Assembly: GCA_937915455.1 (NCBI GenBank) | Contig: CALDNN010000225.1 | Coordinates: 1,317-65,316 of the forward strand | Reading direction: 5' to 3' | Length of the DNA: 64,000 nucleotides | DNA from: an uncultured Clostridia bacterium | GTDB taxonomy: Bacteria > Bacillota > Clostridia > Christensenellales > CAG-138 | Shown here: positions 1-64,000 of the stretch, one piece after another | How the letters are laid out: every line of letters starts with the position of its first letter | Numbering within the stretch: position 1 is the first letter of the stretch | Program-made: the position numbers and the translations under genes | Notes under the pieces: model-generated | What the model saw: the letters and a program-made list of their open reading frames with translations, nothing else | Databases searched by the model: none | Told to the model about the DNA's origin: nothing

Positions 1-479
1 TTTTCAATGATAAAGGCGATAGCGGAAACCACAACTATATTCAGCCCGAACCGTATGAATGCAAACCGCCACCCAAAAGAGGAAATCTCAAAGAGCAACA
101 GGGGGATACGGATACTTGCGCTTGCACATAGGAAAAGCAGCACGTTTGAAATCCGGCTTCCCTTTTTGATTAGTATACCGGCAACCGGCAATAAGGCATA
201 TAGTGGAACGGCAGTTACTACGCCCAACATCAAAGCGACAAGCATACCTTTGAAGCCGGCCTTTTCACCTATTATCCTTATCATGGTATCGCGCTCAATC
301 CATATATCTATAAGGCCGATACAAACGAAAATTGGTGTGAGCATGAACAGAAAAATGAGAAGGTTTTTTCCTGCAAAACGTAAAGTGTTTATTTCCATCT
401 GCGGCTGAAAATTAAGCACCGCTAAATTGATGACGATAACCGCCGAAAGGAACCAATACTTTTTGAGTAGATTTTTCAT
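1..479 (-). CDS. Predicted permease, downstream member of a split two-gene permease pair; only the 5' part is in the window (runs off the left edge)
   Basis: Not in the ORF track because no stop lies in the window. The ATG at 479-477 overlaps the TGA (478-476) of the upstream gene. Hand translation is stop-free and hydrophobic: MKNLLKKYWFLSAVIVINLAVLNFQPQMEINTLRFAGKNLLIFLFMLTPIFVCIGLIDIWIERDTMIRIIGEKAGFKGML... It resembles DUF318/ArsP-type permeases. ORF 7..408 (+) is its antisense shadow. Confidence 0.55.
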   Translation of the reverse strand, partial: MKNLLKKYWFLSAVIVINLAVLNFQPQMEINTLRFAGKNLLIFLFMLTPIFVCIGLIDIWIERDTMIRIIGEKAGFKGMLVALMLGVVTAVPLYALLPVAGILIKKGSRISNVLLFLCASASIRIPLLLFEISSFGWRFAFIRFGLNIVVVSAIAFIIE

Positions 480-964
480 ATCAACACTGCTCCGATAATA
501 AAGGCCGTGGCAAATGCGAACAGGTATGCAAGTATATTCCGAAGCACGGCCACCTTTTTTCCAAGATACTTTATCTCCATTGGCAAGGTAACAAATCCCA
601 CCATTGTAAGGGTCGAAATAAAAACCGCTATTTGGGTTATCCCCGCTCCGTTATTTAGTAGCTCGGCAGCGACGGGAAACGCGATAAGTGCGGGAACCAA
701 AGTGACCGCGCCAAGCAACGACGTTATAAGCATACCGAGAAGGCCGCTTTCCGCGCCTATGACACGCTGTATCATTTCTGGCGTGACTATCGCAAGCAAA
801 AGCCCGATAAGCAGAAGAATAGCGATAAACTGCGGCAGCACGCCTATGAACATCTTCCAGGCCCTTATAAGCGATAAGATGGTTTTCTTCCTGTCTTTCG
901 CAAAAGATACACCAAGCAGGATAGCCGCTACGCCATGCAGAGAATATGTAAAAACAGCGTCCAA
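476..964 (-). CDS. Predicted permease, upstream member of the split permease pair
   Basis: 162 aa, multi-TM. The region MLITSLLGAVTLVPALIAFPVAAELLNNGAG is typical of DUF318/ArsP-like permeases. Translationally coupled to the next gene. Confidence 0.55.
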   Translation of the reverse strand: MDAVFTYSLHGVAAILLGVSFAKDRKKTILSLIRAWKMFIGVLPQFIAILLLIGLLLAIVTPEMIQRVIGAESGLLGMLITSLLGAVTLVPALIAFPVAAELLNNGAGITQIAVFISTLTMVGFVTLPMEIKYLGKKVAVLRNILAYLFAFATAFIIGAVLI

Positions 965-965
965 G

Positions 966-1520
966 TTATTCCCGCCTTTCCCTGATAACTATTTTTAGCC
1001 TTGGAAACAGGACGATTGCAAACGCACCGCCGATGAGAGCCGTAATAAACTGCGGAATAGAAAACATATTGGAAATGACTGCCGCCTGCTGCTGTGGCAA
1101 ACCTAAAAGTATCGGTACGGCTATTTGCACGATTCCGATATACAGAACCAAAAACTTTATAACTGCCGCGCAGAGCAAGGCCGCGATATATGCGGTATAC
1201 TTGCGCCTCATATTCCGATTGCCGATAAAATGCCACAGCAATACAAGCGCGGCATTCCCCGCCGCAATAAAAGGTATTAAACTCCAAAGTGGCCCGATAC
1301 CCAAAGATTTTGCCACAACTGGGGAAATGGCCGCAACGCTCAGCCCCGAAGCAAGGCCACAGCTCATTACCGAAACGATAAGCAATAAGTTGACAATAGT
1401 CCCGGTTACAATGATATTCCCCAAAGGCGCGGTTGCGGCTTGCAGCACAATTAGCAAGGCTATAAAAATTGCCGTGCGGGTAATCCATAGAATGTTCCGC
1501 TTGTTATTCAAAATCATCAC
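966..1520 (-). CDS. ECF-transporter S-component-like membrane protein
   Basis: 184 aa with about 6 TM segments. Size and hydrophobic pattern are typical of ECF substrate-capture components. No A/T components are adjacent. Confidence 0.5.
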   Translation of the reverse strand: MMILNNKRNILWITRTAIFIALLIVLQAATAPLGNIIVTGTIVNLLLIVSVMSCGLASGLSVAAISPVVAKSLGIGPLWSLIPFIAAGNAALVLLWHFIGNRNMRRKYTAYIAALLCAAVIKFLVLYIGIVQIAVPILLGLPQQQAAVISNMFSIPQFITALIGGAFAIVLFPRLKIVIRERRE

Positions 1521-1606
1521 CCATCCTTGTTTTTATGTGCCCATTATATTATATTTTCCTTATAATTCTTGTTGCGTACGCAACAAAACGGGGACGGAGG
1601 CATGGT

Positions 1607-2281
1607 ATGTTTAATTACGAAGATTTGGCGCAAACAAAACTGTTTTCCGGCATTATACCAGAAGAGATAGCCGGACTACTCGATTGTGTCCATGCAAGGT
1701 GTGCTCAATATGCCAAAGATGAAATGATCATAGAGGAAGGCAACCGGGTACATGAGTTTGGCGTTATGCTTTCGGGGCATGGCCGATCCATGAAGTGGGA
1801 CACTTCGGATAGGCTGATAATTATTACTTTGCTTCAAAAGGGCAGCGAAATAGGAGTGCTATTGGCAGCAAGCCCGGAACATGAAAGCCCGGTATCGGTA
1901 CAGGCGCAAGAGGACGTTTCCTTGCTTCTAATCTTGTATGACCGACTTCTTACCCGATGCGAAAGGGTTTGCCCCAAGCATGAAAGACTGTTGCGTAATT
2001 ATATTGGCATTGTTGCTGAAAAAGGGCTTGTGCTGCATGAACGCATGAACTGCCTGCTAAAGCCCACTCTGCGAGACAAGATTTTGACATATCTATTGCG
2101 GGTATCCCGCGAACAGCAGAGCCGGACGGTTTCTCTTCCTATGAACAGAAACGCTATGGCCGAATATCTCAATATTGAGCGTAGCGCACTTTCACGCGAA
2201 TTATCCTATATGAAGCGGGAGGGGCTAATCGATTACCACAAGAATAAATTTAATATACTCACTCCGGCTAACGGCAAGTAA
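1607..2281 (+). CDS. Crp/Fnr family transcriptional regulator
   Basis: Start trimmed to the ATG at 1607 (MFNYEDLAQTKLFSGI...), preceded by GGAGG. N-terminal cNMP-binding-like fold; C-terminal HTH (NRNAMAEYLNIERSALSRELSYMKREGLI). Confidence 0.8.
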   Translation: MFNYEDLAQTKLFSGIIPEEIAGLLDCVHARCAQYAKDEMIIEEGNRVHEFGVMLSGHGRSMKWDTSDRLIIITLLQKGSEIGVLLAASPEHESPVSVQAQEDVSLLLILYDRLLTRCERVCPKHERLLRNYIGIVAEKGLVLHERMNCLLKPTLRDKILTYLLRVSREQQSRTVSLPMNRNAMAEYLNIERSALSRELSYMKREGLIDYHKNKFNILTPANGK

Positions 2282-2560
2282 GGTAGGTAGAAGTTCGCTT
2301 TGGACGGCTTGGCTTTAAATTCCGCAGGATAATGATTCCTCTTATTCATGCTTTCAGTATATCTTGTTTTTTTGGTTTTGTGTCTCACTCTATGGGAGCA
2401 TCATATTGGTTTGTTTGACGCTTACGCTTAATCCGAATAATGGCCCGGACTGCCGTCGCTCCAACCTTGTGAAAACAGAATAAATAATTATGAATATTTT
2501 AAAATTATATCCTGAATGGATCATTAGGCGATGCCCGTTTGGATAAATATTTAAATGTTC

Positions 2561-2618
2561 TTGACAACTTCCCAACTATTAAATATAATCTAGTAGTAGA
2601 CAAAAAACTCTACTACTA
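2561..2618 (+). promoter_or_regulatory. Sigma-A type promoter plus a PadR-type operator palindrome
   Basis: TTGACA (2561-2566), 17-nt spacer, TATAAT (2584-2589). A perfect 10-bp inverted repeat follows immediately: TAGTAGTAGA (2591-2600), 8-nt spacer, TCTACTACTA (2609-2618). The 8-nt spacing matches the geometry of known PadR operators. Confidence 0.6.
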
Positions 2619-2640
2619 TTTCGCGCAATGGAGGATCTAT

Positions 2641-2967
2641 GTGAACACACAATATAAGAAAGGCGTACTGGAGCTATGTGTGCTTGCGCTATTGGAAAAA
2701 CGCGATTGCTACGGGTACGAAATTTCGGAATACCTGTCCAATCACATTGACATAGCAGATGGTACGGTTTACCCAATTCTAAGAAAACTGAAAAACGACG
2801 GGGTGGTATCCATCTATTTGCAGGAAGAAAGTGGAGGCCCGCCGCGAAAGTACTATTCGCTTACGAAGCTTGGCCGGGAAGCGTACAAAAATGATCGGGC
2901 CGAATATCTAAATTTTGCCCGAGCGGTTAAAACTTTATTGGAGGATGACAACCATGACAAAGAATGA
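2641..2967 (+). CDS. PadR family transcriptional regulator
   Basis: GTG start at 2641 after GGAGGA. The sequence NTQYKKGVLELCVLALLEKRDCYGYEISEYL...DGTVYPILRKLKNDG is a classic PadR winged helix. Confidence 0.85.
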   Translation: MNTQYKKGVLELCVLALLEKRDCYGYEISEYLSNHIDIADGTVYPILRKLKNDGVVSIYLQEESGGPPRKYYSLTKLGREAYKNDRAEYLNFARAVKTLLEDDNHDKE

Positions 2968-3703
2968 TTATCTGGCGAAGCTCATGAATGAGCTTAAAAA
3001 GAATGCCGTCGCAGATGCGTCTGATATTGTGAGTGAGTACGAGCAACACTTTGCATTTAAAATGGCGGATGGGTTCTCTGAGGATGAAATCTCTGCAAAA
3101 CTTGGCGATCCCATCGAGGTGGCTGCTCAATTTGAACGCCGTAACGACGCTGAACCTTTTAGCGGGAAAAAGGCCACGACCATCGTGGGTCTGGTTTTTG
3201 CGGACATCTTCGTGGGGATGTTTTTTATCCTGCTTTTTGTCTGGGAAGCAATCATGGCTGCCTTTTCATTGGTCAGTGCTACCATTGCTGTTAGTCTGAT
3301 TGGCGGTTTCAACATCTATGCGCTGATTCCCCCCATACCCTATGGGTGCGGAGTCATTTTTGCGCTGTCTCTCGCCGCACTGGCGGTGCTTGCGTCTACA
3401 GGCTGCATTTACTTTGCGGCATTTATCCGCCAGCTGATACGTTCTTATGGCCGGTTCCACCACAACGCCATAGCCTCTGCTTCCGGCAACGCGGTTCTTC
3501 CGTCCCTTGCGATTCACCCGCAGCTTCCCGCAAGAACCAACCGCCGCATTCGCACTGTTGCATTGTTTTCCCTTTCCATATTTGCGGCTTGCTTTGTCCT
3601 TGCAATGGTTGTATCCATGGTTTCTTCCGGTGTATTCGAGTTTTGGCATGCATGGGGCTGGTTTGGTTATGATGGGCCGTTATATAAGGGAGGCGCACTA
3701 TGA
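2954..3703 (+). CDS. DUF1700-like membrane protein (PadR-associated)
   Basis: ATG at 2954 overlaps the padR stop. The N-terminus MTKNDYLAKLMNELKKN...DIVSEYEQHF matches DUF1700. The C-terminal half is multi-TM. Confidence 0.7.
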   Translation: MTKNDYLAKLMNELKKNAVADASDIVSEYEQHFAFKMADGFSEDEISAKLGDPIEVAAQFERRNDAEPFSGKKATTIVGLVFADIFVGMFFILLFVWEAIMAAFSLVSATIAVSLIGGFNIYALIPPIPYGCGVIFALSLAALAVLASTGCIYFAAFIRQLIRSYGRFHHNAIASASGNAVLPSLAIHPQLPARTNRRIRTVALFSLSIFAACFVLAMVVSMVSSGVFEFWHAWGWFGYDGPLYKGGAL

Positions 3704-4560
3704 AAACAATTGTGATTACTGGCGCAACTTCCGGCATTGGTCTGGAAACTGCACGCATTTTAGCGCGGCAAGGTTGCTTCATTATGGGAATAGGCCACAG
3801 CGTTGAAAACTGCAAACGAGCGGAAGAAAGCATATTATCCGATAATCCAAACGCGAAAATTGCTTATTTCACTGCCGATCTGATGCAGCAGCGGGAAGTC
3901 CTACAAGCTGCGACAACAATCACGAAGTATTTAGATGAAAACTGTAACGGAGAGCTGTATGCGCTAATCAATAACGCCGGTTGCGTGCGCAGTTGGTATA
4001 TGACAACCGAGGAAGGATACGAACAGCAATTCGCGCTCAACTACCTCGCTGGATTTCTCCTAACCTACGAGTTGCTGCCATCCCTGCTCAGGGCAAACGG
4101 ACGGGTCATGATCACCGGCAGCGAATCCCACAAGGGTATTAAGGTGCATTGGGATGATGTGATGCTCCGGCGCGGATATAATCCGCTGACGGCTTATAAG
4201 CAATCCAAGCTGTGCAATATTCTGTTTGCAAAAGGGCTGAATGACCGTTACGCGCAATCCGGCGTCCATGCTTATGTCGTTGATCCGGGCCTTGTAAACA
4301 CTGATATCGGTAATAAGAAAACCGGCGGGCTTGTCAGCTGCGTTTGGGCGCTTCGCAAACGTTACGGCGTATCCCCGTCGGTACCGGCAGAAACCTATGC
4401 GTTTTTGTGCGGGCAGGAAGGAGCGCCGAAAGGACTCTATTATTATCTTTGCAAAGAGAAGACTTATAGCAAACATGTCACAGGCGAAAATGCAGACCGG
4501 CTGTTTGCGCTCAGCGAACGCTTATGCGGAATTCATTATGACAAGGAGAACGTATCATGA
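3700..4560 (+). CDS. SDR family oxidoreductase
   Basis: TGATSGIG NAD(P)-binding motif, NNAG, and YxxxK (YKQSK). Confidence 0.85.
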   Translation: MKTIVITGATSGIGLETARILARQGCFIMGIGHSVENCKRAEESILSDNPNAKIAYFTADLMQQREVLQAATTITKYLDENCNGELYALINNAGCVRSWYMTTEEGYEQQFALNYLAGFLLTYELLPSLLRANGRVMITGSESHKGIKVHWDDVMLRRGYNPLTAYKQSKLCNILFAKGLNDRYAQSGVHAYVVDPGLVNTDIGNKKTGGLVSCVWALRKRYGVSPSVPAETYAFLCGQEGAPKGLYYYLCKEKTYSKHVTGENADRLFALSERLCGIHYDKENVS

Positions 4561-5360
4561 ACGTGATGATTACCGGGGCCGCCGGAGGCCTGGGCCGTGC
4601 GCTTGCAATCGAGTGTGGCCGCCGCGGATTTAATCTTTTTCTAACAGACGTGAATGAGGCGGGATTACGTTGTCTCCAGTCCGGATTGGAGCGGCAGTTT
4701 TCCGTTACGGTCACAACGAAAGCCTGTGACCTGACCAGCGCTGTAAGCGTTGACAAAATGCTGAAAGTGATCGACAATCACAATATTCGTTTTGATATGC
4801 TGCTTAATATTGCCGGACTGGACTTCGAGGGAGGCTTTATGGGGCGTGAGCGCGAGAAGATTGTAAAAATCGTATCGCTCAACGATGCCGCAACGCTGCG
4901 GATTACACATGCAATCTTGGAACGCCGCAGAACCGGCAAGCATTTTACTATTGTTTTTGTCTCCAGCCTTGCCTCCATGTTTCCAATGCCGCTTAAAGCA
5001 ACGTACGCCGCCTCCAAACGGTTTCTGCTGGATTTCGCCACATCCTTACGGCAGGAGCTAAAAAATCAGGACGCGGATGTACTGGTGCTTTGTCCTGGGG
5101 GGCTGGTCACAACAAAGGAAGCTATGGAAGGTATTGCCGTACAGGGTTTCTGGGGAGATGCGACCACAAATCGGCTGGAAGTTATTGCCCGTAAAACTCT
5201 TGATCGTGCGTTGGCGGGTCAAGGGGTCTATGTACCGGGAAGCCTGAATCGGACGCTTGCTTTTTTGGGAAGGTTAATACCTCGATCTTGGGTGGCAGCA
5301 GTGGTTTATTGGAGATGGAACCATGTCCACAGCAAGAGAATGAAACCATCAGTCGACTAA
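4557..5360 (+). CDS. SDR family oxidoreductase
   Basis: TGAAGGLG motif and YAASK catalytic motif. Start overlaps the previous stop. Confidence 0.85.
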   Translation: MNVMITGAAGGLGRALAIECGRRGFNLFLTDVNEAGLRCLQSGLERQFSVTVTTKACDLTSAVSVDKMLKVIDNHNIRFDMLLNIAGLDFEGGFMGREREKIVKIVSLNDAATLRITHAILERRRTGKHFTIVFVSSLASMFPMPLKATYAASKRFLLDFATSLRQELKNQDADVLVLCPGGLVTTKEAMEGIAVQGFWGDATTNRLEVIARKTLDRALAGQGVYVPGSLNRTLAFLGRLIPRSWVAAVVYWRWNHVHSKRMKPSVD

Positions 5361-5779
5361 CCTTTACCCTGCTAATTCCATACTGCTGCAACAGCTCCCA
5401 AGCAGTACAATATTCATCACCCATTGGCTCTTTGCTTACACTTCTAATTAGCTGCTTAAGATGATCCATAAGTCACCTACGCCTCATACAGGCCTGAATC
5501 ACGGCCTTGGTACTATGTCATCAGTACAATTGCTACATAGATCCGGCTTTGTGCTCCGCAAGGTGTCCAGAAGGTCAGCGGCATCGCGCATCAATGCCGC
5601 CCTGCAATAAAAATAGGGATACTGGGGGTTTTTATTGTAATGACAGGTGATGCAATTATCATAGCCGCCCCCGCCCGGCCATGGGCGGCTATGAGATGTT
5701 TAACCTTTTCTTCGAAGCCCTCCGGGGAAGCCATAGGCGCTCGGATGAGCGTCTAAAGCCTTGTAGATGCTGGCAATTT

Positions 5780-6391
5780 TTATGCTTGGGATGTATCCAG
5801 ATCCCACTGGATCACCTCGTAGCCCATCTCGCGCACGGTAAGGATAACCGTGTCGTTGTATTCACCATAGGGCGGGCGGAAGAGGGTGCATTTTTTGCCT
5901 GTAAGCTTTACCATCATATCCTCAAAATCATTGAGTTCTTTCTGGATCTGCTTTTTGCTCAGCTGGTTCATATGTGGATGGGTGGCCGTGTGGTTACCCA
6001 ATTCGTGCCCGGCTGCGTTGATGGCCTTAACGTTATCCGGGTATTTTTCTGCCCAGAAGCCGCAGAGGAAAAACGTGGCCTTCACGTTATAACGGGCCAG
6101 GGTATCCAGGATGAAGGGCGTTTTGTCATCCTCCCAGGCCGCGTCGATGGACAGGGCGATCTTGCGATCGGCCCTGTCCACGCTGTAGACCGGCACCTCC
6201 TTCTTGCGCCCGGCCAGAACTTCCCGTTCGTATTCCTCCACCACGGCGCTGCTGCTGGCCACGGCGGCATCCGGGGCGAAGCTGAGCAGCAGGATGATCC
6301 CTGTAATAAGGACGGCCAGCACGATGGCCGCAATGATGAGCGTGCGCTTGGTAATAACGAAGATGCGCAAAGCGGACGACCTCCCCCACAT
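5780..6391 (-). CDS. Polysaccharide deacetylase (NodB homology, PdaA-like), apparently truncated at the C-terminus
   Basis: N-terminal TM anchor; NodB motifs (SIDAAWEDD, GHELGNHTATHPH, LFRPPYGEY). The ORF ends at ...VIQWDLDTSQA*, exactly where homologs continue with a D-W-K motif plus about 60 more residues. Confidence 0.75.
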   Translation of the reverse strand: MWGRSSALRIFVITKRTLIIAAIVLAVLITGIILLLSFAPDAAVASSSAVVEEYEREVLAGRKKEVPVYSVDRADRKIALSIDAAWEDDKTPFILDTLARYNVKATFFLCGFWAEKYPDNVKAINAAGHELGNHTATHPHMNQLSKKQIQKELNDFEDMMVKLTGKKCTLFRPPYGEYNDTVILTVREMGYEVIQWDLDTSQA

Positions 6392-6491
6392 GTTGATTGA
6401 TGTTTAGATATATGCGGACGGAGGGCGGACTTTGCAGAAAATATGCACTATGGTAAAATAGAGCTATCATAAAGCGAGGAGAAGGCAAGAA

Positions 6492-8699
6492 ATGGAGCTT
6501 TCGGGCACGGTGAAAACCATTATATTCCGCAGCGAGGATACGGGCTTTACCGTGCTGGAGCTTACGGATCAGAGCGGAGATGAGCTTACCGCCGTGGGCG
6601 AAATGCCCCTGGCCAGCGTGGGTGAGCGCATCGAGCTTAGCGGCGAGTGGACGGAGCACCGCGCCTATGGCCGTCAGTTCCGCGCCGCCTCCTGCAAAAC
6701 GCTGGCCCCGGCTACCTTGGCCGCCCTGAAGAATTATCTGGCCAGCGGCCTCATCAAGGGCGTGGGGGAGAGCACGGCCGAGGCCATCGTGCAAAGCTTC
6801 GGCATGGAAACGCTGGAGGTGCTGGAAAATACACCCGAGCGGCTGGCAGAGGTGCCCGGTATCGGCCGGGTGCGGACGGCCACCATCTCCGCCTCCTTTG
6901 CGGCCCAAAGGGGCCTTAGGGATATCATGCTGGGCCTGCAAAAATACGGCGTGACCGTGGGCCAGGCTATGAAGCTATATAAAATATACGGCGAGCTGTG
7001 CCTCGCCAAAATCGAAGAAAACCCCTACAGGCTGATCGACGACGTGGAGGGCATCGGCTTCAAAACGGCGGACGCCATCGCAAGGAGCGGCGGCGTAGAG
7101 CCGGATTCCACCTACCGCCTGCGTGCCGGGGTCAAATATACCCTGCAATGGGCCCGGCAGGAGGGGCATACCTACCTGCCCAGGGAAAAGCTCGTTTCCG
7201 TAGCCGCGGATATCCTGGGCGCAGACGTAGGCCCCGTGGAGCGGGCCATTGCCGAAATGGCGCTAATGGGCGACCTGGTACTGGAAGAGGTCGAAGGTGA
7301 AGCCGGCGTGTTCCTGCCAGGCCTATATAAGATGGAGATGGACTGCGCCAGCCGCCTGCTCATTTTGAGCCGGCCGCCCCTCGAGAACCCATTTTTCCGC
7401 CCCAAGGCCCAGATCAGCCGCCTGGAAGGGCAGCTGGGCGTCACATTAGCCGAGGCACAGCGCCGGGCCGTGGAGCTGGCGCTCTCCTCGGGCGTGCTGG
7501 TGATCACCGGCGGGCCGGGCACGGGTAAAACCACCATTTTGCGCTTCGTCATCACGTTGCTGGAGGATATGGGCCTTGATTACGAGCTCTGCGCACCCAC
7601 GGGCCGAGCTGCCAAGCGCATGGGCGAGGCCACGGGCCGCGAGGCCCGCACCATCCACCGCCTGCTCGAATATGGCTTTGGCGAGGCCGGCTTTGGCAAA
7701 AATGAGGAGAACACCATCCTTGCGGATGTGATTATCGTAGACGAGATGAGCATGGTGGATGTGCCGTTGATGCATGCCTTGCTTAGGGCCACGGCCCCGG
7801 GCACCCGCATGATCATGGTGGGGGATAGCGACCAGTTACCGCCCGTGGGCGCAGGCAACGTGCTGAGGGATTTGGTAACCTCGGCCCAGGCCAGCGTGGT
7901 GCGGCTGACGGAGATTTTCCGCCAGGCGGGCCGCAGCGCCATCGTTACCAATGCCCACCGCATCAACCAGGGCCAGCCGCCCTTGCTCACAGGCTTTGCC
8001 GATTTCGGCTTCGAGCCGATGGAAAGCGCGGAGGAGGTGGTCAGCCGGGTAATCGGTCTCTGCTCGGGGCGCACGAGCCGCCTGGGCACGGATGATCCCC
8101 TCAAAGACGTGCAAGTACTGGCCCCCATGAAGAAGGGCCCCCTGGGTGTGCATAACCTCAACCGCCGCATGCAGGCCGCGCTGAACCCGCCCGCGCACAA
8201 AAAGAAGGAGCGGGCCTATGGGGATACGGTCTTTCGCGAAGGCGACAAGGTGATGCAAGTGAGGAACGACTACCGCTTGGGCTGGACGCGCAGCCTGCCA
8301 GGTCAGGCCCCGGAGATGGGGGAGGGCGTCTACAATGGCGATCTGGGTACCATCATGGCCGTGGATCTTTACGAGCAGAGCGTGGAGGTGCTCTTTGACG
8401 ATGGCCGCACCGCTCTCTATGAATTCTCCATGCTGGATGAATTGGAGCTTGCGTATTGCATCTCCATCCATAAGAGCCAGGGCAGCGAGTTCCCCATCGT
8501 GCTTTTGCCCATCATGGGCGGGCCGCCCCTGCTGATGACCCGCAACCTGCTCTACACCGCCGTGACCCGTGCCCGCAAAAAGGTTTACATCCTGGGCCGG
8601 GAATCCGCCTTGGGCCAGATGGTGGCCAACAATCAGGTCAAGCGGCGCTACAGCGCCCTCTGCGCCTTTTTACAGCGGCAAAAGGAGCTTTTGCCATGA
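6492..8699 (+). CDS. recD2: ATP-dependent RecD2-like DNA helicase
   Basis: 735 aa. Walker A GGPGTGKT; SF1B motifs; C-terminal CISIHKSQGSEF and TAVTRARK. Confidence 0.9.
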   Translation: MELSGTVKTIIFRSEDTGFTVLELTDQSGDELTAVGEMPLASVGERIELSGEWTEHRAYGRQFRAASCKTLAPATLAALKNYLASGLIKGVGESTAEAIVQSFGMETLEVLENTPERLAEVPGIGRVRTATISASFAAQRGLRDIMLGLQKYGVTVGQAMKLYKIYGELCLAKIEENPYRLIDDVEGIGFKTADAIARSGGVEPDSTYRLRAGVKYTLQWARQEGHTYLPREKLVSVAADILGADVGPVERAIAEMALMGDLVLEEVEGEAGVFLPGLYKMEMDCASRLLILSRPPLENPFFRPKAQISRLEGQLGVTLAEAQRRAVELALSSGVLVITGGPGTGKTTILRFVITLLEDMGLDYELCAPTGRAAKRMGEATGREARTIHRLLEYGFGEAGFGKNEENTILADVIIVDEMSMVDVPLMHALLRATAPGTRMIMVGDSDQLPPVGAGNVLRDLVTSAQASVVRLTEIFRQAGRSAIVTNAHRINQGQPPLLTGFADFGFEPMESAEEVVSRVIGLCSGRTSRLGTDDPLKDVQVLAPMKKGPLGVHNLNRRMQAALNPPAHKKKERAYGDTVFREGDKVMQVRNDYRLGWTRSLPGQAPEMGEGVYNGDLGTIMAVDLYEQSVEVLFDDGRTALYEFSMLDELELAYCISIHKSQGSEFPIVLLPIMGGPPLLMTRNLLYTAVTRARKKVYILGRESALGQMVANNQVKRRYSALCAFLQRQKELLP

Positions 8700-9397
8700 G
8701 ATTGGCGGAGATGTTTTTGAACGCCCTCTATCCGCGCGGCCTAACTTGCGACCTTTGCGGCCGGGATGCGCGTTTTGGCGAAAGCGGCCCTGCGGCCTAC
8801 CTTTGCCCGGCCTGCCTGGCGTTGCTGCGCCCTGCCCCGGCCCTGTCCCCGCCCGATGGCCTCGACGGAGCTGCGGCGGGGCTTTTGTATACCCCCGAGG
8901 CAGCCCGCCTGATGCACCGCTTCAAATACGGGCAGGGCCGCTATCTGGCCGAAACCTTCACCGCCTTCCTGCCTCTGCCCGAGGCGGCGTTTGCCTGCAT
9001 CCTGGCCGTTCCGCTTTACCCGGCCCGGGAGAAGCGGCGGGGGTATAACCAAAGCGCCCTGCTGGCCCGGTGCATATCCACACGAACGGGTATACCCGTG
9101 GATAGCTCCTTACTATTACGTACTCGGGATACAGCCAGCCAGACGACGCTCGACCATGAGGCCCGCGCCCGCAATGTGCGTGGCGCTTTTCGGCCGGGTG
9201 GGGAGGTAAAGGGCCTTTCCTTCCTGCTGGTGGATGACGTGTTCACCACCGGGGCGACCCTGGGGGAGTGCGCAAAAACACTCAAGGCAGCCGGTGCGGA
9301 CAAGGTTTACGCCCTCGCCGCCTGTGCGGCGGAACTCTGCGCGGGCGGGCCCTACGCGGACAGCGAGCGCAGGGCCCGGCCTTCTGATGATTTTTAA
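8696..9397 (+). CDS. comFC: ComF family protein (phosphoribosyltransferase-type, ComFC-like)
   Basis: N-terminal Cys pairs (CDLCG...CPAC) and C-terminal PRTase motif LLVDDVFTTGATL. Confidence 0.85.
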   Translation: MRLAEMFLNALYPRGLTCDLCGRDARFGESGPAAYLCPACLALLRPAPALSPPDGLDGAAAGLLYTPEAARLMHRFKYGQGRYLAETFTAFLPLPEAAFACILAVPLYPAREKRRGYNQSALLARCISTRTGIPVDSSLLLRTRDTASQTTLDHEARARNVRGAFRPGGEVKGLSFLLVDDVFTTGATLGECAKTLKAAGADKVYALAACAAELCAGGPYADSERRARPSDDF

Positions 9398-9500
9398 GGC
9401 CTACGGCGTTTTTTCGGGTTTGCGGCATGGAGTGCCGGGTGGCCGTGCCAGGACGAAAAAAGGAGCGGAATTGCCGCTCCTTCGTGCTGCCTATATGCTG

Positions 9501-10352
9501 TTAAAACGCCACGATGATGCCACCGGCGTTAGCGTACATAGTGCTGATGCCGCTGCTCCTGCAGATAAGGCTCTTGGCGAAGGGGCAAATCTCGAGAATA
9601 CGGCGGCAAATTTCTTCCGCCCGCTCGAGGCAGGCGCAATGGGTGATGACCAGTGTCTTTTCCGGGCAGGGCCGGGCGTCGTAGATGGATTTGATGTAAT
9701 CCACCATGGCGGAGAGGGCACGGTTTACGCCGATGCTCTTGGCCCGCACCGCGATGTCGCCGTTGCCGTCGGAAGCCATCACCATTTTGATGCGTAGGGC
9801 GTTTACGGCCAGAGCCTGCAAATGGTTAAGGCGCCCGTTTTTGCGAAGTACATTTAAATCTTCCAACACGAAGATGGTGGCCATCTCCAAAATGAACGCC
9901 TCTACATTTTTGACGAGCTCGGCAAAGGGCATACCGCCTTCCGCCAATTCCTGTATGCGAAGGCAGATATCCACCTGACCGCAGGCGGCGGAAAGAGAGT
10001 TGAACACATGGATGTTCTTTTGCGGATAAATCTTGCGGGCCTCCTCTGCACCCACGCAGGCGCTGGCATAGGAGCCGCTCATCTTATCGGAGAGGGTTAC
10101 GATGTATACATCCTGCGCTTCCCCGGCGCAGGCCTCGGCAAAGAGCATGGGCGAGGGGCAGGCGGAGCGGGGCGCGGATTTGCTCAGGGCAATGGCAGCC
10201 ACGAAGGCGTCGGTATCCAGGTCGCTGTTATCCAAAAAATGATCCCCGTCCAACTCGATAGAAAGGGGAACGCGTGTGACGAAGGAGAGGACATCCTCCC
10301 CATGCTGCACATAATCGCAGCAGCTGTCCGATATGATTTTGTAATGGCTCAT
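9501..10352 (-). CDS. DegV family fatty-acid-binding protein
   Basis: 283 aa. N-terminus YKIISDSCCD and overall DegV architecture. Confidence 0.8.
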   Translation of the reverse strand: MSHYKIISDSCCDYVQHGEDVLSFVTRVPLSIELDGDHFLDNSDLDTDAFVAAIALSKSAPRSACPSPMLFAEACAGEAQDVYIVTLSDKMSGSYASACVGAEEARKIYPQKNIHVFNSLSAACGQVDICLRIQELAEGGMPFAELVKNVEAFILEMATIFVLEDLNVLRKNGRLNHLQALAVNALRIKMVMASDGNGDIAVRAKSIGVNRALSAMVDYIKSIYDARPCPEKTLVITHCACLERAEEICRRILEICPFAKSLICRSSGISTMYANAGGIIVAF

Positions 10353-10358
10353 AAGCGC

Positions 10359-11231
10359 TTACCTCATTGTGCCCAGGAAGAAGAGGGCGATGGTTCCGGG
10401 TCCACTGTGCGAGCCGATGACCGGCCCTACGTAGTTGATGATGATATCCTTGACAGGCATTCGCTCGCGTATCATAGAGGCCAATAGCTCTGCATCCTTT
10501 ATACAATCGCCGTGGCTGATGAAGATGGTTTGGTTCTCGGGCTCAATGGCGGTTTCCTGCATCTTCTGCGCCAGATATTTGAGGGAGTTGCGGCGGCTGC
10601 GAACTTTATCCACAAAGATCAGCCGGCCCTCGTCGTCCATATGCAGCACCGGCTTTATGCCTAGCATTGTGCCCAGTATGGCGGAGGAAGCGGATACCCG
10701 GCCGCCCCGGTGCAGGAATTTCAGGTCGTCCACCGTGAACCAATGGCATTGGTGGAATTTTTGCGCTTCGGCATAATCGCGGGCTTCTTCGATGGTTTTG
10801 CCCGCGCGCTTTTGCTGCACGGTGAGGTGGATGAGCATACCCTGGCCCAACGAGGCGCTGCGGGTATCTACGGCATAGAGCTTGGCCTCCGGGTAGCGGG
10901 GTGCGAGCTCCTCCATGGCCACCGCGCCGGCGCTGTAGGTGCCGGAGAGGGCGGAGGAAAAGCCCAGGTAGAGGATGTCCTTGCCGGCTTGGAGCACGGG
11001 CTCCATGGCCTCAATGAACTGTGTCACGTTGATAGCCGAGGTCGTGGCGACCTGCCCCTGGCGCAGGAGAGCGTAGCAGGTATCAAAGGGGAGCGCTTTA
11101 CCCGCCAAGTCGTTTTCGTAGGTATTACCGCCGACGGTGACGAAAAGGGGAATAACCGTCAACTCCAGATCTTGTGCCATTTGAGCAGGAAGATCGCAAG
11201 ATGAATCGGTAAAGATCACATATTCGCGCAT
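10359..11231 (-). CDS. DegV family fatty-acid-binding protein
   Basis: Start trimmed to MREYVIFTDSSCDLP at 11231, with GGAGG upstream. C-terminal GPVIGSHSGPGTIALFF. Confidence 0.85.
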   Translation of the reverse strand: MREYVIFTDSSCDLPAQMAQDLELTVIPLFVTVGGNTYENDLAGKALPFDTCYALLRQGQVATTSAINVTQFIEAMEPVLQAGKDILYLGFSSALSGTYSAGAVAMEELAPRYPEAKLYAVDTRSASLGQGMLIHLTVQQKRAGKTIEEARDYAEAQKFHQCHWFTVDDLKFLHRGGRVSASSAILGTMLGIKPVLHMDDEGRLIFVDKVRSRRNSLKYLAQKMQETAIEPENQTIFISHGDCIKDAELLASMIRERMPVKDIIINYVGPVIGSHSGPGTIALFFLGTMR

Positions 11232-11438
11232 ACTACCCCTCCTTCCTTTGTGCCCTAGGGTAACCATATTTGCCATATTTAGCATATAAAATCATACCAC
11301 AGACGGGGTCAGTAGTCAATCTCGGCCGCCCCGCCGCGCAGGCATGCAGGCGAGAGGGATTGACAAAACGGACGAACGTTTACCATAATGTAAGAAAAAA
11401 CCGGGGCCGGGGCGCGGCCCCGGGCCGGGAGGTAAAAA

Positions 11439-12059
11439 ATGAAGGTCATGCTAATAAATGGCAGCCCCCATGAAAAGGGCTGCACCTATACCGCCCTGAT
11501 GGAGGTAGCACAAACGCTGGAGGCGCAGGGAGTCGAAACGGAGCTTTTCCAGCTGGGTAACGAGCCGGTGGCCGGCTGTTTGGCCTGTGGCGCTTGCCGC
11601 GAAACAAAGCGCTGCTTTATGAACGACAAGGTCAACGTGCTGTTGGATAAAATGGCCGGCGTGGACGGCCTGATCGTGGGCTCGCCCGTTTATTACGCGG
11701 CTCCGGCGGGCCAGCTCACCGCTTTTTTGGATCGGGCCTTTTATTGCAAGCCCGGACTCTTTGCGGATAAGCCCGCAGCCGCCGTTGTCTCCTGCCGCCG
11801 GGGCGGCGCGACCGCCGCTTTTGATCAGCTGAATAAGTACTTTACCATCAGCAACATGCCGGTGGTCTCCTCCCAATATTGGAACCAGGTTCACGGCAAC
11901 ACCCCGGCGGAAGTCCGAGAGGATCTCGAGGGCCTGCAAACCATGCGCACCCTGGGCGTGAATATGGCGTGGCTACTCAAATGCATCGAGGCGGGCCGCC
12001 GGGCGGGCCTGCCCGCCCCCGTGCGGGAGAAGGGGATTGCTACCAACTTCATCCGCTGA
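11439..12059 (+). CDS. Flavodoxin-family / NADPH-dependent FMN reductase-like protein (iron-sulfur flavoprotein type)
   Basis: MKVMLINGSPHEKGCTY..., a CxxCxxC cluster, and GSPVYY. Confidence 0.8.
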   Translation: MKVMLINGSPHEKGCTYTALMEVAQTLEAQGVETELFQLGNEPVAGCLACGACRETKRCFMNDKVNVLLDKMAGVDGLIVGSPVYYAAPAGQLTAFLDRAFYCKPGLFADKPAAAVVSCRRGGATAAFDQLNKYFTISNMPVVSSQYWNQVHGNTPAEVREDLEGLQTMRTLGVNMAWLLKCIEAGRRAGLPAPVREKGIATNFIR

Positions 12060-12159
12060 GGCGCGGCGCAGTCCTCCGCTTGTCAATGTGGGCTTCCCTA
12101 GGCGTAGGGAGGCCTCTTTTTGCATATGCTGGATAAAAAGGGGAATGCGAGGTAATACC

Positions 12160-12660
12160 ATGCCCATACAGCATATTATGTCCCACTGGTGCGCCCGGCC
12201 GGATGCCAGGGCGCGGATCGCCGGCAGCCCCAAATACCCCGCCCTGCGGGGGTTTGCCGATTTTTACGCCCTGGATGAAGGGGTGGTGCTGATCGCCTCC
12301 CTCTGGGACCTGCCCTATGATCCCGCGCCTTGCGCACCAAATATCTGCGGCCTGCACATCCACGCGGGCAGGGCCTGCACGGGTACGGAAGCCGATCCCT
12401 TCGCAGATGCCCTGGGCCATTTCAACCCAGGCAACTGCCCGCACCCCGCCCACGCCGGGGATCTGCCGCCCCTCTTTGTTGGCCGTGGCGGTTATGCCTG
12501 GCTGGGGGTCTATACGGAGCGCTTCACCCTGGCGGATATCATCGACCGTACCATCATCGTACACGATCGGCGGGATGATTTCACCAGCCAGCCCGCCGGC
12601 GATTCCGGCACGCGCATCGGCTGCGGCCTGATCGAGCGGTTGGGGCGCGGAATGGGTTGA
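12160..12660 (+). CDS. Cu/Zn superoxide dismutase family protein (no signal peptide)
   Basis: Start trimmed to 12160. The ligand pattern is present: GLHIHAG, GHFNP, HPAHAGDLP, IVHDRRDD. Confidence 0.75.
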   Translation: MPIQHIMSHWCARPDARARIAGSPKYPALRGFADFYALDEGVVLIASLWDLPYDPAPCAPNICGLHIHAGRACTGTEADPFADALGHFNPGNCPHPAHAGDLPPLFVGRGGYAWLGVYTERFTLADIIDRTIIVHDRRDDFTSQPAGDSGTRIGCGLIERLGRGMG

Positions 12661-12679
12661 ATTTATAGGGGGCGCGGGC

Positions 12680-12878
12680 CCCGCCGCTCGCGCATGCCCC
12701 ACGCCTGCCTGGCATAGGCTTTACAAAGCATGCCCGGGTGTATGCGTATGTATTCCTATCATATCATAGAGGACCGGGTTCTGGCCGTGGCGGATTATAT
12801 TGCGGATTATATTATTGATCATCAGGCAACCGAGCGGGCGGCCGCGGGGGCCTTCAAGATTAGCAAGAGCACGGTGCA
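12680..12878 (+). repeat. Copy A (diverged) of the spoIIID promoter/5' CDS module
   Basis: Aligns by eye to 15990-16170, with many substitutions and a 12-nt internal tandem duplication (gcggattatatt x2). The left boundary is approximate. Confidence 0.75.
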
Positions 12879-12894
12879 TATGGAAACAAAATAG
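12748..12894 (+). pseudogene. spoIIID 5' fragment A (48 codons, ends 5 codons past the junction)
   Basis: MYSYHIIEDRVLAVADYIADYIIDHQATERAAAGAFKISKSTVHMETK*. Matches SpoIIID through KISKSTVH, then diverges. Confidence 0.8.
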
Positions 12895-13000
12895 AGCGGC
12901 ATGTATGGCGTGTCTAATAGTATTCCCTTTTAAGCAAGCGTTGTTTGACATATACATAATTCCGTGAAATAATGGGCCTATCCTATCTGGGGAGGCCCGT

Positions 13001-13729
13001 ATGCTTTTTCATACAGATAACGAGCCTGATGCAAGCATCCAAGACAACGATAACATTGACAGCTATAATGCATTCATGGAAAACCTGGACGATGGTGGTA
13101 GCGGCGAGGATAGTGAGGGCGGCGGATTCGGGTTTAGCCGTTTCCTGCTGATAGCGGTTATTGTGCTATTCACGGCTACCTTTGTCGGGTATTGCATCTT
13201 TTACATCCATCATGACGCCAGGTATAGAAAGTTGGATGCCCTGGAACCCAGTACCCGAACCTATGCGGAGTTTGCAGAGGTTTTTAACGAGCTTATGGAG
13301 CCCCAGGGCATTGCCATAGATGTGGAGCCAATATGGCGGCCCCCTGCCATTAACCAAGGGCTGACTGCCATCAGTGTGATGACCCTCCCGGATGGAAGCC
13401 AGGCCCCTTGCGGCGTCGAGCTTTGGGGCCTCTCCGCAAAAAAAGATTATATTTTACGGCTTATTATTTTGCTTCCAAAGGAGCAGGCTCAATATGTGGA
13501 GCCTGTTGTGCGGGGGGGCTTTTCGGTTTTTGCACCGGAGTCTAATGAGCGAAACAGTGAGGACTTCGTGGACATCATTGCTGCGAGTAAATCAGCCTTT
13601 GACCAGTATCCTTATGAGAAAAACTGGTATTTGATTTCGGATGCCAATTTCACTATGCTTTCTGAGGAGCCGGATTATATTACACTTGAGTGGAGCATCC
13701 CTTCCATCCAGTTATGGCCGGGATATTAA
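13001..13729 (+). CDS. Hypothetical membrane-anchored protein (cassette 1)
   Basis: 242 aa with a GGGGAGG RBS. Acidic N-terminus, a single TM (FLLIAVIVLFTATFVGYCIFYI), then an ~170-aa domain. I recognise no family. AT-rich codon usage. Confidence 0.6.
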   Translation: MLFHTDNEPDASIQDNDNIDSYNAFMENLDDGGSGEDSEGGGFGFSRFLLIAVIVLFTATFVGYCIFYIHHDARYRKLDALEPSTRTYAEFAEVFNELMEPQGIAIDVEPIWRPPAINQGLTAISVMTLPDGSQAPCGVELWGLSAKKDYILRLIILLPKEQAQYVEPVVRGGFSVFAPESNERNSEDFVDIIAASKSAFDQYPYEKNWYLISDANFTMLSEEPDYITLEWSIPSIQLWPGY

Positions 13730-13733
13730 ATCT

Positions 13734-14210
13734 CTATCTCCTTCCAGTATTTTTGCCTATAATTATTTTGTCGCGCAGCTTATAGCCGCTTATTGGCGGC
13801 GTGTTTTTCGTACGCGAAGAGGTAGGCAGTGGCGTATAAATGTCTACAACAATGTTGCCGGGATAGTAGTCATACTTTGGCTCCGGATGGTCAAGTAGTT
13901 CCGCCAAATTTTCCATAAAGGGAGCTGACATTAAAGTGTCATCCCCATATTTATATTGCAACCAGAAACTGGCCCATGTCGAAAACTGCGTGAAAAATGA
14001 CAGACCGAATTTTCCCGCGTCCCATAGGAGGTCTCCTAGATCCATCCTGCGGGTTCGGATGATGGAATCAATGGGCAATTGCGTGCCTAGCTCCAGCCTG
14101 GAGATAGCCTCTCCGTTAGCATATACCTCAACATAATAGTTTCCTTTTTCCGTATCAAAATAATAATTTGAAAACGTTATGCCCGGTACGGCATCCTTTA
14201 CATTCTCCAT
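13734..14210 (-). CDS. Hypothetical protein (cassette 1)
   Basis: ORF 13734..14372 trimmed to MENVKDAVPG... at 14210, where the AT-rich composition begins. No clear RBS and no recognisable family. Confidence 0.45.
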   Translation of the reverse strand: MENVKDAVPGITFSNYYFDTEKGNYYVEVYANGEAISRLELGTQLPIDSIIRTRRMDLGDLLWDAGKFGLSFFTQFSTWASFWLQYKYGDDTLMSAPFMENLAELLDHPEPKYDYYPGNIVVDIYTPLPTSSRTKNTPPISGYKLRDKIIIGKNTGRR

Positions 14211-14250
14211 GCGCGGGCGAAAGGGTGCGAATTGCTCCAGCTCTTTTGAC

Positions 14251-14500
14251 CCCGGCGCTCGTGGAAGTTGCTTCCTCGCTGTGGCGATTCCGGTCATCCG
14301 TTGCAAACTTTGCATTCCCCTGCCCGCCCCGCACAAATGCCGACCGGCCCCCGCATACTCTTTACAAAGCATGTTCGGGGGTATTTCGCATGTATTCCTA
14401 TATAGAGGATCGGGTATTGGCCGTGGCGGATTATATCATCGACCACCAGGCAACCGTGCGGGCGGCCGCGGGGGCCTTCAAGATCAGCAAGAGCACGGTG
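14251..14500 (+). repeat. Copy B of the spoIIID promoter/5' CDS module
   Basis: 250 nt versus 15920-16168. Six substitutions and one 1-nt indel, all within the first ~90 nt. The last 160 nt (14341-14500) are identical to 16009-16168. Confidence 0.95.
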
Positions 14501-14593
14501 TATATGGTAGTAGTAAATAGAACGGTATTTGTGGTGTATCACATAGTGACATTGATTGCTTCCAGCCTTAAGTCCAGTATGAAAAAATCTTAA
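14390..14593 (+). pseudogene. spoIIID 5' fragment B fused to cassette-derived codons
   Basis: MYSYIEDRVLAVADYIIDHQATVRAAAGAFKISKSTV, then unrelated YMVVVNRTVFVVYHIVTLIASSLKSSMKKS*. Confidence 0.85.
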
Positions 14594-15044
14594 GAGCAAA
14601 TAAATGAAACAACATCCCTAACAAGCCATAATTACACCATCGCAGACCGCCTCGCCATTCATGGTTAATCTGTTCTGCTGCTGGCTTGTCTTTCATTAAA
14701 TTCAGCATTACAGCTTCTTTGTCGATGCTATTCCTAAGTCTCCAACCCCACCCCATAAGCGCGCCCATAAAAAAATGACGAAACGAAACTAGCGGCTTTG
14801 CTGCCTTTTCTATTTCATTTCGCAGATCTGGGTATCGAACTGTTAAACGCTTGAAAAAAGAATGAAAGAACCATTTCTCTCCCCAAATTGTGCCGATTAC
14901 ATTTGCATAGAAGCCTAATATAACACGATGTTCTGTGTGTTTGATCGAAAGAATGAAGTCGAAGAACAGGCAAAGCAAAAGGAACCCAATTATAAATATG
15001 CCATGGCGGTAAGGTGACCAAATAAGGTGTTCCTTTTGCTTCAA
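14568..15044 (-). CDS. Hypothetical multi-TM membrane protein (cassette 2)
   Basis: 158 aa. TTG start with a GGGAGA RBS. Hydrophobic segments GIFIIGFLLLCLFFDFILSI and YGLLGMLFHLFALKIF. No family recognised. Confidence 0.55.
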   Translation of the reverse strand: MKQKEHLIWSPYRHGIFIIGFLLLCLFFDFILSIKHTEHRVILGFYANVIGTIWGEKWFFHSFFKRLTVRYPDLRNEIEKAAKPLVSFRHFFMGALMGWGWRLRNSIDKEAVMLNLMKDKPAAEQINHEWRGGLRWCNYGLLGMLFHLFALKIFSYWT

Positions 15045-15066
15045 TGTTATATCTCCCTTCGTGCTT

Positions 15067-15763
15067 TTACCTGTTAATTAAAAATTTATATATTTCCTTT
15101 GCAATCTCCCCTTCTATTTCGCCTTGGATTAATGATTCAATTGCACCAAGGAAATCCTTTTTATATTTCTCGGCATGCTTCATGTAGTTAGGGCCAAGCT
15201 CAGTTGATTTACCGTTCAACTCCAAGCCCGTAGTATATAAGAGTTCGTCTCCACGGAAGGCATATGTTACACCGTATCCGCGCTTATTGTCTGGTGATGT
15301 ATAGTATATCACGACATCGCCATTTTCGAGAATAGCAGAAGGATTGAATTCAAAATATTCCTTTAGCTGAAACTCCTTTCCTACCGCAGCAAGCTTTGCG
15401 AATAAATCAGTAAGCGGTGTAGCTCCTGCTCCTAAGCTTACTGCTGATTCAAAAAAATTCTGAAAACCATCCTTATCTTCCCCCAAACCAAAGAGCGGCG
15501 TCCTATTTACGGTTTGTACTATAACTTGCCCGTTTTCTAGAGGGGGTAAGTTATCGTTGTATATATCTAGGCCGGATTCAGACGCACTCCATATACGCCG
15601 AGTGTTTGCGTTATAGCGTTCATTATACCGCTCCATACCTGTTTTTTTGTGCGCCCCAAATGCCGTCCTGCCTTACGCCTAGGGCCGCCTGAATTCGTTT
15701 GACGTCTGCTCTGCTGTTAACCCCATTCGGCGTAGTATAACCGCTTACATAATACTTTCCCAT
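15067..15763 (-). pseudogene. Peptidoglycan-binding-domain protein interrupted by a frameshift in an A7 tract (cassette 2)
   Basis: A 46-aa ORF at 15763..15623, with RBS AAGGAG, reads MGKYYVSGYTTPNGVNSRADVKRIQAALGVRQDGIWGAQKNRYGAV*. It carries a PG_binding_1-like motif. The 189-aa ORF 15636..15067 is in the adjacent frame. Removing one A from the run at 15642-15648 (T7 on +) fuses them into ...DGIWGAQKTGMERYNERY... Confidence 0.6.
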
Positions 15764-15780
15764 TTCTTTGCTCCTTTCTT

Positions 15781-15825
15781 TTGTTAAAAATATAAGAACC
15801 GCAGCTGATTTTCTGCGGTTCTTAT
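15781..15825 (-). terminator. Rho-independent terminator-like hairpin (minus-strand orientation)
   Basis: 13-bp perfect stem: ATAAGAACCGCAG (15792-15804) with CTGCGGTTCTTAT (15813-15825). On the minus strand it is followed by ATTTTTAAC. Confidence 0.6.
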
Positions 15826-15919
15826 CACTTTCCTACTATTTAAGAATACAGTAAGCATCCCGGCAATATAAGGGCGTTATCGCGGCATGTTTCGCGCAAG
15901 CCCGGAGGCATAGCAAGCC

Positions 15920-16168
15920 CCCGGCCTCGTGGAAGTTGCTTCCTCGCTGTGGCGCTTCCGGCAATCCGTTGCAAACTTTGCATTCCCCTGCTCGCCCCGC
16001 GCATATGCCGACCGGCCCCCGCATACTCTTTACAAAGCATGTTCGGGGGTATTTCGCATGTATTCCTATATAGAGGATCGGGTATTGGCCGTGGCGGATT
16101 ATATCATCGACCACCAGGCAACCGTGCGGGCGGCCGCGGGGGCCTTCAAGATCAGCAAGAGCACGGTG
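15920..16168 (+). repeat. Copy C of the spoIIID promoter/5' CDS module (part of the intact gene)
   Basis: See copy B. Confidence 0.95.
16001..16029 (+). promoter_or_regulatory. Putative sigma-E type promoter of spoIIID
   Basis: GCATATG (16001-16007), 14 nt, CATACTCT (16022-16029). Compare the sigma-E consensus as I recall it: ZHATAxx-N14-CATACAHT. spoIIID is sigma-E dependent in B. subtilis. Confidence 0.5.
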
Positions 16169-16309
16169 CACAAGGATATGACCGAGCGCTTGACAGGGCT
16201 GGACGCCTACCGGGCGCGGGCCGTGGGGGAGATTCTCAAGCGCAACAAGGAGGAGCGGCATATTCGGGGCGGCATGGCCACCTATCGCAAGTATAAAGGC
16301 CAGGGGTGA
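16058..16309 (+). CDS. spoIIID: Sporulation stage III transcriptional regulator SpoIIID
   Basis: 83 aa: MYSYIEDRVLAVADYIIDHQATVRAAAGAFKISKSTVHKDMTERL...HIRGGMATYRKYKGQG. Collinear with B. subtilis SpoIIID (KSTVHKDLTERL, RHLRGGEAT). Confidence 0.92.
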   Translation: MYSYIEDRVLAVADYIIDHQATVRAAAGAFKISKSTVHKDMTERLTGLDAYRARAVGEILKRNKEERHIRGGMATYRKYKGQG

Positions 16310-16353
16310 AAAGGGCCGAAGATAGGCCGGAAGTGAAAATATATATTTTGTGG

Positions 16354-16382
16354 TTGACATGATAGGGCAGCCATGGTATCAT
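16354..16382 (+). promoter_or_regulatory. Sigma-A type promoter of the metNIQ leader
   Basis: TTGACA (16354-16359), 17-nt spacer, TATCAT (16377-16382). Confidence 0.6.
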
Positions 16383-16444
16383 ACATTGCAATAGGATTTC
16401 GGCGGGCGCTAAGCGCTTATGAACGGAGGAAAGGAGCAAGCATT

Positions 16445-16540
16445 ATGAAGAATTTCGCCATGGCTATGTGCGGCATGATGATGTGCGGCTCCATGTCCTT
16501 CGGGCATGGAGAGCGTGTGCGTCCATGGGTGCTGGCATAG
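16445..16540 (+). CDS. Met/Cys-rich leader peptide (31 aa) upstream of metNIQ
   Basis: RBS GGAGGAAAGGAG upstream. Sequence MKNFAMAMCGMMMCGSMSFGHGERVRPWVLA*. Six internal Met and two Cys codons lie within codons 6-17. Too short for the ORF track. Confidence 0.55.
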   Translation: MKNFAMAMCGMMMCGSMSFGHGERVRPWVLA

Positions 16541-16558
16541 CCATAGTTGGATATAGCC

Positions 16559-16591
16559 GGGCCGTGAGCGTATACGCTCGCGGCCCTTTTT
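16559..16591 (+). terminator. Intrinsic terminator (candidate attenuator) in the metN leader
   Basis: GGGCCGTGAGCG (16559-16570), TATA loop, CGCTCGCGGCCC (16575-16586), then TTTTT. Lies 45 nt upstream of the metN ATG. Confidence 0.7.
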
Positions 16592-16636
16592 ATGCGGGAT
16601 ATCATACGAGTTCGTTCAAGGAGGTATACCTGGCGC

Positions 16637-17659
16637 ATGAATGCGGCAAGAAGGAACGAGATCATCACCATCCGGGGGCTGAATAAAACCTTCGGCTCGG
16701 GGGATACGGCGGTCACCGCCCTTTCCGGGATCGATCTGACCATTTACGAGGGGGAGATATTTGGCATCATCGGCCTCTCCGGTGCAGGCAAGAGCACGCT
16801 GGTGCGCTGCATGAACTATTTGGAAAAGCCCACCGAGGGCAGCGTGGTCATTGCGGGCCAGCCGCTGGAATCCCTGGCCGAGGGCGAGCTCCTGACGGCC
16901 CGGCGCAACATGGGTATGATCTTTCAGCAGTTCAACCTGCTGATGCAGAAAACGGCCCTGCAAAACATCTGCTTCCCGCTGGAGATCGCGGGCGTATCCA
17001 AGGCGTATGCTATGGAGCGGGCACGGGAGCTGCTCTCCATCGTGGAGCTTACGGATAAGGAAAAGGCCTATCCGGCCCAGCTCAGCGGCGGGCAAAAGCA
17101 GCGGGTTGCCATCGCCAGAGCCCTGGCGGCCAACCCCAAGGTGCTCTTGTGCGACGAGGCCACCAGCGCCTTGGACCCGACCACCACCCGCTCCATCCTC
17201 GACCTTTTGCGGGAGATCAACCAAAAGCTTGGCATCACCATCGTGGTGATCACCCACGAGATGAGCGTGATCGAGGAGATCTGCTCCCGCGTGGCCATCA
17301 TCGACAACAGCCGCATCGCCGAGATCGGCAGCGTAGAGGATATCTTCATGCGGCCCAAGACGGAGATCGCCAAGCGCCTGCTTTACGCCAGCGGCCGCCT
17401 GGGCGAGGAGATGATGGGCGAGAGGTGCCTGCGCATCATCTTCGACGGCACCAAGACGTCTAGCCCCGTGATCTCCAACATGGTATTGGAGTGCGGCGCG
17501 CCCGTGAACATCCTCTTTGCCGACACCAAGACCATCGATGGCAAAATGGTGGGCTACACCCTGGTACAGCTTCCGGAGAACGATACGGTGGTCGAAAAGA
17601 TGAAGCACTACCTCGACCTGCATAGCGTGCATTATCAGGAGGAGGCCTACCATGTTTAA
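16637..17659 (+). CDS. metN: Methionine ABC transporter ATP-binding protein
   Basis: Walker A GLSGAGKST, signature LSGGQKQRV, and a C-terminal NIL domain. Start trimmed to 16637. Confidence 0.9.
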   Translation: MNAARRNEIITIRGLNKTFGSGDTAVTALSGIDLTIYEGEIFGIIGLSGAGKSTLVRCMNYLEKPTEGSVVIAGQPLESLAEGELLTARRNMGMIFQQFNLLMQKTALQNICFPLEIAGVSKAYAMERARELLSIVELTDKEKAYPAQLSGGQKQRVAIARALAANPKVLLCDEATSALDPTTTRSILDLLREINQKLGITIVVITHEMSVIEEICSRVAIIDNSRIAEIGSVEDIFMRPKTEIAKRLLYASGRLGEEMMGERCLRIIFDGTKTSSPVISNMVLECGAPVNILFADTKTIDGKMVGYTLVQLPENDTVVEKMKHYLDLHSVHYQEEAYHV

Positions 17660-18314
17660 TCAACAAATGCTGGAGCTGCTGGGCAACGAGACCCTGGCGA
17701 GCCTCTACATGACGCTGGTCTCCACCGTGATCGCCTATATCCTTGGCGTGCCCATCGGCATTTTGCTGGTGGTCACGGCGGAGGATGGCATTAAGCCCCG
17801 CCCCGCCTTTAACCAGACCCTGGGAGCTGTAGTGAATGTGCTTCGCTCCGTGCCCTTCCTGATCCTCGTAGTATGCGTGCTGGGCCTGACCCGCTTTCTG
17901 GTAGGCACTACCATCGGATCTACAGCCGTGATCCCACCGCTGGTCATCGCCGCCGCGCCCTTTGTCGGCCGCTTGGTGGAAGGCTCCCTCAAAGAGATCG
18001 ACCATGGCGTGATCGAAGCGGCACAGAGTATGGGCGCAACCAACTGGCAGATCATCACCCGGGTGCTTTTGCCCGAGAGCCTGCCTTCTCTAATCAATGG
18101 CGCAACCATCGCCACCACTACCATCCTCAGCTACTCCGCCATGGCGGGCGCGCTGGGCGGGGGCGGATTGGGCGCCGTGGCCATCAACTATGGCTATTAC
18201 CGCTACCAGGTGGATGTGATGTGGATGGCCGTGGTGATCCTGGTGCTTATCGTACAGCTATTCCAAGTCGCGGGTAACAAGCTGACCATCGCTTCGGATA
18301 AGCGCCGGCGCTGA
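17652..18314 (+). CDS. metI: Methionine ABC transporter permease
   Basis: 220 aa, 5 TM, with the EAA-type loop IEAAQSMGAT. Confidence 0.9.
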   Translation: MFNQQMLELLGNETLASLYMTLVSTVIAYILGVPIGILLVVTAEDGIKPRPAFNQTLGAVVNVLRSVPFLILVVCVLGLTRFLVGTTIGSTAVIPPLVIAAAPFVGRLVEGSLKEIDHGVIEAAQSMGATNWQIITRVLLPESLPSLINGATIATTTILSYSAMAGALGGGGLGAVAINYGYYRYQVDVMWMAVVILVLIVQLFQVAGNKLTIASDKRRR

Positions 18315-18388
18315 ACCGCTCCATAAAACTGCAATGCCGCAAGGCGTTTAGCATACATTTAAAATTATTTTATTAGGAGGATTTAACC

Positions 18389-19282
18389 ATGAAGAAACTA
18401 TTTGCCCTTGTCCTCGCCCTGGTCCTGGCCCTCTCCTTTGCGGCCTGTGCCGCTGAACCCGCCGCCGCCCCTGCGGCCGAACCCACCGCCCCGGCAGCCG
18501 AACCCACGGAGCCCGCGGCTGAGCCCGCCGCCGAGCCTGCCGCTCCCGCCGAGCTGGTCAAGATCAAAGTTGGCGCTTCCATCACCCCGCATGCGGAGAT
18601 CCTGGCCGCCGTCAAGGACGACCTGGCCGCAGCCGGCTATGAACTGGAAATCGTGGAATTTACCGATTACGTGCTTCCCAACACCGCTCTGGAGGGCGGT
18701 GAACTAGACGCCAACTACTTCCAGCACCAGCCCTACCTTACGGACTTCAACGCTGAGAACGGCACGCATCTGGTTTCCGTGGCCGCCATCCACTATGAGC
18801 CCTTTGGCATCTATGCCGGCAAAACAGCGGGCCTTGCGGACTTGGCCGATGGCGCTACTGTAGCCATCCCCAACGACGGCACCAACGAAGCTCGCGCGCT
18901 TTTGCTGCTCGAGGCCCAGGGCCTGATCAAGCTTAAGGAAGGCATCGGTCTTACCGCTACCAAGCTGGATATCGCCGAGAACCCCAAGAACCTGGATATC
19001 CAGGAGATCGAGGCTGCCCAGCTGGCCCGCGCCCTGCAGGATGTGGACATCGCCGTGATTAACGGCAACTATGCCATTCAGGCCAGCCTCAAGGTGAGCG
19101 ATGCCCTGGCCATCGAGGATAAGGATTCCGTGGCCGCCGAGACCTATGCCAACGTCCTCGTCGTTAAGGAAGGCAATGAGAACACCGAGGCCACCAAGGC
19201 CCTCGTTGCCGCCTTGCAGAGCGAGACCGTGCGCCAATTCATCGAGAACACCTACGACGGCGCCGTCATCGCTAAATTCTAG
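18389..19282 (+). CDS. metQ: MetQ/NlpA family lipoprotein (methionine-binding)
   Basis: Lipobox LSFAAC and an NlpA-family body (HYEPFGIY, NDGTNEARAL). Confidence 0.9.
   Translation: MKKLFALVLALVLALSFAACAAEPAAAPAAEPTAPAAEPTEPAAEPAAEPAAPAELVKIKVGASITPHAEILAAVKDDLAAAGYELEIVEFTDYVLPNTALEGGELDANYFQHQPYLTDFNAENGTHLVSVAAIHYEPFGIYAGKTAGLADLADGATVAIPNDGTNEARALLLLEAQGLIKLKEGIGLTATKLDIAENPKNLDIQEIEAAQLARALQDVDIAVINGNYAIQASLKVSDALAIEDKDSVAAETYANVLVVKEGNENTEATKALVAALQSETVRQFIENTYDGAVIAKF
18449..18553 (+). repeat. Ala/Pro/Glu-rich tandem linker (AAEP-type) after the MetQ lipobox
   Basis: AAEPAAAPAAEPTAPAAEPTEPAAEPAAEPAAPAE, encoded by a reiterated gccgaaccc-type unit. Confidence 0.8.
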
Positions 19283-19453
19283 TTCTGCGCGGATAGCTGT
19301 CCTGCGCGGACGGCGTGCCCGGGGCACAGCGGTTCTGGTTCCCCTAGGTTTACAGGCCGTTTGTAGCCTTTCGTGCAATATGGTATACTTGGGGCGGGAG
19401 AAATTCCCGCCCTTTGTTGTATCCGAAACCATATAGAGAGGATAGGGGACTTT

Positions 19454-20176
19454 ATGCAGGAGCAGTATGTCCGCACGGCCATGCTTTTGGGCGAGGAAGG
19501 CGTAGCGCGGCTGCGCGCAGCAGCCGTGGCTGTATTCGGTTTGGGGGGCGTGGGCTCCTTCGCGGCGGAGGCCTTGGCCCGCGCCAGCGTGGGCCGCCTG
19601 CTGCTGGTGGATGACGATGTAGTCGCCCCATCCAATTTGAATAGGCAGCTCATCGCCCTGCGCTCCACCATCGGCCGGCCCAAGGCCCTTGCCGCTAAGG
19701 CCCGCATTGCCGATATCGACTCGGATACCGTGGTCGAAGCCCGAATATCCCGCTATGAGGCCGCCACGGCGGATGATTTCGACCTTGCGGCCTATGATTA
19801 CATCATCGACGCTATCGATTCCGTCACTTCCAAGCTCCTGCTCATCGAGCGAGCTAAAGCGGCAGGCACGGCCATCATCAGCAGCATGGGCACGGGCAAC
19901 AAGCTCGACCCAACGGCCTTTCGCGTGAGCGATATCGAGCAAACCGAGGTCTGCCCGCTGGCCCGGGTGATGCGACGAGAGCTGAAGCGCCGGGGCATCC
20001 GGGGCGTGCGGGTGGTCTGGTCCCCAGAGGAGCCACGCGCGCCGCAGCTTAGCGCCGAATCAGCGCCCCCAGGCCGCCGGGCCATCCCGGCCAGCATCAG
20101 CTTCGTACCGGGCACGGCAGGCCTCATCTGCGCCGGTGAGGCCATCATGCATATTGCGGGCTTAAATAAAAATTAA
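19454..20176 (+). CDS. tcdA: tRNA threonylcarbamoyladenosine dehydratase (ThiF/E1-like)
   Basis: Start trimmed to MQEQYVRTAMLLG. GLGGVGS nucleotide loop and SNLNRQ motif. Confidence 0.8.
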   Translation: MQEQYVRTAMLLGEEGVARLRAAAVAVFGLGGVGSFAAEALARASVGRLLLVDDDVVAPSNLNRQLIALRSTIGRPKALAAKARIADIDSDTVVEARISRYEAATADDFDLAAYDYIIDAIDSVTSKLLLIERAKAAGTAIISSMGTGNKLDPTAFRVSDIEQTEVCPLARVMRRELKRRGIRGVRVVWSPEEPRAPQLSAESAPPGRRAIPASISFVPGTAGLICAGEAIMHIAGLNKN

Positions 20177-20254
20177 AGTGAAAGAAGCAAAAAAATAAAG
20201 AAAAATGAACCGGCTTATAATGACCTTGCCTCTACTTTCGGGTATCCTATAGCT

Positions 20255-20962
20255 ATGGGTATGAAGAAAGAAAAACGGCTGGAAGGAAGATTGACACAAA
20301 AACAAAAGCGGCTTTGGAGCGGCTTGGCCATCGCCGCGTTTTTGGTACTACTGGCCTTCTTGTTCGTAGCTGTGGGCATGCCCATGCTGCGCTTTTTGCA
20401 AAGCCCGGAGGCTTTCCGCCGATGGGTGGATGACCAGGGCCTTTGGGGCCGCATAGCCTTTGTGGGGATGATGTTTGCCCAAGTCGTGATCGCCTTCATC
20501 CCAGGGGAGCCGCTCGAGATCGCCGCAGGCTATGCCTTCGGCTTTTGGGAGGGTACCTTCCTGTGCATGGCAGGGGCCTTTTTAGGCAGCCTGGTCGTGT
20601 TCCTTTTTGTGCACAATTGGGGCATCCGGGCTGTGGAGGTCTTTTTCCCTCGGGAGCGTATCCTTTCCCTGCGGTTCCTGCGGGATTCGAAAAAGCGAGA
20701 TATCCTCGCCTTCCTGCTCTTCTTCATCCCGGGCACGCCCAAGGACGTGCTCACCTATTGCGTGGGCCTTACGGACATGCCCCTCTCCACCTGGCTGTTC
20801 ATCAGCACCGTGGCCCGTATCCCCTCTATCGTTACCTCCACCGTGGGCGGCAATGCCCTGGGCATTCAGGAATATTGGTTTGCAATATTGGTATTCGGGG
20901 TTACGCTGGCCATTAGCCTATGCGGCTATCTGATCTACCGCCGCGTGAGCGAGAAGCCGTGA
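20255..20962 (+). CDS. TVP38/TMEM64 (DedA-related) family membrane protein
   Basis: Multi-TM protein with the IPGEPLEIAAGYAFG and FIPGTPKDVLTY motifs. Confidence 0.8.
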   Translation: MGMKKEKRLEGRLTQKQKRLWSGLAIAAFLVLLAFLFVAVGMPMLRFLQSPEAFRRWVDDQGLWGRIAFVGMMFAQVVIAFIPGEPLEIAAGYAFGFWEGTFLCMAGAFLGSLVVFLFVHNWGIRAVEVFFPRERILSLRFLRDSKKRDILAFLLFFIPGTPKDVLTYCVGLTDMPLSTWLFISTVARIPSIVTSTVGGNALGIQEYWFAILVFGVTLAISLCGYLIYRRVSEKP

Positions 20963-21024
20963 TCCTGCGCGACATGCGTGATAAAAGAGGGATGCATTCC
21001 CTCATTATTTAGCTGCTTCTAAAA

Positions 21025-21807
21025 TTAAACATATTTGCGCATGTGTTTGAGCGCGCTTTTTTCCAGGCGGGATACCTGAGCCTGGCTGATGCCGATCTCC
21101 TCGGCCACCTCCATCTGCGTGCGGCCCTGGAAGAAGCGCAGCCTGAGGATGCTCCGCTCCCGCTCGGTTAGCTTTTCCATACCGTTCTCCAAGGCCACAT
21201 GGGTAAGCCAATCCTCGTCGCTCTCGCTATCGTCCTTCACCTGATCCATCACGTAGATGGCATCCCCGTCATCGTGATAGATGGGCTCGAAAAGGGAGAC
21301 CGGATCCTGGATCGCGTCCAGCGCAAAGGCCACCTCTTCTTCCGTCAGTTCCATGGCCTTAGCCACATCGCTTAGGTGTGGCTCGCGGCCCATCTCATCC
21401 ATCAGGCGGGTGCGCGTTTGCAGGGCGCGGTAGGCCGTATCCCGGATGGAACGGGATACTCTGAGGGCATTGTTGTCCCGCAGGTGCCGCCGCACCTCGC
21501 CGATGATCATCGGCACGGCATAGGTGGAAAAACGCACCTCGTGCTTGAGGTCGAAATTATCGATGGCTTTGATAAGGCCGATGCAGCCCACCTGAAAAAG
21601 GTCGTCCATCTGCTCGCCCCTGCCGCTGAAGCGCTGAATCACGCTCAGCACCAGCCGTAGGTTTTCCTGGATAAAGGTTTGGCGGGCTTCCATATCGCCC
21701 CCCTGTATTTTTAGCAGAAGCTCACGGCTCCGCTTTTGCGTCATCATGGGCAGCTTCGCTGTATCCAGCCCGCAGATCTCTACCTTGTTGAGCGCCATTG
21801 CATCCAT
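21025..21807 (-). CDS. sigG: RNA polymerase sporulation sigma factor SigG
   Basis: NKVEICGLDTAKLP, LRLVLSVIQRF, FSTYAVPMIIGE and EIGISQAQVSRLEK are near-identical to B. subtilis SigG blocks. The true start may be M4 at 21798. Confidence 0.9.
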   Translation of the reverse strand: MDAMALNKVEICGLDTAKLPMMTQKRSRELLLKIQGGDMEARQTFIQENLRLVLSVIQRFSGRGEQMDDLFQVGCIGLIKAIDNFDLKHEVRFSTYAVPMIIGEVRRHLRDNNALRVSRSIRDTAYRALQTRTRLMDEMGREPHLSDVAKAMELTEEEVAFALDAIQDPVSLFEPIYHDDGDAIYVMDQVKDDSESDEDWLTHVALENGMEKLTERERSILRLRFFQGRTQMEVAEEIGISQAQVSRLEKSALKHMRKYV

Positions 21808-22175
21808 CCCCCATCGAAGTGATCATTACCCTCTTAGCATTGCCGAAAGGGCTGTTGCTGATTCCGCGAAAAGGGGATTGTTTTGTGGCGTGCTTATGGG
21901 AAACGTTTAGTGGCCCCATGCGTTATAATAAGCGAAGGGCAGAATGCTGGACACGCTCATCGAAAGCCAGGGGCCAAGGCTTTTCGGCCTTTGCCGCAAG
22001 CTTTGCACCGGCCGGGCCGATGCCGAGTCTCTATCAGGAGGCATTGCTTTGCGCCCTGCAAAAGCAGCAAAAGCTGGCTGCTGGCGGCGCTGTTCGTGCT
22101 GGTTATTGCGGCCGTGTTAGTCGGCGGCACGACAGCCTCCACCGCCGTGCAAACCGTATCAGGCCATACATATAT

Positions 22176-22204
22176 AAAAAGCGCGCCGGAGGTTTCCGGC
22201 GCGC
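22176..22204 (-). terminator. Rho-independent terminator (minus strand)
   Basis: GCGCGCCGGA (22181-22190), GGTT, TCCGGCGCGC (22195-22204), with an A5 run on + (T5 on -). Confidence 0.7.
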
Positions 22205-22265
22205 CTGCGCTTTCATAAGAGAAGGGGAGCCGCTTCCTAACGGCTCGATTTATAGATGCTGCGAA

Positions 22266-22370
22266 TCAAATCTTGTGCTTGTGGACTCCGTATAGCACCA
22301 AGGCTATCAAGATGGCCGCCACGCAGACTCCCAAGGTCAGCTTTACCGGATCACTCAAAGCAAAAAACAT
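22266..22370 (-). CDS. Small hydrophobic peptide (34 aa)
   Basis: GGAGG RBS 7 nt upstream. MFFALSDPVKLTLGVCVAAILIALVLYGVHKHKI*: one TM and a basic tail. Terminator ~60 nt downstream. Below the ORF-track size cutoff. Confidence 0.45.
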   Translation of the reverse strand: MFFALSDPVKLTLGVCVAAILIALVLYGVHKHKI

Positions 22371-22408
22371 GCAAAACCTCCGTTAGTATGATGAGAAAGC
22401 GGCGCTGC

Positions 22409-22894
22409 TTATTCTTCTTCGTACCAGCCCTTGCATACGTCCACCCAGGCGGCCGCCCGGGAGCAGCGCTCCAATTCCTCGCAGCTCATGGGTACGGCGC
22501 TGTTGGCGCTGCCCGCAGCGGGGTAGATAATATCGAAGCGGCGCATGGAAACATCGAGGTAAACCGGCACGCCCTCCGGCAGGGCGAAGGGGCATACGCC
22601 GCCCACGGCGTGCCCCGTAAAGGCGAGGGCGTCCTCATGGGCGAGCATGCGGGCCTTGAAGCCGAATTGATCCTTGAATTTGCGGTTATCGGCCCTGGCA
22701 TCTCCGGCCATGACCACCAGCATACAGCCATCCCCGTCGCGGTTCTGGAAGGAGAGGGTCTTGGCAATGCGGGCCGGCTCCGTGCCTACGGCCTCTGCGG
22801 CCAGTTCCACCGTGGCGCTGGACATATCGAACTCCAGAATGGAATCGCCTTTACCAAAGGCGGAAAGGTATTCGCGAACGATTTGTACGGACAT
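22409..22894 (-). CDS. YbaK/EbsC family aminoacyl-tRNA deacylase-like protein
   Basis: 161 aa; HAVGGVCPF motif and YbaK-fold layout. Confidence 0.8.
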   Translation of the reverse strand: MSVQIVREYLSAFGKGDSILEFDMSSATVELAAEAVGTEPARIAKTLSFQNRDGDGCMLVVMAGDARADNRKFKDQFGFKARMLAHEDALAFTGHAVGGVCPFALPEGVPVYLDVSMRRFDIIYPAAGSANSAVPMSCEELERCSRAAAWVDVCKGWYEEE

Positions 22895-22907
22895 GAAAAT
22901 CCTCCTG

Positions 22908-24365
22908 TTACTGTATGACCATGCCGTCCGTGCCGTAACTCATGCCGCCGAGCGTGGAAGCGATCTGTGCGTTGAGCTGCTGCACAGGCGGCGTGTAGGT
23001 ATCCAGCAGGGCCTTATCCTCGGCGTCGATGGCATCCTCCAAGAGGCCGAGATAGGTCTGGAGGAGATCCTTGGTATTCTGGTCGAGATAAGCGCCGTAG
23101 CTGCTGAGCAGGCTCTGGCCCTGATAATAGGCGCTGTTTGCGGCGCTGAGCTCGGCTGCGATCAGCTGGCGGTTGAGCTCGATCTGGGCGGTGATATTCG
23201 TCACGTCCGCATCCGCATCCACGGAGATCTTGGTGCCGAAGATCTCGCTCATCAGCGTTTCCGCGCGGGAAGCATAGAGGCCCCAGTAATCCCGGCCGCT
23301 GTAGTCGAAGGCCTTGCCCTCCAGCGTGTGGGTGGCGAGCTGGGCCATATCCATGCGCAGGGCAACCAATGAGAGAGAGGATATCTGCTTGAAGCTCAGG
23401 TTCGTCATGATATTCTGCTCTACGGCCTTGTAGATATTGGGGATGTTGACGATCTGCTCCGTGGATTTGAGCTGCTGCACGATGGCGGCCACCATCTTTT
23501 GCTGGCGGCCTACCCGCGCGATGTCGCTCGAGCCCTTGCGCTGGCGGCAATAATCCAGCACGCCCTGGCCATCCAAATGCTGGAGGCCGGGGTAGAGCTT
23601 ACGGCCGTTCATGGTGACTTCCACATCCACGTCGTAATCTACGCCGCCCATGGCGTTGACCACCTCTTTGACCACGTTCATGTTGAAGCCCACGTAGTAA
23701 TCGATGGGCACGCCCAATAGCTTGGACACGGTATTGGCCGTGTAGGCAAAGCCGTCTTTCTGCGCGCCGCCGCCTGCGGAGAAGGCGGAGTTGATTTTGG
23801 CAAAGGGCGTAGCTTCATTGGCCAGGTTACCTTTGGCGGTATAAAGTTTGACGTAGCTATCGCGCGGTACGGAGATGATATCCACATCGTTGGTGGCAAA
23901 ATCGATGGTCACCAGCATAATGGTATCCGTGCGGAAGGAACCCCAGTTCTCCCGCTCCGTGCTCTCATCTATGCCCAGTACCAAAATGTTGGCCCTGTTC
24001 TGCATGAATTCGAGATCGGCCTCACTGCTCAAAACGGCCTCCGGATCCGGCATGGGGGAGGGGGTAGGCTCCGGCGTGGGGCCGTTATCGGCCGCGGGCA
24101 TGGGCGTTGCCGTGGGCGTGGAGATGACCTCAAAGAGGTTGCTGGGCGCGGTGATATCCTGATAGAACTTAACACCCCAGATCACGGCGCATACAACCAA
24201 CGCCAAAACGGCCGCGAGGACGATCTTGGCGGCAGCACCCATCTTCTTTTTCTTCTTGTGCTTTTTATGCTGGCCGCCGGGTTGGCCCCTATTGGGTCGG
24301 GCCTCTCCAGGCCGGGCCTCTCCAGGTCGGGGCTGCCCCTGCAGTTCGCGCATATCCTGTTCCAT
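22908..24365 (-). CDS. LCP (LytR-CpsA-Psr) family protein
   Basis: Start trimmed to MEQDMREL. Basic cytoplasmic tail, one TM, and LCP core (ILVLGIDES...RTDTIMLVT...SVPRDSY...GRQQK). Confidence 0.85.
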   Translation of the reverse strand: MEQDMRELQGQPRPGEARPGEARPNRGQPGGQHKKHKKKKKMGAAAKIVLAAVLALVVCAVIWGVKFYQDITAPSNLFEVISTPTATPMPAADNGPTPEPTPSPMPDPEAVLSSEADLEFMQNRANILVLGIDESTERENWGSFRTDTIMLVTIDFATNDVDIISVPRDSYVKLYTAKGNLANEATPFAKINSAFSAGGGAQKDGFAYTANTVSKLLGVPIDYYVGFNMNVVKEVVNAMGGVDYDVDVEVTMNGRKLYPGLQHLDGQGVLDYCRQRKGSSDIARVGRQQKMVAAIVQQLKSTEQIVNIPNIYKAVEQNIMTNLSFKQISSLSLVALRMDMAQLATHTLEGKAFDYSGRDYWGLYASRAETLMSEIFGTKISVDADADVTNITAQIELNRQLIAAELSAANSAYYQGQSLLSSYGAYLDQNTKDLLQTYLGLLEDAIDAEDKALLDTYTPPVQQLNAQIASTLGGMSYGTDGMVIQ

Positions 24366-24501
24366 AACGAAAAAACCTCGCAAATCGAAGTCTAGCCAAA
24401 AGACTAGCCACATTATACTGCATTTAGGGGCTCCCGAACAGGCATACCATAAATTTTAACAATTTCTGCGGAATTTTGCCGAAACGCAGCGCGGTCGTTT
24501 T

Positions 24502-25560
24502 TTATAGGAATTGCCGGAAGGCCGTAGGCAGGGCGTATATTTCGGATAGTTCCGCCGGGTCGGCCCAAACGAAGGCGGGGGCGGCCAGGCCGCAGCGGAT
24601 ACGGTAGGCGGTCATCTGCCACTCGAGGTGGGTGAATACATGCGTGCGGTATACGGCTTGCTCCGGAGCGATGGGCTCTGTGCCCCAGGACGCGGCCTGG
24701 GCCAGGGCCTCCTGCGGGCCCAGCGCGCCGCTTACATTGGGGAATTGCCATAGCCCCGCCAGCAACCCCTTATCCGGCCTTTGGCAAAGGGCCAGCCTGC
24801 CCTCGTGCGCCAGCAGAAATACCGTGCGTTCCTCCGCTTTGCGGGGCCGCTTTGGGGTAAGAAGGGGCAGTTCGCCCGCCCGGCCGGCAGCGCGGGCCTT
24901 ACAGAAGCCTTGGGCCGGGCAATCCGCACAGCGGGGCTTGGGGCCGGGCAGGCAAACGGTGGCCCCCAGCTCCATCAGGCTTTGGGTGAAATCCCCGCAA
25001 TGGCCCGGGGGGTATACCGCGCTTAAGGCCGTGGCCACGGCCCGCTTCATTTGGGGCGCATCCATGGCCTGGCCGATATCCTCCAGGCGGGCGACGCAGC
25101 GCAGCACGTTGCCGTCCACGGCTGCCGTGGGCAGCTCGAAGCAGATGGAACAGATCGCGCCGGCGGTATAATCGCCAATGCCGGGCAGGGCGCGCACGCG
25201 TTCATATTGCCGGGGAAATAGGCCCCCGTGTTCGGCCATGATGATGCGGGCAGCTTTTTGCAGATTACGGACCCGGCTATAGTAGCCCAGGCCTTCCCAC
25301 AGCTTGAAAAGGCGGCCCTCTTCCGCTTCGGCCAGGGCGGCGATGGTGGGAAGGGCCTCGAGAAAGCGCAGGTAATAGCCGCGCACGGCCTCGGCACGGG
25401 TCTGCTGCAGCATGACCTCACTGAGCCATATGCGGTAAGGCTGCCTATCCGCCCGCCAGGGGAGGGCGCGGGAATTGTCGGCATACCAGGGTAAAAGCGC
25501 CACGGGCAGCTGACCCAGGCCGGAAAAGGCGGGCAATTGAAAAGGAGCATGTTTATCCAT
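24502..25560 (-). CDS. mutY: A/G-specific adenine DNA glycosylase
   Basis: ORF trimmed to MDKHAPFQL at 25560. Contains LPWR, EVMLQQT, a 4-Cys cluster and a NUDIX-like C-terminus. Confidence 0.88.
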   Translation of the reverse strand: MDKHAPFQLPAFSGLGQLPVALLPWYADNSRALPWRADRQPYRIWLSEVMLQQTRAEAVRGYYLRFLEALPTIAALAEAEEGRLFKLWEGLGYYSRVRNLQKAARIIMAEHGGLFPRQYERVRALPGIGDYTAGAICSICFELPTAAVDGNVLRCVARLEDIGQAMDAPQMKRAVATALSAVYPPGHCGDFTQSLMELGATVCLPGPKPRCADCPAQGFCKARAAGRAGELPLLTPKRPRKAEERTVFLLAHEGRLALCQRPDKGLLAGLWQFPNVSGALGPQEALAQAASWGTEPIAPEQAVYRTHVFTHLEWQMTAYRIRCGLAAPAFVWADPAELSEIYALPTAFRQFL

Positions 25561-25591
25561 GCCCCTATCATACAGCCGCAAGGCCAAGCCT

Positions 25592-27319
25592 TCAACCCTC
25601 CGCAAAGCAATAGCCGTCCTTCCCCCGCTCCTTGACCAGGTAGAGCATGGCGTCCACCCGGGGGTAGAGGGTATCGAAATCCGTGCCCTGCTCGGGCACC
25701 ATCGCCACCCCGGCGGAGAGGGAAAGACGGGCGTCGCATCCAATGCAGATCTCCCGTGCGCACACAAGCAGGCTTTGGGCCTTATCCTCCATCTCCTGCC
25801 GGGAAAGGCCCGGGCAATAGGCCACAAATTCATCCCCGCCCATGCGGCAAACGATGGCCAGATCGCCAAAGACGCTTAGCAGCAGGCGGCCCGTCTCCGT
25901 GATCACGACATCGCCCATTGCATGGCCCCAGGTATCGTTGATGCGCTTGAAGTTATCGAGGTCGCACATGATAAAGCCACCGCTGCCGCCCTCACGCAGG
26001 GTTTTGGCAAGGGCCGCCCGGATGCGCTCCAAGCCTGTCTGGCGGTTAAATACGCCGCTCTGTTCGTCGATCTCGGCCCGCTGGCGCAGCAGCTGCTCCC
26101 GCTGCTTGCGCGCCTCAATATCTATAATGGAAAGATAGCAGCAGATATCCCCGGTATCCTCCCGGCGGGCCAGGTGGTATTCCAGCCGGCACCACCGCAT
26201 GACGCCCGCGCAGATCCGCTGGTATTCCATGTGGCCGCTGGTCTCGCCCATCTCGAAGGTTTCCAACAGCCGTCCAGGGTGCAAAAAGCGGCGCAATTGC
26301 TGCTGGAATGCGGGCAAGATCAGGGTATCACAGACATTCTCCAGGCATTGAGAAACGCTGCGGCCCGCTTTGTTGCCGGTGTCCTCCAGCCATTGGATGC
26401 CGGCTGAATTGAGGGCGAGGCTGTCGTTGGTGAGGTTAATACGCAGGTTGTAGAGGGCGCTTTCCTCCAGCCTTTGCAGGCGGAGTTTGCTGACCCTCTC
26501 CTCCTGCTCCCGCTCTTTTTCGAGGGTGATATCCCGGAAATAGCCCATATCCCGCAGGGGTTGTCCAGCTTCATCGCAGATGGTTTCACCGCCGATCTCC
26601 ACCCAGAGCGGACGCCTGTCCCTATGCTCGAAGCGGAAATGGATCGGCCGCATGGGCAGTCTGCTATGCAGTTCTAGCCAAGCCAGGCGGAGACGCTCTT
26701 CGTTTTCCGCCATGCCCGCGAACGCCAGGCCGACCTTGGCGGGGAAATCCTCGATGATCAGGTCGCCGCCGCCCTGGCGGGGATGGAGAAAATACCCGGG
26801 ACTGGGGGAAGTAGGATCCTCCACGCACATAAGGCTCAGCCTGTGGCTCGTATGGTCGTACTCCCATATATTTAGCCCCGCCTGGCGCATCACGCCGCGG
26901 AACTGCCTGCTCATCAACCAGGGCGGCTGCTCGGCCGTTTTGAGCCGGGTGATATCCGCTAAAACGCACAAAAGGCCGCCATCCCGCCGGCGGCTGCTTT
27001 TAAGGCTAAGCCAGCAGGCGCAGCCCTGCGCGGGCACGAGGCAAAAATCCGTATCCACAGCCACCTTGGCTCTATAAGCCGCACATAGCTGCTCCCTGCA
27101 AACGGCCAACGGCCCGCCGCGGGGATCGTCCGCGTTCAGGCCCGTTTGCAGGCCCTCGGCACTGCCGGCAAAGGGGGCCAGGGGGCCCGGGCAGAGAACC
27201 TTAAAGCAAAGCTTTCCCTCGGCAAAAGTGGCTTCGATGATGGCGACGGGGAGGCTGCTTGGCAGCGGATCCTTTTGTAGATCCGCCACTGTACAGTGAT
27301 CGGTTGTAGGGATGCTCAT
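25592..27319 (-). CDS. Diguanylate cyclase (PAS-like sensor domains plus GGDEF)
   Basis: C-terminal GGDEF domain (FIMCDLDNFKRINDTWGHAMGD, RMGGDEFVAY). Confidence 0.85.
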   Translation of the reverse strand: MSIPTTDHCTVADLQKDPLPSSLPVAIIEATFAEGKLCFKVLCPGPLAPFAGSAEGLQTGLNADDPRGGPLAVCREQLCAAYRAKVAVDTDFCLVPAQGCACWLSLKSSRRRDGGLLCVLADITRLKTAEQPPWLMSRQFRGVMRQAGLNIWEYDHTSHRLSLMCVEDPTSPSPGYFLHPRQGGGDLIIEDFPAKVGLAFAGMAENEERLRLAWLELHSRLPMRPIHFRFEHRDRRPLWVEIGGETICDEAGQPLRDMGYFRDITLEKEREQEERVSKLRLQRLEESALYNLRINLTNDSLALNSAGIQWLEDTGNKAGRSVSQCLENVCDTLILPAFQQQLRRFLHPGRLLETFEMGETSGHMEYQRICAGVMRWCRLEYHLARREDTGDICCYLSIIDIEARKQREQLLRQRAEIDEQSGVFNRQTGLERIRAALAKTLREGGSGGFIMCDLDNFKRINDTWGHAMGDVVITETGRLLLSVFGDLAIVCRMGGDEFVAYCPGLSRQEMEDKAQSLLVCAREICIGCDARLSLSAGVAMVPEQGTDFDTLYPRVDAMLYLVKERGKDGYCFAEG

Positions 27320-27566
27320 GTCGGTTTTTCTCCTGGGAAAGGGCAGGAAGAGTAGAAGAGGGGAACTGCTCCCCGTTTTTTTAATTATAACATGTACGCC
27401 GGCCAGAGGCTAGCCGCAGCCGCAAATTTTTACGAATGATGTAAATAAAGACAAAATAGGATATTTGCAGCCGCCACAGGCGCAGCCGATCGCTTCGCGT
27501 TTCTTTTCAAGTTGCGGTTGCGGGCAAAAGATGATATGATGAACAAGCATATAATGCATGGAACCG

Positions 27567-27718
27567 AATACCGTGAGGGAGTAGTTCGCGCGCGGGCGTG
27601 ATATGTCAACATACTGGCTTAACCGCCTGGCATATCTTAATAGGACGAGACTCATGTATAGAACTTCCGCAAGCCGCAGGCCGGCAGCGGATGGCGGCTG
27701 TACGGGGTCTTTTGTTTT
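27567..27718 (+). ncRNA. yybP-ykoY (Mn2+) riboswitch with terminator expression platform
   Basis: Conserved blocks: GGGAGUAG (27577-27584), GUCAACAUAC (27605-27614), AGGACGAGAC (27642-27651). P1 pairs GUGAG with CUCAU. A hairpin at 27667-27705 is followed by a U-run. Lies directly upstream of mntP. Confidence 0.75.
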
Positions 27719-27764
27719 ATATGCAGTCATAACGATACAAAAGCGGAAGGGAATTTAGAAGATC

Positions 27765-28343
27765 ATGGGATTTGCGGAGTTGCTGCTGCTGGCAATGGGC
27801 CTATCGATGGACGCCTTTGCCGTATCGGTCTGCAAGGGGCTGAGCGTGAAGCGGATGCGCCTTAGGCATATGCTTTCCACCGGGCTGTGGTTTGGCGGCT
27901 TCCAGGCGCTGATGCCCCTCTTGGGCTATCTGATGGGCACGACCTTTGAGCGCTATATCATTGCCGTGGATCATTGGGTGGTCTTCGCCCTGCTCACCCT
28001 GATCGGCGCAAACATGATCCGTGAAGCTTTTAGGCCGGGCGAGGATTGCGAGAGCGGGAATGGAGACGACGGCTTCGGCTGGAAGCCCATGCTGATGATG
28101 GCCCTGGCTACCAGCATCGACGCGCTGGCCGTGGGCATCACTTTTGCCCTGCTACCGGATGTAAACGTGCTTTGGGCTGTCTCCGTGATCGGCATCACCA
28201 CCTTTATTTTGTGCGCGGTGGGCGTAGGGGCCGGGCGCACGCTCGGCTCCAGGTACTCCAGCAAGGCCGGGCTGGCCGGCGGCGTAATCCTGTTCCTCAT
28301 CGGTTTGAACATATTGCTGGAACACCTGGGCATTCTGGCATAA
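27765..28343 (+). CDS. mntP: Manganese efflux pump MntP
   Basis: 192 aa. MGLSMDAFAVS and ATSIDALAVG duplicated motifs. Confidence 0.88.
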   Translation: MGFAELLLLAMGLSMDAFAVSVCKGLSVKRMRLRHMLSTGLWFGGFQALMPLLGYLMGTTFERYIIAVDHWVVFALLTLIGANMIREAFRPGEDCESGNGDDGFGWKPMLMMALATSIDALAVGITFALLPDVNVLWAVSVIGITTFILCAVGVGAGRTLGSRYSSKAGLAGGVILFLIGLNILLEHLGILA

Positions 28344-28381
28344 ATATAAAAAGCGGCACGTGCGTGCCGCTTCAACGTGTC

Positions 28382-28407
28382 AAAAAAGTGGCTATAGCCA
28401 CTTTTTT
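28382..28407. terminator. Bidirectional intrinsic terminator
   Basis: AAAAAAGTGGCTATAGCCACTTTTTT, a perfect palindrome flanked by A6 and T6. Confidence 0.8.
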
Positions 28408-28566
28408 GAGTTTACAGGGTTTGCTTGTGCCTGGGGGCACGGCCAGCAAACCCTGCAGGGAAACCCTTGCTACGCAAGGTCTTTCGCCGCCACCGCTCCT
28501 GTCGCTGGCGGCGAATAGAGCCTCCGGGGGCTACGGCCCCCGAACCCCTAAGGGCTTTTTTAACGC

Positions 28567-29250
28567 TTAAAAATCCGTGTGCTCCAGCAGCTCGAAATGG
28601 TTTTTATGAAAGCTGAGCACGCCCTCGTTTTGCAGCTTGGACAGCTCGCTGGAAAGGGCGCTGCGGTCTACCGTCAGATAATCGGCCAGCTGCTTGCGGC
28701 TAAAGGGGATTTCAAATGCCGCACGCCTCTGGCGCATGGCCTCGGCCGATAGGTAGGAGAGGACTTTCTGCCGGGTGGTGCGCTGGCCCATGTGGGTTAG
28801 CTTTTCGTTAAAATCGAGGTTTTTGGCTGCCAGCACTGAGAGCAGGTTGCGGATCACCCGCTGGTGGAAGGCGCAGCCGCTCGGGCAGGTGGTGAGCACG
28901 CGGCGCACGTCGAGCAGCATCGCCGTCACCGGCGTATCCGCCACGATGCCCACATTCAGAACCGCCCCCGGCGTGCAGGCAAAGGATTCCGCAAAGAGCT
29001 GGCCGGGATGCAGGCGGGTGACGATGTGCCGGTCGCCCCAGAAGCTTTCGTGTACCACAAAGGCGTTGCCTGCAAGCAATATGCCCATGCTCTCGGCCCG
29101 CTCACCCGCGTGAAAGATGTATTCGCCCTTGCGGCGTTGCAGCTTGCGCGCACCCAGGCAGCCCAGCATGGCCTCCGCCTCACCGGCCTCCACGCCCGCA
29201 AAGAGGCCGCAGGCTTTGATGACATCCAGATATTCCTTCATACTTTTCAT
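28567..29250 (-). CDS. Crp/Fnr family regulator, divergent from the hcp operon (HcpR-like)
   Basis: ORF trimmed to MKSMKEYLDVIKACGLFAG (29250; alternative start 29241). C-terminal HTH SRKQLADYLTVDRSALSSELSKL. Confidence 0.8.
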   Translation of the reverse strand: MKSMKEYLDVIKACGLFAGVEAGEAEAMLGCLGARKLQRRKGEYIFHAGERAESMGILLAGNAFVVHESFWGDRHIVTRLHPGQLFAESFACTPGAVLNVGIVADTPVTAMLLDVRRVLTTCPSGCAFHQRVIRNLLSVLAAKNLDFNEKLTHMGQRTTRQKVLSYLSAEAMRQRRAAFEIPFSRKQLADYLTVDRSALSSELSKLQNEGVLSFHKNHFELLEHTDF

Positions 29251-29329
29251 GATCCGTTGGAAATACAACAGACTCCTTATCTCAATTGTAATATAGTAAG
29301 GCCGTAAAAGCAAGAAGGAGGACGGCATT

Positions 29330-30031
29330 ATGTTAAGAAGGATCATTGAGATAGATGAAGAAAAATGTAACGGCTGCGGCGCTTGCGCGGCTGCCTGCCA
29401 CGAGGGGGCCATCGCGATGGTAAACGGCAAGGCCAAGCTGATGCGCGATGATTATTGCGACGGATTGGGCGACTGCCTGCCCGCCTGCCCGGTAAACGCC
29501 ATCTCCTTTGTGGAGCGGGAGGCCGCCGCTTATGACGAGGCCGCCGTAAAGGCGAACCAAGCCGCCAAGGCACAGGCCCGCGGTTCCGCACCCTGCGGCT
29601 GCCCCGGCACCCGGGCTAAGGCCATCCAGCGCACGGCGGCGCCCGCCCAAGGCTCGGCCGAGGTGGAGAGTCAGCTCTCCCAATGGCCGGTGCAGATCAA
29701 GCTGGCGCCGGTGCGCGCGCCCTACTTCAACGGCGCGAACCTGCTCGTCGCCGCGGATTGCACGGCCTTTGCCTATGGCGATTTCCACAACCGTTTCATC
29801 CGCAATCACGCGACCCTCATCGGCTGCCCCAAGCTGGACGCCGTGGATTATGCCGAGAAGCTTACAGAGATCATCCGCCAAAATGAGATCAAAAGCCTCA
29901 CCATCGCCCGCATGGAGGTGCCCTGCTGCGGCGGCCTGGAGGCCGCTGCCAAGCAAGCTTTGCAAAACAGCGGCAAGTTCATCCCATGGCAGGTGGTTAC
30001 AATCTCCACGGACGGGCGGATTCTGGACTAA
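29330..30031 (+). CDS. 4Fe-4S dicluster domain protein
   Basis: CNGCGACAAACHEGAI and CDGLGDCLPACP motifs. GGAGGA RBS. Confidence 0.8.
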   Translation: MLRRIIEIDEEKCNGCGACAAACHEGAIAMVNGKAKLMRDDYCDGLGDCLPACPVNAISFVEREAAAYDEAAVKANQAAKAQARGSAPCGCPGTRAKAIQRTAAPAQGSAEVESQLSQWPVQIKLAPVRAPYFNGANLLVAADCTAFAYGDFHNRFIRNHATLIGCPKLDAVDYAEKLTEIIRQNEIKSLTIARMEVPCCGGLEAAAKQALQNSGKFIPWQVVTISTDGRILD

Positions 30032-30061
30032 CTAAAAATAGAATAAACAGGAGGAAAAGCC

Positions 30062-31621
30062 ATGACGAAGGAGATGTTTTGTTTCCAATGCGAACAGACG
30101 GCGGGCCAGGTCGGCTGCCAGGGGAAAGCGGGGGTCTGTGGCAAAAAATCCGCCACCGCCGGCATGCAGGATAAACTCACCGGCGCGATGATCGGCCTGG
30201 CGCGGGCGGCCAAGAACGCCCAACCCGGCGCCTCTACCCACAAGGCCGTGATCGAGGGCCTCTTCATGACCGTGACCAACGTCAGCTTCGACGACGAGGC
30301 GCTCTCGCGGCACATCGGGGTGATCGAGGGCGAAAAGCAGGCCCTGGGCGGCGGCGCAGATTACGACCTGAACCTGATATGGGAGGGCGACGAGGATGTG
30401 CGCTCCCTCAAATCCCTGATCCTTTTCGGCCTGCGCGGCATGGCCGCCTATGCCGAACACGCCCTGGTGCTGGGCTATACGGACGAGGCTGTGAACGCCT
30501 TCTTCTACGAGGCCTTGCGCGCCATCGGCGAGGATTGGGGCATGGCGGAGCTGCTGCCCCTGGTGCTCAAGGTGGGCGAGGTCAACCTGAAATGTATGGC
30601 CCTGCTCGACCGAGCCAATACGGAAACCTACGGCGCGCCCACGCCCACCGCCGTGCCGCTCACCGTGGAGAAGGGTCCCTTCATCGTGATCAGCGGGCAC
30701 GACCTGCTGGACTTGAAGCTGCTGCTCGAGCAGACCAAGGATAAGGGCATCAACATCTATACCCACGGCGAAATGCTGCCCGCCCACGCCTATCCCAAGC
30801 TTAAGGCCTATCCCCACCTCAAGGGCAACTTTGGCACGGCCTGGCAGAACCAGCAAAAGGAATTTGCCAATATCCCCGGCGCTGTGCTCTTTACCACCAA
30901 TTGCCTCATGCCCCCCAAAGAGAGCTATGCGGATCGGGTCTTCGCCACCGGCGTGGTGGCCTTCCCCGGCCTTATCCACATCGGCGAGGCGCGGGATTTC
31001 ACGCCCGTGATCGAAAAGGCCCTGGCCCTTAGCGGCTACGCCGAGGATACCGCTTTCACCGGCATCAACGGCGGCAAGGAGGTTACCACCGGCTTTGGGC
31101 ACGACGCAGTCCTCGGCGTAGCGGATCAGGTGATAGCTGCAGTCAAGGCGGGCGCGATCCGCCACTTCTTCCTGGTAGGGGGCTGTGATGGCGCCAAGCC
31201 CGGCCGTAATTATTACACCCGGTTCGTGGAGCAGACCCCGGCCGATACCCTGGTGCTCACCGTAGCCTGTGGCAAATATCGCTTCAACGACCTGGATCTG
31301 GGCATGATCGGCGGCCTGCCGCGCCTGCTCGATATGGGCCAATGTAACGACGCCTACAGCGCTATCCAGGTGGCCCTGGCACTGGCCAAGGCATTTGATT
31401 GCAGCGTGAACGAACTGCCCCTTTCCATGGTACTATCCTGGTATGAACAAAAGGCGGTCTGTATCCTGCTCACGCTGCTTTACCTGGGTGTGAAGAATAT
31501 CCGCCTTGGGCCCACCCTGCCCGCTTTCGTTTCCCCCAATGTGCTGTCCTTCCTGGTAGAAAACTACGGCATTGCGCCCATCACCACCCCCGAAAAAGAC
31601 CTCGCGGAGCTGCTCAAATAA
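30062..31621 (+). CDS. hcp: Hydroxylamine reductase / hybrid-cluster protein
   Basis: MFCFQCEQTAG N-terminal Cys cluster; 519 aa, collinear with Hcp. Confidence 0.92.
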   Translation: MTKEMFCFQCEQTAGQVGCQGKAGVCGKKSATAGMQDKLTGAMIGLARAAKNAQPGASTHKAVIEGLFMTVTNVSFDDEALSRHIGVIEGEKQALGGGADYDLNLIWEGDEDVRSLKSLILFGLRGMAAYAEHALVLGYTDEAVNAFFYEALRAIGEDWGMAELLPLVLKVGEVNLKCMALLDRANTETYGAPTPTAVPLTVEKGPFIVISGHDLLDLKLLLEQTKDKGINIYTHGEMLPAHAYPKLKAYPHLKGNFGTAWQNQQKEFANIPGAVLFTTNCLMPPKESYADRVFATGVVAFPGLIHIGEARDFTPVIEKALALSGYAEDTAFTGINGGKEVTTGFGHDAVLGVADQVIAAVKAGAIRHFFLVGGCDGAKPGRNYYTRFVEQTPADTLVLTVACGKYRFNDLDLGMIGGLPRLLDMGQCNDAYSAIQVALALAKAFDCSVNELPLSMVLSWYEQKAVCILLTLLYLGVKNIRLGPTLPAFVSPNVLSFLVENYGIAPITTPEKDLAELLK

Positions 31622-31692
31622 GCCGCTCTCCCCCAAACCGGCCCGCCCTATGCTGGCCGGTTTTGCTGTGCATGGCCTCATCTTATATAAAT

Positions 31693-31723
31693 TGTTGACA
31701 AATCAACATTCAGACTCTATAAT
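31693..31723 (+). promoter_or_regulatory. Promoter with overlapping inverted repeat upstream of marR
   Basis: TTGACA (31695-31700), 17 nt, TATAAT (31718-31723). Inverted repeat TGTTGA (31693-31698) / TCAACA (31703-31708) overlaps the -35. Confidence 0.6.
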
Positions 31724-31762
31724 CACAAAAGTGCCGCTTGACGGGCGGGAAAGGAGAGGCGC

Positions 31763-32212
31763 ATGGAGGAACGGTTCGAGGCCTTTGTGGGGCTGATCAC
31801 GCAGATCTATAAAAGCATACAGAAAATCAAGGGCCTGGAGATGACGGAGCAGGGCCTGCGGGGCAACCATACGATGTGCCTTTACAACTTGGGCCGCCAT
31901 CCCGATGGGCTAACCTGCGCGCAGCTCACCACCCTTTGCGAGGAAGACAAGGCGGCCATCTCCCGCACACTGGCCGAGCTGGAAACACGGGGCTATGTGC
32001 GCCGCGAAGCGCCGGCGGGCAGCGGGAAGTACCGCGCCAAGCTCTTGCTTACGGAAAAGGGGCAGGTGGTGGCCCGCTTCATCCGGAAACGGGCGGAAAG
32101 CATCGTCGAGCAAGGCGGCGAGGGCCTCACCGACAGCCAGCGCGAGAGCCTATACGCCTCGCTTTTGCTGATCTCACAAAACCTTCAAAGCCTGCCGGAC
32201 GAAAACGACTGA
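31763..32212 (+). CDS. MarR family transcriptional regulator
   Basis: 149 aa. Winged HTH (LTCAQLTTLCEEDKAAISRTLAELETRGYV). Confidence 0.85.
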   Translation: MEERFEAFVGLITQIYKSIQKIKGLEMTEQGLRGNHTMCLYNLGRHPDGLTCAQLTTLCEEDKAAISRTLAELETRGYVRREAPAGSGKYRAKLLLTEKGQVVARFIRKRAESIVEQGGEGLTDSQRESLYASLLLISQNLQSLPDEND

Positions 32213-32250
32213 ATTATCTATATCTAAAATAAATTAAAGAGAGGAAGAAT

Positions 32251-33099
32251 ATGACAGTCAAGTTTGTGATCTGTTCCACCGCGGATTTTCCCTACCAGGA
32301 GGCGCGGGAGCGGGATATAACCCTACTGCCCCTGCACATCACTTTTGGCGAAACATCCTACCGGGACGTGCTGGATATCAGCCACAGGGAATTTTACGAA
32401 AAACTGATCGAGAGCGACGAATTGCCCAAGACCAGCCAGGTGCCGCCGGTGGATTTTGAGGCGGCCTTCCGCCGCATTATTGAGGCGGGGGATACGCCCA
32501 TCGCCGTTACCATTTCGGAAAAGCTCTCCGGCACGGCCCAAAGCGCGCAGATTGCGGCCAAGGAATTCCCGGGCCGTGTCTTCACCGTGGATAGCGATAG
32601 CGCCTGCATCGGCGAGCAGGTGCTGATCCGCTACGGCCTTCTACTGGCGGAGCAGGGCTTAGAAGCAGCCGCCATTGTGGAAAAGCTGGAAGAAGCCAAG
32701 CGGGAGGTTCACGTGATCGCCCTGCTGGATACCCTAGAGTATTTGAAAAAGGGGGGCCGGATCTCCGCAGCCACGGCCTTTGCCGGGGGGCTATTGTCTA
32801 TCAAGCCGGTGGTGGCCGTAGAAGAGGGGGAGATTCGACTCATCGGCAAGGCACGGGGCTCCAAGCAGGGCAACAACCTGCTGCGTGAGATGATACAAAA
32901 GAGCGGCGGTATCGATTTTTCCCGCCCCTTCCTGCTGGCCTATTCCGGCCTTGACGATACCATGCTGCAAAAATACATCAGCGACAGCAAGGAACTATGG
33001 GAGGATCGGGCGGAACGGCTGCCCATCTGCACCATCGGCAGCACCATCGGTACCCACGCCGGTCCCGGCGCTGTGGCCCTGGCCTATTTTGCGCCATAA
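32251..33099 (+). CDS. DegV family fatty-acid-binding protein
   Basis: 282 aa; GSTIGTHAGPGAVALAYF C-terminus. Confidence 0.85.
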   Translation: MTVKFVICSTADFPYQEARERDITLLPLHITFGETSYRDVLDISHREFYEKLIESDELPKTSQVPPVDFEAAFRRIIEAGDTPIAVTISEKLSGTAQSAQIAAKEFPGRVFTVDSDSACIGEQVLIRYGLLLAEQGLEAAAIVEKLEEAKREVHVIALLDTLEYLKKGGRISAATAFAGGLLSIKPVVAVEEGEIRLIGKARGSKQGNNLLREMIQKSGGIDFSRPFLLAYSGLDDTMLQKYISDSKELWEDRAERLPICTIGSTIGTHAGPGAVALAYFAP

Positions 33100-33171
33100 G
33101 GTTGAGGATTGGCGAATATAAAAGGCCCCGCGCCCTCCCTTGGAGGAACGTGGGGCCTTTTGCACAGCGCG

Positions 33172-33330
33172 CTAAGATAGGCACGTGGGTGGTTCGACGG
33201 CCAGGGTCGCCAGGGTATCCCCCAGTTGTGTAAAAAGCAGAGACAAAAACTCAACTTCCTCACGGGAGCGGTCCTGGGCGATGGCAATGGCCATAGCCGT
33301 AACCGCAGCGGCCCATTCGCAGGACGTCAT
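33172..33330 (-). CDS. Small conserved protein (52 aa) with an FTQLGDTLAT motif
   Basis: GAGGTGA RBS. MTSCEWAAAVTAMAIAIAQDRSREEVEFLSLLFTQLGDTLATLAVEPPTCLS*. It resembles a small clostridial protein family I recall, possibly DUF6774. Below the ORF-track cutoff. Confidence 0.5.
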   Translation of the reverse strand: MTSCEWAAAVTAMAIAIAQDRSREEVEFLSLLFTQLGDTLATLAVEPPTCLS

Positions 33331-33534
33331 AATATCACCTCTGCCTACAATATACGCAGGCCGTGCTCCAAAAGCGCCGAATCAGTCGTGCGCATCCTGC
33401 GCCGGCGCGCCAAGGGCTATACGGCGAGTAATACCATCGTTCTTTACAACGAAGCCGCGCAGCGGATCATCCTGGATAATCTCGAGGCGATCTTAAGGGG
33501 GAAGGTAAGGGGGACAGAACAAAAAACGCGGGGA

Positions 33535-33714
33535 TCAATCATCCCCGCGCAGTAGGTTCTCTGCATAGTCCCTTAGGCCCGAATAGCTGTTGACGCTGTC
33601 CGCCCTGGTGCTGATCTGCTCACGCACATAATCCGGCAAAGAATCGAAGTACTTCTTAGCCAGCGGGTCTTGCCGGAGCAGGGCGTGCATGCTTTTGTAT
33701 TTTGCTTCCAGCAT
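33535..33714 (-). CDS. Small hypothetical protein (59 aa)
   Basis: MLEAKYKSMHALLRQDPLAKKYFDSLPDYVREQISTRADSVNSYSGLRDYAENLLRGDD. A terminator hairpin CGCGGGGAT/ATCCCCGCG plus T6 overlaps the stop. Confidence 0.5.
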   Translation of the reverse strand: MLEAKYKSMHALLRQDPLAKKYFDSLPDYVREQISTRADSVNSYSGLRDYAENLLRGDD

Positions 33715-33935
33715 AAGCTCACCTCCTACCATAGTTTGCGCAAAAAGGCTCCCGCGAATGCATTCGAGGCCTTTTTTCGGTGAGCGTTGTTGCCCACGCT
33801 ATTCAGCGGCCTGTGCACGAAATCCCAGGGCGAAAAACAGTCTACCGGAGTGTTTTCTAATCCACCCTTTAAGTCAATTCAAATATAGCAACCCAAACAA
33901 AAAAGCAACACCTTGATGGATGTTGCGTTTTTCGG

Positions 33936-34013
33936 TGGTGGGGATGGAGGGACTCGAACCCCCGACCTCTTCGATGTGAGCGAAGCGCTCTAACCGGCTG
34001 AGACTACATCCCC
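33936..34013 (-). tRNA. tRNA-Val (anticodon CAC), CCA encoded
   Basis: Reverse complement: GGGGATGTAGTCTCAGCCGGTTAGAGCGCTTCGCTCACATCGAAGAGGTCGGGGGTTCGAGTCCCTCCATCCCCACCA. Acceptor GGGGATG/CATCCCC; anticodon arm CTTCG-CTCACAT-CGAAG; T arm GGGGG-TTCGAGT-CCCTC. The D stem is imperfect. A terminator hairpin lies at 33897-33932. Confidence 0.8.
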
Positions 34014-34090
34014 GAACGCATATGATTATAAAGCATGGGAGGCATTTTGGCAAGAGGGGATTTTATCAGCGGCGCACAGGGACGGGCGCG

Positions 34091-34306
34091 TCAGAAGGTA
34101 ACGCCGAAGATTTTGCCCAAGAGCAGCAGGGCCAAAGCGCCCAGCACGGAAAAACCCAGGGCTGTGCCCAGGCCCCGGAAAATGCCCGATATGAAGCTGT
34201 TCCAAAGTAGGCGGCGGGTATTGGTGAGCACCTGCGCCAATTCGCGGATGCGGCTTTGCTCAAGCGCGTCTACCAGGTCTGCCGTCAATTTTTCCCAATC
34301 CGTCAT
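34091..34306 (-). CDS. Small membrane protein (71 aa, DUF5665-like)
   Basis: Helical N-terminus followed by a TM (GFSVLGALALLLLGKIF). Confidence 0.5.
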   Translation of the reverse strand: MTDWEKLTADLVDALEQSRIRELAQVLTNTRRLLWNSFISGIFRGLGTALGFSVLGALALLLLGKIFGVTF

Positions 34307-34471
34307 GATAAAAAGTGTTCCCCGCGGGGCGCACGGCCATACGGGGCGGGCGGCGCTGTGTGTTGAAAGCGTCTAGGGAATATGTTAAAATGATATTCAG
34401 TGAATAGTCTGTGGATGCGCCCGGTTGTGGCGCATTTCGCACTGCATATCACAGAGCTGGAGGGATTGGCT

Positions 34472-35785
34472 ATGCGCATGGTAGATTTGATACTGAAAAA
34501 ACGCGCCGGCGGGGCGCATACCAAAGAGGAACTGGCCTATATTATGAAAGGGCTGGTCGATAAATCCATACCGGATTACCAAATATCCGCCTGGATGATG
34601 GCCATTTGCTTTCAGGGTATGGGTGAAGCGGAAACCGCCTACCTCACCGAGGCCATGTGGCATTCGGGCGAGGTGGTGGATCTTTCCGATTTGCCCGGCG
34701 TCAAGCTCGATAAGCACTCCACCGGCGGGGTGGGGGATACAACCACCTTGGTGATCGCGCCCTTGGTGGCCGCCTGCGGCGGCACCGTGGCCAAGATGAG
34801 CGGCCGGGGTTTGGGCCACACGGGGGGCACACTAGATAAGCTTGAATCCATCCCCGGCGTATCGATCAATGTGGATATCGATTCCTTCAAGCGCATCGTG
34901 CGGCAGATCGGCCTGTGCGTGATCGGCCAAACCGGCGATTTGGTGCCCGCGGATAAAACGATGTACGCCCTTAGGGATGTGACGGGCACGGTGGAGAGCA
35001 TCCCCCTCATCGCCTCTAGCGTGATGAGCAAAAAGCTGGCCGCAGGCACGGATGCCATCGTGCTGGATGTGAAGATGGGAAGCGGCGCGTTCATGCAGAC
35101 CCTGGACGAGGCCCGGGAATTGGCAAAAACCATGGTGCGCATCGGCGAGCACGTAGGCCGCAAAACCGTGGCTGTGATCACGGATATGGATCAGCCCCTG
35201 GGCTTGGCCGTGGGTAACGCGCTGGAGGTGCGGGAGGCCGTGGAGCTGCTTCGCGGCAAGATCCCCGAAACCGACCCGCTGTATGAGGTCTGCATGCTGC
35301 TCGCTTCCCATATGCTGATATTGGGCGGATTGGCCGCCAATGAGCAAGAGGCCGGAGCCAAGCTGCGTGTGGCGCTTGAGAGCGGCGCGGGCCTAAAAAA
35401 GCTTGAGGCCATGCTTGTCTCCCTGGGCGCAGCGCCGGGCTGCCTGGATGATATGGACGCCCTGTGCAAAACCAGGCGGCAAGCGCCCGTGCTTCTGGCG
35501 GAAGCAGGCTATATTGAGGCCATGGAGGCCAATCGCATCGGCTCAGCCGCGCAGATTCTTGGCGCGGGCCGGGCCAAGAAAACGGACAGCATCGACCCGG
35601 CCGTGGGCCTGGTGATGCATAAGCGCCAGGGGGATTACGTAGCCAAGGATGAACCGCTGGCCACCCTTTATGTGAACGACGAGACCCGCTTGGAGGAAGC
35701 CGCGGCCCTGCTGCGGGGGGCCGTGCGCCTCTCCCCGGAGCAGCCCGCCCGCGCGCCCATGGTGCACGACGTGATCCGGGCCTAG
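34472..35785 (+). CDS. pdp: Pyrimidine-nucleoside (thymidine) phosphorylase
   Basis: Start trimmed to MRMVDLILKKR after GGAGGG. KHSTGGVGD and SGRGLGHTGGTLDKLE motifs. Confidence 0.9.
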   Translation: MRMVDLILKKRAGGAHTKEELAYIMKGLVDKSIPDYQISAWMMAICFQGMGEAETAYLTEAMWHSGEVVDLSDLPGVKLDKHSTGGVGDTTTLVIAPLVAACGGTVAKMSGRGLGHTGGTLDKLESIPGVSINVDIDSFKRIVRQIGLCVIGQTGDLVPADKTMYALRDVTGTVESIPLIASSVMSKKLAAGTDAIVLDVKMGSGAFMQTLDEARELAKTMVRIGEHVGRKTVAVITDMDQPLGLAVGNALEVREAVELLRGKIPETDPLYEVCMLLASHMLILGGLAANEQEAGAKLRVALESGAGLKKLEAMLVSLGAAPGCLDDMDALCKTRRQAPVLLAEAGYIEAMEANRIGSAAQILGAGRAKKTDSIDPAVGLVMHKRQGDYVAKDEPLATLYVNDETRLEEAAALLRGAVRLSPEQPARAPMVHDVIRA

Positions 35786-35834
35786 CGCCTTGACGCGGCG
35801 ATCTTACGACCTTATTGTATAGGAGGATATTAAT

Positions 35835-36470
35835 TTGAGCAGTTCTTTCCTTCCCATGTTCTGGACGATTTATGGTATCGTCATGGGCTTTATGCTTCTG
35901 CTGGGCATTGGCTTTTACGTGCTTTCCTCCCTGGGCTTCTATGCCATGGCCAAGCGCCGGGGCATCCCCCACCCGGGCCTGGCATGGCTACCCATCGGCG
36001 GCCAGGCATGGATCATAGGCAGTTTGGCGGATCAATACGCCTATCTGGCCGAGGGCAAAACCAAGCGCCAGCGCGGTCTGCTCCTGGGGCTGGATATCGG
36101 CACGTCCGCCGTGTCTTTATGCTTTCTCGTGCTGCTCATCGTGGCCATTATCAAGGGCCTCACGCCTGAGCTGATGTATGATGAGTTAGCCTTCGCGCCC
36201 TTTATCATGGGTTTTCTGGTGCTGTATTTCCTGCTGCTGGCCATGGCTATCGTTTACGCGGTGTTCTATTATATCGCCCTTTATAAGGTGTATAAATCCT
36301 GTACCCCGAAGAACGCCACGCTTTATCTGGTGCTTTCCATTGTGGTGAGTGTGACGCAGCCTTTCTTCGTCTTCTTCAGCCGCAATAAAGACGAGGGTAT
36401 GCCGTCCCCGCAGCCTCCTACCGGCGAGGAACCCACGCAGATTACCGCTCCGGACCCGGCGGCGCAATAA
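35835..36470 (+). CDS. Hypothetical multi-TM membrane protein
   Basis: TTG start after AGGAGGA. Four or five hydrophobic segments. No family recognised. Confidence 0.55.
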   Translation: MSSSFLPMFWTIYGIVMGFMLLLGIGFYVLSSLGFYAMAKRRGIPHPGLAWLPIGGQAWIIGSLADQYAYLAEGKTKRQRGLLLGLDIGTSAVSLCFLVLLIVAIIKGLTPELMYDELAFAPFIMGFLVLYFLLLAMAIVYAVFYYIALYKVYKSCTPKNATLYLVLSIVVSVTQPFFVFFSRNKDEGMPSPQPPTGEEPTQITAPDPAAQ

Positions 36471-36502
36471 GCTAAATCTCGGCAGCTTGCCGCAAATCGT
36501 TT

Positions 36503-36534
36503 ACGAACCGTTAAATTGCAATTTAACGGTTCGT
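36503..36534. terminator. Intrinsic terminator hairpin
   Basis: ACGAACCGTTAAATTGCAATTTAACGGTTCGT, a 14-bp perfect stem. Confidence 0.7.
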
Positions 36535-36579
36535 GTGATTTAATAAGAAGAACAATATGCAAACAGCGAGGTACGCGCT

Positions 36580-39144
36580 TTGGAACAGCTAATCGCCATC
36601 GATGGCAACAGCCTTATGCACAGGGCCTATTACGCCCTGCCTTCTATGGCCACCAAGAACGGCACCCCCACGGGGGCCATCTATGGTTTTTTGAGCATGC
36701 TGTTAAAGCTCGTGGAACGGCAGCCCGCCTACCTGCTGGTAGCCTTCGATATGCACGGCCCCACCTTCCGCCACGAATTCTATGGGGAATACAAGGCGGG
36801 ACGCAAGGTTACGCCGGAGGATTTGCGGCCCCAGTTCCCCTTGCTCAAGGAGGTGCTCTCGGCCATGGGCATCGCCGTGTGCGAATGCGAGCGCTTCGAG
36901 GCGGATGATATACTGGGCACGGCTTCCCGCATGGCGGAGCGGGCCGGTGTGGAAGCACTCCTGGTCACGGGTGACCGGGATGCTTTGCAGCTCATCACCC
37001 CCCGCACCCACGTGCTGATGACCAAGAAAGGCATTTCCGAGACCGTGGAATACGACGAGGCGGTTTTGCTAGAAACCTACGGCCTCACGCCGGAGCGTAT
37101 GCCCGATTTGAAGGGCTTGATGGGCGACGGATCGGATAACATCCCCGGCATCCCCGGCGTAGGGGAAAAGACGGCCCTTAAATTACTGGGAAAATACGGC
37201 ACCATGGAGAATGCCCTGGCCCGCGCGGCCGAGGAAAAGGGGGCTTTAAAGGCCAAGCTGGAAGGCGGCGGGGACTCCGCCCGGCTCAGCTACAAGCTGG
37301 GCCTGATCGATACGCAGGCTCCCATAGATGCAAACCTTGAAGACTGGGCCTTTCGGCCTGCCACCCTGCTGGACGCGCTGCCCCTGCTGCATAAACTGGA
37401 GCTGCGTTCGCTGGCGGGCCGTGTGGCAGACCGTGGCGGGCAAGCGCCCGCCGCCGCCACCTCGACCGTACCGGCGCGCGAGACGCGACGCATCGAGGAT
37501 GAAGCGGGCGTAGCCGCCCTGTGCGAAGAACTGAATAATGCCAAACGCCTGGCCATCGTAGTGGGCGAGGGGCTGGCGCTGGCCATGGACGGGGCCACGC
37601 AATTCGAGATCTCCCTCGCGGGTGGAACCCTGCTGACCCCGGGGCTGGAGCCGGCGCGGGTTCTGGCGTTGCTCAAACCCATTTTGGAGGACGCGGCTAT
37701 AGAAAAGGCCATGTTCGACGCGAAGGCCCTGCAACATATGCTAGATGCTTACGGCGTACGCCTCGCGGGCGTGAAGTGGGACGCCATGATCCAGGATTAC
37801 CTGCTGCACGCCATCCACCCCGCGGATTCGCTCAAGACCCTCTGTGCGGAACAGGGGGTGGAGCCAGGGGCCGCGGCCCTCTGGTCGCTCTGCGTGAAAA
37901 TGCAGGCGGAAATGGAAGAGAAGGGGCTTTGGAGCCTCTATGAAACCGTGGAGCTACCCCTCGTGTGGGTGCTATACGATATGGAGCACGAGGGCTTCCG
38001 CATGGATGCCGAGGTTCTCAAGAATTTGAGCGCCGCCTTTGGCGAGCGCATCGGGTGGGCCGAGGAAGGCATTCACGAGCTGGCTGGGGAGAAATTCAAC
38101 ATCCTTTCCCCCAAGCAACTTGGCACAATCCTCTTTGAAAAGCTGGGCCTGCCGGCCCAGAAAAAGACCAAGACCGGCTATTCCACGGACGCGGCCGTAC
38201 TGGAAGCCCTGGAAGACAAGCACCCTATCGTGCCCCTGGTTACGGAATACCGCTTTCTATCCAAGCTCAAAAGCACCTTTGTAGACGGCCTGCTGGGACT
38301 GATGCAGCCGGATGGCCGGGTACACACCAGCTTTAACCAAAATGTGGCCGCCACGGGCCGCATATCCAGCACAGAGCCTAATTTGCAGAATATCCCCGTA
38401 CGCACGGAGCTGGGGCGGGAGATCCGCCGGGCCTTTGTAGCCAGCCCGGGCAAGGTGCTGGTAGGCGCGGATTATTCCCAGATCGAGCTACGCCTCCTGG
38501 CACACATGAGCGGGGATGAAGCCATGGTGAAAGCTTTCCGAAGCGGCGCGGACATCCACGCTATCACCGCCTCGGAAGTGTTCGGCATTGCGCCCGAGAG
38601 CCTCACGCCTGCCCAGCGTAGCGCGGCCAAGGCAGTGAATTTCGGCATCGTTTACGGCATCAGCGAATTCGGCCTGGCCCGCAACATCGGCGTTTCCCGC
38701 AAGGAGGCGGGGGATTACATCGCCGGCTATTTCCGGCGCTACCCGGGCGTGAAAGCTTATCTCGACAAGTGCGTGGAGGAAGGCAAGGCCAAGGGCTACG
38801 CTTCCACCCTAATGGGCCGCAGGCGGGAATTGCCCGAGCTTAGTTCCTCCAATTTCAACACCCGCAGCTTTGGCGAACGGGTGGCCATGAACATGCCCAT
38901 CCAGGGCACGGCCGCGGATATCATCAAGCTGGCCATGGTGCGGGTGCAGCAGGCCCTCTCCGAGCGGGGGCTCAAGGCCAAGCTGATTTTGCAGATACAC
39001 GACGAACTCATTTTGGATACGCCCCTTGATGAAGTCGAGCCGGTTAAACGCCTGCTCTGCGCCTGCATGGAGGGTTCGATGGCGCTTTCCGTCCCCTTGG
39101 TTGCGGAGGTGCGGGAGGGCCATAGTTGGTATGACACGAAGTAG
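36580..39144 (+). CDS. polA: DNA polymerase I
   Basis: 854 aa. 5'-nuclease N-terminus (IDGNSLMHRAYYAL) and Pol A motifs (DYSQIELR, RSAAKAVNFGIVYG, QIHDEL). Confidence 0.95.
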   Translation: MEQLIAIDGNSLMHRAYYALPSMATKNGTPTGAIYGFLSMLLKLVERQPAYLLVAFDMHGPTFRHEFYGEYKAGRKVTPEDLRPQFPLLKEVLSAMGIAVCECERFEADDILGTASRMAERAGVEALLVTGDRDALQLITPRTHVLMTKKGISETVEYDEAVLLETYGLTPERMPDLKGLMGDGSDNIPGIPGVGEKTALKLLGKYGTMENALARAAEEKGALKAKLEGGGDSARLSYKLGLIDTQAPIDANLEDWAFRPATLLDALPLLHKLELRSLAGRVADRGGQAPAAATSTVPARETRRIEDEAGVAALCEELNNAKRLAIVVGEGLALAMDGATQFEISLAGGTLLTPGLEPARVLALLKPILEDAAIEKAMFDAKALQHMLDAYGVRLAGVKWDAMIQDYLLHAIHPADSLKTLCAEQGVEPGAAALWSLCVKMQAEMEEKGLWSLYETVELPLVWVLYDMEHEGFRMDAEVLKNLSAAFGERIGWAEEGIHELAGEKFNILSPKQLGTILFEKLGLPAQKKTKTGYSTDAAVLEALEDKHPIVPLVTEYRFLSKLKSTFVDGLLGLMQPDGRVHTSFNQNVAATGRISSTEPNLQNIPVRTELGREIRRAFVASPGKVLVGADYSQIELRLLAHMSGDEAMVKAFRSGADIHAITASEVFGIAPESLTPAQRSAAKAVNFGIVYGISEFGLARNIGVSRKEAGDYIAGYFRRYPGVKAYLDKCVEEGKAKGYASTLMGRRRELPELSSSNFNTRSFGERVAMNMPIQGTAADIIKLAMVRVQQALSERGLKAKLILQIHDELILDTPLDEVEPVKRLLCACMEGSMALSVPLVAEVREGHSWYDTK

Positions 39145-39748
39145 CATGCCCGTGATCGGCCTCACCGGCTCCATGGCCGCGGGCAAATCCACCGTAGCGC
39201 GGCATTTGGCCAAGCTCGGGGCCTATGTGGCCGATGCGGATCAGGCGGCCCGGCGGGTCGTCCTGCCCGATACGGCGGGTTTACAGGCGCTGGTTGCGCG
39301 CTTTGGCCCGGGCATATTGCGGCCTGATGGCGCGTTGGATCGGCCCGCCCTCTCTGCCATTGCCTTTGGCGATGCGGCTGCCCTGGCCGATCTCAACGCC
39401 ATAACGCATCCGCGCATCCGCGCGGAAATGGAAGCCGAGCTGAGCAAGGCCCGTGCCCGGGGCATGCAAGCCGCCGTACTGGATGCGGCCCTTTTGCTCG
39501 AGGCCGGCTGGCAGGATCTATGTGATGAGGTGTGGCTGGTTACGGCTCCCGAGGAAGCGCGGCTTAACCGGGCTATGACGCGTGACGGACTAAGCCACGA
39601 GGCCGCCCAAGCTCGGATGGCCGCCCAGATGCCCGAGGAGGAAAAACGGGCGCTGGCGGATGTGATTTTAGAGAACGGCGGCTCTAAGGAGGCGCTTTTC
39701 GCCCAAACGGAGGCCGCCTATGCGCGCCTAGAGAAAGGAACGCGATGA
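39131..39748 (+). CDS. coaE: Dephospho-CoA kinase
   Basis: IGLTGSMAAGKST P-loop. Start at 39131 or 39146. Confidence 0.85.
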   Translation: MTRSSMPVIGLTGSMAAGKSTVARHLAKLGAYVADADQAARRVVLPDTAGLQALVARFGPGILRPDGALDRPALSAIAFGDAAALADLNAITHPRIRAEMEAELSKARARGMQAAVLDAALLLEAGWQDLCDEVWLVTAPEEARLNRAMTRDGLSHEAAQARMAAQMPEEEKRALADVILENGGSKEALFAQTEAAYARLEKGTR

Positions 39749-40311
39749 AAAAGCTCGGTAAGGCGCTTCTGGTGGCCGCGATTTTGCTGGCCCTGGTACT
39801 GTGTGCCTTCTGGCTCAACGAATATATGGAAAAGCGCAAATACCGCCTGGATTACCCAGGCGAGATCATGGCTTCGAGCGCGGAATTCAGCCTCGATCCC
39901 TATTTGGTGGCGGCGGTTATCCATTGCGAAAGCGGCAACCGGCCTGCGGTTGCCTCTGCCAAGGGCGCGGTGGGCCTTATGCAGATCATGCCGGATACAG
40001 GCGGCTGGATCGCTGCTAAGCTGGGACTCGCTGATTTTACGGAGTCCATGCTCACGGATCCGGCCCTGAACATCCGCCTAGGCTGCTGGTACCTGCGCTA
40101 CCTGCTGGATCGGTTTGGCGGCGTGCGCAACCATGCCCTGGCCGCTTATAACGCCGGGCCGGGCAACCTCGAAAAGTGGCTGGCGGACGAGGCCTACAGC
40201 CAGGATGGCCTACTGACGAAGATCCCCTTTGCGGAGACCGGTAGCTATGTGAAAAGAGTGGAACAAGCCTATGAAAAATACAAAAAGCTATATCCGGACG
40301 AGCTTGGTTAG
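39745..40311 (+). CDS. Lytic transglycosylase (SLT) domain protein
   Basis: N-terminal TM; catalytic region IHCESGN...GLMQIMP...AYNAGPGN. Confidence 0.85.
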   Translation: MKKLGKALLVAAILLALVLCAFWLNEYMEKRKYRLDYPGEIMASSAEFSLDPYLVAAVIHCESGNRPAVASAKGAVGLMQIMPDTGGWIAAKLGLADFTESMLTDPALNIRLGCWYLRYLLDRFGGVRNHALAAYNAGPGNLEKWLADEAYSQDGLLTKIPFAETGSYVKRVEQAYEKYKKLYPDELG

Positions 40312-41899
40312 GCGCGCCGCCGCGTTTTTATTGGCGCTGCTTTTCTGCCTGCTTTGCGCCTGCTCGGCGCAGACGGTGGAGAAGGAGGAGGAAGCAGCCC
40401 TGCTCACCACTCCCTCACCCGCTCCCGCGCCTCTAACGGGGGGCGAGATACGCCTGCCCATGCCCATCAACGCCGATATCACCGACCCCCTGCGCGTGAA
40501 TACTGAGGAGATGCTCTCGCTCTTTTCGCTGATCTATGAGGGCCTCATCAGCGTCGGCAGCACGGGCAAGCTCACGGCGGAGCTGGCGGAAAGCTGGACC
40601 GGCGACGAGGCCGCCAAGGTATGGACCTTTACCCTGCGCAGCGGCGTCAAGTGGCATAGCGGCAGCGATTTTACGGCCTATGACGTAACGGCCACGTTCT
40701 CCCGCCTCAAGGAATTGGGCGCGGACTCCTATTATGCCTATCAGGCGAAGAAGATCGAATCCATGCGGGCGGTGGACGACCGCACGCTGGAGGTGACCAT
40801 GGCCCAGGCGGGCTATGCCTCGCTCTATGCCCTCGCCTTCCCCGTGATGCAGGGGGGCCAGGCCGCCGCCCTACCCGTGGGCACGGGCCCCTTCCTGCTG
40901 GAAAGCTGGACGGGCCAGGAGGCGCGCCTGATTGCCAACGGGAATTGGTGGAAGCAGCGGCCCTATCTCGACGCCATCGTCTTTGTGGAGCGCGACAGCA
41001 ATGAAACGGCCCTGGCCTCCTACCAGGCCGGCCAGCTGGATATGGTGCCCAGCTCCAACACGGGCGTGGGCCGCTACCGTAGCGAATCCACCACGGTGCT
41101 CGATGTGATGACCCAAACGGCGGAGCTGCTGCTGATCAACAGCAACAACGCGCCCCTTCGGGATGCCAATGTACGCAAGGCCCTTTCCTACGCCTTGGAT
41201 CGTGGCAAGATCATCGCCAATATCTACATGAACCGTGCCCAGCCCTGCGATGTACCGGTCGCGCCGGATAGCTGGATTTACGAGAGTAAGAGCAAGGTAT
41301 ACGACTATAACCTCGCCAAGGCCCGCGAACTTTTGGCCGAGGCGGGCTGGGAGCAGGATGAAGAGAGCGGCCTGCTCATGCGCAACGGCCAGGGCTTTAG
41401 CGTGCGCCTGTTGGTGAATGAATCCTCCGAGACCACCCGCAAGGAGGCTGCAAACCTCATCGCCTCGCAGCTGATGGAGCTAGGCATGGAGGTGGAGCTG
41501 ACCGCAGCGCCCCACGCCTTGGGCCAGAGCGATAGCGAATATATGCAAAAGCTTAGCGCCGGAACATATGACCTCTGCCTCATCGGCGTGAACCTTGGCC
41601 GCGACGGCGACCTCACAGAGGTGATGGATCCGGCGGGCACGGCCCACTACGGCAACTATTCCGTGCCGGAGCTTACGGCCATGGCCAAGGATATCCTCAT
41701 AGCTAAGGACGAAACTGCCTACCGCGAGGCAGCCTCGGCATTTCAGGTGAAATTCGCGGAGGAACTGCCCTTCATCGTGCTTTACTTCCGCCTCAACAGC
41801 ATCGTCTATTCGGCGGAGATCAAGGGTGTGAGCGAGGCGCGTGAGCCAGATATCATGTATACGGCGGATAAATGGTATATCAACCAGCGCCAGGATTGA
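40271..41899 (+). CDS. ABC transporter substrate-binding lipoprotein (family 5, peptide/nickel type)
   Basis: Lipobox LLCAC. 542 aa, SBP_bac_5 layout. Confidence 0.8.
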   Translation: MKNTKSYIRTSLVRRAAAFLLALLFCLLCACSAQTVEKEEEAALLTTPSPAPAPLTGGEIRLPMPINADITDPLRVNTEEMLSLFSLIYEGLISVGSTGKLTAELAESWTGDEAAKVWTFTLRSGVKWHSGSDFTAYDVTATFSRLKELGADSYYAYQAKKIESMRAVDDRTLEVTMAQAGYASLYALAFPVMQGGQAAALPVGTGPFLLESWTGQEARLIANGNWWKQRPYLDAIVFVERDSNETALASYQAGQLDMVPSSNTGVGRYRSESTTVLDVMTQTAELLLINSNNAPLRDANVRKALSYALDRGKIIANIYMNRAQPCDVPVAPDSWIYESKSKVYDYNLAKARELLAEAGWEQDEESGLLMRNGQGFSVRLLVNESSETTRKEAANLIASQLMELGMEVELTAAPHALGQSDSEYMQKLSAGTYDLCLIGVNLGRDGDLTEVMDPAGTAHYGNYSVPELTAMAKDILIAKDETAYREAASAFQVKFAEELPFIVLYFRLNSIVYSAEIKGVSEAREPDIMYTADKWYINQRQD

Positions 41900-41947
41900 C
41901 CGCAAGGCAACCTTTGGCTATACTGGAACGGAAAGATTAGTAGGAGA

Positions 41948-42475
41948 ATGTACATGCTCGTTATCATCATCGCCGCGGCCGTGGTGGCGCTGGATCAGGT
42001 TACTAAGCTGCTGGCCGCAAACTTGCTTACCGTCCTGCCCGCCAATACCTATGCCCTCTGGCCCGGGATTTTCCATCTTACGTATACGGAAAACCGCGGC
42101 GCTGCCTTTGGCATGCTGCAAAACGCCCGCTGGTTCTTTATCATAACTACCGTGATCGCCTGCGGGATCATGATCTGGTTTCTCCATAAGGAGCGGGGCA
42201 AAATGCACCTTCTGATGCGGGTGACGCTTGCTCTCATCCTGGGCGGCGCGCTGGGGAATTTCATCGACCGCTTGTTCCTGGGCTATGTGCGGGATATGTT
42301 CTCCGCCGTAATCATCAATTTTGCTATCTTCAACGTGGCCGACAGCGCCGTGAGCGTGGGCTGCGTGCTGCTTTTCATCGATCTGCTGTTCCTCAAGGGC
42401 AAACGGTATATGGCGGACCCGCCCAAGGGCGAGAAGGCGCTCCCCAAGGAGGGCGGGGCCGGGCCCGCAGAATGA
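41948..42475 (+). CDS. lspA: Signal peptidase II
   Basis: YTENRGAAFG, GNFIDR and FNVADS motifs. Confidence 0.9.
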   Translation: MYMLVIIIAAAVVALDQVTKLLAANLLTVLPANTYALWPGIFHLTYTENRGAAFGMLQNARWFFIITTVIACGIMIWFLHKERGKMHLLMRVTLALILGGALGNFIDRLFLGYVRDMFSAVIINFAIFNVADSAVSVGCVLLFIDLLFLKGKRYMADPPKGEKALPKEGGAGPAE

Positions 42476-43461
42476 TTTCCGATTTCGAATTCGAAGGCGA
42501 ATACGAAGGCCCCGAAGCGACGCTGGAAGCCCGGGCGGACAGCGCCGGGGAACGGCTGGATGTATTCTGCGCCCGTTCCTTTGGCCTCACCCGTTCGCAG
42601 GCACAGCGGGCCATCGCTTGTGGCAACGCCGCCATCGAGGGGCGAACAGCCAAAGCCAGCGATAAGCTGCGGGAGGGAGACTTCGTTTCCTTTCTGCCGC
42701 CACCCGTGCGCGAATTGGAGGCCAGGCCCCAGGATATCCCCCTCTCGATCGTGTATGAGGATGCGGATATCGCCGTGATCGACAAGCCCCAGGGCATGGT
42801 GGTGCACCCGGCGGCCGGCAATCCGGACGGCACGCTGGTCAATGCCCTGCTCTTTCATTTGGAGGGGCTTTCCGGCATCGGCGGGGCGGCCCGGCCCGGC
42901 ATCGTGCACCGCATCGATAAGCTGACCAGCGGCCTGCTTGTGGTGGCCAAGAACGACCTGGCCCACAATTCCCTTTCGGAGCAGCTCAAGGCCCATACGG
43001 TCCGACGCACCTATATCGCCATCGTGGAGGGCAATTTTCGCGAGGATGCAGGCACGGTGGACGCGGCCATCGCCCGCAGCCGCACCGACCGCAAGCGCAT
43101 GGCCATCGATAGGGAAGGCCGCAGCGCCGTGACCCATTGGCGGGTGCTGGAACGCTACGGGAAATTCACGTTGATAGAAGCCAGGCTGGAAACGGGCCGC
43201 ACCCACCAGATCCGGGTACATATGGCGAGCCTGGGCCACCCCGTGGCCGGGGATGTGGTATACGGTCCTTCGAAGCCCAAGCTGGGCCTCGAAGGCCAGG
43301 CCCTGCATGCGGCCCGGCTGGCTCTCCGCCACCCGCGCACGGGGCAGGATATGGCCTTTGCAGCCCCAGTGCCGGCGTATTTCCGCACAGCCCTGCAAAA
43401 GGCGGGCAGGCCGGGAGACGAGGATATCGAGGCTTTTTTGCAAAAACTCTGGGGGGAATGA
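42472..43461 (+). CDS. rluD: RluA/RluD family 23S rRNA pseudouridine synthase
   Basis: S4 domain followed by HRIDKLTSGLLVVAK and GRTHQIRVH. Confidence 0.9.
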   Translation: MISDFEFEGEYEGPEATLEARADSAGERLDVFCARSFGLTRSQAQRAIACGNAAIEGRTAKASDKLREGDFVSFLPPPVRELEARPQDIPLSIVYEDADIAVIDKPQGMVVHPAAGNPDGTLVNALLFHLEGLSGIGGAARPGIVHRIDKLTSGLLVVAKNDLAHNSLSEQLKAHTVRRTYIAIVEGNFREDAGTVDAAIARSRTDRKRMAIDREGRSAVTHWRVLERYGKFTLIEARLETGRTHQIRVHMASLGHPVAGDVVYGPSKPKLGLEGQALHAARLALRHPRTGQDMAFAAPVPAYFRTALQKAGRPGDEDIEAFLQKLWGE

Positions 43462-43464
43462 GCC

Positions 43465-44115
43465 ATGGCAAAGGCGAAGCGCAACCAGGGCCGGGGCTAC
43501 CTGCTCTTTACCGGGGCGATGATCGCCTGCTGCGTGGGCCTGTATGTGGCGCAATCCCTGCCTGCGGCCCCGGCGGAGGCGGAGCCGACGCCCACGCCCC
43601 TTTACCACAGCTACCCCTCCGAGGATGCCTTCTTAGAAAACGCCGCCGCCTTCGGTCTCCCGGCCCAGCCGGAGCCGGAGGCGGGTAAGCTGCCGGGCTC
43701 TGCGGAATATCGGCTCGCCCGCGAGGATATGGCGGATGCTTACCTGACGCTCTCCTTCAGGGAAGGCGGGGTCTGCGCCTTCCTGCTGCGCCTGCCCGAT
43801 GAACCGGCCCCCGAAAAATTGCCCAAGAACGCCACGCCCATCGAAGCGGATGTTTACCAAGCGCGGCTTGAAGCTTACGCCGCCTGCCAGGCCTGGCGGC
43901 AGGAAGCCCTGCCCGCCCTTTGTACCGCCTTAGACCCCACCGGCTCCTGCACGGCTGCTGATATCGCCCGCTTTTGTGCTCTGCTCGAGGAAACGGCCCA
44001 AACAGGCGCCAGTCGGGAAGAGAAGGCGGGGAACCTTGCCTTTACCTGCTACATCGCCCGGAATGAGGCGGAGGGATCTCTGATCTGCGCCTCCGCTACA
44101 AGGAGCGATAACTAA
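43465..44115 (+). CDS. Hypothetical membrane-anchored protein
   Basis: 216 aa with an N-terminal TM. No family recognised. Composition is typical of the host genome. Confidence 0.5.
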   Translation: MAKAKRNQGRGYLLFTGAMIACCVGLYVAQSLPAAPAEAEPTPTPLYHSYPSEDAFLENAAAFGLPAQPEPEAGKLPGSAEYRLAREDMADAYLTLSFREGGVCAFLLRLPDEPAPEKLPKNATPIEADVYQARLEAYAACQAWRQEALPALCTALDPTGSCTAADIARFCALLEETAQTGASREEKAGNLAFTCYIARNEAEGSLICASATRSDN

Positions 44116-44135
44116 AGCAAATTATATGTCGATAC

Positions 44136-44164
44136 TTGCAAGTATCCACCAGTTATTGTATAAT
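44136..44164 (+). promoter_or_regulatory. Sigma-A type promoter upstream of zapA
   Basis: TTGCAA (44136-44141), 17 nt, TATAAT (44159-44164). Confidence 0.6.
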
Positions 44165-44220
44165 ATGGAAACAGGTATACCATATATTTTGTGTAGGATC
44201 GCTTGGGGGAAGGAAATACT

Positions 44221-44535
44221 ATGGATAAAACGCATGTCACCGTACAGATCGGCGGGCAGGATTTTCGTTTGGCTGCTGAGGAGAGCGAGGTATATGTCCG
44301 CAAGATCGCCAAGTATGTCAACGAAAAGATCGAAGAGGTGCAGCGGGCCTATCCCAATTTGAGCACGGGCAATTGCGTTCTCCTGGCGGCGCTGAATTTA
44401 TCCGACGAGCTGCATAAGCTACGGGAGGATTACGACGCGCTAGATTCCCGCATTTCAGAGCTCCGGGAGATGCCCCGCCAAAGCGCGCCCGTCAAGCGCC
44501 CTTTCGAGAGCGGGAAAGCGCTGCCCACAAAATGA
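44221..44535 (+). CDS. zapA: Cell division protein ZapA
   Basis: MDKTHVTVQIGGQDFRLAAEESEVYVRKIAKYVNEKI..., a typical ZapA N-terminus followed by a coiled coil. Confidence 0.8.
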   Translation: MDKTHVTVQIGGQDFRLAAEESEVYVRKIAKYVNEKIEEVQRAYPNLSTGNCVLLAALNLSDELHKLREDYDALDSRISELREMPRQSAPVKRPFESGKALPTK

Positions 44536-44609
44536 GCTGATGGCGGATGCTGTGCGGCCCGGGATGTTTCCCGGCCGCTTTTTTGTCCCTGAACAGAGGA
44601 GAAAAGACT

Positions 44610-46697
44610 ATGCTGCTTTTATCGCCCGCGGGCAGCCCCGAGAGCTTGCGTGCAGCCCTACAAAGCGGGGCGGATGGGGTCTACTTCGGCGGGGCCGCCT
44701 TCAACGCCCGTCGGGGCGCGGCCAATTTTGATGAGAACGCCATGCTGAAGGCTTTGGATGCCTGCCGCCTCTATGGCGCGCGTTCCTTTATCACCATGAA
44801 CACCCTGCTCACAGATCGGGAGCTGCCAGCGGCTTTGGCCTACGCCCGCTTCCTTTACGAGGCCGGGGCGGATGCGCTGATCGTGCAGGACTTGGGCCTG
44901 ATCCACCTTTTAAAGCGGGAATTGCCGGATTTCAGCCTCCACGCCAGCACCCAGTTGGGCGTGTGCGATATCCCGGGGGCCAGGCTAATGCAGGAGTTGG
45001 GCCTGAAATGCGCCGTGCTGGCCCGCGAGGTGGGCCTTGACGGCATCCGCGCCATCCATGCGGCCGTGGATATCCCCCTCGAAGCCTTTGCCCATGGCGC
45101 GCTGTGCATGAGCTTTTCCGGAGCCTGCCTGCTTTCCTCCATGGCCGGGGAGCGGAGCGGCAACCGGGGTACCTGCGCCCAGCCCTGCCGCAAGCGTATG
45201 GCCCTCAGCCGCAAGCCCGGCCCCGATGATTATGCCCTGAGCCTTTCCGACCTTTGCATGCTCGAGCATTTGGATGATCTCGCCTCTGCCGGGGTATCCT
45301 GGCTAAAGCTGGAAGGCCGTATGAAGCGGCCGGAATACGTGGCCGCCGTCACCGCCGCCTACCGCGCCGCCTTGGATGGCGCAAACGCAAAGGAACTTGC
45401 CACGCACAAGCAGCGCCTGCTGGCCCTGTTCGATCGGGGCGGGGGCAAAACGGGCTATTTTTATGGCGATCATGCAATTACGGGCTGCGTGGCCGAGGCG
45501 GCCCCGGCAGCCGCCCTTTTGCGGGAGTTGGCCCAAAGCTACGCCGGCGAGAACCGCCGCCAACCCATCTCATTGCACCTGACCTTGCGTCTGGGCGAAC
45601 CTGTCCGGCTGAAAATTACGGCCGAGGGCCGCGCGTCCATCTCCGTGGAAGGACCTGCGCCCGAACGAGCGGAGAAGCCGCAGAGCGCGGCGCGCTATTT
45701 GGAGCAGCTAAGAAAGCTCGGGGACACGCCCTTCATCGCCGCCTCCTGCACGGGGGAGATCGACGAGGATGCTTACCTACCCGTTCGCAGTCTCAACGAA
45801 CTGCGCCGCCGGACCTGTGAGGCTCTAATCGAAGCCCTACGTTTGCGGCGAAAAGCGCCACAGGCGCAGCCCGCCGAGAATCTCGTGCCCGCGCCGCGAA
45901 ACGAGCCTACGCAGATACTGGCCCTTGTACGCAATGAGGCCCAGGCGCGCGCGGCCGCGGCGGCCGGGGCGGAAATGGTGGCGCTGGAAGCCTCTTTACA
46001 GGCGGAAGCCGCGTTAAACGCTTTGCAAGACCTGCGCGGGCCTGCCCGGCTGCTCCTTGCCCTGCCTACCGCAGCCCCGCAGGGCAAGGAAACGGCGCGC
46101 CTGGAAGGCTTGCTGCATAGCGGCCTTGTCGATGGAGCCGTGGCGGCGAATATCGGCCAAGCGCTGATGACCGAGGGCCTGGCCTTGCGCATCGCGGGCA
46201 CCCAACTGAACGCCTTCAACACCGAAAGCGTGCACAGCCTAAAATCGATGGGATTCGCAGAGGTGATGCTATCTGTGGAACTGACAAAGGCGCAAATGCG
46301 TGATATACTGGCAGTAGATTACGCCTCCGGAATCTCGGCCTATGGCCGGGCGCAGCTGATGCAGCTTTTCCATTGCCCTCGCAAGGAGGCAAGGGGCTGC
46401 GGCGGCTGCACGGGCGTGGGCGATTATCTCGAGGATGAGGCCGGGCGGCGCTTCCCCCTTTCGTCTGTGAAAGGGGCGGACGGCTGCTTGGTGCGCCTAT
46501 TGAACTGCCTGCCCACGGATATAACGGATTACCTCGCGCAATTGCCCAGGCCCGGCCTCGTGCAGCTCGCCTTTTATGAGGAGGAGCCCAGCGAGGTATC
46601 CCGCCTGATCGCGCGGGCCAAAGCGGCTCTCGCTGGCGAGGCTGTGGAGCCGCCTGCGAACGCCACCCGCGGCCATTGGAGCCGGGCCGTGGAATAA
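44610..46697 (+). CDS. U32 family peptidase (long form)
   Basis: Start trimmed to MLLLSPAGS after AGAGGAGAA. U32 core (GADGVYFGG, ERSGNRGTCAQPCR). Confidence 0.85.
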   Translation: MLLLSPAGSPESLRAALQSGADGVYFGGAAFNARRGAANFDENAMLKALDACRLYGARSFITMNTLLTDRELPAALAYARFLYEAGADALIVQDLGLIHLLKRELPDFSLHASTQLGVCDIPGARLMQELGLKCAVLAREVGLDGIRAIHAAVDIPLEAFAHGALCMSFSGACLLSSMAGERSGNRGTCAQPCRKRMALSRKPGPDDYALSLSDLCMLEHLDDLASAGVSWLKLEGRMKRPEYVAAVTAAYRAALDGANAKELATHKQRLLALFDRGGGKTGYFYGDHAITGCVAEAAPAAALLRELAQSYAGENRRQPISLHLTLRLGEPVRLKITAEGRASISVEGPAPERAEKPQSAARYLEQLRKLGDTPFIAASCTGEIDEDAYLPVRSLNELRRRTCEALIEALRLRRKAPQAQPAENLVPAPRNEPTQILALVRNEAQARAAAAAGAEMVALEASLQAEAALNALQDLRGPARLLLALPTAAPQGKETARLEGLLHSGLVDGAVAANIGQALMTEGLALRIAGTQLNAFNTESVHSLKSMGFAEVMLSVELTKAQMRDILAVDYASGISAYGRAQLMQLFHCPRKEARGCGGCTGVGDYLEDEAGRRFPLSSVKGADGCLVRLLNCLPTDITDYLAQLPRPGLVQLAFYEEEPSEVSRLIARAKAALAGEAVEPPANATRGHWSRAVE

Positions 46698-46719
46698 AAG
46701 CAAAAGCAAGGATACGACC

Positions 46720-49071
46720 ATGCTGGATAAAGTATTAAAAACCCTGGAATACGATAAAATACGTGCGCAGCTGGCGCAGAAGGCCCAATGCTTTGCCGGC
46801 CGGGAGCTGGCCGAGGCGCTGACCCCCACCTTTACGCGGGAGGAAGTCGCCTCCGCCCTGGCCCTTACGGCCGAGGCGGAGAGCCTGTATTTGCGCACGG
46901 GCCATGCGCCTGTGGAGGATTTCCCGGATATGCGCCCCTGCCTCAAACGCATTCACGCGGCGCTCTACCTCTCGCCAACGGAGCTTTTGGGCTTGGCACG
47001 GGTTCTTCGGGCCATCCGCCTTTGCAAGGAGGCCTTGGAGGCCGCTGAGGACTGCCCGCGCCTTCGAAACCTTTCAGAATGGCTGGCCGCCCACCGCAGC
47101 GTGGAGGAGGAGATCGGCCGCTGCATCGTCGGCGAAGATGAGATATCCGACGGCGCTTCCCCGGCCCTGGCCCGCATCCGCCGTAGCATGCGGGTCACGA
47201 ACGATCGGGTGCGCGAGCGGCTGGGCAACATGATCCGTTCCACTACCTTTCAGAAATACTTGCAGGAGCCGTTGGTAACCATTCGCAACGGACGTTTCGT
47301 GCTGCCCGTGAAGCAGGAATACAGGCAGAATGTGCCCGGCCTGATCCACGACCAATCCGGCAGCGGAGCCACGCTCTTCATCGAGCCCACGGCTGTGGTG
47401 GAGCTGGGCAATGAATACAAAAAGCTGCTGGGCGAGGAGGAAGAGGAGATCGAGCGCATCCTCGCCGAGCTCACGGCCCTTTGCGCCCCCTATGCGGCGG
47501 ATATGATGGAGGGCCTAAGCATATTGGGCCGTGTAGACCTGGCCTTTGCCAAGGCGCGCTTGGCCCGGGAGATGGAGGCAACGCGACCGGAGCTTGATGA
47601 AAGCGGCTATGCCCGCATCATACGGGGCAGGCATCCGCTGATACCGGCAGATCAAGTGGTGCCTATCGATATCTGGCTGGGGCAGGATTTTCAAACCCTT
47701 ATCATTACCGGCCCTAACACAGGCGGCAAAACGGTGACCCTCAAGACGGTGGGCCTGTTCGTGCTGATGGCCCAGAGCGGCCTTTTCATCCCGGCGCAAG
47801 TGGGTAGCCGTCTGCCCGTGTTCGAGGCCGTGTATGCGGATATCGGCGATGAGCAGAGCATCGAGCAGAGCCTTTCCACCTTCTCCAGCCACATGACCAA
47901 CATCGTTGCCATTTTGGAGCGGGCCGACGTAGGCTCGCTGGTGCTGCTGGATGAGTTGGGGGCGGGCACCGACCCCATTGAGGGCGCGGCGCTCGCCATG
48001 AGCATTCTTGAAGAGCTGCACGGTCGGGGCTGCCTCACCGTGGCCACCACGCACTATAGCGAGATCAAGGCTTTCGCCCTCATGCGGCCCGGCATGGAGA
48101 ACGCCTCCATGGAATTCGACGTGGACAGGCTCTGCCCCACCTACCGGCTGTTCATCGGCATACCCGGCAAATCCAATGCCTTTGAAATTTCCCGCCGCCT
48201 GGGCATGGGCGAGGGCCTGATCGAAAAAGCGCGGGGCTACCTGAAAAATGAAGATGTTAAATTTGAGGATATTATCTCCGGGGCCGAGGCCCAGCACCGC
48301 AGGGCGGAAGAAGAACGCCGCCTGGCTGCCGAGGCCCGACAGGAGCTGGATAAGCTCCGCCGCGAGGTGGAGGAGCAGCGTGTGCGCATGGAGGCCGAAC
48401 GGGAAAAGCTGCGCGCCAAAGCGAAAGAGGATTCCCGCAAGCTGGTGGCGGATACCAGAACGGAAATGGAAAAGCTGATTGCCGATATCCGGGCCATCCC
48501 GGGCGTCGACCAGCGCGCTGCGGACCGGGTCATCCAGCGCTCGCGAGACACCCTCAGGACCAAGGAGGGTGCGCTGGCCGAGCCCTTGGCCAAAAAGAAG
48601 CCCGCCTATGGCACGGCTCCCAAGGCCGTGCGGCCCGGGGACACGGTGCGTATCCTTTCGCTGGATCAAAAGGCTACGGTGCTTTCGCCTTCGGATGCCA
48701 AGGGCGAGGTGCAGGTGCAGGCGGGCATTATGAAGCTGAGCGCCAAGTTAAGCGACCTGCGCCTTTTAGAGGATGACGGGCCCAAGAAGGGTGTGGGCAA
48801 GATCCAGCTGGAAGCGGATCGCCAGGCCGGCATAGAGCTGGATGTGCGGGGCATGCTGGTGGATGAAGCCCTGCTTACGGTAGACCGATATATTGATAAC
48901 TGCCTTTTGAGCGGGCTTACGGAGATCAGCATCATCCACGGCAAGGGCACGGGCGCGCTGCGGGCCGGCGTCCAGGATTTCCTTCGGCGGGACAAGCGGG
49001 TCAAGAGCTTCCGCATGGGCGCATACGGCGAAGGCGACGCGGGCGTGACCGTGGTCAGCTTCCAAAAATAA
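46720..49071 (+). CDS. mutS2: Endonuclease MutS2
   Basis: 783 aa. Walker A GPNTGGKT, a coiled-coil middle region and a C-terminal Smr domain (IHGKGTGALR). Confidence 0.92.
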   Translation: MLDKVLKTLEYDKIRAQLAQKAQCFAGRELAEALTPTFTREEVASALALTAEAESLYLRTGHAPVEDFPDMRPCLKRIHAALYLSPTELLGLARVLRAIRLCKEALEAAEDCPRLRNLSEWLAAHRSVEEEIGRCIVGEDEISDGASPALARIRRSMRVTNDRVRERLGNMIRSTTFQKYLQEPLVTIRNGRFVLPVKQEYRQNVPGLIHDQSGSGATLFIEPTAVVELGNEYKKLLGEEEEEIERILAELTALCAPYAADMMEGLSILGRVDLAFAKARLAREMEATRPELDESGYARIIRGRHPLIPADQVVPIDIWLGQDFQTLIITGPNTGGKTVTLKTVGLFVLMAQSGLFIPAQVGSRLPVFEAVYADIGDEQSIEQSLSTFSSHMTNIVAILERADVGSLVLLDELGAGTDPIEGAALAMSILEELHGRGCLTVATTHYSEIKAFALMRPGMENASMEFDVDRLCPTYRLFIGIPGKSNAFEISRRLGMGEGLIEKARGYLKNEDVKFEDIISGAEAQHRRAEEERRLAAEARQELDKLRREVEEQRVRMEAEREKLRAKAKEDSRKLVADTRTEMEKLIADIRAIPGVDQRAADRVIQRSRDTLRTKEGALAEPLAKKKPAYGTAPKAVRPGDTVRILSLDQKATVLSPSDAKGEVQVQAGIMKLSAKLSDLRLLEDDGPKKGVGKIQLEADRQAGIELDVRGMLVDEALLTVDRYIDNCLLSGLTEISIIHGKGTGALRAGVQDFLRRDKRVKSFRMGAYGEGDAGVTVVSFQK

Positions 49072-49124
49072 CACAGAAATTTACACCCAGTTCATACAAG
49101 CTGCGGGGAAGGATGGTATCATTA

Positions 49125-49577
49125 ATGACAAAACTGGCCGTGTCCGCCTGCCTACTGGGGGAGAGCTGCCGCTATAACGGCAAAGCCAAAGCGGATGCAA
49201 CCGTGATTGAGCGGGCCAAGGCCGCAGGCGCGCTCGCCATTTGCCCGGAATGCCTAGGCGGCCTGCCTACGCCCCGCCTGCCCAGCGAAATCCGGGGCGG
49301 CGACGGGGAAGACGTGCTCGATGGCCTCGCCAAAGTGGTCGATCAAGCGGGCCGGGATGTAACGGCGGCCTTCATCAAGGGTGCACAGGAAGCCCTGCGC
49401 GTTTGTCAGGAGGCTGGGGTCACGGAGGCCATTCTGAAGGCCCGCAGCCCTTCCTGCGGCGCAGGAACCATCTACGACGGCAGCTTTTCGGGCCAATGCA
49501 GGCCGGGGATGGGCGTGGCGGCCGCGCTGTTTAAGCGCTACGGTATCGCCCTTTCGACCGAAGAAGAAGCAGAATAA
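49125..49577 (+). CDS. DUF523 domain protein
   Basis: SACLLGESCRYNG...CPE...SPSCG pattern. Confidence 0.75.
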   Translation: MTKLAVSACLLGESCRYNGKAKADATVIERAKAAGALAICPECLGGLPTPRLPSEIRGGDGEDVLDGLAKVVDQAGRDVTAAFIKGAQEALRVCQEAGVTEAILKARSPSCGAGTIYDGSFSGQCRPGMGVAAALFKRYGIALSTEEEAE

Positions 49578-49589
49578 GGGGGAATCGCC

Positions 49590-50270
49590 ATGGAGAAGAA
49601 TTCCATTCTGGTCATCGATGACGACCGGAATATCCTGGCCATCATCGAAATGTACCTGCGCAAGGCCGGCTATGAGGTGACCTGCGGCGAGCGGGGGGAT
49701 GAGGCCCTGCAGCTTTTCCGCAAGGTGCAGCCCGCGCTGGTGGTGCTGGATGTGATGCTGCCCGGCCTGGACGGTTGGGAGGTATTGGGCAAGATGCGGG
49801 CCGAAAGCGACGTGCCCGTGATCATGCTCACCGCAAAAGGGGATACGCTCGATCGCATCCAGGGTCTCGACCTTGGCGCGGACGACTATATCGTTAAGCC
49901 CTTTGACGCAAAAGAGCTCCTAGCCCGGGTCAAGGCGGTGCTTCGGCGCAGCAGCCAGCCCGAAAACGAAAAGAGCGTGGAATTCGAGGGCCTTTCCATT
50001 TCCCTCGACAATTACGCCGTTATTATGGATGGCAAGCAGATCGAAATGCCGCCCAAGGAGATCGAGCTGCTGTTCTTCCTGGCCTCGCGCGAGGGCAAGG
50101 TATTCACACGCGAGCAGCTTTTGGAGCAGGTATGGGGCTTCGATTTCTTTGGTGATTCCCGCACGGTGGATGTGCACGTAAAGCGCATCCGCGAAAAGCT
50201 GGGCGAGCGGGAGGCTTGGCAGCTCAAAACCGTGTGGGGCGTGGGCTATAAATTCGAGGCTAAAAAATAA
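49590..50270 (+). CDS. OmpR-family response regulator
   Basis: Receiver domain (LVVLDVMLPGLDG) plus a winged-helix C-terminus (WGVGYKF). Confidence 0.9.
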   Translation: MEKNSILVIDDDRNILAIIEMYLRKAGYEVTCGERGDEALQLFRKVQPALVVLDVMLPGLDGWEVLGKMRAESDVPVIMLTAKGDTLDRIQGLDLGADDYIVKPFDAKELLARVKAVLRRSSQPENEKSVEFEGLSISLDNYAVIMDGKQIEMPPKEIELLFFLASREGKVFTREQLLEQVWGFDFFGDSRTVDVHVKRIREKLGEREAWQLKTVWGVGYKFEAKK

Positions 50271-51746
50271 ATGTTCAGAACCCTCTTTTCCCGCATGCTG
50301 GTCACCTACCTTTCCGTAACGCTGGGGCTGATGATCCTCTTGGGCGTTACGGTGGGCAGCATGTTCCAGCAGCAATATATGGGGGAAAAGGAGAGCGAAC
50401 TTCGGCGCGAGGCCGAGGAGATCGCCGACACGGTGGTCAACCGCTATATGGATGACGACAAGCGGCCCCTGGCGGAAAAGGAGCTATTGACCATCGCCCG
50501 TAAATACGACGCCATGATCGTGCTGCGCTTTGCCGATGCCAAATACGGAAAACGGGCCTTTGTGGATGAAGGCTCGCAGGAAAAATGGAAGGGCAGCCAG
50601 GATATGGATGTGGAGGAGCAGGCGCTCGCCCTGCTTGACGGGACGGACGCGGGCTGCATCGTCACCAATATGCTCCAGGATCGGGTGGATATCCCGGTGA
50701 TGACCCTCATAGCCCCCATCGCTAATGGAGAGAGGATCATTGCGGCGCTTTTTTTGCACACGGATATGAGCCGTATCAACGCCTCCGTGCGCCAGGTATG
50801 GATGGATGTGCTGCTCTATTCCTGTATCGCGGTACTGGTGGCCTTTTTAGCGGTGAGCTATACCACGGGCCGCATTACCCGGCCCATCATCGATATGAAC
50901 GCCACGGTGCTGCGCTTTTCCAAGGGCGAGTTCGACCTGCGCCTGCGGGCCAAAGGGCAGGATGAAGTAGCCCAGCTGGGCAAGAGCTTTAACCTGATGG
51001 CAAATGAGCTCAATTCATTGGAGCAATCCCGCCGCAGCTTCGTGGCCAACGTTTCCCACGAGCTGCGCTCGCCGCTCACCTCCATGCGCGGCTTTTTGGA
51101 GGCCATACAGGATGGCACCATTCCCCCGGAGGAAAGCCCAAAATATCTGGCGATCGTCATCGACGAGAACCGCCGCATGACCGGCATGGTCAACGACCTC
51201 CTGGATCTCGCCCGCATTGAATCCGGCCAATACGCCCTTAATTTGAGCGCCTTCGACATCAACGAGCTGATCGCCCGCACCCTGCTAACCTTCGAGGCCC
51301 GCATCGACTCTGCGCATATCGAAATAGCGCTTGATTTTTCCGAAAATTACTGCTATGTTGAAGCGGATGCGGACCAGATCGCACAGGTGCTGCGAAACCT
51401 CATTGACAATGCCGTCAAATTCACCCCGGAGGGAGGCCGCCTGACTATTTCCACAGCTGCGGATAAGCGGCTTGCGACCATCCGCGTGGCGGATAGCGGC
51501 AAGGGCATGGCGGCGGAGGATATCCCCTATGTGTTCGATAGGTTCTACAAAGCCGAAAAGGCGCATACCCCCCGCGCACAAAGCGGAACCGGCTTGGGGC
51601 TCTCCATCGTCAAGCGCATTATTGCCGCGCATGGGCAGGATATAACAGTAGAGAGCGAGCTGGGCAGCGGTACGGCCTTCATCTTTACCCTCAAACGGGC
51701 TGAGCGGCCCCAGCTGCAGCCCAAACTCTCGCAGCGGCGTGCATAG
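50271..51746 (+). CDS. Sensor histidine kinase
   Basis: Two TM segments, HAMP, HisKA (SHELRSPLTS) and HATPase (GTGLGLSIV). Confidence 0.9.
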   Translation: MFRTLFSRMLVTYLSVTLGLMILLGVTVGSMFQQQYMGEKESELRREAEEIADTVVNRYMDDDKRPLAEKELLTIARKYDAMIVLRFADAKYGKRAFVDEGSQEKWKGSQDMDVEEQALALLDGTDAGCIVTNMLQDRVDIPVMTLIAPIANGERIIAALFLHTDMSRINASVRQVWMDVLLYSCIAVLVAFLAVSYTTGRITRPIIDMNATVLRFSKGEFDLRLRAKGQDEVAQLGKSFNLMANELNSLEQSRRSFVANVSHELRSPLTSMRGFLEAIQDGTIPPEESPKYLAIVIDENRRMTGMVNDLLDLARIESGQYALNLSAFDINELIARTLLTFEARIDSAHIEIALDFSENYCYVEADADQIAQVLRNLIDNAVKFTPEGGRLTISTAADKRLATIRVADSGKGMAAEDIPYVFDRFYKAEKAHTPRAQSGTGLGLSIVKRIIAAHGQDITVESELGSGTAFIFTLKRAERPQLQPKLSQRRA

Positions 51747-51775
51747 CGCGAAGCGATTCGTGGAAAGGAATATAT

Positions 51776-53197
51776 ATGGAAGAGAACAACACCTATCAGC
51801 GTGAACAACAGGAAAACCCACCAAAAGAGGAGCAGGCGCCCGCCTCTTATCCCAACGCGCGGCCACGCTTCAGCACGGAGCAGCCGGAGAAAAAGCGCGG
51901 CAACATAGGCGGCTATGTGGCTGTGGGCGCGGTCTGCCTGCTGGTGGGCTTGGCGCTGGGCTCGCTGATCACGGGGCTGGTGTCCCTGGGCACGAGCGGC
52001 ATATCTGCCCTGATCCGGGAGGGCACGGAGCATACGCCTGAGGATATTTGGAAATGGGATTGGGAATGGGATGGCTTTGGCCCCCGCTCGGATGCGCCGC
52101 ATCCCGCCGAGCCCGAAGCCGTGAAGCCCGAGAAGATCGAGCCGCCCGAATATGTTTCGAGGCCCCTGCCTGCCTTCGACGGGCAAGCGCCGGCGCTCGG
52201 CAATGTAGTCAACCCCCTGCCCGATATCGTGGAGCATTCGAGCAAGGGCGTGGTTGGCCTGGATATTTACTATGCCTCCGAGCGTGGCGATGAGGATTTT
52301 TTGGGCGGCTACGGCAGCGGCTTTGTAGTTTCCAGCGAGGGCTATATCATTACTAATGCCCATGTGGTGGAGGATGCTTCCCGCGTAATGGTGAAGTTTA
52401 CCGATGGGGATGAGCTCGAAGCCGAGATAGTAGGCGCGGATACGCGCCTCGATGTGGCCGTGCTCAAGATCGAGCCGGCGGATTCACTCACGCCCCTGGC
52501 CCTCGGTACGAGCGCCGATGTGCGGGTGGGCGATTTTACCGTGGCCATCGGCAACCCCACGGGCGAGAAGCTGGCGGATACAGCCACCTTCGGCATCATC
52601 AGCGCCACAGGCCGCCAAACAAATGTGGATGGCCGGGTTAACAGCTATTTGCAAACGGACGCGGCTATCAATCCCGGCTCCAGCGGCGGCCCTCTGCTCG
52701 ATATGCAGGGCAGGGTGATCGGCATCACCAGCGCTAAAACCCTCTACGCCGGCTATGACGATTATGGCAACGTGGTCAACGCCGAGGGCATTGGCTACGC
52801 CATTCCCATCGACGACGCCATGAAGGTGGTGGCGGAGCTGATCACCACGGGACACGTGGTGCGGCCCGGCATCGGCATTTCCGTTGTGACCATCGACGCA
52901 TACTACGCCGAGGAATACGACATCCCCGAGGGCGTGCTGGTCTATACCGTAACGCGCAACGGCCCGGCCCACCATGCGGATCTACGCGTGAACGACATCA
53001 TCCTCTCCTACAATGGCATCGTGCCCGGTGAGCATAGCGACCTTGTGGACTATGTGGCAGGCTTACAGGTGGGCGATACGATCGAGTTCCACATCTGGCG
53101 CAATGGTAAGGAGATGGATATTACCCTCACCGTTGCAGACATCAACCTGGTCGGCACGGAGATCCTTAACGGAGAATACGCGGATATCATCGATTGA
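51776..53197 (+). CDS. htrA: HtrA/DegP-type serine protease with PDZ domain
   Basis: One TM; trypsin-like core (TNAHVV, DVAVLK, GSSGGPL); C-terminal PDZ. Confidence 0.88.
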   Translation: MEENNTYQREQQENPPKEEQAPASYPNARPRFSTEQPEKKRGNIGGYVAVGAVCLLVGLALGSLITGLVSLGTSGISALIREGTEHTPEDIWKWDWEWDGFGPRSDAPHPAEPEAVKPEKIEPPEYVSRPLPAFDGQAPALGNVVNPLPDIVEHSSKGVVGLDIYYASERGDEDFLGGYGSGFVVSSEGYIITNAHVVEDASRVMVKFTDGDELEAEIVGADTRLDVAVLKIEPADSLTPLALGTSADVRVGDFTVAIGNPTGEKLADTATFGIISATGRQTNVDGRVNSYLQTDAAINPGSSGGPLLDMQGRVIGITSAKTLYAGYDDYGNVVNAEGIGYAIPIDDAMKVVAELITTGHVVRPGIGISVVTIDAYYAEEYDIPEGVLVYTVTRNGPAHHADLRVNDIILSYNGIVPGEHSDLVDYVAGLQVGDTIEFHIWRNGKEMDITLTVADINLVGTEILNGEYADIID

Positions 53198-53418
53198 TAT
53201 CGCAAACGAGCAAACAAAGCGGCGCACGGCATCGTGCGCCGCCGTTTGTTTCCCCCAAAAGGGTGCGGCGGGCTAGACGCAGGGCACAATAAAGACGGAT
53301 AAAAACGGGGGCGCACATGGCCTGCCCCGGGCCGCCGGCAAGGTAAAAAACGCATTTTGGTATGGTTATGTACTGTCTATGGGAATAATAAACCAAAACC
53401 CCAAGGAGGTTTTGGTTT

Positions 53419-54030
53419 ATGAACGGATTGCATCCCTCTGGCGTTTTGCGCGCCTCCACGGCGCTGATGCTCTGCTGTGCCATGCTGCTGCTGGGCGCGG
53501 CCGGGGGCTACAGCCTCGGAAGCAGGGAGCGGGTGAACATAGAATCCCCTGCGGAGGCTGCCCTGCCCCCGGAGGCGGCGCAGGCTGACCCAACAGAGGC
53601 GGCGGAGCCGCCCGTGGGCGCGGCGCAGGTAGCCAAAATGGGCGAGGAGACCGTATCCCCGAATGCGGTCGTGACCTGGCGCTACCAAATGGCCTGTGGC
53701 CACATCGTGGAGCTGACGGACGCGCAGCCCGTTATCGGCAAGACCCGGCTAGAGCTGGAGGAAGACTACGGGGCCGCGGCGGTGGAAGCTTTCAGCCCCG
53801 AGGTGGTGACGCTGTGCCTTCAATCAGATAACTTCTGCCCCGTGCACTATGTGCTCGTACTGAAGGATGAAGCCCTTACCGTGCAAAAAACGAATGAAAA
53901 GCTGGAGGTGGAGGTGCTGCTGACTCTAGATGTGGATCTGCCCGCCGATGCTGCCGCGGAATGCGCCGATGGCCTGCCGTTCGACAGCCTGGAGGACATC
54001 AATATTTACTTGGAAGGCATCGAGGGATAA
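53419..54030 (+). CDS. BofC-like sporulation protein (tentative)
   Basis: Signal/TM N-terminus. The C-terminal segment ...FCPVHYVLVLKDEALTV... resembles the BofC C-terminal domain. It lies next to the ruv genes, as bofC does in B. subtilis. Confidence 0.45.
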   Translation: MNGLHPSGVLRASTALMLCCAMLLLGAAGGYSLGSRERVNIESPAEAALPPEAAQADPTEAAEPPVGAAQVAKMGEETVSPNAVVTWRYQMACGHIVELTDAQPVIGKTRLELEEDYGAAAVEAFSPEVVTLCLQSDNFCPVHYVLVLKDEALTVQKTNEKLEVEVLLTLDVDLPADAAAECADGLPFDSLEDINIYLEGIEG

Positions 54031-54159
54031 AGGAAGATACGGAGCTGTAGGGAGCGCTCAGCAGGATGCGCTCCTTTTCCACTTGAAGCGGCGCAAATCG
54101 GGTTGTGAAACATAAATTCCCATGGTACAATAAAATAAGTATAATTATGAGGTGAGCGC

Positions 54160-54660
54160 TTGATCATTCTGGGCATTGATCCGGGCTATGCTATTTTGGG
54201 CTACGGCGTGCTGGAAGCCAGGCTGGGCCAGAGGCCTAGGCCCGTGGACTATGGTGTGATCGAAACGGCTGCGGACGAGCCTTTTCCCCAGCGGCTGGAC
54301 AAGCTATACCTGGGGGTGCGCCAGCTCATCGGCCTCTATAAGCCGGAACAGGTGGCCTTTGAGGAGCTTTTTTTCTACCGCAATGTGACCACGGCCCTGC
54401 AAGTGGGGGCCGGGCGGGGCGTGGCCCTCCTGGCGGCCCAGCAGGCGGGCCTGCCGCTGTATGAATATACCCCCATGCAGATCAAGCTGGCCGTGTGCGG
54501 TAACGGGCACGCGGATAAGCGGCAGATCCAGCAGATGGTGCGCCTTCTGCTCTGCCTGAAGGAACTGCCCAAGCCGGACGACGCGGCGGACGCCCTGGGA
54601 GCGGCCATATGCCACGCGAATACCTGCGGCCCGGCTGCGGAGGAATTCCGCATCCGCTAA
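54160..54660 (+). CDS. ruvC: Crossover junction endodeoxyribonuclease RuvC
   Basis: IILGIDPGYAILGYGV N-terminus; DAADALGAAICH C-terminal block. Confidence 0.9.
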   Translation: MIILGIDPGYAILGYGVLEARLGQRPRPVDYGVIETAADEPFPQRLDKLYLGVRQLIGLYKPEQVAFEELFFYRNVTTALQVGAGRGVALLAAQQAGLPLYEYTPMQIKLAVCGNGHADKRQIQQMVRLLLCLKELPKPDDAADALGAAICHANTCGPAAEEFRIR

Positions 54661-54844
54661 TTTGGGTTTGAGATGATGCATTGCTCCACCGATTAAACAA
54701 TGCCAAAGGATAGGCAAGAAATTTTGGTGCAGAGCAAGGAAGCGGAGCGAAGGCGTACCCGCAGCGGTACGCTGAGCGAGACGATGACGCAGGTACGCCA
54801 AAATAACTGCCAGGCTTGGCAGGATTTAGTGGGGGGAGCAATAG

Positions 54845-55429
54845 ATGTTTGCACATATTCGTGGCATTGTGGATGAGCTCGCGCCGGATCGGGCCGTGAT
54901 CGAGGCGGGCGGCGTGGGCTACGAGCTGCAATGCTCCACGGCCACGCTAAAGACCCTCCAAACCGGGGCCCAGGCTAAGCTATACGTGCATTTTCATCTT
55001 GCGCAGGATGCGGTATCCCTTTATGGCTTTGCCTCCGCGCAGGAGCGGGCGATGTTCCGCCGGCTGATCGGCGTGACCCGTGTGGGCCCCAAGTTGGCCC
55101 TGGCCGTGCTGAGCCATTTGAGCGTATCCGATATTGCGGCTGCCATCCTCACGGAAAACGAAGCCGCTTTGAGCCAGGTGCCTGGTATGGGCAAAAAGAC
55201 GACCGCCCGCCTGCTCCTGGAGCTGAAAGAAAAGGTCTCTGAGGATATGGGCGCGGCCGGTGGGCTTAGCGGCGGCGTTTCGCTCGATATGCGGGCCGAG
55301 GCCACGGCCGCCCTGGTGGCCCTGGGTTACGACGGCGTGGTGGCCGGGCGGGCCGTAGCTGCCGTGCCGGCGAGCGAGCGGGTCGAGGATATGATTACGG
55401 CGGCGCTTCGAAGCTTGGCCGCCAAATAG
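54845..55429 (+). CDS. ruvA: Holliday junction branch migration protein RuvA
   Basis: MFAHIRGIV...GVGYEL...VPGMGKKTAARL. Confidence 0.9.
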   Translation: MFAHIRGIVDELAPDRAVIEAGGVGYELQCSTATLKTLQTGAQAKLYVHFHLAQDAVSLYGFASAQERAMFRRLIGVTRVGPKLALAVLSHLSVSDIAAAILTENEAALSQVPGMGKKTTARLLLELKEKVSEDMGAAGGLSGGVSLDMRAEATAALVALGYDGVVAGRAVAAVPASERVEDMITAALRSLAAK

Positions 55430-55445
55430 GGAATAGGAGAACGGG

Positions 55446-56504
55446 ATGGACGAACGGCTCATCACCTCCTCCATGATGCTGGAGGATGAACAAACCGAAT
55501 ATAGCCTCAGGCCCCGCTTTTTAAACGAGTATATTGGCCAGCACCATGTGAAGGAACACATGCGCATCTATATCGAGGCAGCCAAGCATAGGGGCGAGCC
55601 GCTGGATCACGCCCTCTTTTATGGCCCGCCGGGCCTGGGCAAAACCACCCTGGCCGCCATCGTGGCCAATGAGATGGGTGGCAATCTGCGGGTCACCAGC
55701 GGCCCGGCCATCAGCCACGCGGGGGATTTGGCCGCCATTTTGACCAACCTCGCGCCCGGGGATATCCTCTTCATCGACGAGATCCACCGCCTCAACGCCA
55801 GCGTGGAGGAAGTGCTCTACCCGGCGATGGAGGATTACGCGCTGGATATCATCATCGGCAAAGGCCCCAGCGCCCATTCCATCCGGCTGGATCTGCCCCG
55901 CTTCACCCTGATCGGGGCCACCACCCGCATGGGCTTGCTCACTTCGCCCTTGCGGGATCGCTTCGGCATCAAGGAACAATTAGAGCTTTACGCCCCGGAA
56001 GATCTGCAGGAGATCATCCGCCGCAGCGCGGATATCCTGCATATCGAGATCGATGGGGCGTCTGCGCTGGAGATCGCCGGCCGTTCCCGGGGCACGCCCC
56101 GCATCGTCAACCGGCTTTTGAAGCGGGTGCGGGATTATGCCCAGGTACGCGGCAACGGCAGCATCGACCTTTCGTCGGCCCGGGCGGGCCTTGAGATGCT
56201 GGCCATCGATGAGCTGGGGCTCGATAAGGTGGATAGGCGTATGCTTCTCACCATGATTGAAAAATTCGGCGGCAGGCCCGTGGGCCTCGATACCATCGCA
56301 GCCGCCACCGGCGAGGACGCCACCACCATCGAGGATGTTTATGAGCCGTACCTTTTGCAGCTGGGGCTAATCGCCCGCACGCCCAGGGGCCGCATGGTGC
56401 TGCCTGCAGGCTATGCGCACATGGGTTACGCGCCGCCCCCAGTAGAGGCTGCCCCAGTGGAGGCTGCCCCGGCGGGTTCGCAGCAGCAGCGGCTGGATAT
56501 ATAG
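55446..56504 (+). CDS. ruvB: Holliday junction branch migration DNA helicase RuvB
   Basis: [26 protein letters not shown]. Confidence 0.95.
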
Positions 56505-56564
56505 GAAGGCAAGAAACAATATCCATATCCATCATATAGAATTCAGGGGAAGGAAGTTGCATGT

Positions 56565-57581
56565 ATGGCAGGGAAGAAGGAATTGCAGGCAATGCTGGCG
56601 CAGCGGGAAAGCGCCGTGGCCCAGCGTGAGGCGGAGATCGCCGTTCTGACCAAGCGGGTGGAGGAGCTCACGGGCCGGGAGACCCAGCTGCAGACCGAGG
56701 TAACGGGCTACCGTTCCCGGGGCGAGGCGATCATCAACGCCCTTACGGAAGCCCAGCGCACGGCGTCCCGTATCCGCGAGGAAGCGGACGCCTACAAGAC
56801 CCAGGTCGTAGGCAGCGCCTACGCGGAACGGGACGCGGCCAAAAGGGAAGCCGAGGAGACCATTCAGGCGGCCAGGCAGGAGGCCGGGCAGATCCGGGCC
56901 CAGGCGGAGAGCCGGGCGGCCCAGCTGCGCGCCGAAGCGCAGCAGCAGGCGGCACAGATCCGCGCAGAGGCGGAGCAGCAGGCGGCCCAGCGAACAGCCC
57001 AGGCGGATGCCCAAGTGGCGGAGGCCGAGCGAAAGGCAGCCGGCTTAAAGGAGCGCCTGCGACAGGCTGCGGAGGAGGCCCGGCAGCAGGCCGCGGCCTT
57101 TGGCTCCTTTGTGCTGGATATCGGCAATTCCAGCGCGGGCACGGCCAAGGTGGAGGAGGCGGCGCTGCCGGAGGATTACAGCTCCCCCCAGGTGCTGATG
57201 CAGAATATTTATGCCCTGCAGGGCCGCTCGCTCCCCGGGGAAGAGCCCGCGGAAGCACCCCAACCGGAGCCTGAGCCGGAACCCCAGCCAGAGCCAGAAC
57301 CGCAGCCGGAACCGGAACCCCAGCCCGAGCCCCAGCCGGAGCCACAGATCGTGGCCGCGCCGGTGATCCACACGGAATCCGAGCTGGATGCGGATGCGCT
57401 TTTGACGGAATTGGTGAGCGCGCTGGATGGGCCCGCGCCTGCAAAAACATCCGAAGAGGAGCAGGTATATTCCGTAAGCGATATCCTCTCCGCCGCGCCC
57501 GTAGAGGCCGCGGCCGGGCCAGCCATGAGCGTGCCCGGCGGCCTGGATGACATCATCGACGACATCCTTCGGGGCATTTGA
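56565..57581 (+). CDS. Coiled-coil protein with a Pro/Glu/Gln repeat linker (DivIVA-like middle region)
   Basis: Long Ala/Gln/Glu/Arg-rich heptad-like region, then the PEPEPEPQPEPEPQPEPEPQPEPQPEPQ repeat (DNA about 57262-57345). Confidence 0.55.
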   Translation: MAGKKELQAMLAQRESAVAQREAEIAVLTKRVEELTGRETQLQTEVTGYRSRGEAIINALTEAQRTASRIREEADAYKTQVVGSAYAERDAAKREAEETIQAARQEAGQIRAQAESRAAQLRAEAQQQAAQIRAEAEQQAAQRTAQADAQVAEAERKAAGLKERLRQAAEEARQQAAAFGSFVLDIGNSSAGTAKVEEAALPEDYSSPQVLMQNIYALQGRSLPGEEPAEAPQPEPEPEPQPEPEPQPEPEPQPEPQPEPQIVAAPVIHTESELDADALLTELVSALDGPAPAKTSEEEQVYSVSDILSAAPVEAAAGPAMSVPGGLDDIIDDILRGI

Positions 57582-57652
57582 CAAGGCCCCGGCCGGATGC
57601 TATAGTGTTTTTTGATATCGCATTTATTTAGCTTGGAGGAACGAAACGGAGC

Positions 57653-59095
57653 ATGGCAAAGAACAACGAGGAATTCGTACAGCACATCGCCAGCCGCAGC
57701 GAGGATTTCGCCCAATGGTATACCGACGTGGTCATCAAAACCGATATGTCGGATTACAGCGAGGTTCGGGGCTGCATGGTCATCAAGCCCTATGGCTATG
57801 CCATCTGGGAGCTGATGCAGGCGCAGATGGATCAGCGGTTTAAGGATACGGGGCATGTAAACGCCTATTTTCCCCTGCTGATCCCCGAGAGCATGCTCAT
57901 GCGGGAGGCCGAACACGTCGAAGGCTTCGCGCCGGAGGTAGCCTGGGTCACCCAGGGCGGCACCGAAACCCTCACGGAGCGCCTGGCCATCCGCCCCACC
58001 AGCGAAACCATCATCGGTACCATGTACGCCAAGTGGATCCAGTCCTACCGCGATCTGCCCATGCTGATGAACCAGTGGTGCAACGTGATGCGCTGGGAAA
58101 AGAGCACCCGCCCCTTCCTGCGCACGGCCGAGTTTCTCTGGCAAGAGGGCCATACTGCCCACGCCACCTTCGACGAGGCCCAGGAGGAGACCATGCGCAT
58201 GCTGGGCGTCTATAAGGATTTTGCCGAGAACGTGCTGGCCATCCCCGTACTGACGGGCCGCAAGAGCGAAAAGGAAAAGTTCGCCGGCGCGTATGCCACC
58301 TATACCATGGAGGCCATGATGCAGGATGGCAAGGCCCTGCAAATGGGCACCTCGCATAACATGGCGCAAAATTTTGCCAAGAGCTACGAGATCATGTATC
58401 TGAGCAAAGAAGGCCACCAAGAATACTGCCACACTACCAGCTGGGGCACCTCCACCCGCATGATCGGCGGCGTGATCATGGTGCACGGCGACGACCGCGG
58501 CCTGGTGCTGCCCCCCCGCATCGCGCCCTATCAGGCCGTGATCGTGCCCATCGCAACCCACAAGGAAGGCGTGATGGATAAGGCCGATGAAGTCTTCCGC
58601 AGCCTCAAGGCCGCGGGAATCCGCATGAAGCTGGACGATAGCGAGCAGAGCGCGGGCTGGAAGTTCAATCAATGGGAGATGAAGGGCGTGCCTGTGCGCA
58701 TTGAGCTCGGGCCCAAGGATATCGAAAAAAACCAGGCCGTGCTGGTGCGGCGGGATACCCACGAAAAGCTCTTCGTTTCGCTGGAGGGCCTGGCGGATAC
58801 CATCAAGCAATTGCTCGACGACATCCACCAGAGCATGTTCAACAAGGCATTGGCGATCCGCGAGGAACGCACGCAGGATGTGCGGGATTTTGGTGCGTTC
58901 ATGGAGGCTGTAAAAACCGGCTTTGCCCGGGCGCCCTGGTGTGGCGAGCGGGAGTGCGAGGATGAGATCAAAGCCATCACCGGCGCATCCACCCGCTGCT
59001 ATACCCTGGATTACGACGCAGAGGCCCATAGGGACAACTGCATCTTCTGCGATAAAAAGGCCAAGCACCTGATGTATTTCGGCCGGGCTTACTAA
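57653..59095 (+). CDS. proS: Proline--tRNA ligase (archaeal/eukaryote-like type, no INS editing domain)
   Basis: 480 aa; FAQWYTDVV...VRGCMVIKPYGYAIWE N-terminus; class II motifs; Zn-binding C-terminal domain ending in Y. Confidence 0.92.
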   Translation: MAKNNEEFVQHIASRSEDFAQWYTDVVIKTDMSDYSEVRGCMVIKPYGYAIWELMQAQMDQRFKDTGHVNAYFPLLIPESMLMREAEHVEGFAPEVAWVTQGGTETLTERLAIRPTSETIIGTMYAKWIQSYRDLPMLMNQWCNVMRWEKSTRPFLRTAEFLWQEGHTAHATFDEAQEETMRMLGVYKDFAENVLAIPVLTGRKSEKEKFAGAYATYTMEAMMQDGKALQMGTSHNMAQNFAKSYEIMYLSKEGHQEYCHTTSWGTSTRMIGGVIMVHGDDRGLVLPPRIAPYQAVIVPIATHKEGVMDKADEVFRSLKAAGIRMKLDDSEQSAGWKFNQWEMKGVPVRIELGPKDIEKNQAVLVRRDTHEKLFVSLEGLADTIKQLLDDIHQSMFNKALAIREERTQDVRDFGAFMEAVKTGFARAPWCGERECEDEIKAITGASTRCYTLDYDAEAHRDNCIFCDKKAKHLMYFGRAY

Positions 59096-59168
59096 AAGGC
59101 TTTTTCGCAAAATGCAAGGGGGGAGTGACGCTCTCCCCTTTTTTAAAAAAGGAAAGTACGAGGTTTTC

Positions 59169-60587
59169 ATGAGAAGGATCGCGGCCCTTGTTCTGTGCGC
59201 GCTGATGCTCTTGCCGCTATCGGGTTGCCAGCCCTCGCGGGAAGCCCTTTTGCGCCAGGGGATTAAAATAGAGGAGCTTGACGCCGGCGCGCTTCGCGAG
59301 ATAGCGGAGGAAGCCATCCTCAGCGGGCAAACAGAGCTGCGCCTTAACTACCTGGGCCGCCGGGCGGCGGTGGAGCAAGCGGTACGGGATGGGCTGTGGC
59401 AGGCGCGGGAGAGTACGAGCTACCCCATGCGCCGTTTCCTTGCGGCATACGATGTGTCCTGCACGCAGGAGCGGGGCTATGTGGCCACCCGCATCATACT
59501 CACGCCGGCGGAGACGGGCCTACTGGCGGATATACCCCGCGACGCGCAGGGCGGTCTGGCCGTGGAGGCCTATGGGAAAGGCACGTTGGAAGCCTTGCTC
59601 ATGGATATGATGGAAGCCAAGCAGCAGCAGGCCCTGCGCCTCTATAAATGGCAGGATCTCGATGCCTTCAACGCTATCCTCAAGCAGGATCTGGATGTCA
59701 TCCTCAATACGAATTACGCCTATGTTTATCTGGTTTCCAGCGCGCAATGGGTGCTGAGCGAATATCCGGGCACGGATGGCGAAACCTTTGTGGAGCTGGA
59801 TATCAGCCTGGAGTATGAGCCGGATACGATCCCACTGGCGGATATCCCGGTGGTGGACAACAGCCTGGAGATGATCGACGCCCTGGTGGAAGGCTGGGCG
59901 GCCGGGGCGGATAAGGTGACCCTCATCCTGGAGGATGTCCGGCCGGATGAGGAAACGCTTTTCAGCTGGATCAATACCGCCGAGGTTAACAGCGCCTCTT
60001 TGGCTTGTGAGGGCGATTCCATCTGGTATGAGCTGCTGGAAAACCCAAGCCCGCGCCAGATCGGCCGTTTCTGGCTGGAATTCGACGCCAAGGACAGCCG
60101 CATTACCGAGGCCCAGACGGAGCTAGATAAAACCATCACATCTGAAGCGCAGGCTCTCAAAGCGCGGCTGGGCGAGGGCGCGGATGCGAAAACGGCCTAC
60201 CGGGCCGTGTTCGAGCGGGTGATGGAGATCACCGAATACGACGATGACATCCGCGAGGCCACAGAGCAAAAAACGCTTACGCAGGAGATGCAGATCCTGC
60301 GCAGCGCTTACGGGGCGTTGGTGGCTGGCAAAACGGTTTGCACGGGCTATGCCCGCGCCTTCCAGGCCCTGTGCAACGAGCTCGGCCTACCCTGCTGGAC
60401 TGTAAACGGCTATCAGGATGGTGAGGGCCATACCTGGAACATGGTGCGCCTCAGTGGCGAAACGCTGTATATAGATTGTACCTTTGCGGATACGGGCGGC
60501 AGGCCGAATAAGTATTTCCTGGCCAGCGCCGAAGAGATGGAGGCGCGGGACTATGTGCCGGACGAAGGCTTTGTGATGCCTTGGTAA
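59169..60587 (+). CDS. Lipoprotein with C-terminal transglutaminase-like cysteine protease domain
   Basis: Lipobox LPLSGC. C-terminal core GKTVCTGYARAF...GHTWNMV...YIDCTFAD (Cys-His-Asp). Confidence 0.75.
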   Translation: MRRIAALVLCALMLLPLSGCQPSREALLRQGIKIEELDAGALREIAEEAILSGQTELRLNYLGRRAAVEQAVRDGLWQARESTSYPMRRFLAAYDVSCTQERGYVATRIILTPAETGLLADIPRDAQGGLAVEAYGKGTLEALLMDMMEAKQQQALRLYKWQDLDAFNAILKQDLDVILNTNYAYVYLVSSAQWVLSEYPGTDGETFVELDISLEYEPDTIPLADIPVVDNSLEMIDALVEGWAAGADKVTLILEDVRPDEETLFSWINTAEVNSASLACEGDSIWYELLENPSPRQIGRFWLEFDAKDSRITEAQTELDKTITSEAQALKARLGEGADAKTAYRAVFERVMEITEYDDDIREATEQKTLTQEMQILRSAYGALVAGKTVCTGYARAFQALCNELGLPCWTVNGYQDGEGHTWNMVRLSGETLYIDCTFADTGGRPNKYFLASAEEMEARDYVPDEGFVMPW

Positions 60588-60671
60588 ACGGCTAAGGCCT
60601 ATCCCAGATCGAGGGATAGGCCTTCTTTTTTTGCGCAACACTAGGGGCAGCAGCATATGGGAGGCAGACGC

Positions 60672-61811
60672 ATGGCAAGGTTTATGATACCGAGGGATAT
60701 TTATTATGGCAGGGGTTCGCTGGCGCAATTGCGCAAGCTGGAAGGGCGGCGGGCTTTGATCGTAGGGGATGGAATGAGTCGCGAGAGCGGCTTTATGCAG
60801 CGGGCGGAAGGCTATCTGCAAGGGGCGGGGCTGAATGTGCGCAGCTTTATATGTGCAAGGGGCGGGCCCACGCTGACGCAGGCCCAGACGGGGGCGCGGG
60901 CCATGCAGGAGTTCAAGCCGGATTGGATCGTCGCCGTAGGCAGCGAAGGAAGCGTTTCCGCGGCCAAGGCCATGTGGATATTTTATGAAAGCCCGGCCAC
61001 CACCCCGGATGCCCTTGCACACAATGGGACGCTGCCCAAACTGCGGGGCTTGGCCCGCCTCACGGCCGCGCCCACAGGCGGGGGAGGGGAAGGGGCCCTG
61101 GGTGGCGCGGCCTTTTTGCTAGATCCCGCCCAAGGCAAGCGCCGCCTGCTGCTGGACCCTGTGCTCGCGCCGGATATCGCCATTGTGGATCCGGATCTGG
61201 CTGCGGTCAGTCCGGGGCCGGTGCTTGCCCGGGGCGGCATGGCCGCGCTCTCCCAGGTGCTAGAGGCCCTGAGCCGGGGCGCGGGCAGCTTTGCCCAGCC
61301 CTTGGCCCTGCGTGCTGCCCGGGATATCCTGGCCCAACTGGAGGCCGCGGTAGCCGGAGATGTGCGGGCGCGGGAGACCCTGCACGAGGCCCAATGCATG
61401 GCCGGCCTGGTCTTTGCCAACGCGCCCATGGGCCTGTGCCAGGCCCTCGCGGCCAATACCTGCGCCGCCTTCTACAAGCCCCTGCCCACGGGCATCGCGG
61501 AGTCTATCTTCCTGCCCCGCGCCCTGCGCTGGGAGAGCGGGGCGAAGGAGATGGCGGCCCAGGTCTATACAGCGGCCGGCTTGGCGGGCGACCCGCTGCC
61601 CGCCCTCTGCGCCCGGTTGGAAACCCTGCGCGGCCAAACAGGCCTACCCGCCTCCTTTCAGGCCTTTGGCATAGAGGAGGCGGAGTTTTTGAGCAAGCTG
61701 CCTGCGCTCTCGGAACAGGTCTCCCAGGACCCTATTTTTTCTAAGACGGGCCGCCGCCCTGCACCCAAGGAGACGGAAAACCTTTTGCGTGGCGCCTATT
61801 ATGGCAGTTGA
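60672..61811 (+). CDS. Iron-containing alcohol dehydrogenase family homolog, probably non-catalytic
   Basis: Fe-ADH fold is recognisable (PRDIYYGRGSL, DWIVAVG). The GGGS motif is GSEGS, and the positions of the four metal ligands are non-ligand residues. Confidence 0.7.
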   Translation: MARFMIPRDIYYGRGSLAQLRKLEGRRALIVGDGMSRESGFMQRAEGYLQGAGLNVRSFICARGGPTLTQAQTGARAMQEFKPDWIVAVGSEGSVSAAKAMWIFYESPATTPDALAHNGTLPKLRGLARLTAAPTGGGGEGALGGAAFLLDPAQGKRRLLLDPVLAPDIAIVDPDLAAVSPGPVLARGGMAALSQVLEALSRGAGSFAQPLALRAARDILAQLEAAVAGDVRARETLHEAQCMAGLVFANAPMGLCQALAANTCAAFYKPLPTGIAESIFLPRALRWESGAKEMAAQVYTAAGLAGDPLPALCARLETLRGQTGLPASFQAFGIEEAEFLSKLPALSEQVSQDPIFSKTGRRPAPKETENLLRGAYYGS

Positions 61812-61836
61812 CGTGGCCGCCCACAGCCCGTATAAT
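61808..61836 (+). promoter_or_regulatory. Sigma-A type promoter of tRNA-Leu
   Basis: TTGACG (61808-61813), 17 nt, TATAAT (61831-61836). The tRNA begins 12 nt later. Confidence 0.7.
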
Positions 61837-61847
61837 GATGAAGGCAA

Positions 61848-61930
61848 GCGGCTGTGGTGGAATCGGCATACACAGCAGACTTAAAATCTGCCGGGAAACC
61901 ATGCGGGTTCAAGTCCCGCCAGCCGCACCA
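61848..61930 (+). tRNA. tRNA-Leu (anticodon TAA), CCA encoded
   Basis: Acceptor GCGGCTG/CAGCCGC; anticodon arm GCAGA-CTTAAAA-TCTGC; long variable arm; T arm CGGG-TTCAAGT-CCCG. Confidence 0.88.
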
Positions 61931-61985
61931 GAAGATTAGGTCAAAATAGATGCAGGGCTGAAAAAGCCAGTGTTTATGCGGCCTG

Positions 61986-62024
61986 ACGAGGGTTTTGAAT
62001 GAAAAATTCAAGACCCTCGTTTTT
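61986..62024 (+). terminator. Intrinsic terminator after tRNA-Leu
   Basis: ACGAGGGT...ACCCTCGT outer stem with an inner TTGAAT/ATTCAA stem, followed by TTTT. Confidence 0.75.
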
Positions 62025-62377
62025 CATAGATGCACCCTGCTTTTTAACAAGAAAGCGGGGTGTTTCTCGTTTTTGGCGGGAATCAGTCCGGAAAACAAAT
62101 AAAGCTCATATATCTGATAGGTAACTTTAAATAGATGTGTTCTTGGTTATAGAAAAACACAACCGTTCTTTGCGCTCAAAATTTAAGAAAAAGGATTACC
62201 CCACGAAGATGAATTGCAAACCATGTATTTTGCGTTGAGATTAGCACACATTCCTATAAAAAACATTCAAAACGGAAACACAAAACAATCGTTTCCTATA
62301 TAATGGCCGATTCATTTAGGAAATGTTCACGCTTAATTTACGATTCAGCCGCCCGTCATTTATTGAGCCCCCAAAAC

Positions 62378-62423
62378 CTTACATGCAATGTAAGTGTTTT
62401 TCATCGTCTTGCTCCGTTATAAT
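62378..62423 (+). promoter_or_regulatory. Palindrome upstream of a weak -35 and good -10: candidate response-regulator-activated promoter
   Basis: CTTACAT-GCA-ATGTAAG (62378-62394) abuts a poor -35 (TGTTTT, 62395-62400). TATAAT at 62418-62423. Confidence 0.35.
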
Positions 62424-62451
62424 AAAATCAAAAGCAAAGGAGGTTGTTTTT

Positions 62452-63228
62452 ATGAAACAGGCAATTCTGGAGATCGAATCTCTGCGAAAATATTATGGCA
62501 GACAGGAAAATCAAACAAAAGCTCTGGACGGCATCTCATTTACGGTGATGCCCGGTGAATACCTTGGCATTATGGGTGCCAGCGGATCGGGAAAATCCAC
62601 ACTGCTCAACTGTATCGCCACAGTCATTCGCCCTACGGCGGGACATATTTTGATGGACGGTGTGGAAGTTAGTGCGCTCAAAGGCAGTAAGCTGGCAGAT
62701 TACCGAGGAAAAGAAATCGGATATTTATTTCAGAACTTTGAGTTGCTGGACAATCTTACAGGTCAGGAGAATATCCTTTTGCCTCTCGGCATCCATGGTG
62801 TGACTGAAAAAGAGGGAAATAAGCGCCTGCGGGAGCTCGCGGAATATCTCGAAATCACCGGTGTAATGAATAAATTTCCCTCTCAGATGTCCGGAGGCCA
62901 AAAACAGCGAGTGGCTGCGGCCCGGGCGCTGATTCTGAATCCCCAAATCATTCTGGCAGACGAACCCACCGGCGCACTGGACACCAAAAATGCTCGTGTT
63001 TTGATGGAAAAGCTGGCCGGCCTCAACCGAATGCAGCAGACCACGATTCTAATGGTTACACACGACTCCAACGCGGCAAGCTACTGCAGCCGGATTCTGT
63101 TTATTCAGGACGGCGTCATTTTTCATGAACTGCGCAGAAAAGTACCGAATGAGACACGGGAGCAGTTTTACGAGCGCATCCTTGCAGTCATGGCACAACT
63201 GGGGGGAGGGAGCGCAAATGTTCTTTAA
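62452..63228 (+). CDS. ABC transporter ATP-binding protein (BceA/MacB-type, peptide-antibiotic resistance-like)
   Basis: Start trimmed to MKQAILEIESLRKYYG after AAGGAGG. GASGSGKST, LSGGQKQRVAAARAL, ILADEPTGALD. Confidence 0.85.
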   Translation: MKQAILEIESLRKYYGRQENQTKALDGISFTVMPGEYLGIMGASGSGKSTLLNCIATVIRPTAGHILMDGVEVSALKGSKLADYRGKEIGYLFQNFELLDNLTGQENILLPLGIHGVTEKEGNKRLRELAEYLEITGVMNKFPSQMSGGQKQRVAAARALILNPQIILADEPTGALDTKNARVLMEKLAGLNRMQQTTILMVTHDSNAASYCSRILFIQDGVIFHELRRKVPNETREQFYERILAVMAQLGGGSANVL

Positions 63229-64000
63229 CCTGGTACGCCGCAACAGCAAACGTAACCGGCGGGAAAACGGGCTTTTTTTCTTTTCGCTCTTAGCAGCTAT
63301 CGTGGCCTTTTACATCATCCTCTCGCTGCCGAATCAGGACATTATGGGTTTTCTCCGGGAGATGGAGAGCGGTGCTGTGGATAGGCTTTTAAGCTTAATT
63401 CCCGCCTTTTATGCTGTAACGCTGTTCATTCTTTTCTTCCTCATTTATTTTGCAAGCAGGTACCAGCTGGAACGCCGAAGCCATGAGCTTGGCATGTACC
63501 TGATGATGGGGATGCGCCGTACCAAGCTGTTCACGATGCTGCTGGCTGAAGATCTGTGGAGCAGCCTTGTATCCATAGTCGTCGGTATCCCGGTGGCGAT
63601 ACTTCTTTCTGAGGTTATAAGCCTTGTTACTGCGCGGGCGGTGGGCATGGGGATTCTGGGACACCAGTCCGCCGTTTCTCTCTCAGCTATTTTTTGGACG
63701 ATAGCGGGGTTTGTGCTCATTAAGTTGGCTGCATTTCTTCTGCTCAGCGGCAAATTTGCATCCAAAGAGATTGGCGCTCTGCTTTCTCCCACCCCGGAAG
63801 GCGCAAAAAGGCAGCGTCCGGCAGTCCTGTATCGAATTGCGCTGGCTTTGGGTGTGCTGCTTTTGGCGGCGGCCTACCTGCTGGCAATCAGCGGCGAAGC
63901 ATGGTATTCGTTGGCTGTTATGGGAATAACTTTAGCGTTTGGAATCGCAGGAACGCTGTTGCTTTTCTATGGCCTGCGAACGGTACTGGGCATGTTGGCA
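63218..64000 (+). CDS. FtsX-family ABC transporter permease (BceB-like), 5' part, runs off the right edge
   Basis: Not in the ORF track (no stop in window). The ATG at 63218 overlaps the end of the ATPase gene. MFFNLVRRNSKRNRRENGLFFFSLLAAIVAFYIILS...; multi-TM and stop-free to 64000. Confidence 0.75.
   Translation, partial: MFFNLVRRNSKRNRRENGLFFFSLLAAIVAFYIILSLPNQDIMGFLREMESGAVDRLLSLIPAFYAVTLFILFFLIYFASRYQLERRSHELGMYLMMGMRRTKLFTMLLAEDLWSSLVSIVVGIPVAILLSEVISLVTARAVGMGILGHQSAVSLSAIFWTIAGFVLIKLAAFLLLSGKFASKEIGALLSPTPEGAKRQRPAVLYRIALALGVLLLAAAYLLAISGEAWYSLAVMGITLAFGIAGTLLLFYGLRTVLGMLA

Follow-up and report, generated by a model that had tools for sequence, protein, structure and literature searches.

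The two related left ends in the 64-kb window (the whole stretch of DNA analysed here) are very probably relic attL sites left by large serine recombinase (LSR) elements whose insertion target is a single CA dinucleotide of spoIIID. The 1.6-kb cassettes that follow them appear to be what is left, in truncated form, of the left ends of larger elements that carried a recombinase. A preliminary description of this DNA had taken the cassettes for a family of mobile elements brought in by a common mechanism and had proposed an att-like, recombinase-binding end. The latter proposal fits what is found, since the left end reads as the P' arm of an LSR-family attP that would target a single CA of spoIIID; the common mechanism is likewise backed by related LSR elements, but the 1.6-kb cassettes themselves are unlikely to be the mobile units.

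Both left-end sequences quoted earlier are present where they had been placed, and the breakpoint is common to them, as an identical spoIIID 5'-fragment end (...GCAAGAGCACGGTG) precedes each (12863-12876 and 14487-14500). In a local alignment of 12877-12940 with 14501-14565, 25 of 33 positions are identical without gaps (12889-12921 against 14515-14547), the aligned block being preceded by a common (C/T)ATATGG and a 2-nt length difference. The alignment score is reached by none of 5000 shuffled pairs and by 2 of 5000 random segment pairs drawn from the two insert interiors; the similarity first seen by eye thus withstands formal alignment. A degenerate pattern of the common positions has no further occurrence in the 64-kb window at up to three mismatches (0 expected). 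The interiors are otherwise dissimilar, as had been described, and share only short repeats at chance level. The right ends, held to be not recognisably similar, are on the contrary closely related: both inserts terminate in a 258-nt repeat (14250-14507 and 15918-16175, 95% identical) that consists of about 140 nt of upstream sequence and the first 111 nt of spoIIID. The layout of the locus is given in Table 1.

Table 1. Features of the spoIIID locus, in coordinates of the 64-kb window.
Feature	Position	Strand	Remarks
Cu/Zn superoxide dismutase gene (Sod_Cu)	ends 12660		29 nt before promoter copy 1
spoIIID upstream/promoter region, copy 1	12689..12747	+	native position; aligns with 14330-14389 and 15998-16057
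spoIIID 5' fragment, copy 1, codons 1-37	12748..12876	+	decayed pseudogene; tblastn and alignment
Probable relic attL 1, crossover dinucleotide CA	12877..12878	+	identical CA in all compared attL, attR, attB and viral attP
Probable relic P' arm 1	12879..12917	+	half-site and recombinase tail; from recombinase-frame translation and consensus of 12 P' arms
Relic 1 interior, left-end remnant of old element	12918..14249	.	lower GC; homologues in L038 and L037
ORF in relic 1	13001-13729	+	242 aa, one TM segment
ORF in relic 1	13734-14207	-	157 aa
Repeated upstream region, copy 2	14250..14389	+	~80 nt of relic 1 right end and ~60 nt of spoIIID promoter region
spoIIID 5' fragment, copy 2, codons 1-37	14390..14500	+	protein 100% identical to intact gene
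Probable relic attL 2, centre mutated to TA	14501..14502	+	CA in near-identical contig L039/L061
Probable relic P' arm 2	14503..14546	+	half-site TATGG...AAATAGAACGG and recombinase tail codons
Relic 2 interior	14547..15917	.	GC 0.35-0.48
ORF in relic 2	14568-15044	-	158 aa, membrane
ORF in relic 2	15067-15636	-	189 aa; cut-down version of L036 gene
ORF in relic 2	15623-15763	-	46 aa, PG_binding_1 fragment; cut-down version of L036 gene
Repeated upstream region, copy 3, promoter of the functional gene	15918..16057	+	258-nt repeat
Intact spoIIID	16058..16309	+	83 aa; Pfam SpoIIID 7.3e-33, profile positions 2-80 of 82

The first spoIIID 5' copy retains 84% identity to SpoIIID residues 1-37 in tblastn and carries internal tandem duplications of 6 and 12 nt. 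It is followed by a P' arm whose recombinase half-site (TATGG...AAATAGAGCGG) extends to 12899 and whose tail would represent the detached last 12 recombinase codons and the stop (YGNKIERHVWRV, then stop). The interior of this relic has a GC content of 0.42-0.54, against 0.58-0.67 in the flanks, and its homologues lie after a spoIIID 5' fragment and left end in contig L038 and after sodC in L037. A CCCCGGC microhomology marks the left boundary of the repeat (14243-14249 and 15911-15917). In the second P' arm a 1-nt deletion in an A-run has shifted the frame, which is intact in the L039 counterpart (YGSSKIERYLWCIT, then stop); its former stop is the TAG at 14544-14546. The two shortened ORFs of relic 2 correspond to genes of 233 and 187 aa in L036, and Pfam finds nothing in the insert ORFs apart from the weak PG_binding_1 fragment, with no domain in relic 1. 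The intact spoIIID gene retains an empty attB, centred on the CA at 16169-16170 (GGTG-CA-CAAGG).

In MAGs of Ca. Pelethousia and in metagenome contigs, spoIIID is split at exactly the CA dinucleotide of the window. The two element ends of Ca. Pelethousia sp. CA_100 lie on different contigs of one MAG: in L036 the spoIIID 5' part is followed by CA-TATGGTAGTGACAAAATAGAAAGGTATTTGTGGTGTATTAAATAG, and in L034 an LSR gene ending in ...ACCGTTCTAGTTAATGACAACCTTA-CA lies before the 3' part; it is one of three LSR genes on that contig and has Resolvase, Recombinase and Zn_ribbon_recom domains (Pfam). As this LSR is devoid of its first ~45 codons, the catalytic-serine motif among them, the CA_100 element may itself be defective; a second Pelethousia contig (L065) harbors a complete LSR of 511 aa at the same attR, and its downstream genes match those of the window. 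Both Pelethousia attR sites read CA-TAAGG versus the CA-CAAGG expected from the window's attB, which needs either a different attB allele or a later mutation. Further elements that split spoIIID, together with LSR genes, are found at L066-L069.

A scan of metagenomes with a pattern of the P' arm alone returned 12 matches, 8 of which are immediately preceded by the ...SKSTV and CA of a spoIIID 5' part; the adjacency to spoIIID fragments or recombinase genes, raised earlier as a point to check, is thus seen. Seven of these eight come from taxa distant from that of the window, with N-terminal identities of only 50-62% to it. Same-species contigs (L001-L010) carry the window's own inserts and contribute no independent junctions. 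The CA and the expected halves are common to the attL sites (both window sites, the second with its centre now mutated to TA, L036, L038, L054, L055, L058 and L064), the attR sites (L034, L065 and L066) and the empty attB sites (16155-16180 of the window and 3130-3150 of L054), the only deviation among the hybrid-site halves being one base, the T at +1 of the Pelethousia attR.

Joining the right and left ends of the CA_100 element rebuilds an attP, AAACCGTTCTAGTTAATGACAACCTTA-CA-TATGGTAGTGACAAAATAGAAAGGTATTTGTGG, which is an imperfect inverted repeat around CA: its P arm matches the reverse-complemented P' arm at 19 of 27 positions, a value attained by 1 in 100000 shuffles. On unintegrated viral contigs (L040-L045), whose LSRs are 65-74% identical, an intact attP is present at the gene end, as in AACGTTCTGATTAGTGACTCCTGTA-CA-TACAGGAGTAACAAAATAGAACGG; these viral sites are contiguous and symmetric around CA. 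In three distinct viral read-through sequences and in the rebuilt CA_100 attP the LSR ORF passes through the centre and stops 14 codons further on. In this LSR family attP overlaps the 3' end of the gene for the recombinase itself: ...TVL(I/V)xDxxT is encoded by the P arm, the central CA belongs to the next codon, and the P' arm supplies 13-15 more residues (consensus Y-G-x-x-K-I-E-R-Y-h-W-x-h-K) with the stop codon. Each of the eight spoIIID left ends that were examined translates in the recombinase frame, and the intact Y-G-x-x-K-I-E-R-Y-h-W-x-h-K/R-stop tail is present in six of them, the second window site being frameshifted and L038 decayed. The stop keeps a constant position as TAA, TAG or TGA, the Arg is retained as CGG, AGG or CGC, and in the consensus of 12 P' arms the P'-side conservation terminates at this stop. 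As the differences between the left ends showed third-position spacing, frames in phase with spoIIID (..K-stop-SGMYGVSNS) and on the minus strand were also tried; they hold no ORF.

Integration by attP x attB recombination would yield a left junction made of the spoIIID 5' part, CA and the P' arm (the half-site with the orphaned recombinase tail codons), and a right junction made of the recombinase gene minus its tail, CA and the spoIIID 3' part. The ancestral left end would thus have been under two constraints, namely recombinase binding from +1 to about +27, including the AAATAGAACGG motif that mirrors CCGTTCTAnTT in the P arm, and coding for the recombinase C-terminus up to a stop at +40 to +47; the ~45-nt similarity would stem from these two overlapping constraints. 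About 40 of the ~45 left-end nucleotides are also coding (the last 13-15 codons of the recombinase gene and the stop), and the similarity reaches as far as it does, and ends where it ends, because the P' arm doubles as recombinase tail codons. The target CA belongs to the His38 codon of spoIIID, inside the recognition helix region, and the recombinase presumably binds and cuts there. The anatomy of the site, its inverted-repeat symmetry, the reading frame and the recurrence at spoIIID in several lineages are all apparent at the level of sequence comparison. The spacer between TATGG and AAATAGA is 3 nt shorter in relic 1 and its homologue L038 than in all others, which would be unusual for a working half-site.

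The recombinase family is large, with over 6000 matching proteins in the database at E <= 1e-60. In all 22 sequences read, a common core up to ...TVLIxDxxT is followed by unrelated C-termini, which either stop at the junction, continue with the attP-form tail or read through into host DNA; the family protein P0070 reads the +1 frame of a spoIIID 3' part. By sequence the LSR matches the SPbeta integrase, TnpX and TP901-1 integrase chains in the PDB, and the combination of Resolvase, Recombinase and zinc ribbon domains is found in the related loci (L034, L065, L066-69 and the viral L040-45) and not in the window. A tblastn search of INPHARED with the LSR returned no close named phage, the best match being an unannotated faecal contig at 56%. 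The informative viral loci were found via the recombinase protein rather than the left-end motif; motif scans of viral sequences gave only chance matches inside unrelated genes (L011, L050-52). A poor AlphaFold2 model of a tail-bearing LSR (P0117, 525 aa, against 511 aa for the integrated form P0001), built from an 11-sequence alignment, has a mean pLDDT of 51, with the tail below 50 and hence uninformative.

Both window sites appear to be dead, inactive relics, because no LSR gene or P arm is found in the 64 kb, site 2 shows a mutated centre and a shifted frame, and spoIIID is intact. Interruption of the gene and a recombinase beside one end of the element, both typical of skin-like elements, are seen in the relatives (the interruption in L034/L036, L065 and L066-69) and in neither case in the window. 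Two successive insertions, relic 1 being the older and relic 2 the younger, would each have lost their recombinase-bearing right part, a functional spoIIID with duplicated promoter and 5' part having been regenerated downstream. Each relic is accompanied by 190-258 nt of duplicated promoter and spoIIID 5' part; as LSR recombination neither requires homology nor duplicates its target, a rule to which the intact elements conform and the window does not, these segments are not explained by the recombinase alone, and a second, non-LSR event has therefore to be assumed. The likeliest route would be a tandem duplication of the segment comprising upstream region, 5' part, attL and left part of the element, or the homologous re-insertion of an aberrantly excised circle of this segment, with the distal copy then excised by attL x attR recombination. 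The distant lineage L054 has the same architecture of relic and duplicated 5' part, and allele comparison of the duplicated 5' parts is compatible both with local duplication and with import from another strain.

Alternatively, the 1.6-kb inserts might themselves be mobile, as small recombinase-less cassettes hopping in and out of spoIIID with the left end as functional terminus, moved by an LSR in trans or by homologous recombination between the flanking repeats of promoter and 5' part. Such movement is in keeping with a same-species contig (L005) without insert 2, whose repeat is a hybrid of copy 2 on the left and copy 3 on the right, as expected for loss between repeats, with the presence of one cassette on both sides of a 5' fragment in L053 and with the recurrence of the architecture in L054. 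It is nevertheless unlikely: the inserts have a P' arm only, and the window offers an LSR neither a P arm nor an attR-type site as partner for their excision; site 2 is mutated at its centre and shortened in its spacer; and the intact elements that share this left end are large ones, with the recombinase gene at their opposite end. Moreover, insert 1, with a between-species figure of 79.5%, is about as diverged as the housekeeping genes next to it (72-74%), which points to an old scar passed on vertically.

The copy of promoter and first 111 nt of spoIIID that bounds each insert on the right is also the layout produced by tyrosine-integrase islands that bring a replacement gene end in their attP, such as SXT at prfC and tRNA islands; in that case the 258-nt repeat would serve as att identity block, and the left end would be a site of the arm type. 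This is very improbable, as the intact elements bring no spoIIID 5' copy and have on their right the LSR gene running straight into the spoIIID 3' part, the rebuilt attP has the form of serine-recombinase sites, a short inverted repeat with a 2-nt centre, and the element ends examined contain no tyrosine integrase. Hardly more credible is the idea that the left end is conserved mainly for a function in cis once integrated, be it stopping translation or transcription from the spoIIID promoter or forming a folded DNA or RNA site (integron attC-like, or a small RNA). The conserved AAATAG of every intact spoIIID attL does give a TAG in frame with truncated SpoIIID, 5-6 codons past the junction (..STVHMxxxK-stop), and relic 1, one codon shorter, keeps this frame; however, the same motif is present in viral attP sites that depart from the spoIIID type in the bases next to the junction, and it mirrors the P arm, so that the in-frame TAG is most simply a by-product of fixed half-site spacing. 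Rfam has no match at E <= 1 over 12000-17000, and single-strand folding of the left ends lies within that of shuffles (z -1.12, +0.79 and +0.10); with no integrase present either, a structured RNA or an integron attC-like site is rejected. Relic attL sites of LSR elements thus remain the preferred reading of the left ends.

SpoIIID is an early mother-cell regulator of sporulation and, in B. subtilis, helps turn on the skin recombinase. Elements that split spoIIID are found in several lineages of Clostridia, human-gut contigs among them, and spore formation in their hosts would depend on excision. The published sporulation-element targets found are sigK, spsM, spoVFB, spoVR and gerE, with spoIIID not among them, and neither spoIIID as an integration target nor an attP inside a serine integrase gene was found described in the literature, an absence that is no proof. 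In a family whose attP can be read straight from the gene's 3' end, integration would rewrite the C-terminus of the enzyme; many "long" LSRs in databases would then be read-through artefacts of annotation, and the rewriting may matter for directionality control and for the mining of integrases as genome-engineering tools. The message of the window itself is modest, the left ends being probable fossil attachment sites, the inserts remnants and spoIIID intact.

Two further, linked ideas are offered tentatively and are rather unlikely. With attP inside its gene, the recombinase might change state: the free element would make an enzyme with a 14-residue tail (KIERYxWxxK) and the integrated element a tail-less or host-fused one, and one form could be more stable than the other or more inclined to integration than to excision, which would make the switch an analogue, among serine recombinases, of integration-dependent immunity. 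The scars, for their part, could stem from a regular "heal-and-keep" route, in which spoIIID is made whole again in the host and the attL-proximal cargo is retained, such as the Tet(M)-like gene in L054, which would make the spoIIID locus a cargo-accumulating platform.

Elements excised from sporulation genes by an LSR include skin (SpoIVCA) in sigK, SPbeta (SprA) in spsM, vfbin in spoVFB, vrin in spoVR and gin in gerE (PMC4191935, PMC5595907, PMC5499854). As in these cases, a mother-cell sporulation gene is split precisely by an LSR-ended element in the relatives (L034 with L036, L065 and L066-L069), and attL x attR recombination would be predicted to restore spoIIID exactly. The target, by contrast, is spoIIID, which in the window is intact and accompanied only by what appear to be two dead attL scars; the recombinase ORF also crosses attP. 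The evidence for the spoIIID elements is comparative sequence throughout. In comparison with the canonical att sites of phiC31, Bxb1, A118, TP901-1 and SPbeta integrase (PMC3783163, PDB 9dxh), the site shares an attP of ~50 bp, an imperfect inverted repeat and a non-palindromic central dinucleotide, the composition of attL (B and P') and attR (P and B') and the Resolvase, Recombinase and zinc-ribbon domains of the enzyme. It differs in that both attP arms lie inside the coding sequence of the LSR itself, that P'-side conservation extends to the stop codon at about +47 rather than to about +25, and that integration would remove the last 13-15 residues of the enzyme or swap in host-encoded sequence. 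An attP inside a phage gene, such that integrated and free forms encode different C-termini, is shared with the repressor gene of mycobacteriophage BPs and its integration-dependent immunity (PMC4557955), though here the affected gene is that of the serine recombinase itself. The layout of the spoIIID locus, with what would be successive insertions at one gene-associated site that form a tandem array, att remnants between the units and the presumed oldest element furthest from the live site, resembles the composite SCC arrays that Ccr serine recombinases build up at the rlmH 3' end; SCC, however, spares its target gene and duplicates no segment, whereas each scar in the window comes with a duplicated spoIIID promoter and 5' part. 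A gene split by integration is also characteristic of the SSV1-type archaeal tyrosine integrases, whose free and integrated forms likewise encode different C-termini.

The start of spoIIID is present in three copies in the window, the first two of which end at the same breakpoint, after ...GCAAGAGCACGGTG, and are followed by low-GC DNA (0.35-0.54, versus 0.58-0.67 in the flanks), referred to here as inserts 1 and 2. Both inserts are closed by a 258-nt repeat (95%) that comprises about 140 nt of upstream sequence and the first 111 nt of spoIIID. Compared with copies 2 and 3, copy 1 carries internal tandem duplications of 6 nt (CATATC) and 12 nt (GGATTATATTGC-type), which is typical pseudogene decay. 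Between the intact spoIIID and a MetN-type ABC transporter operon lies a Met- and Cys-rich ORF of 31 codons (MKNFAMAMCGMMMCGSMSFGHGE...), annotated as a gene in the comparison locus L001 and conserved in L034 (a contig described below), that might be a Met/Cys-sensing leader peptide; Rfam over 12000-17000 returned no riboswitch and no other family.

Directly past the shared breakpoint the two inserts can be aligned, as the preliminary description had noted by eye. The block (C/T)ATATGG is common to both and, after a 2-nt length difference, 25 of 33 positions match without gaps. The formal alignment bears this out, since none of 5000 shuffled pairs scores as high; among random pairs of stretches from the two insert interiors, 2 of 5000 reach its score. 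The pattern of shared positions, with at most three mismatches allowed, has no further occurrence in the window beyond the two left ends. The att-like recombinase-binding end proposed in that description is essentially right: the similarity is real and, judged from sequence, appears to be the scar of a recombinase attachment site.

Positions, junctions and translated tails of the spoIIID-associated sites (bare positions refer to the window; each tail is followed by a stop)
Feature	Position	Sequence or remark
spoIIID 5' copy 1	12748-12876	decayed
spoIIID 5' copy 2	14390-14500	broken off after GCAAGAGCACGGTG
spoIIID copy 3, intact	16058-16309	Pfam SpoIIID 7.3e-33
Aligned left ends	12889-12921; 14515-14547	
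Left boundary of second repeat	14243-14249; 15911-15917	CCCCGGC
Met/Cys-rich ORF	16445-16540	
MetN-type operon	16592-17659 onward	
attB, empty site in the intact spoIIID		GGTG-CA-CAAGG
attL, left junctions		GGTG-CA-TATGG
attR, right junctions		..TTA-CA-(T/C)AAGG
Pelethousia attR	L034 6005-6015; L065 9530-9540	ACA-TAA-GGA
Right end of CA_100 element	L034 48-6014	
Fused recombinase fragment	L036 3876-4067	
Cargo, CA_100 element	L036 8743-10574	
Cargo, human-gut contig	L066 11-4249	
Recurring layout	L054 1-3300	
Second P'-arm copy	L054 2517-2589	73 nt
Locus without insert 2	L005 1-1300	
Tail, insert 1 left end		YGNKIERHVWRV; one codon shorter
Tail, L039 (near-identical to insert 2 left end)		YGSSKIERYLWCIT
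Tail, L054		YGSNKIERYVWRIK
Tail, L055		YGYGKIERYLWVVK
Tail, L058		YGYNKIERYIWVVK
Tail, L064		YGYGKIERYIWVVR

A SpoIIID scan of one genome per species yielded 28 loci, in most of which the gene is clean and uninterrupted. In the metagenome-assembled genome of Ca. Pelethousia sp. CA_100, spoIIID is split over two contigs: in L036, the promoter and the first 37 codons lead into CA-TATGGTAGTGACAAAATAGAAAGGTATTTGTGGTGTATTAAATAG, a third version of the left end, while L034, whose downstream DNA is 93% identical to the window, holds an ORF ending ...NETVLVNDNLT directly 5' of the spoIIID 3' part. Of three genes in tandem, this ORF is the final one; because they carry Resolvase, Recombinase and Zn_ribbon_recom domains, all three are large serine recombinases (LSRs), and their sequences match PDB chains of SPbeta integrase, TnpX and TP901-1 integrase. 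Four LSR ORFs stand in tandem where the CA_100 element ends on the right, the first truncated by the beginning of the locus; of these, the ORF abutting spoIIID lacks ~45 N-terminal codons and with them the catalytic-serine motif AAYCRVSTD. A second Pelethousia contig, L065, has a complete 511-aa copy (98% identical) with the same right junction and downstream ABC-transporter gene. On contigs L066-L069, from human-gut metagenomes, a further full-length recombinase of this family likewise reads into a spoIIID 3' part at that CA, the spoIIID here being more distant. Defence-like genes are found among the cargo of intact spoIIID-inserted elements: a DUF4276 and AAA_21/AAA_15 ATPase pair in L036, and in L066 a Schlafen AlbA_2 and HATPase_c_4 protein adjoining primase and VapE-like replication genes.

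Joined, the right end in L034 and the left end in L036 give AAACCGTTCTAGTTAATGACAACCTTA-CA-TATGGTAGTGACAAAATAGAAAGGTATTT, in which 19 of 27 arm positions show inverted-repeat symmetry (1 in 100000 shuffles), the AAATAGA(A/G)CGG block of the left end mirroring CCGTTCTAGTT of the opposite arm. In viral contigs L040-L045, which encode recombinases 65-74% identical to that of L034, an uninterrupted site of this attP type lies at the end of the recombinase gene, e.g., AACGTTCTGATTAGTGACTCCTGTA-CA-TACAGGAGTAACAAAATAGAACGG. Lined up with the empty attB, the junctions show the hybrid halves of attL (B/P') and attR (P/B') on either side of a 2-nt crossover; the site appears to be a serine-recombinase attP cut in half. 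Both Pelethousia attR sites have a T where the window attB has a C, so that the integrated recombinase gene stops precisely where the junction lies and SpoIIID His38 is kept (CAT); this T may reflect either allelic variation at attB or a mutation favoured by selection.

The motif also occurs outside the window next to spoIIID. A scan of a metagenome collection with the P' arm alone, without spoIIID bases (TATGGN{4,9}AAATAGANNGGNATNTNTGG), gave 12 hits, eight of which are directly preceded by the ...SKSTV codons of the spoIIID 5' part and CA. In seven of these eight, N-terminal protein identity to the window is only 50-62%, so other taxa are their source; L056, the eighth, resembles Pelethousia (100%). 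The remaining four adjoin neither spoIIID nor a recombinase and look like chance.

In three distinct viral sequences, the recombinase frame continues past the crossover CA to a stop 14 codons later, as in ..DSCT/YRSNKIERLIWRIK and ..NDHT/YSSYNMERFWWMIQ (slash at the crossover), and the rebuilt CA_100 attP reads ..NDNLT/YGSDKIERYLWCIK, each ending in a stop. Translated in this frame, six of eight spoIIID left ends encode an intact tail; in the other two, it is frameshifted (insert 2) or decayed (L038, YGNKIEMNL and stop). The stop keeps its position while its codon varies (TAA, TAG or TGA), an Arg is preserved via CGG, AGG and CGC, two positions are hydrophobic throughout despite many different codons, and conservation across 12 P' arms falls off directly past the stop, all of which argues for coding constraint. 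The left end thus seems to consist of a recombinase half-site, to about +27, and of the orphaned last 13-15 recombinase codons, to +40 through +47; this accounts for the ~3-nt spacing of differences between the window left ends, as well as for the ~45-nt extent and the end of their similarity. An AlphaFold2 model of a tail-bearing family member is too poor to interpret the tail.

Both window sites are probably dead, and the feature is a fossil. Nowhere in the 64 kb window is there a P arm or a recombinase gene, whole or fragmentary. Site 2 is centred on TA instead of CA and has lost one A of an A-run, so that half-site spacing and tail frame are both shifted; the contig L039/L061, near-identical to this region, retains the CA and full spacing. 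Site 1 has a spacer 3 nt shorter, as does its L038 homologue. Insert 1 appears to be old, since its interior is 79.5% identical to that of another Pelethousia species, compared with 72-74% in two neighbouring genes, FMN reductase and sodC. Insert 2 is 96% identical to its CA_100 counterpart, and both join the downstream repeat at the same point. Elsewhere in L036, an internal recombinase-gene fragment (residues 153-216, 91% identical) is fused to the insert 2 homologue 62 nt from the position of the window attL 2, the 5' fragment and left end being absent, as though this relic had been rearranged in another way.

Serine recombinases neither require nor produce target duplications. Each window scar is followed by a new copy of the spoIIID promoter and 5' part, and this duplication is left unexplained by a serine recombinase. 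The second repeat starts ~80 nt inside the right end of insert 1, and its left boundary shows a 7-nt microhomology that fits an illegitimate junction. The layout recurs in a distant lineage (L054, L059 and L053): L054 has, in order, a 5' fragment with attL, a gene for a Tet(M)/EF-G-like GTPase (629 aa), a second P'-arm copy, ~300 nt of duplicated upstream sequence and an intact spoIIID. This cassette lies on either side of a 5' fragment in L053, with the switch exactly at CA; the restored spoIIID has there been interrupted anew, at that very CA, by an element whose left end is the same. In a working model, the segment running from the upstream sequence through the 5' part and attL to the left part of the element would be duplicated in tandem or, alternatively, would be carried by an aberrantly excised circle and re-inserted by homology; the distal copy would then be removed by attL x attR excision. 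Allele comparison of the duplicated 5' parts does not tell local duplication from import from another strain. That the 258-nt repeats do recombine is shown by L005, from the window species, where insert 1 is joined straight to an intact spoIIID, insert 2 is missing and the single repeat is a hybrid whose left part resembles copy 2 and whose right part resembles copy 3; L005 could also be an assembly chimera.

At E <= 1e-60, the protein database contains more than 6000 relatives of the recombinase. The 22 sequences that were read all have a common core, to ...TVLIxDxxT, past which their ends are unrelated: they stop at once (511 aa), carry the tail (524-525 aa) or run on into host DNA (540-827 aa). 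The 511 to 827 aa spread among members P0002-P0120 arises because gene callers read past attR into host DNA; in P0070 the read-through is in spoIIID, in its +1 frame, and in P0034 it adds a DUF362 domain. A large number of LSRs annotated as “long” are thus junction artefacts that reveal the integration target.

The closest known parallels are elements that carry a recombinase and sit within a sporulation gene, namely skin/sigK, SPbeta/spsM, vfbin/spoVFB, vrin/spoVR and gin/gerE (PMC4191935, PMC5595907, PMC5499854); in the literature found on them, spoIIID is not named as an integration target. C-terminal extensions of some LSRs have been raised as possible directionality modifiers (PMC12286644), and no description was found in the literature of an attP within a serine recombinase gene that changes the C-terminus on integration. 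What is new is the dual nature of the left end, both half-site and split-off recombinase codons, the recurrent targeting of spoIIID and the unexplained duplication alongside the scars. In phage BPs, attP lies inside the repressor gene and integration alters the C-terminus of the repressor (PMC4557955), whereas in the spoIIID elements attP lies in the recombinase gene itself.

Follow-up and report, generated by a model that had tools for sequence, protein, structure and literature searches.

A predicted methionine- and cysteine-codon leader-peptide attenuator upstream of metNIQ in an uncultured Clostridia bacterium

To our knowledge, methionine is the one common amino acid without an established case of textbook leader-peptide attenuation, and we know of no experimentally characterized Met-specific leader peptide attenuator. 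Leader-peptide attenuators are rare in Clostridium-class Firmicutes, and control of met genes in this phylum is ascribed to SAM riboswitches, T-boxes or protein regulators. As Grundy and Henkin in 1998 and Rodionov et al. in 2004 are said to have found, S-box (SAM-I) and other SAM riboswitches are the usual form of met gene control in Firmicutes. The classical leader-peptide attenuators are those of E. coli amino acid operons, namely trpL, hisL, thrL, pheL, leuL and ilvL (PMC1262725, PMC2965389). Ribosome-mediated attenuation also exists in Firmicutes, where it can replace T-boxes, as in case of the S. aureus ilv-leu attenuator peptide (PMC5794164) and the Bacillus hisS/hisZ His leader (PMC2965389). 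Met-specific T-box leaders include that of S. aureus metICFE-mdh (PMC3771891). With regard to sulfur amino acids, there are mycobacterial polycysteine leaderless sORF attenuators (bioRxiv 10.1101/834739) and predicted Cys leader peptides in Actinobacteria (PMC1262725). Our literature search found no Met leader peptide in Firmicutes; it returned only the predicted 'metL' leader peptide located 5' of metNIQ in Streptomyces lividans TK24, a proposed methionine-dependent attenuator (PMC8079986).

We analyzed a 64,000-nt stretch of DNA from an uncultured Clostridia bacterium, referred to as the window in its entirety. Judged by sequence comparison and modeled folds, the leader of its metNIQ operon quite probably attenuates transcription in the classical, ribosome-mediated way: translation of a leader peptide would gauge how much charged tRNA-Met and tRNA-Cys is available and control metNIQ accordingly. 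The mechanism itself is of a known kind, while its Met/Cys specificity and its spread in Clostridia appear to be undescribed. A first-pass annotation had proposed this type of control and had placed a promoter, a 31-codon ORF with a strong RBS, six internal Met and two Cys codons, and a terminator in front of metNIQ. All of these elements are present, in the + strand order promoter, SD, leader ORF, terminator and metNIQ:

16354-16382, + strand: sigma-A type promoter, TTGACA and a TG-extended TATCAT separated by a 17-nt spacer, 11/12 consensus matches.
16427-16438, + strand: SD region of the leader ORF, GGAGGAAAGGAG, a strong RBS ending 6 nt before the ATG.
16445-16540, + strand: leader ORF of 31 codons, translation MKNFAMAMCGMMMCGSMSFGHGERVRPWVLA followed by the stop.
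16460-16495, + strand: putative regulatory codon cluster Met6, Met8, Cys9, Met11-13, Cys14 and Met17, assigned from codon content and ribosome-scan energies.
16559-16591, + strand: intrinsic terminator (attenuator), GGGCCGUGAGCG-UAUA-CGCUCGCGGCCC, with a stem of 12 bp, 10 of them G-C, at 16559-16586 and UUUUU at 16587-16591.
16637-19282, + strand: putatively regulated operon metNIQ, with metN at 16637-17659, metI at 17652-18314 and metQ at 18389-19282, assigned by Pfam.
19391-19413, + strand: terminator-like hairpin after metQ, the likely operon end.

The transcript probably starts at about 16389-16391, so that transcription would begin ca. 55 nt 5' of the strongly initiated ORF. Other leader lineages carry TTGACA and a TG-extended -10 box at the same position. 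Internal Met codons occupy positions 6, 8, 11-13 and 17 of the ORF and Cys codons positions 9 and 14; on both strands of the 64-kb window, no other small intergenic ORF preceded by an SD has four or more internal Met. Gene callers annotated it on 8 public contigs, each time between spoIIID and metN. The terminator begins 18 nt past the leader stop codon, has a stem energy of -26.4 kcal/mol and ends its U-run 45 nt before the metN ATG at 16637. Across lineages it is 95.7% paired, with compensatory changes at 3 pairs. Downstream, Pfam identifies ABC_tran and NIL domains in MetN, BPD_transp_1 in MetI and an NlpA lipoprotein (Lipoprotein_9) in MetQ. A promoter scan found nothing resembling a promoter between attenuator and metN; expression of the operon thus requires read-through.

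This layout resembles the E. coli attenuators in several respects. A promoter-proximal short ORF rich in cognate codons is followed by a terminator before the first structural gene, the predicted antiterminator 5' strand lies at the ORF end so that ribosome position would decide the fold, a hairpin sits just past the regulatory codons at the place of the trp 1:2 pause hairpin, and the leader RBS is possibly sequestered. Unlike its E. coli counterparts, the window leader would be keyed to Met and Cys and control an importer, not a biosynthetic pathway, and its logic is complicated by Met being the initiating residue as well. Initiator tRNA, too, becomes limiting under methionine starvation, which could lower leader translation and favor termination. 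The S. aureus and Bacillus leaders differ from the window leader in being specific for Leu/Ile and His, in their taxa and in their unrelated sequences. Streptomyces metL is similar in that a short ORF with Met-Cys pairs (..RCMCRRMCAF) lies directly 5' of metNIQ. However, it is actinobacterial, leaderless and 29 aa long, has only 2 internal Met and no recognized intrinsic terminator, and was annotated in a single genome, with no comparative or structural analysis; comparison by eye revealed no sequence relation to the leaders described here beyond the Met-Cys pairs. The mycobacterial and actinobacterial Cys leaders share the principle that stalling at sulfur amino acid codons controls downstream sulfur genes, and their codon run is conserved, but they have Cys-only runs on leaderless mRNAs, belong to another phylum with other target genes and use an attenuating fold or possibly Rho in place of an intrinsic terminator.

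A search with Infernal against Rfam 15 gave no match at gathering score in the window and none at E<=10 in 16300-16700, be it a SAM class, the S-box (RF00162), the T-box (RF00230) or any other family, which bears out the earlier observation that SAM-I and T-box elements are missing here. Likewise, the metN upstream regions of 20 related loci with such leaders yielded no Rfam element. The S-box also attenuates transcription before methionine transport and biosynthesis genes, but senses SAM through a conserved four-way-junction aptamer, which was found neither in the window nor in 40 related loci. In two related loci, L066 and L076, the corresponding position before metN is occupied by a T-box whose specifier appears to be AUG (Met). 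Since these were detected by the same search, the method works on this gene family, and the apparent specifier implies that tRNA-Met charging can be the sensed signal in this clade of operons. The T-boxes thus match the window leader in position before an orthologous metN, in their terminator versus antiterminator read-out and in the proposed tRNA-Met charging signal. A T-box, however, is a structured RNA of ca. 220 nt that binds uncharged tRNA directly, without translation, and the window lacks T-box features.

SD-preceded Met/Cys-rich small ORFs were found at 55 of 80 related metN loci, where their sequences fall into three barely alignable groups. One of the carriers, Herbinix hemicellulosilytica T3/55T (L027), is cultivable. 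The three groups have nearly no nucleotide sequence in common, and the SD, the start codon and in-frame Met/Cys codons are present in all of them. For 76 related metN loci, 400 nt or more of upstream sequence was available; in 66% of these, a small ORF preceded by an SD contains five or more internal Met codons, compared with 0.07% of 1520 shuffles, as the suggested conservation of the ORF and its Met codons in orthologous leaders would predict. Met and Cys make up 19.2% and 11.8% of the leader peptide residues at these loci. ATG triplets in the leaders are distributed over frames 0/1/2 as 323/37/36. In 42/42 Herbinix-type leaders, the start codon and the last Met codon are in the same frame, and all 8 gap spans within the Met/Cys segment are multiples of 3; directly past this segment the frame is lost (26/11/5). 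Keeping the frame solely through the Met/Cys segment points to selection on translating the Met/Cys codons, not on the peptide product. A metagenome scan with the conserved core yielded 82 matches and no new lineage. The tRNA genes found 5' of some loci encode tRNA-Thr and tRNA-Pro, not tRNA-Met, and therefore reflect mere synteny.

Four further RNA elements are needed to describe how the leader is predicted to fold:

16404-16418, + strand: 5' UTR hairpin P0 (GGGCGC-UAA-GCGCUU), which forms in stalled-ribosome folds.
16489-16511, + strand: hairpin P2, CUCCAUGUCC-UUC-GGGCAUGGAG, 10 bp, adjoining the Met run and holding the Met17 codon in its 5' arm.
16511-16536, + strand: predicted antiterminator 5' strand (GAGCGUGUGCGU, CAUGG, CUGGC), within the last 9 sense codons of the ORF.
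16556-16579, + strand: predicted antiterminator 3' strand, overlapping the terminator 5' arm, its loop and the top of its 3' arm.

In full-leader minimum free energy (MFE) folds of the window, the terminator is present without a ribosome and with a ribosome at the stop codon. With the ribosome A site masked at M12, C14 or M17, it is replaced by the antiterminator, in keeping with the competing structure that had been postulated; the ribosome footprint in these folds is a modeling choice, and the two outcomes are separated by a few kcal/mol. An A site placed at M13 still gave the terminator as the window MFE. The antiterminator of the masked MFE consists of helices 16511-22:16568-79, 16524-28:16562-66 and 16532-36:16556-60. 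When a ribosome was scanned along the window leader, the antiterminator-minus-terminator energy was lowest (-3 to +2 kcal/mol) with the A site on codons 11-18 and was +6 to +17 for A sites between codon 20 and the stop. The trend was alike in most of six other lineages and nearly flat in L009.

Based on these folds, we propose the following mechanism. When Met and Cys are plentiful, the lead ribosome would pass codons 23-31 to the stop codon at 16538 and cover 16511-16536; with this strand occupied, the 12-bp terminator at 16559-16586 would fold and transcription would end before metN. When Met-tRNA or Cys-tRNA is scarce, the ribosome would stall in M11-M12-M13-C14-G-S-M17, melting the P2 5' arm and leaving 16511-16536 free to pair with 16556-16579, so that no terminator would form and RNA polymerase would read into metNIQ. 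Without translation, the terminator would form. We infer that the leader is translated, that starvation causes stalling and that kinetic coupling operates during transcription of the leader.

The antiterminator duplex of the window has an energy of -20.4 kcal/mol (z = -1.9 vs shuffles). In seven lineages the z values are -1.9, -2.6, -0.6, -1.0, -3.9, -3.4 and -4.6, the duplex being no better than shuffles in L005 and L006 (2/7 lineages). Complementarity of the antiterminator 12-mer is 9-12/12 in 8 lineages, including a divergent group with different peptides. For the two registers, 92.7% and 93.6% of cells retain the pairing across lineages; the alternating GYGY sequence pairs in several registers, and slid controls at +/-2 are still ca. 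57-73% paired. High conservation of the segment leaves hardly any two-sided covariation, and the comparative support consists of retained pairing. In most non-window lineages the terminator is thermodynamically preferred in full-length folds, so antitermination would have to be kinetic there. Full-length constrained MFE folds with an early footprint choice gave the terminator in all lineages, and the antiterminator appears only with truncated transcripts or a refined footprint; the conclusion therefore rests on kinetic reasoning. In case of the Herbinix type, which is the largest group, no antiterminator overlapping the terminator could be defined. A candidate pairing of its GUUUUCAU block with sequence upstream of the terminator was unsupported (median z -0.39).

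Other leader helices were also considered. P0 may stabilize the 5' end or join a closed fold, and relatives have hairpins of differing sequence at its position. The P0 region is predicted to pair with the antiterminator strand in the window, but this pairing does not exceed shuffles or cross-lineage controls. P2 is invariant in the leader group of the window, with all 10 pairs kept in 10 sequences; lacking variation, this conservation speaks neither for nor against the helix. It may act as a transcription pause (synchronizing) or anti-antiterminator hairpin. The alternative pairings pointed out in the first-pass annotation proved partly relevant and their motifs are all present, with small shifts in position. 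CTCCATG and CATGGAG, placed at about 16491-16513, lie precisely at 16489-16495 and 16505-16511, GGCTATG lies at 16462-16468 (not 16461-16467) and the second ATAGCC at 16553-16558 (not 16552-16557). GGCTATG/CATAGCC was rejected as an anti-antiterminator: the pairing 16460-75:16530-44 is found in the window centroid fold, yet is not conserved. Comparable pairing between regions 1 and 2 exceeds the shuffled level in L008 alone; it is marginal in the window and L003, four lineages lack it, and we thus regard it as specific to certain lineages. Also rejected was a long "zipper" between 5' UTR and ORF, which would sequester the antiterminator strand, as it is present in the window MFE but no better than shuffles and not lineage-specific in the cross-matrix; comparative data lend weak support to its SD:anti-SD part alone. 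Here, the SD region is complementary to 16488-16502 inside the ORF and the pairing is present in the no-ribosome MFE. It is 87.7% paired across 10 sequences (slid controls 53-66%), and in 4 of them a compensatory change turns one A-U pair into G-C. The pairing could sequester the initiation region, and would presumably limit translation to the first ribosome.

The SD:anti-SD pairing also features in a rival explanation, an undescribed metabolite riboswitch (e.g. a new SAM/methionine class) or protein-binding RNA, in which P2, the GAGAGCGYKUGCGU block and SD:anti-SD would be the sensor and the ORF would be incidental or secondary. The SD pairs with the P2 5' arm with one compensatory change, which resembles SD-sequestering SAM riboswitches. 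Further, ca. 50 nt (GGCAUGAUGAUGUGYNGCUCCAUGUCCYUCGGGCAUGGAGAGCG) are near-invariant, third codon positions included, across lineages whose MetN are only ca. 80% identical. This block (P2 and GAGAGCG) is more conserved than coding alone needs, which leaves room for an extra RNA-level or nascent-peptide function. The Herbinix-type group has a conserved block whose reading frame differs between leaders, so that the constraint on it is at the RNA level; this block pairs with the start-codon region. Nevertheless, we consider such a sensor quite improbable. Rfam 15 has no match even at E<=10, and the conserved portion is a plain hairpin in which no internal loop or junction is conserved. A ligand pocket would also not explain why SD, start codon and in-frame Met/Cys codons are kept amid the near-unrelated sequences of three groups, nor why every indel in the Met/Cys segment has a length divisible by 3.

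Conservation at the peptide level raises the alternative of a ligand-sensing arrest peptide of the TnaC, SpeFL or CGS1 type, where a sulfur metabolite, not hungry codons, would modulate stalling in the exit tunnel. The core GMMMC(G/C)SMS(F/L)GHGER(V/L)R is kept across Pelethousia-type lineages, and the predicted metL peptide of Streptomyces, RCMCRRMCAF, has the recurrent Met-Cys dipeptides too. The residues that are conserved fall on the P2 and antiterminator helices, however, which explains their conservation, and in L006 RVR changes to CMR while the pairing stays. Moreover, the C-terminal tails are frame-shifted among Herbinix-type leaders, and Met/Cys enrichment alone, not a peptide motif, is common to the three groups. 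An importer also needs induction at low substrate, which fits codon starvation and does not fit metabolite-induced arrest. Taken together, we regard this explanation as highly improbable.

Met- and Cys-rich peptides can bind Cu or Zn, and the ORF might encode a functional micropeptide (metal binding, oxidant scavenging or transporter accessory) with its own terminator, metNIQ being expressed by constitutive leaky read-through. This would be consistent with the strong promoter, SD and terminator of the ORF and with its prediction by gene callers. Searches of Pfam and NCBIfam at E<=10 gave no family for the window peptide and three other representative leader peptides, and one Herbinix-type peptide had a chance-level NCBIfam match only (E = 0.23, 11.2 bits vs a cut-off of 24), so that no known peptide family is matched. 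Since there is no promoter between terminator and metN, the operon needs read-through; the peptides are not conserved beyond Met/Cys richness and change frame in their tails, and the ORF is strictly tied to metN across families, with a T-box in its place at two related loci. These points make a micropeptide barely credible. Equally slim are the chances of translation-dependent control without amino acid specificity (erm-type or ppGpp-linked) with Met codons as a by-product of CAUG-rich palindromic helices, since, although CAUG and GCAUGC are self-complementary and used in many predicted helices, AUG triplets are overwhelmingly in frame (323 vs 37 and 36), Cys codons are co-enriched, the association is specifically with a methionine importer and the T-box counterparts have an apparent AUG specifier.

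The Rfam searches, the ORF comparison and the folding models thus all favor Met/Cys leader-peptide attenuation as originally suggested. Going one step further, we lean, with some reserve, towards a joint reading in which Met/Cys-codon leaders form a large, previously unrecognized attenuator class that displaced S-box and T-box control at metNIQ across several clostridial families, with a convergent Met-Cys design in Streptomyces. Both sulfur amino acids would be sensed via interleaved codons, and the initiation region would be self-closed by long-range pairing (SD:anti-SD in the group of the window, start-codon region:conserved block in the Herbinix group), so that only the first polymerase-coupled ribosome would be read. 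In a more radical variant, the invariant P2/SMSFGHGER core would add a direct metabolite or nascent-chain sensing layer.

If the proposed attenuator is real, it would provide a compact Met/Cys-responsive genetic switch for practical use and would explain dozens of unannotated or "hypothetical" 20-40-codon genes before metN. It also raises the question of how an attenuator can sense Met when initiator Met-tRNA is needed at the same time. The related metN loci would represent a natural case of interchange between leader peptide and T-box. In gut and fermenter Clostridia, a widespread Met/Cys leader of this kind would mean that ribosome stalling serves as a direct sensor of sulfur amino acid charging.

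We read the sequence of 16200-16760 and ran consensus scans, and every element that the first-pass annotation had placed before metNIQ, the methionine ABC importer operon, was recovered: promoter, ribosome-binding site, 31-codon ORF with six internal Met and two Cys codons, and hairpin with U-run. The pairing motifs it had listed were also present, two of them shifted by one base. The leader is composed as follows.

16354-16382, forward strand: TG-extended promoter TTGACA-17-TATCAT (consensus scan, 11/12 matches)
16427-16438, forward strand: purine-rich ribosome-binding site GGAGGAAAGGAG (sequence reading)
16445-16540, forward strand: leader ORF encoding MKNFAMAMCGMMMCGSMSFGHGERVRPWVLA and a stop codon (translation), with Met codons at positions 6, 8, 11-13 and 17 and Cys codons at 9 and 14
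16559-16586, forward strand: terminator hairpin of 12 bp (10 GC) followed by UUUUU (consensus scan)
16637, forward strand: ATG of metN (sequence reading)

Since the consensus scan returned no promoter-like site between hairpin and metN, expression of metNIQ would depend on read-through. The leader ORF is the sole Shine-Dalgarno (SD)-preceded small ORF with at least four internal Met codons outside longer ORFs on both strands of the 64-kb window, and the fold of the leader is more stable than that of shuffles (z = -2.7). Pfam assigned the downstream genes to MetN (ABC_tran and NIL), MetI and MetQ and the upstream gene to SpoIIID. The latter lies immediately before the leader (15929-16309); judging from the 83-aa product that gene callers give, its translation probably begins downstream of 15929. 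A ThiF-family ORF follows metQ (19373-20176, listed with a GTG start at 19373 and 267 aa). Its listed start region overlaps a terminator-like hairpin (19391-19413), and the true start is thus probably further downstream; the equivalent at related locus L163 is called as 240 aa versus the 267 aa listed in the window.

Using a MetN scan with one genome per species, 80 Clostridia loci were collected, the closest relatives being Candidatus Pelethousia MAGs (96% identity), which places the window in this genus or close to it. An SD-preceded, Met/Cys-rich small ORF was found within 450 nt upstream of metN in 55 of the 80. These ORFs form three groups that are nearly unalignable with each other. Group A, to which the window belongs, comprises seven lineages with the core GMMMC(G/C)SMS(F/L)GHGER(V/L)R; group B, exemplified by MTNRAMNMCRMCVIMLPEFDSGCMRFGV, is likewise located downstream of spoIIID; the large group C (Herbinix, Lachnospiraceae and many Bacillota MAGs) follows the pattern MRTSxxxMCxNMCGMCxMP.... 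The order spoIIID-leader-metNIQ is kept in groups A and B, which points to a spore-forming Clostridium-class bacterium. Searching metagenomes with the group A core yielded 82 matches, all upstream of metN and none representing a new leader lineage. Over the 240 nt compared, two fermentation metagenome leaders were identical to that of the window (L149) or differed by one base (L117). A third fermentation metagenome contig (L166) encodes the same peptide as the window, and leaders of the L010 type abound in human gut metagenomes, where dozens of contigs carry them. Gene callers annotate the 31-codon ORF on 8 public contigs, unnamed and with no Pfam family. In Herbinix- and Mobilitalea-type genomes, a tRNA-Thr(GGU) and tRNA-Pro pair lies about 150-2000 nt upstream of metN (L021, L025, L027, L044, L041, L048, L051, L063); in the last four, only about 150-290 nt separate tRNA-Pro from metN and the leader ORF is absent.

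The same ORF criteria were applied to the real upstream regions and to dinucleotide-shuffled versions of each: a small ORF with a preceding SD and five or more internal Met codons was obtained in 66% of 76 real loci versus 0.07% of 1520 shuffles. The 54 distinct leader peptides contain 19.2% Met and 11.8% Cys. ATG triplets inside the ORFs are distributed over frames 0/1/2 as 323/37/36, a count that is partly circular because the frame was picked by Met number. Group C provides the cleanest evidence for a translated, Met/Cys-selected ORF. The last Met codon (ATGCC) is in frame with the start codon in 42/42 leaders, and each of the 8 distinct gap spans between the two is divisible by three (3, 3, 3, 6, 9, 9, 18, 21). 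Indels of 1 and 2 nt begin directly after the last Met codon, so that the C-terminal tails are frame shifts of one another; the spacing up to the following conserved block (GTGAATGTG...) falls into the three classes modulo 3 as 26/11/5, and stop codons occur at at least three places. A frame kept up to the last Met codon and lost thereafter indicates selection on translating the Met/Cys codons and not on the peptide product, the signature of a leader peptide. A purely RNA-level motif is disfavored by the frame conservation of the Met/Cys segment, and a functional micropeptide by its restriction to that segment. Variation in the invariant N-M-C-G-M-C core is third-position synonymous among 23 sequences, which is only illustrative as these were picked by that motif. 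In group A, the N-terminal codons cannot be aligned, but every lineage has 27 or 30 nt from the start to MMM. The Met codons of the proposed leader peptide are thus conserved in relatives.

As initially suggested, no S-box or T-box is present in the leader, nor does it belong to any other Rfam family. Rfam 15 returned no riboswitch of any class in the 64-kb window at gathering thresholds, and only two chance-level matches for 16300-16700 at E<=10. This negative result is meaningful because the same search detects T-boxes in related loci. The RNAs recovered were:

33939-34013 of the window, reverse strand: tRNA gene
61848-61927 of the window, forward strand: tRNA gene
2685-2940 of L066: T-box leader (107.5 bits)
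2644-2898 of L076: T-box leader (96.1 bits)

No S-box, T-box or other riboswitch precedes metN in 20 leader-bearing loci, while a T-box lies directly upstream of metN in 2 of 20 loci lacking the leader ORF (L066 and L076, MAGs of Oscillospiraceae and Lachnospiraceae). The two T-boxes carry AUG in the specifier position (GAA-N-AUG-G, read off the alignment) and occupy the place held elsewhere by the Met/Cys leader ORF. This suggests that a tRNA-Met-reading RNA can serve as the sensor before metN in this clade, replacing the leader ORF.

To model the switch, the transcript from the inferred start at 16390 to 16596 was folded with a ribosome footprint masked from -17 to +13 of the A site. Without a ribosome, the terminator forms and the 5' UTR, SD and start codon are paired with 16478-16524; the terminator also forms with a ribosome at the stop codon. 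With the A site at Met12, Cys14 or Met17, the minimum free energy (MFE) structure lacks the terminator and instead contains an antiterminator consisting of three helices:

16511-16522 with 16568-16579 (12 bp)
16524-16528 with 16562-16566
16532-16536 with 16556-16560

At Met13 the terminator is still slightly favored. The 5' strand of the antiterminator coincides with the last nine sense codons, so a ribosome at the ORF end would occlude it. A ribosome stalled at codons 11-17, with a footprint reaching to about 16496-16506, would not cover it. This predicted geometry is that of the classical attenuation model. In a codon-by-codon scan, the energy difference between the best antiterminator and best terminator folds was -3 to +2 kcal/mol for codons 11-18, +6 to +17 kcal/mol for codon 20 through the stop and +1 to +7 for the codons before 11. 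Which of the two mutually exclusive folds is predicted for the window follows the position of the ribosome mask. Over the Met/Cys cluster, the energy difference drops by several kcal/mol in most of the other six lineages and is nearly flat in L009. For most of these six, full-length folds still favor the terminator thermodynamically, so antitermination there must depend on a pre-formed helix. In transcripts ending before the 3' arm, the terminator 5' arm pairs with upstream sequence in all lineages; the models mark this as the kinetically relevant state.

In the comparative analysis, the terminator had 95.7% of cells paired and compensatory changes at 3 pairs. The hairpin directly after the Met run (P2, 16489-16511) is invariant and thus uninformative. 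For the antiterminator, 92.7% of cells are paired in one possible register and 93.6% in the other; several substitutions on one side leave the pair intact, and one pair is compensatory. Controls slid by +/-2 still paired at about 57-73% owing to the purine/pyrimidine alternation of the sequence. Compared with shuffles, the duplex formed by the post-P2 segment and the terminator 5' arm had energies of z = -1.9 (window), -2.6, -0.6, -1.0, -3.9, -3.4 and -4.6. The ORF-end 12-mer GAGCGUGUGCGU and its variants GAGUGUAUGCGU, GGGUGUAUGCGU and UUAUGUAUGCGC match the complement of the terminator apex and 3' arm (GCGUAUACGCUC and variants), whose conservation is unusual, at 9-12 of 12 positions in eight lineages, including group B despite its different peptides, with substitutions preserving pairs (such as A for G facing U and C for U facing G). 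The models thus support the antiterminator well in the window and make it plausible across groups A and B, the limited covariation in the alignments falling short of proof. The apex GCGUAUACGC (window 16568-16579; L001, L005, L012, L030) is a perfect palindrome and mirrors the conserved GYGURUGCG element at the ORF end. Its conservation across lineages with differing peptides is uncommon in the loop and upper stem of a terminator. The GGCTATG/CATAGCC pairing noted in the first-pass annotation was predicted by folding in the window but is not conserved among relatives, and the long 5' UTR:ORF zipper of the window MFE was no better than shuffles or cross-lineage pairings.

Within this zipper, weak support exists solely for the pairing of SD and anti-SD (16424-37 with 16488-16502), which is 87.7% paired and shows one compensatory change, from A-U to G-C, shared by four sequences of the L008-L010 lineages. 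The SD region (16427-16438) is complementary to CUCCAUGUCCUUC, which makes up the 5' arm and loop of P2; through this pairing the leader may block its own initiation region once it has been translated for the first time. In group C, RNAalifold predicts that the start-codon region AUGAGAACAUC forms a helix with the conserved block GAUGUUUUCAU (one compensatory pair, four sequences), which would explain the conserved "MRTS" N-terminus. GAUGUUUUCAU is part of a larger RNA block, GATARGTGAATGTGRTGTTTTCATGATGC, that comes after the Met/Cys codons and whose reading frame differs between genomes (e.g. L013:2707-2898, L027:2720-2918). These models suggest that in both groups the leader itself closes the initiation region once the first ribosome is loaded. 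An antiterminator overlapping the terminator was not found in the group C leaders tested.

Taken together, ribosome-mediated attenuation keyed to Met-tRNA and Cys-tRNA supply is the likely mode of control, in line with the leader-peptide reading originally proposed. It is based on the anatomy, the absence of a known sensor, in-frame Met/Cys codons as the only property conserved across ORF groups, an apparently Met-specific T-box at the same position in two related loci and the predicted mutually exclusive folds. The leader ORF would be translated and the ribosome would stall at the Met/Cys cluster, its position being kinetically coupled to the choice between terminator and antiterminator. P2 may act as a pause or synchronizing hairpin melted by the approaching ribosome, and SD sequestration may restrict the leader to one translation round. 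Many Firmicutes convert Met to Cys, so a Met importer also relieves Cys shortage, a possible physiological rationale for the Cys codons.

The proposed mechanism is that of leader attenuators such as trp, his and thr, four of whose five defining features were found in silico, the fifth being the physiological response. Among the full texts covered, none describes a Met-specific leader peptide for Firmicutes, and an earlier description elsewhere is possible. In Streptomyces lividans, a "metL" peptide (..RCMCRRMCAF) was predicted upstream of metNIQ with no recognized terminator (PMC8079986), and leader ORFs with Cys runs are described in Actinobacteria (PMC1262725; bioRxiv 10.1101/834739). Naville and Gautheret reported His leader peptides in bacilli and nothing for metN (PMC2965389). 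This kind of regulation is well known; what appears to be new here is the amino acid specificity, Met plus Cys, and the broad taxonomic and gene context.
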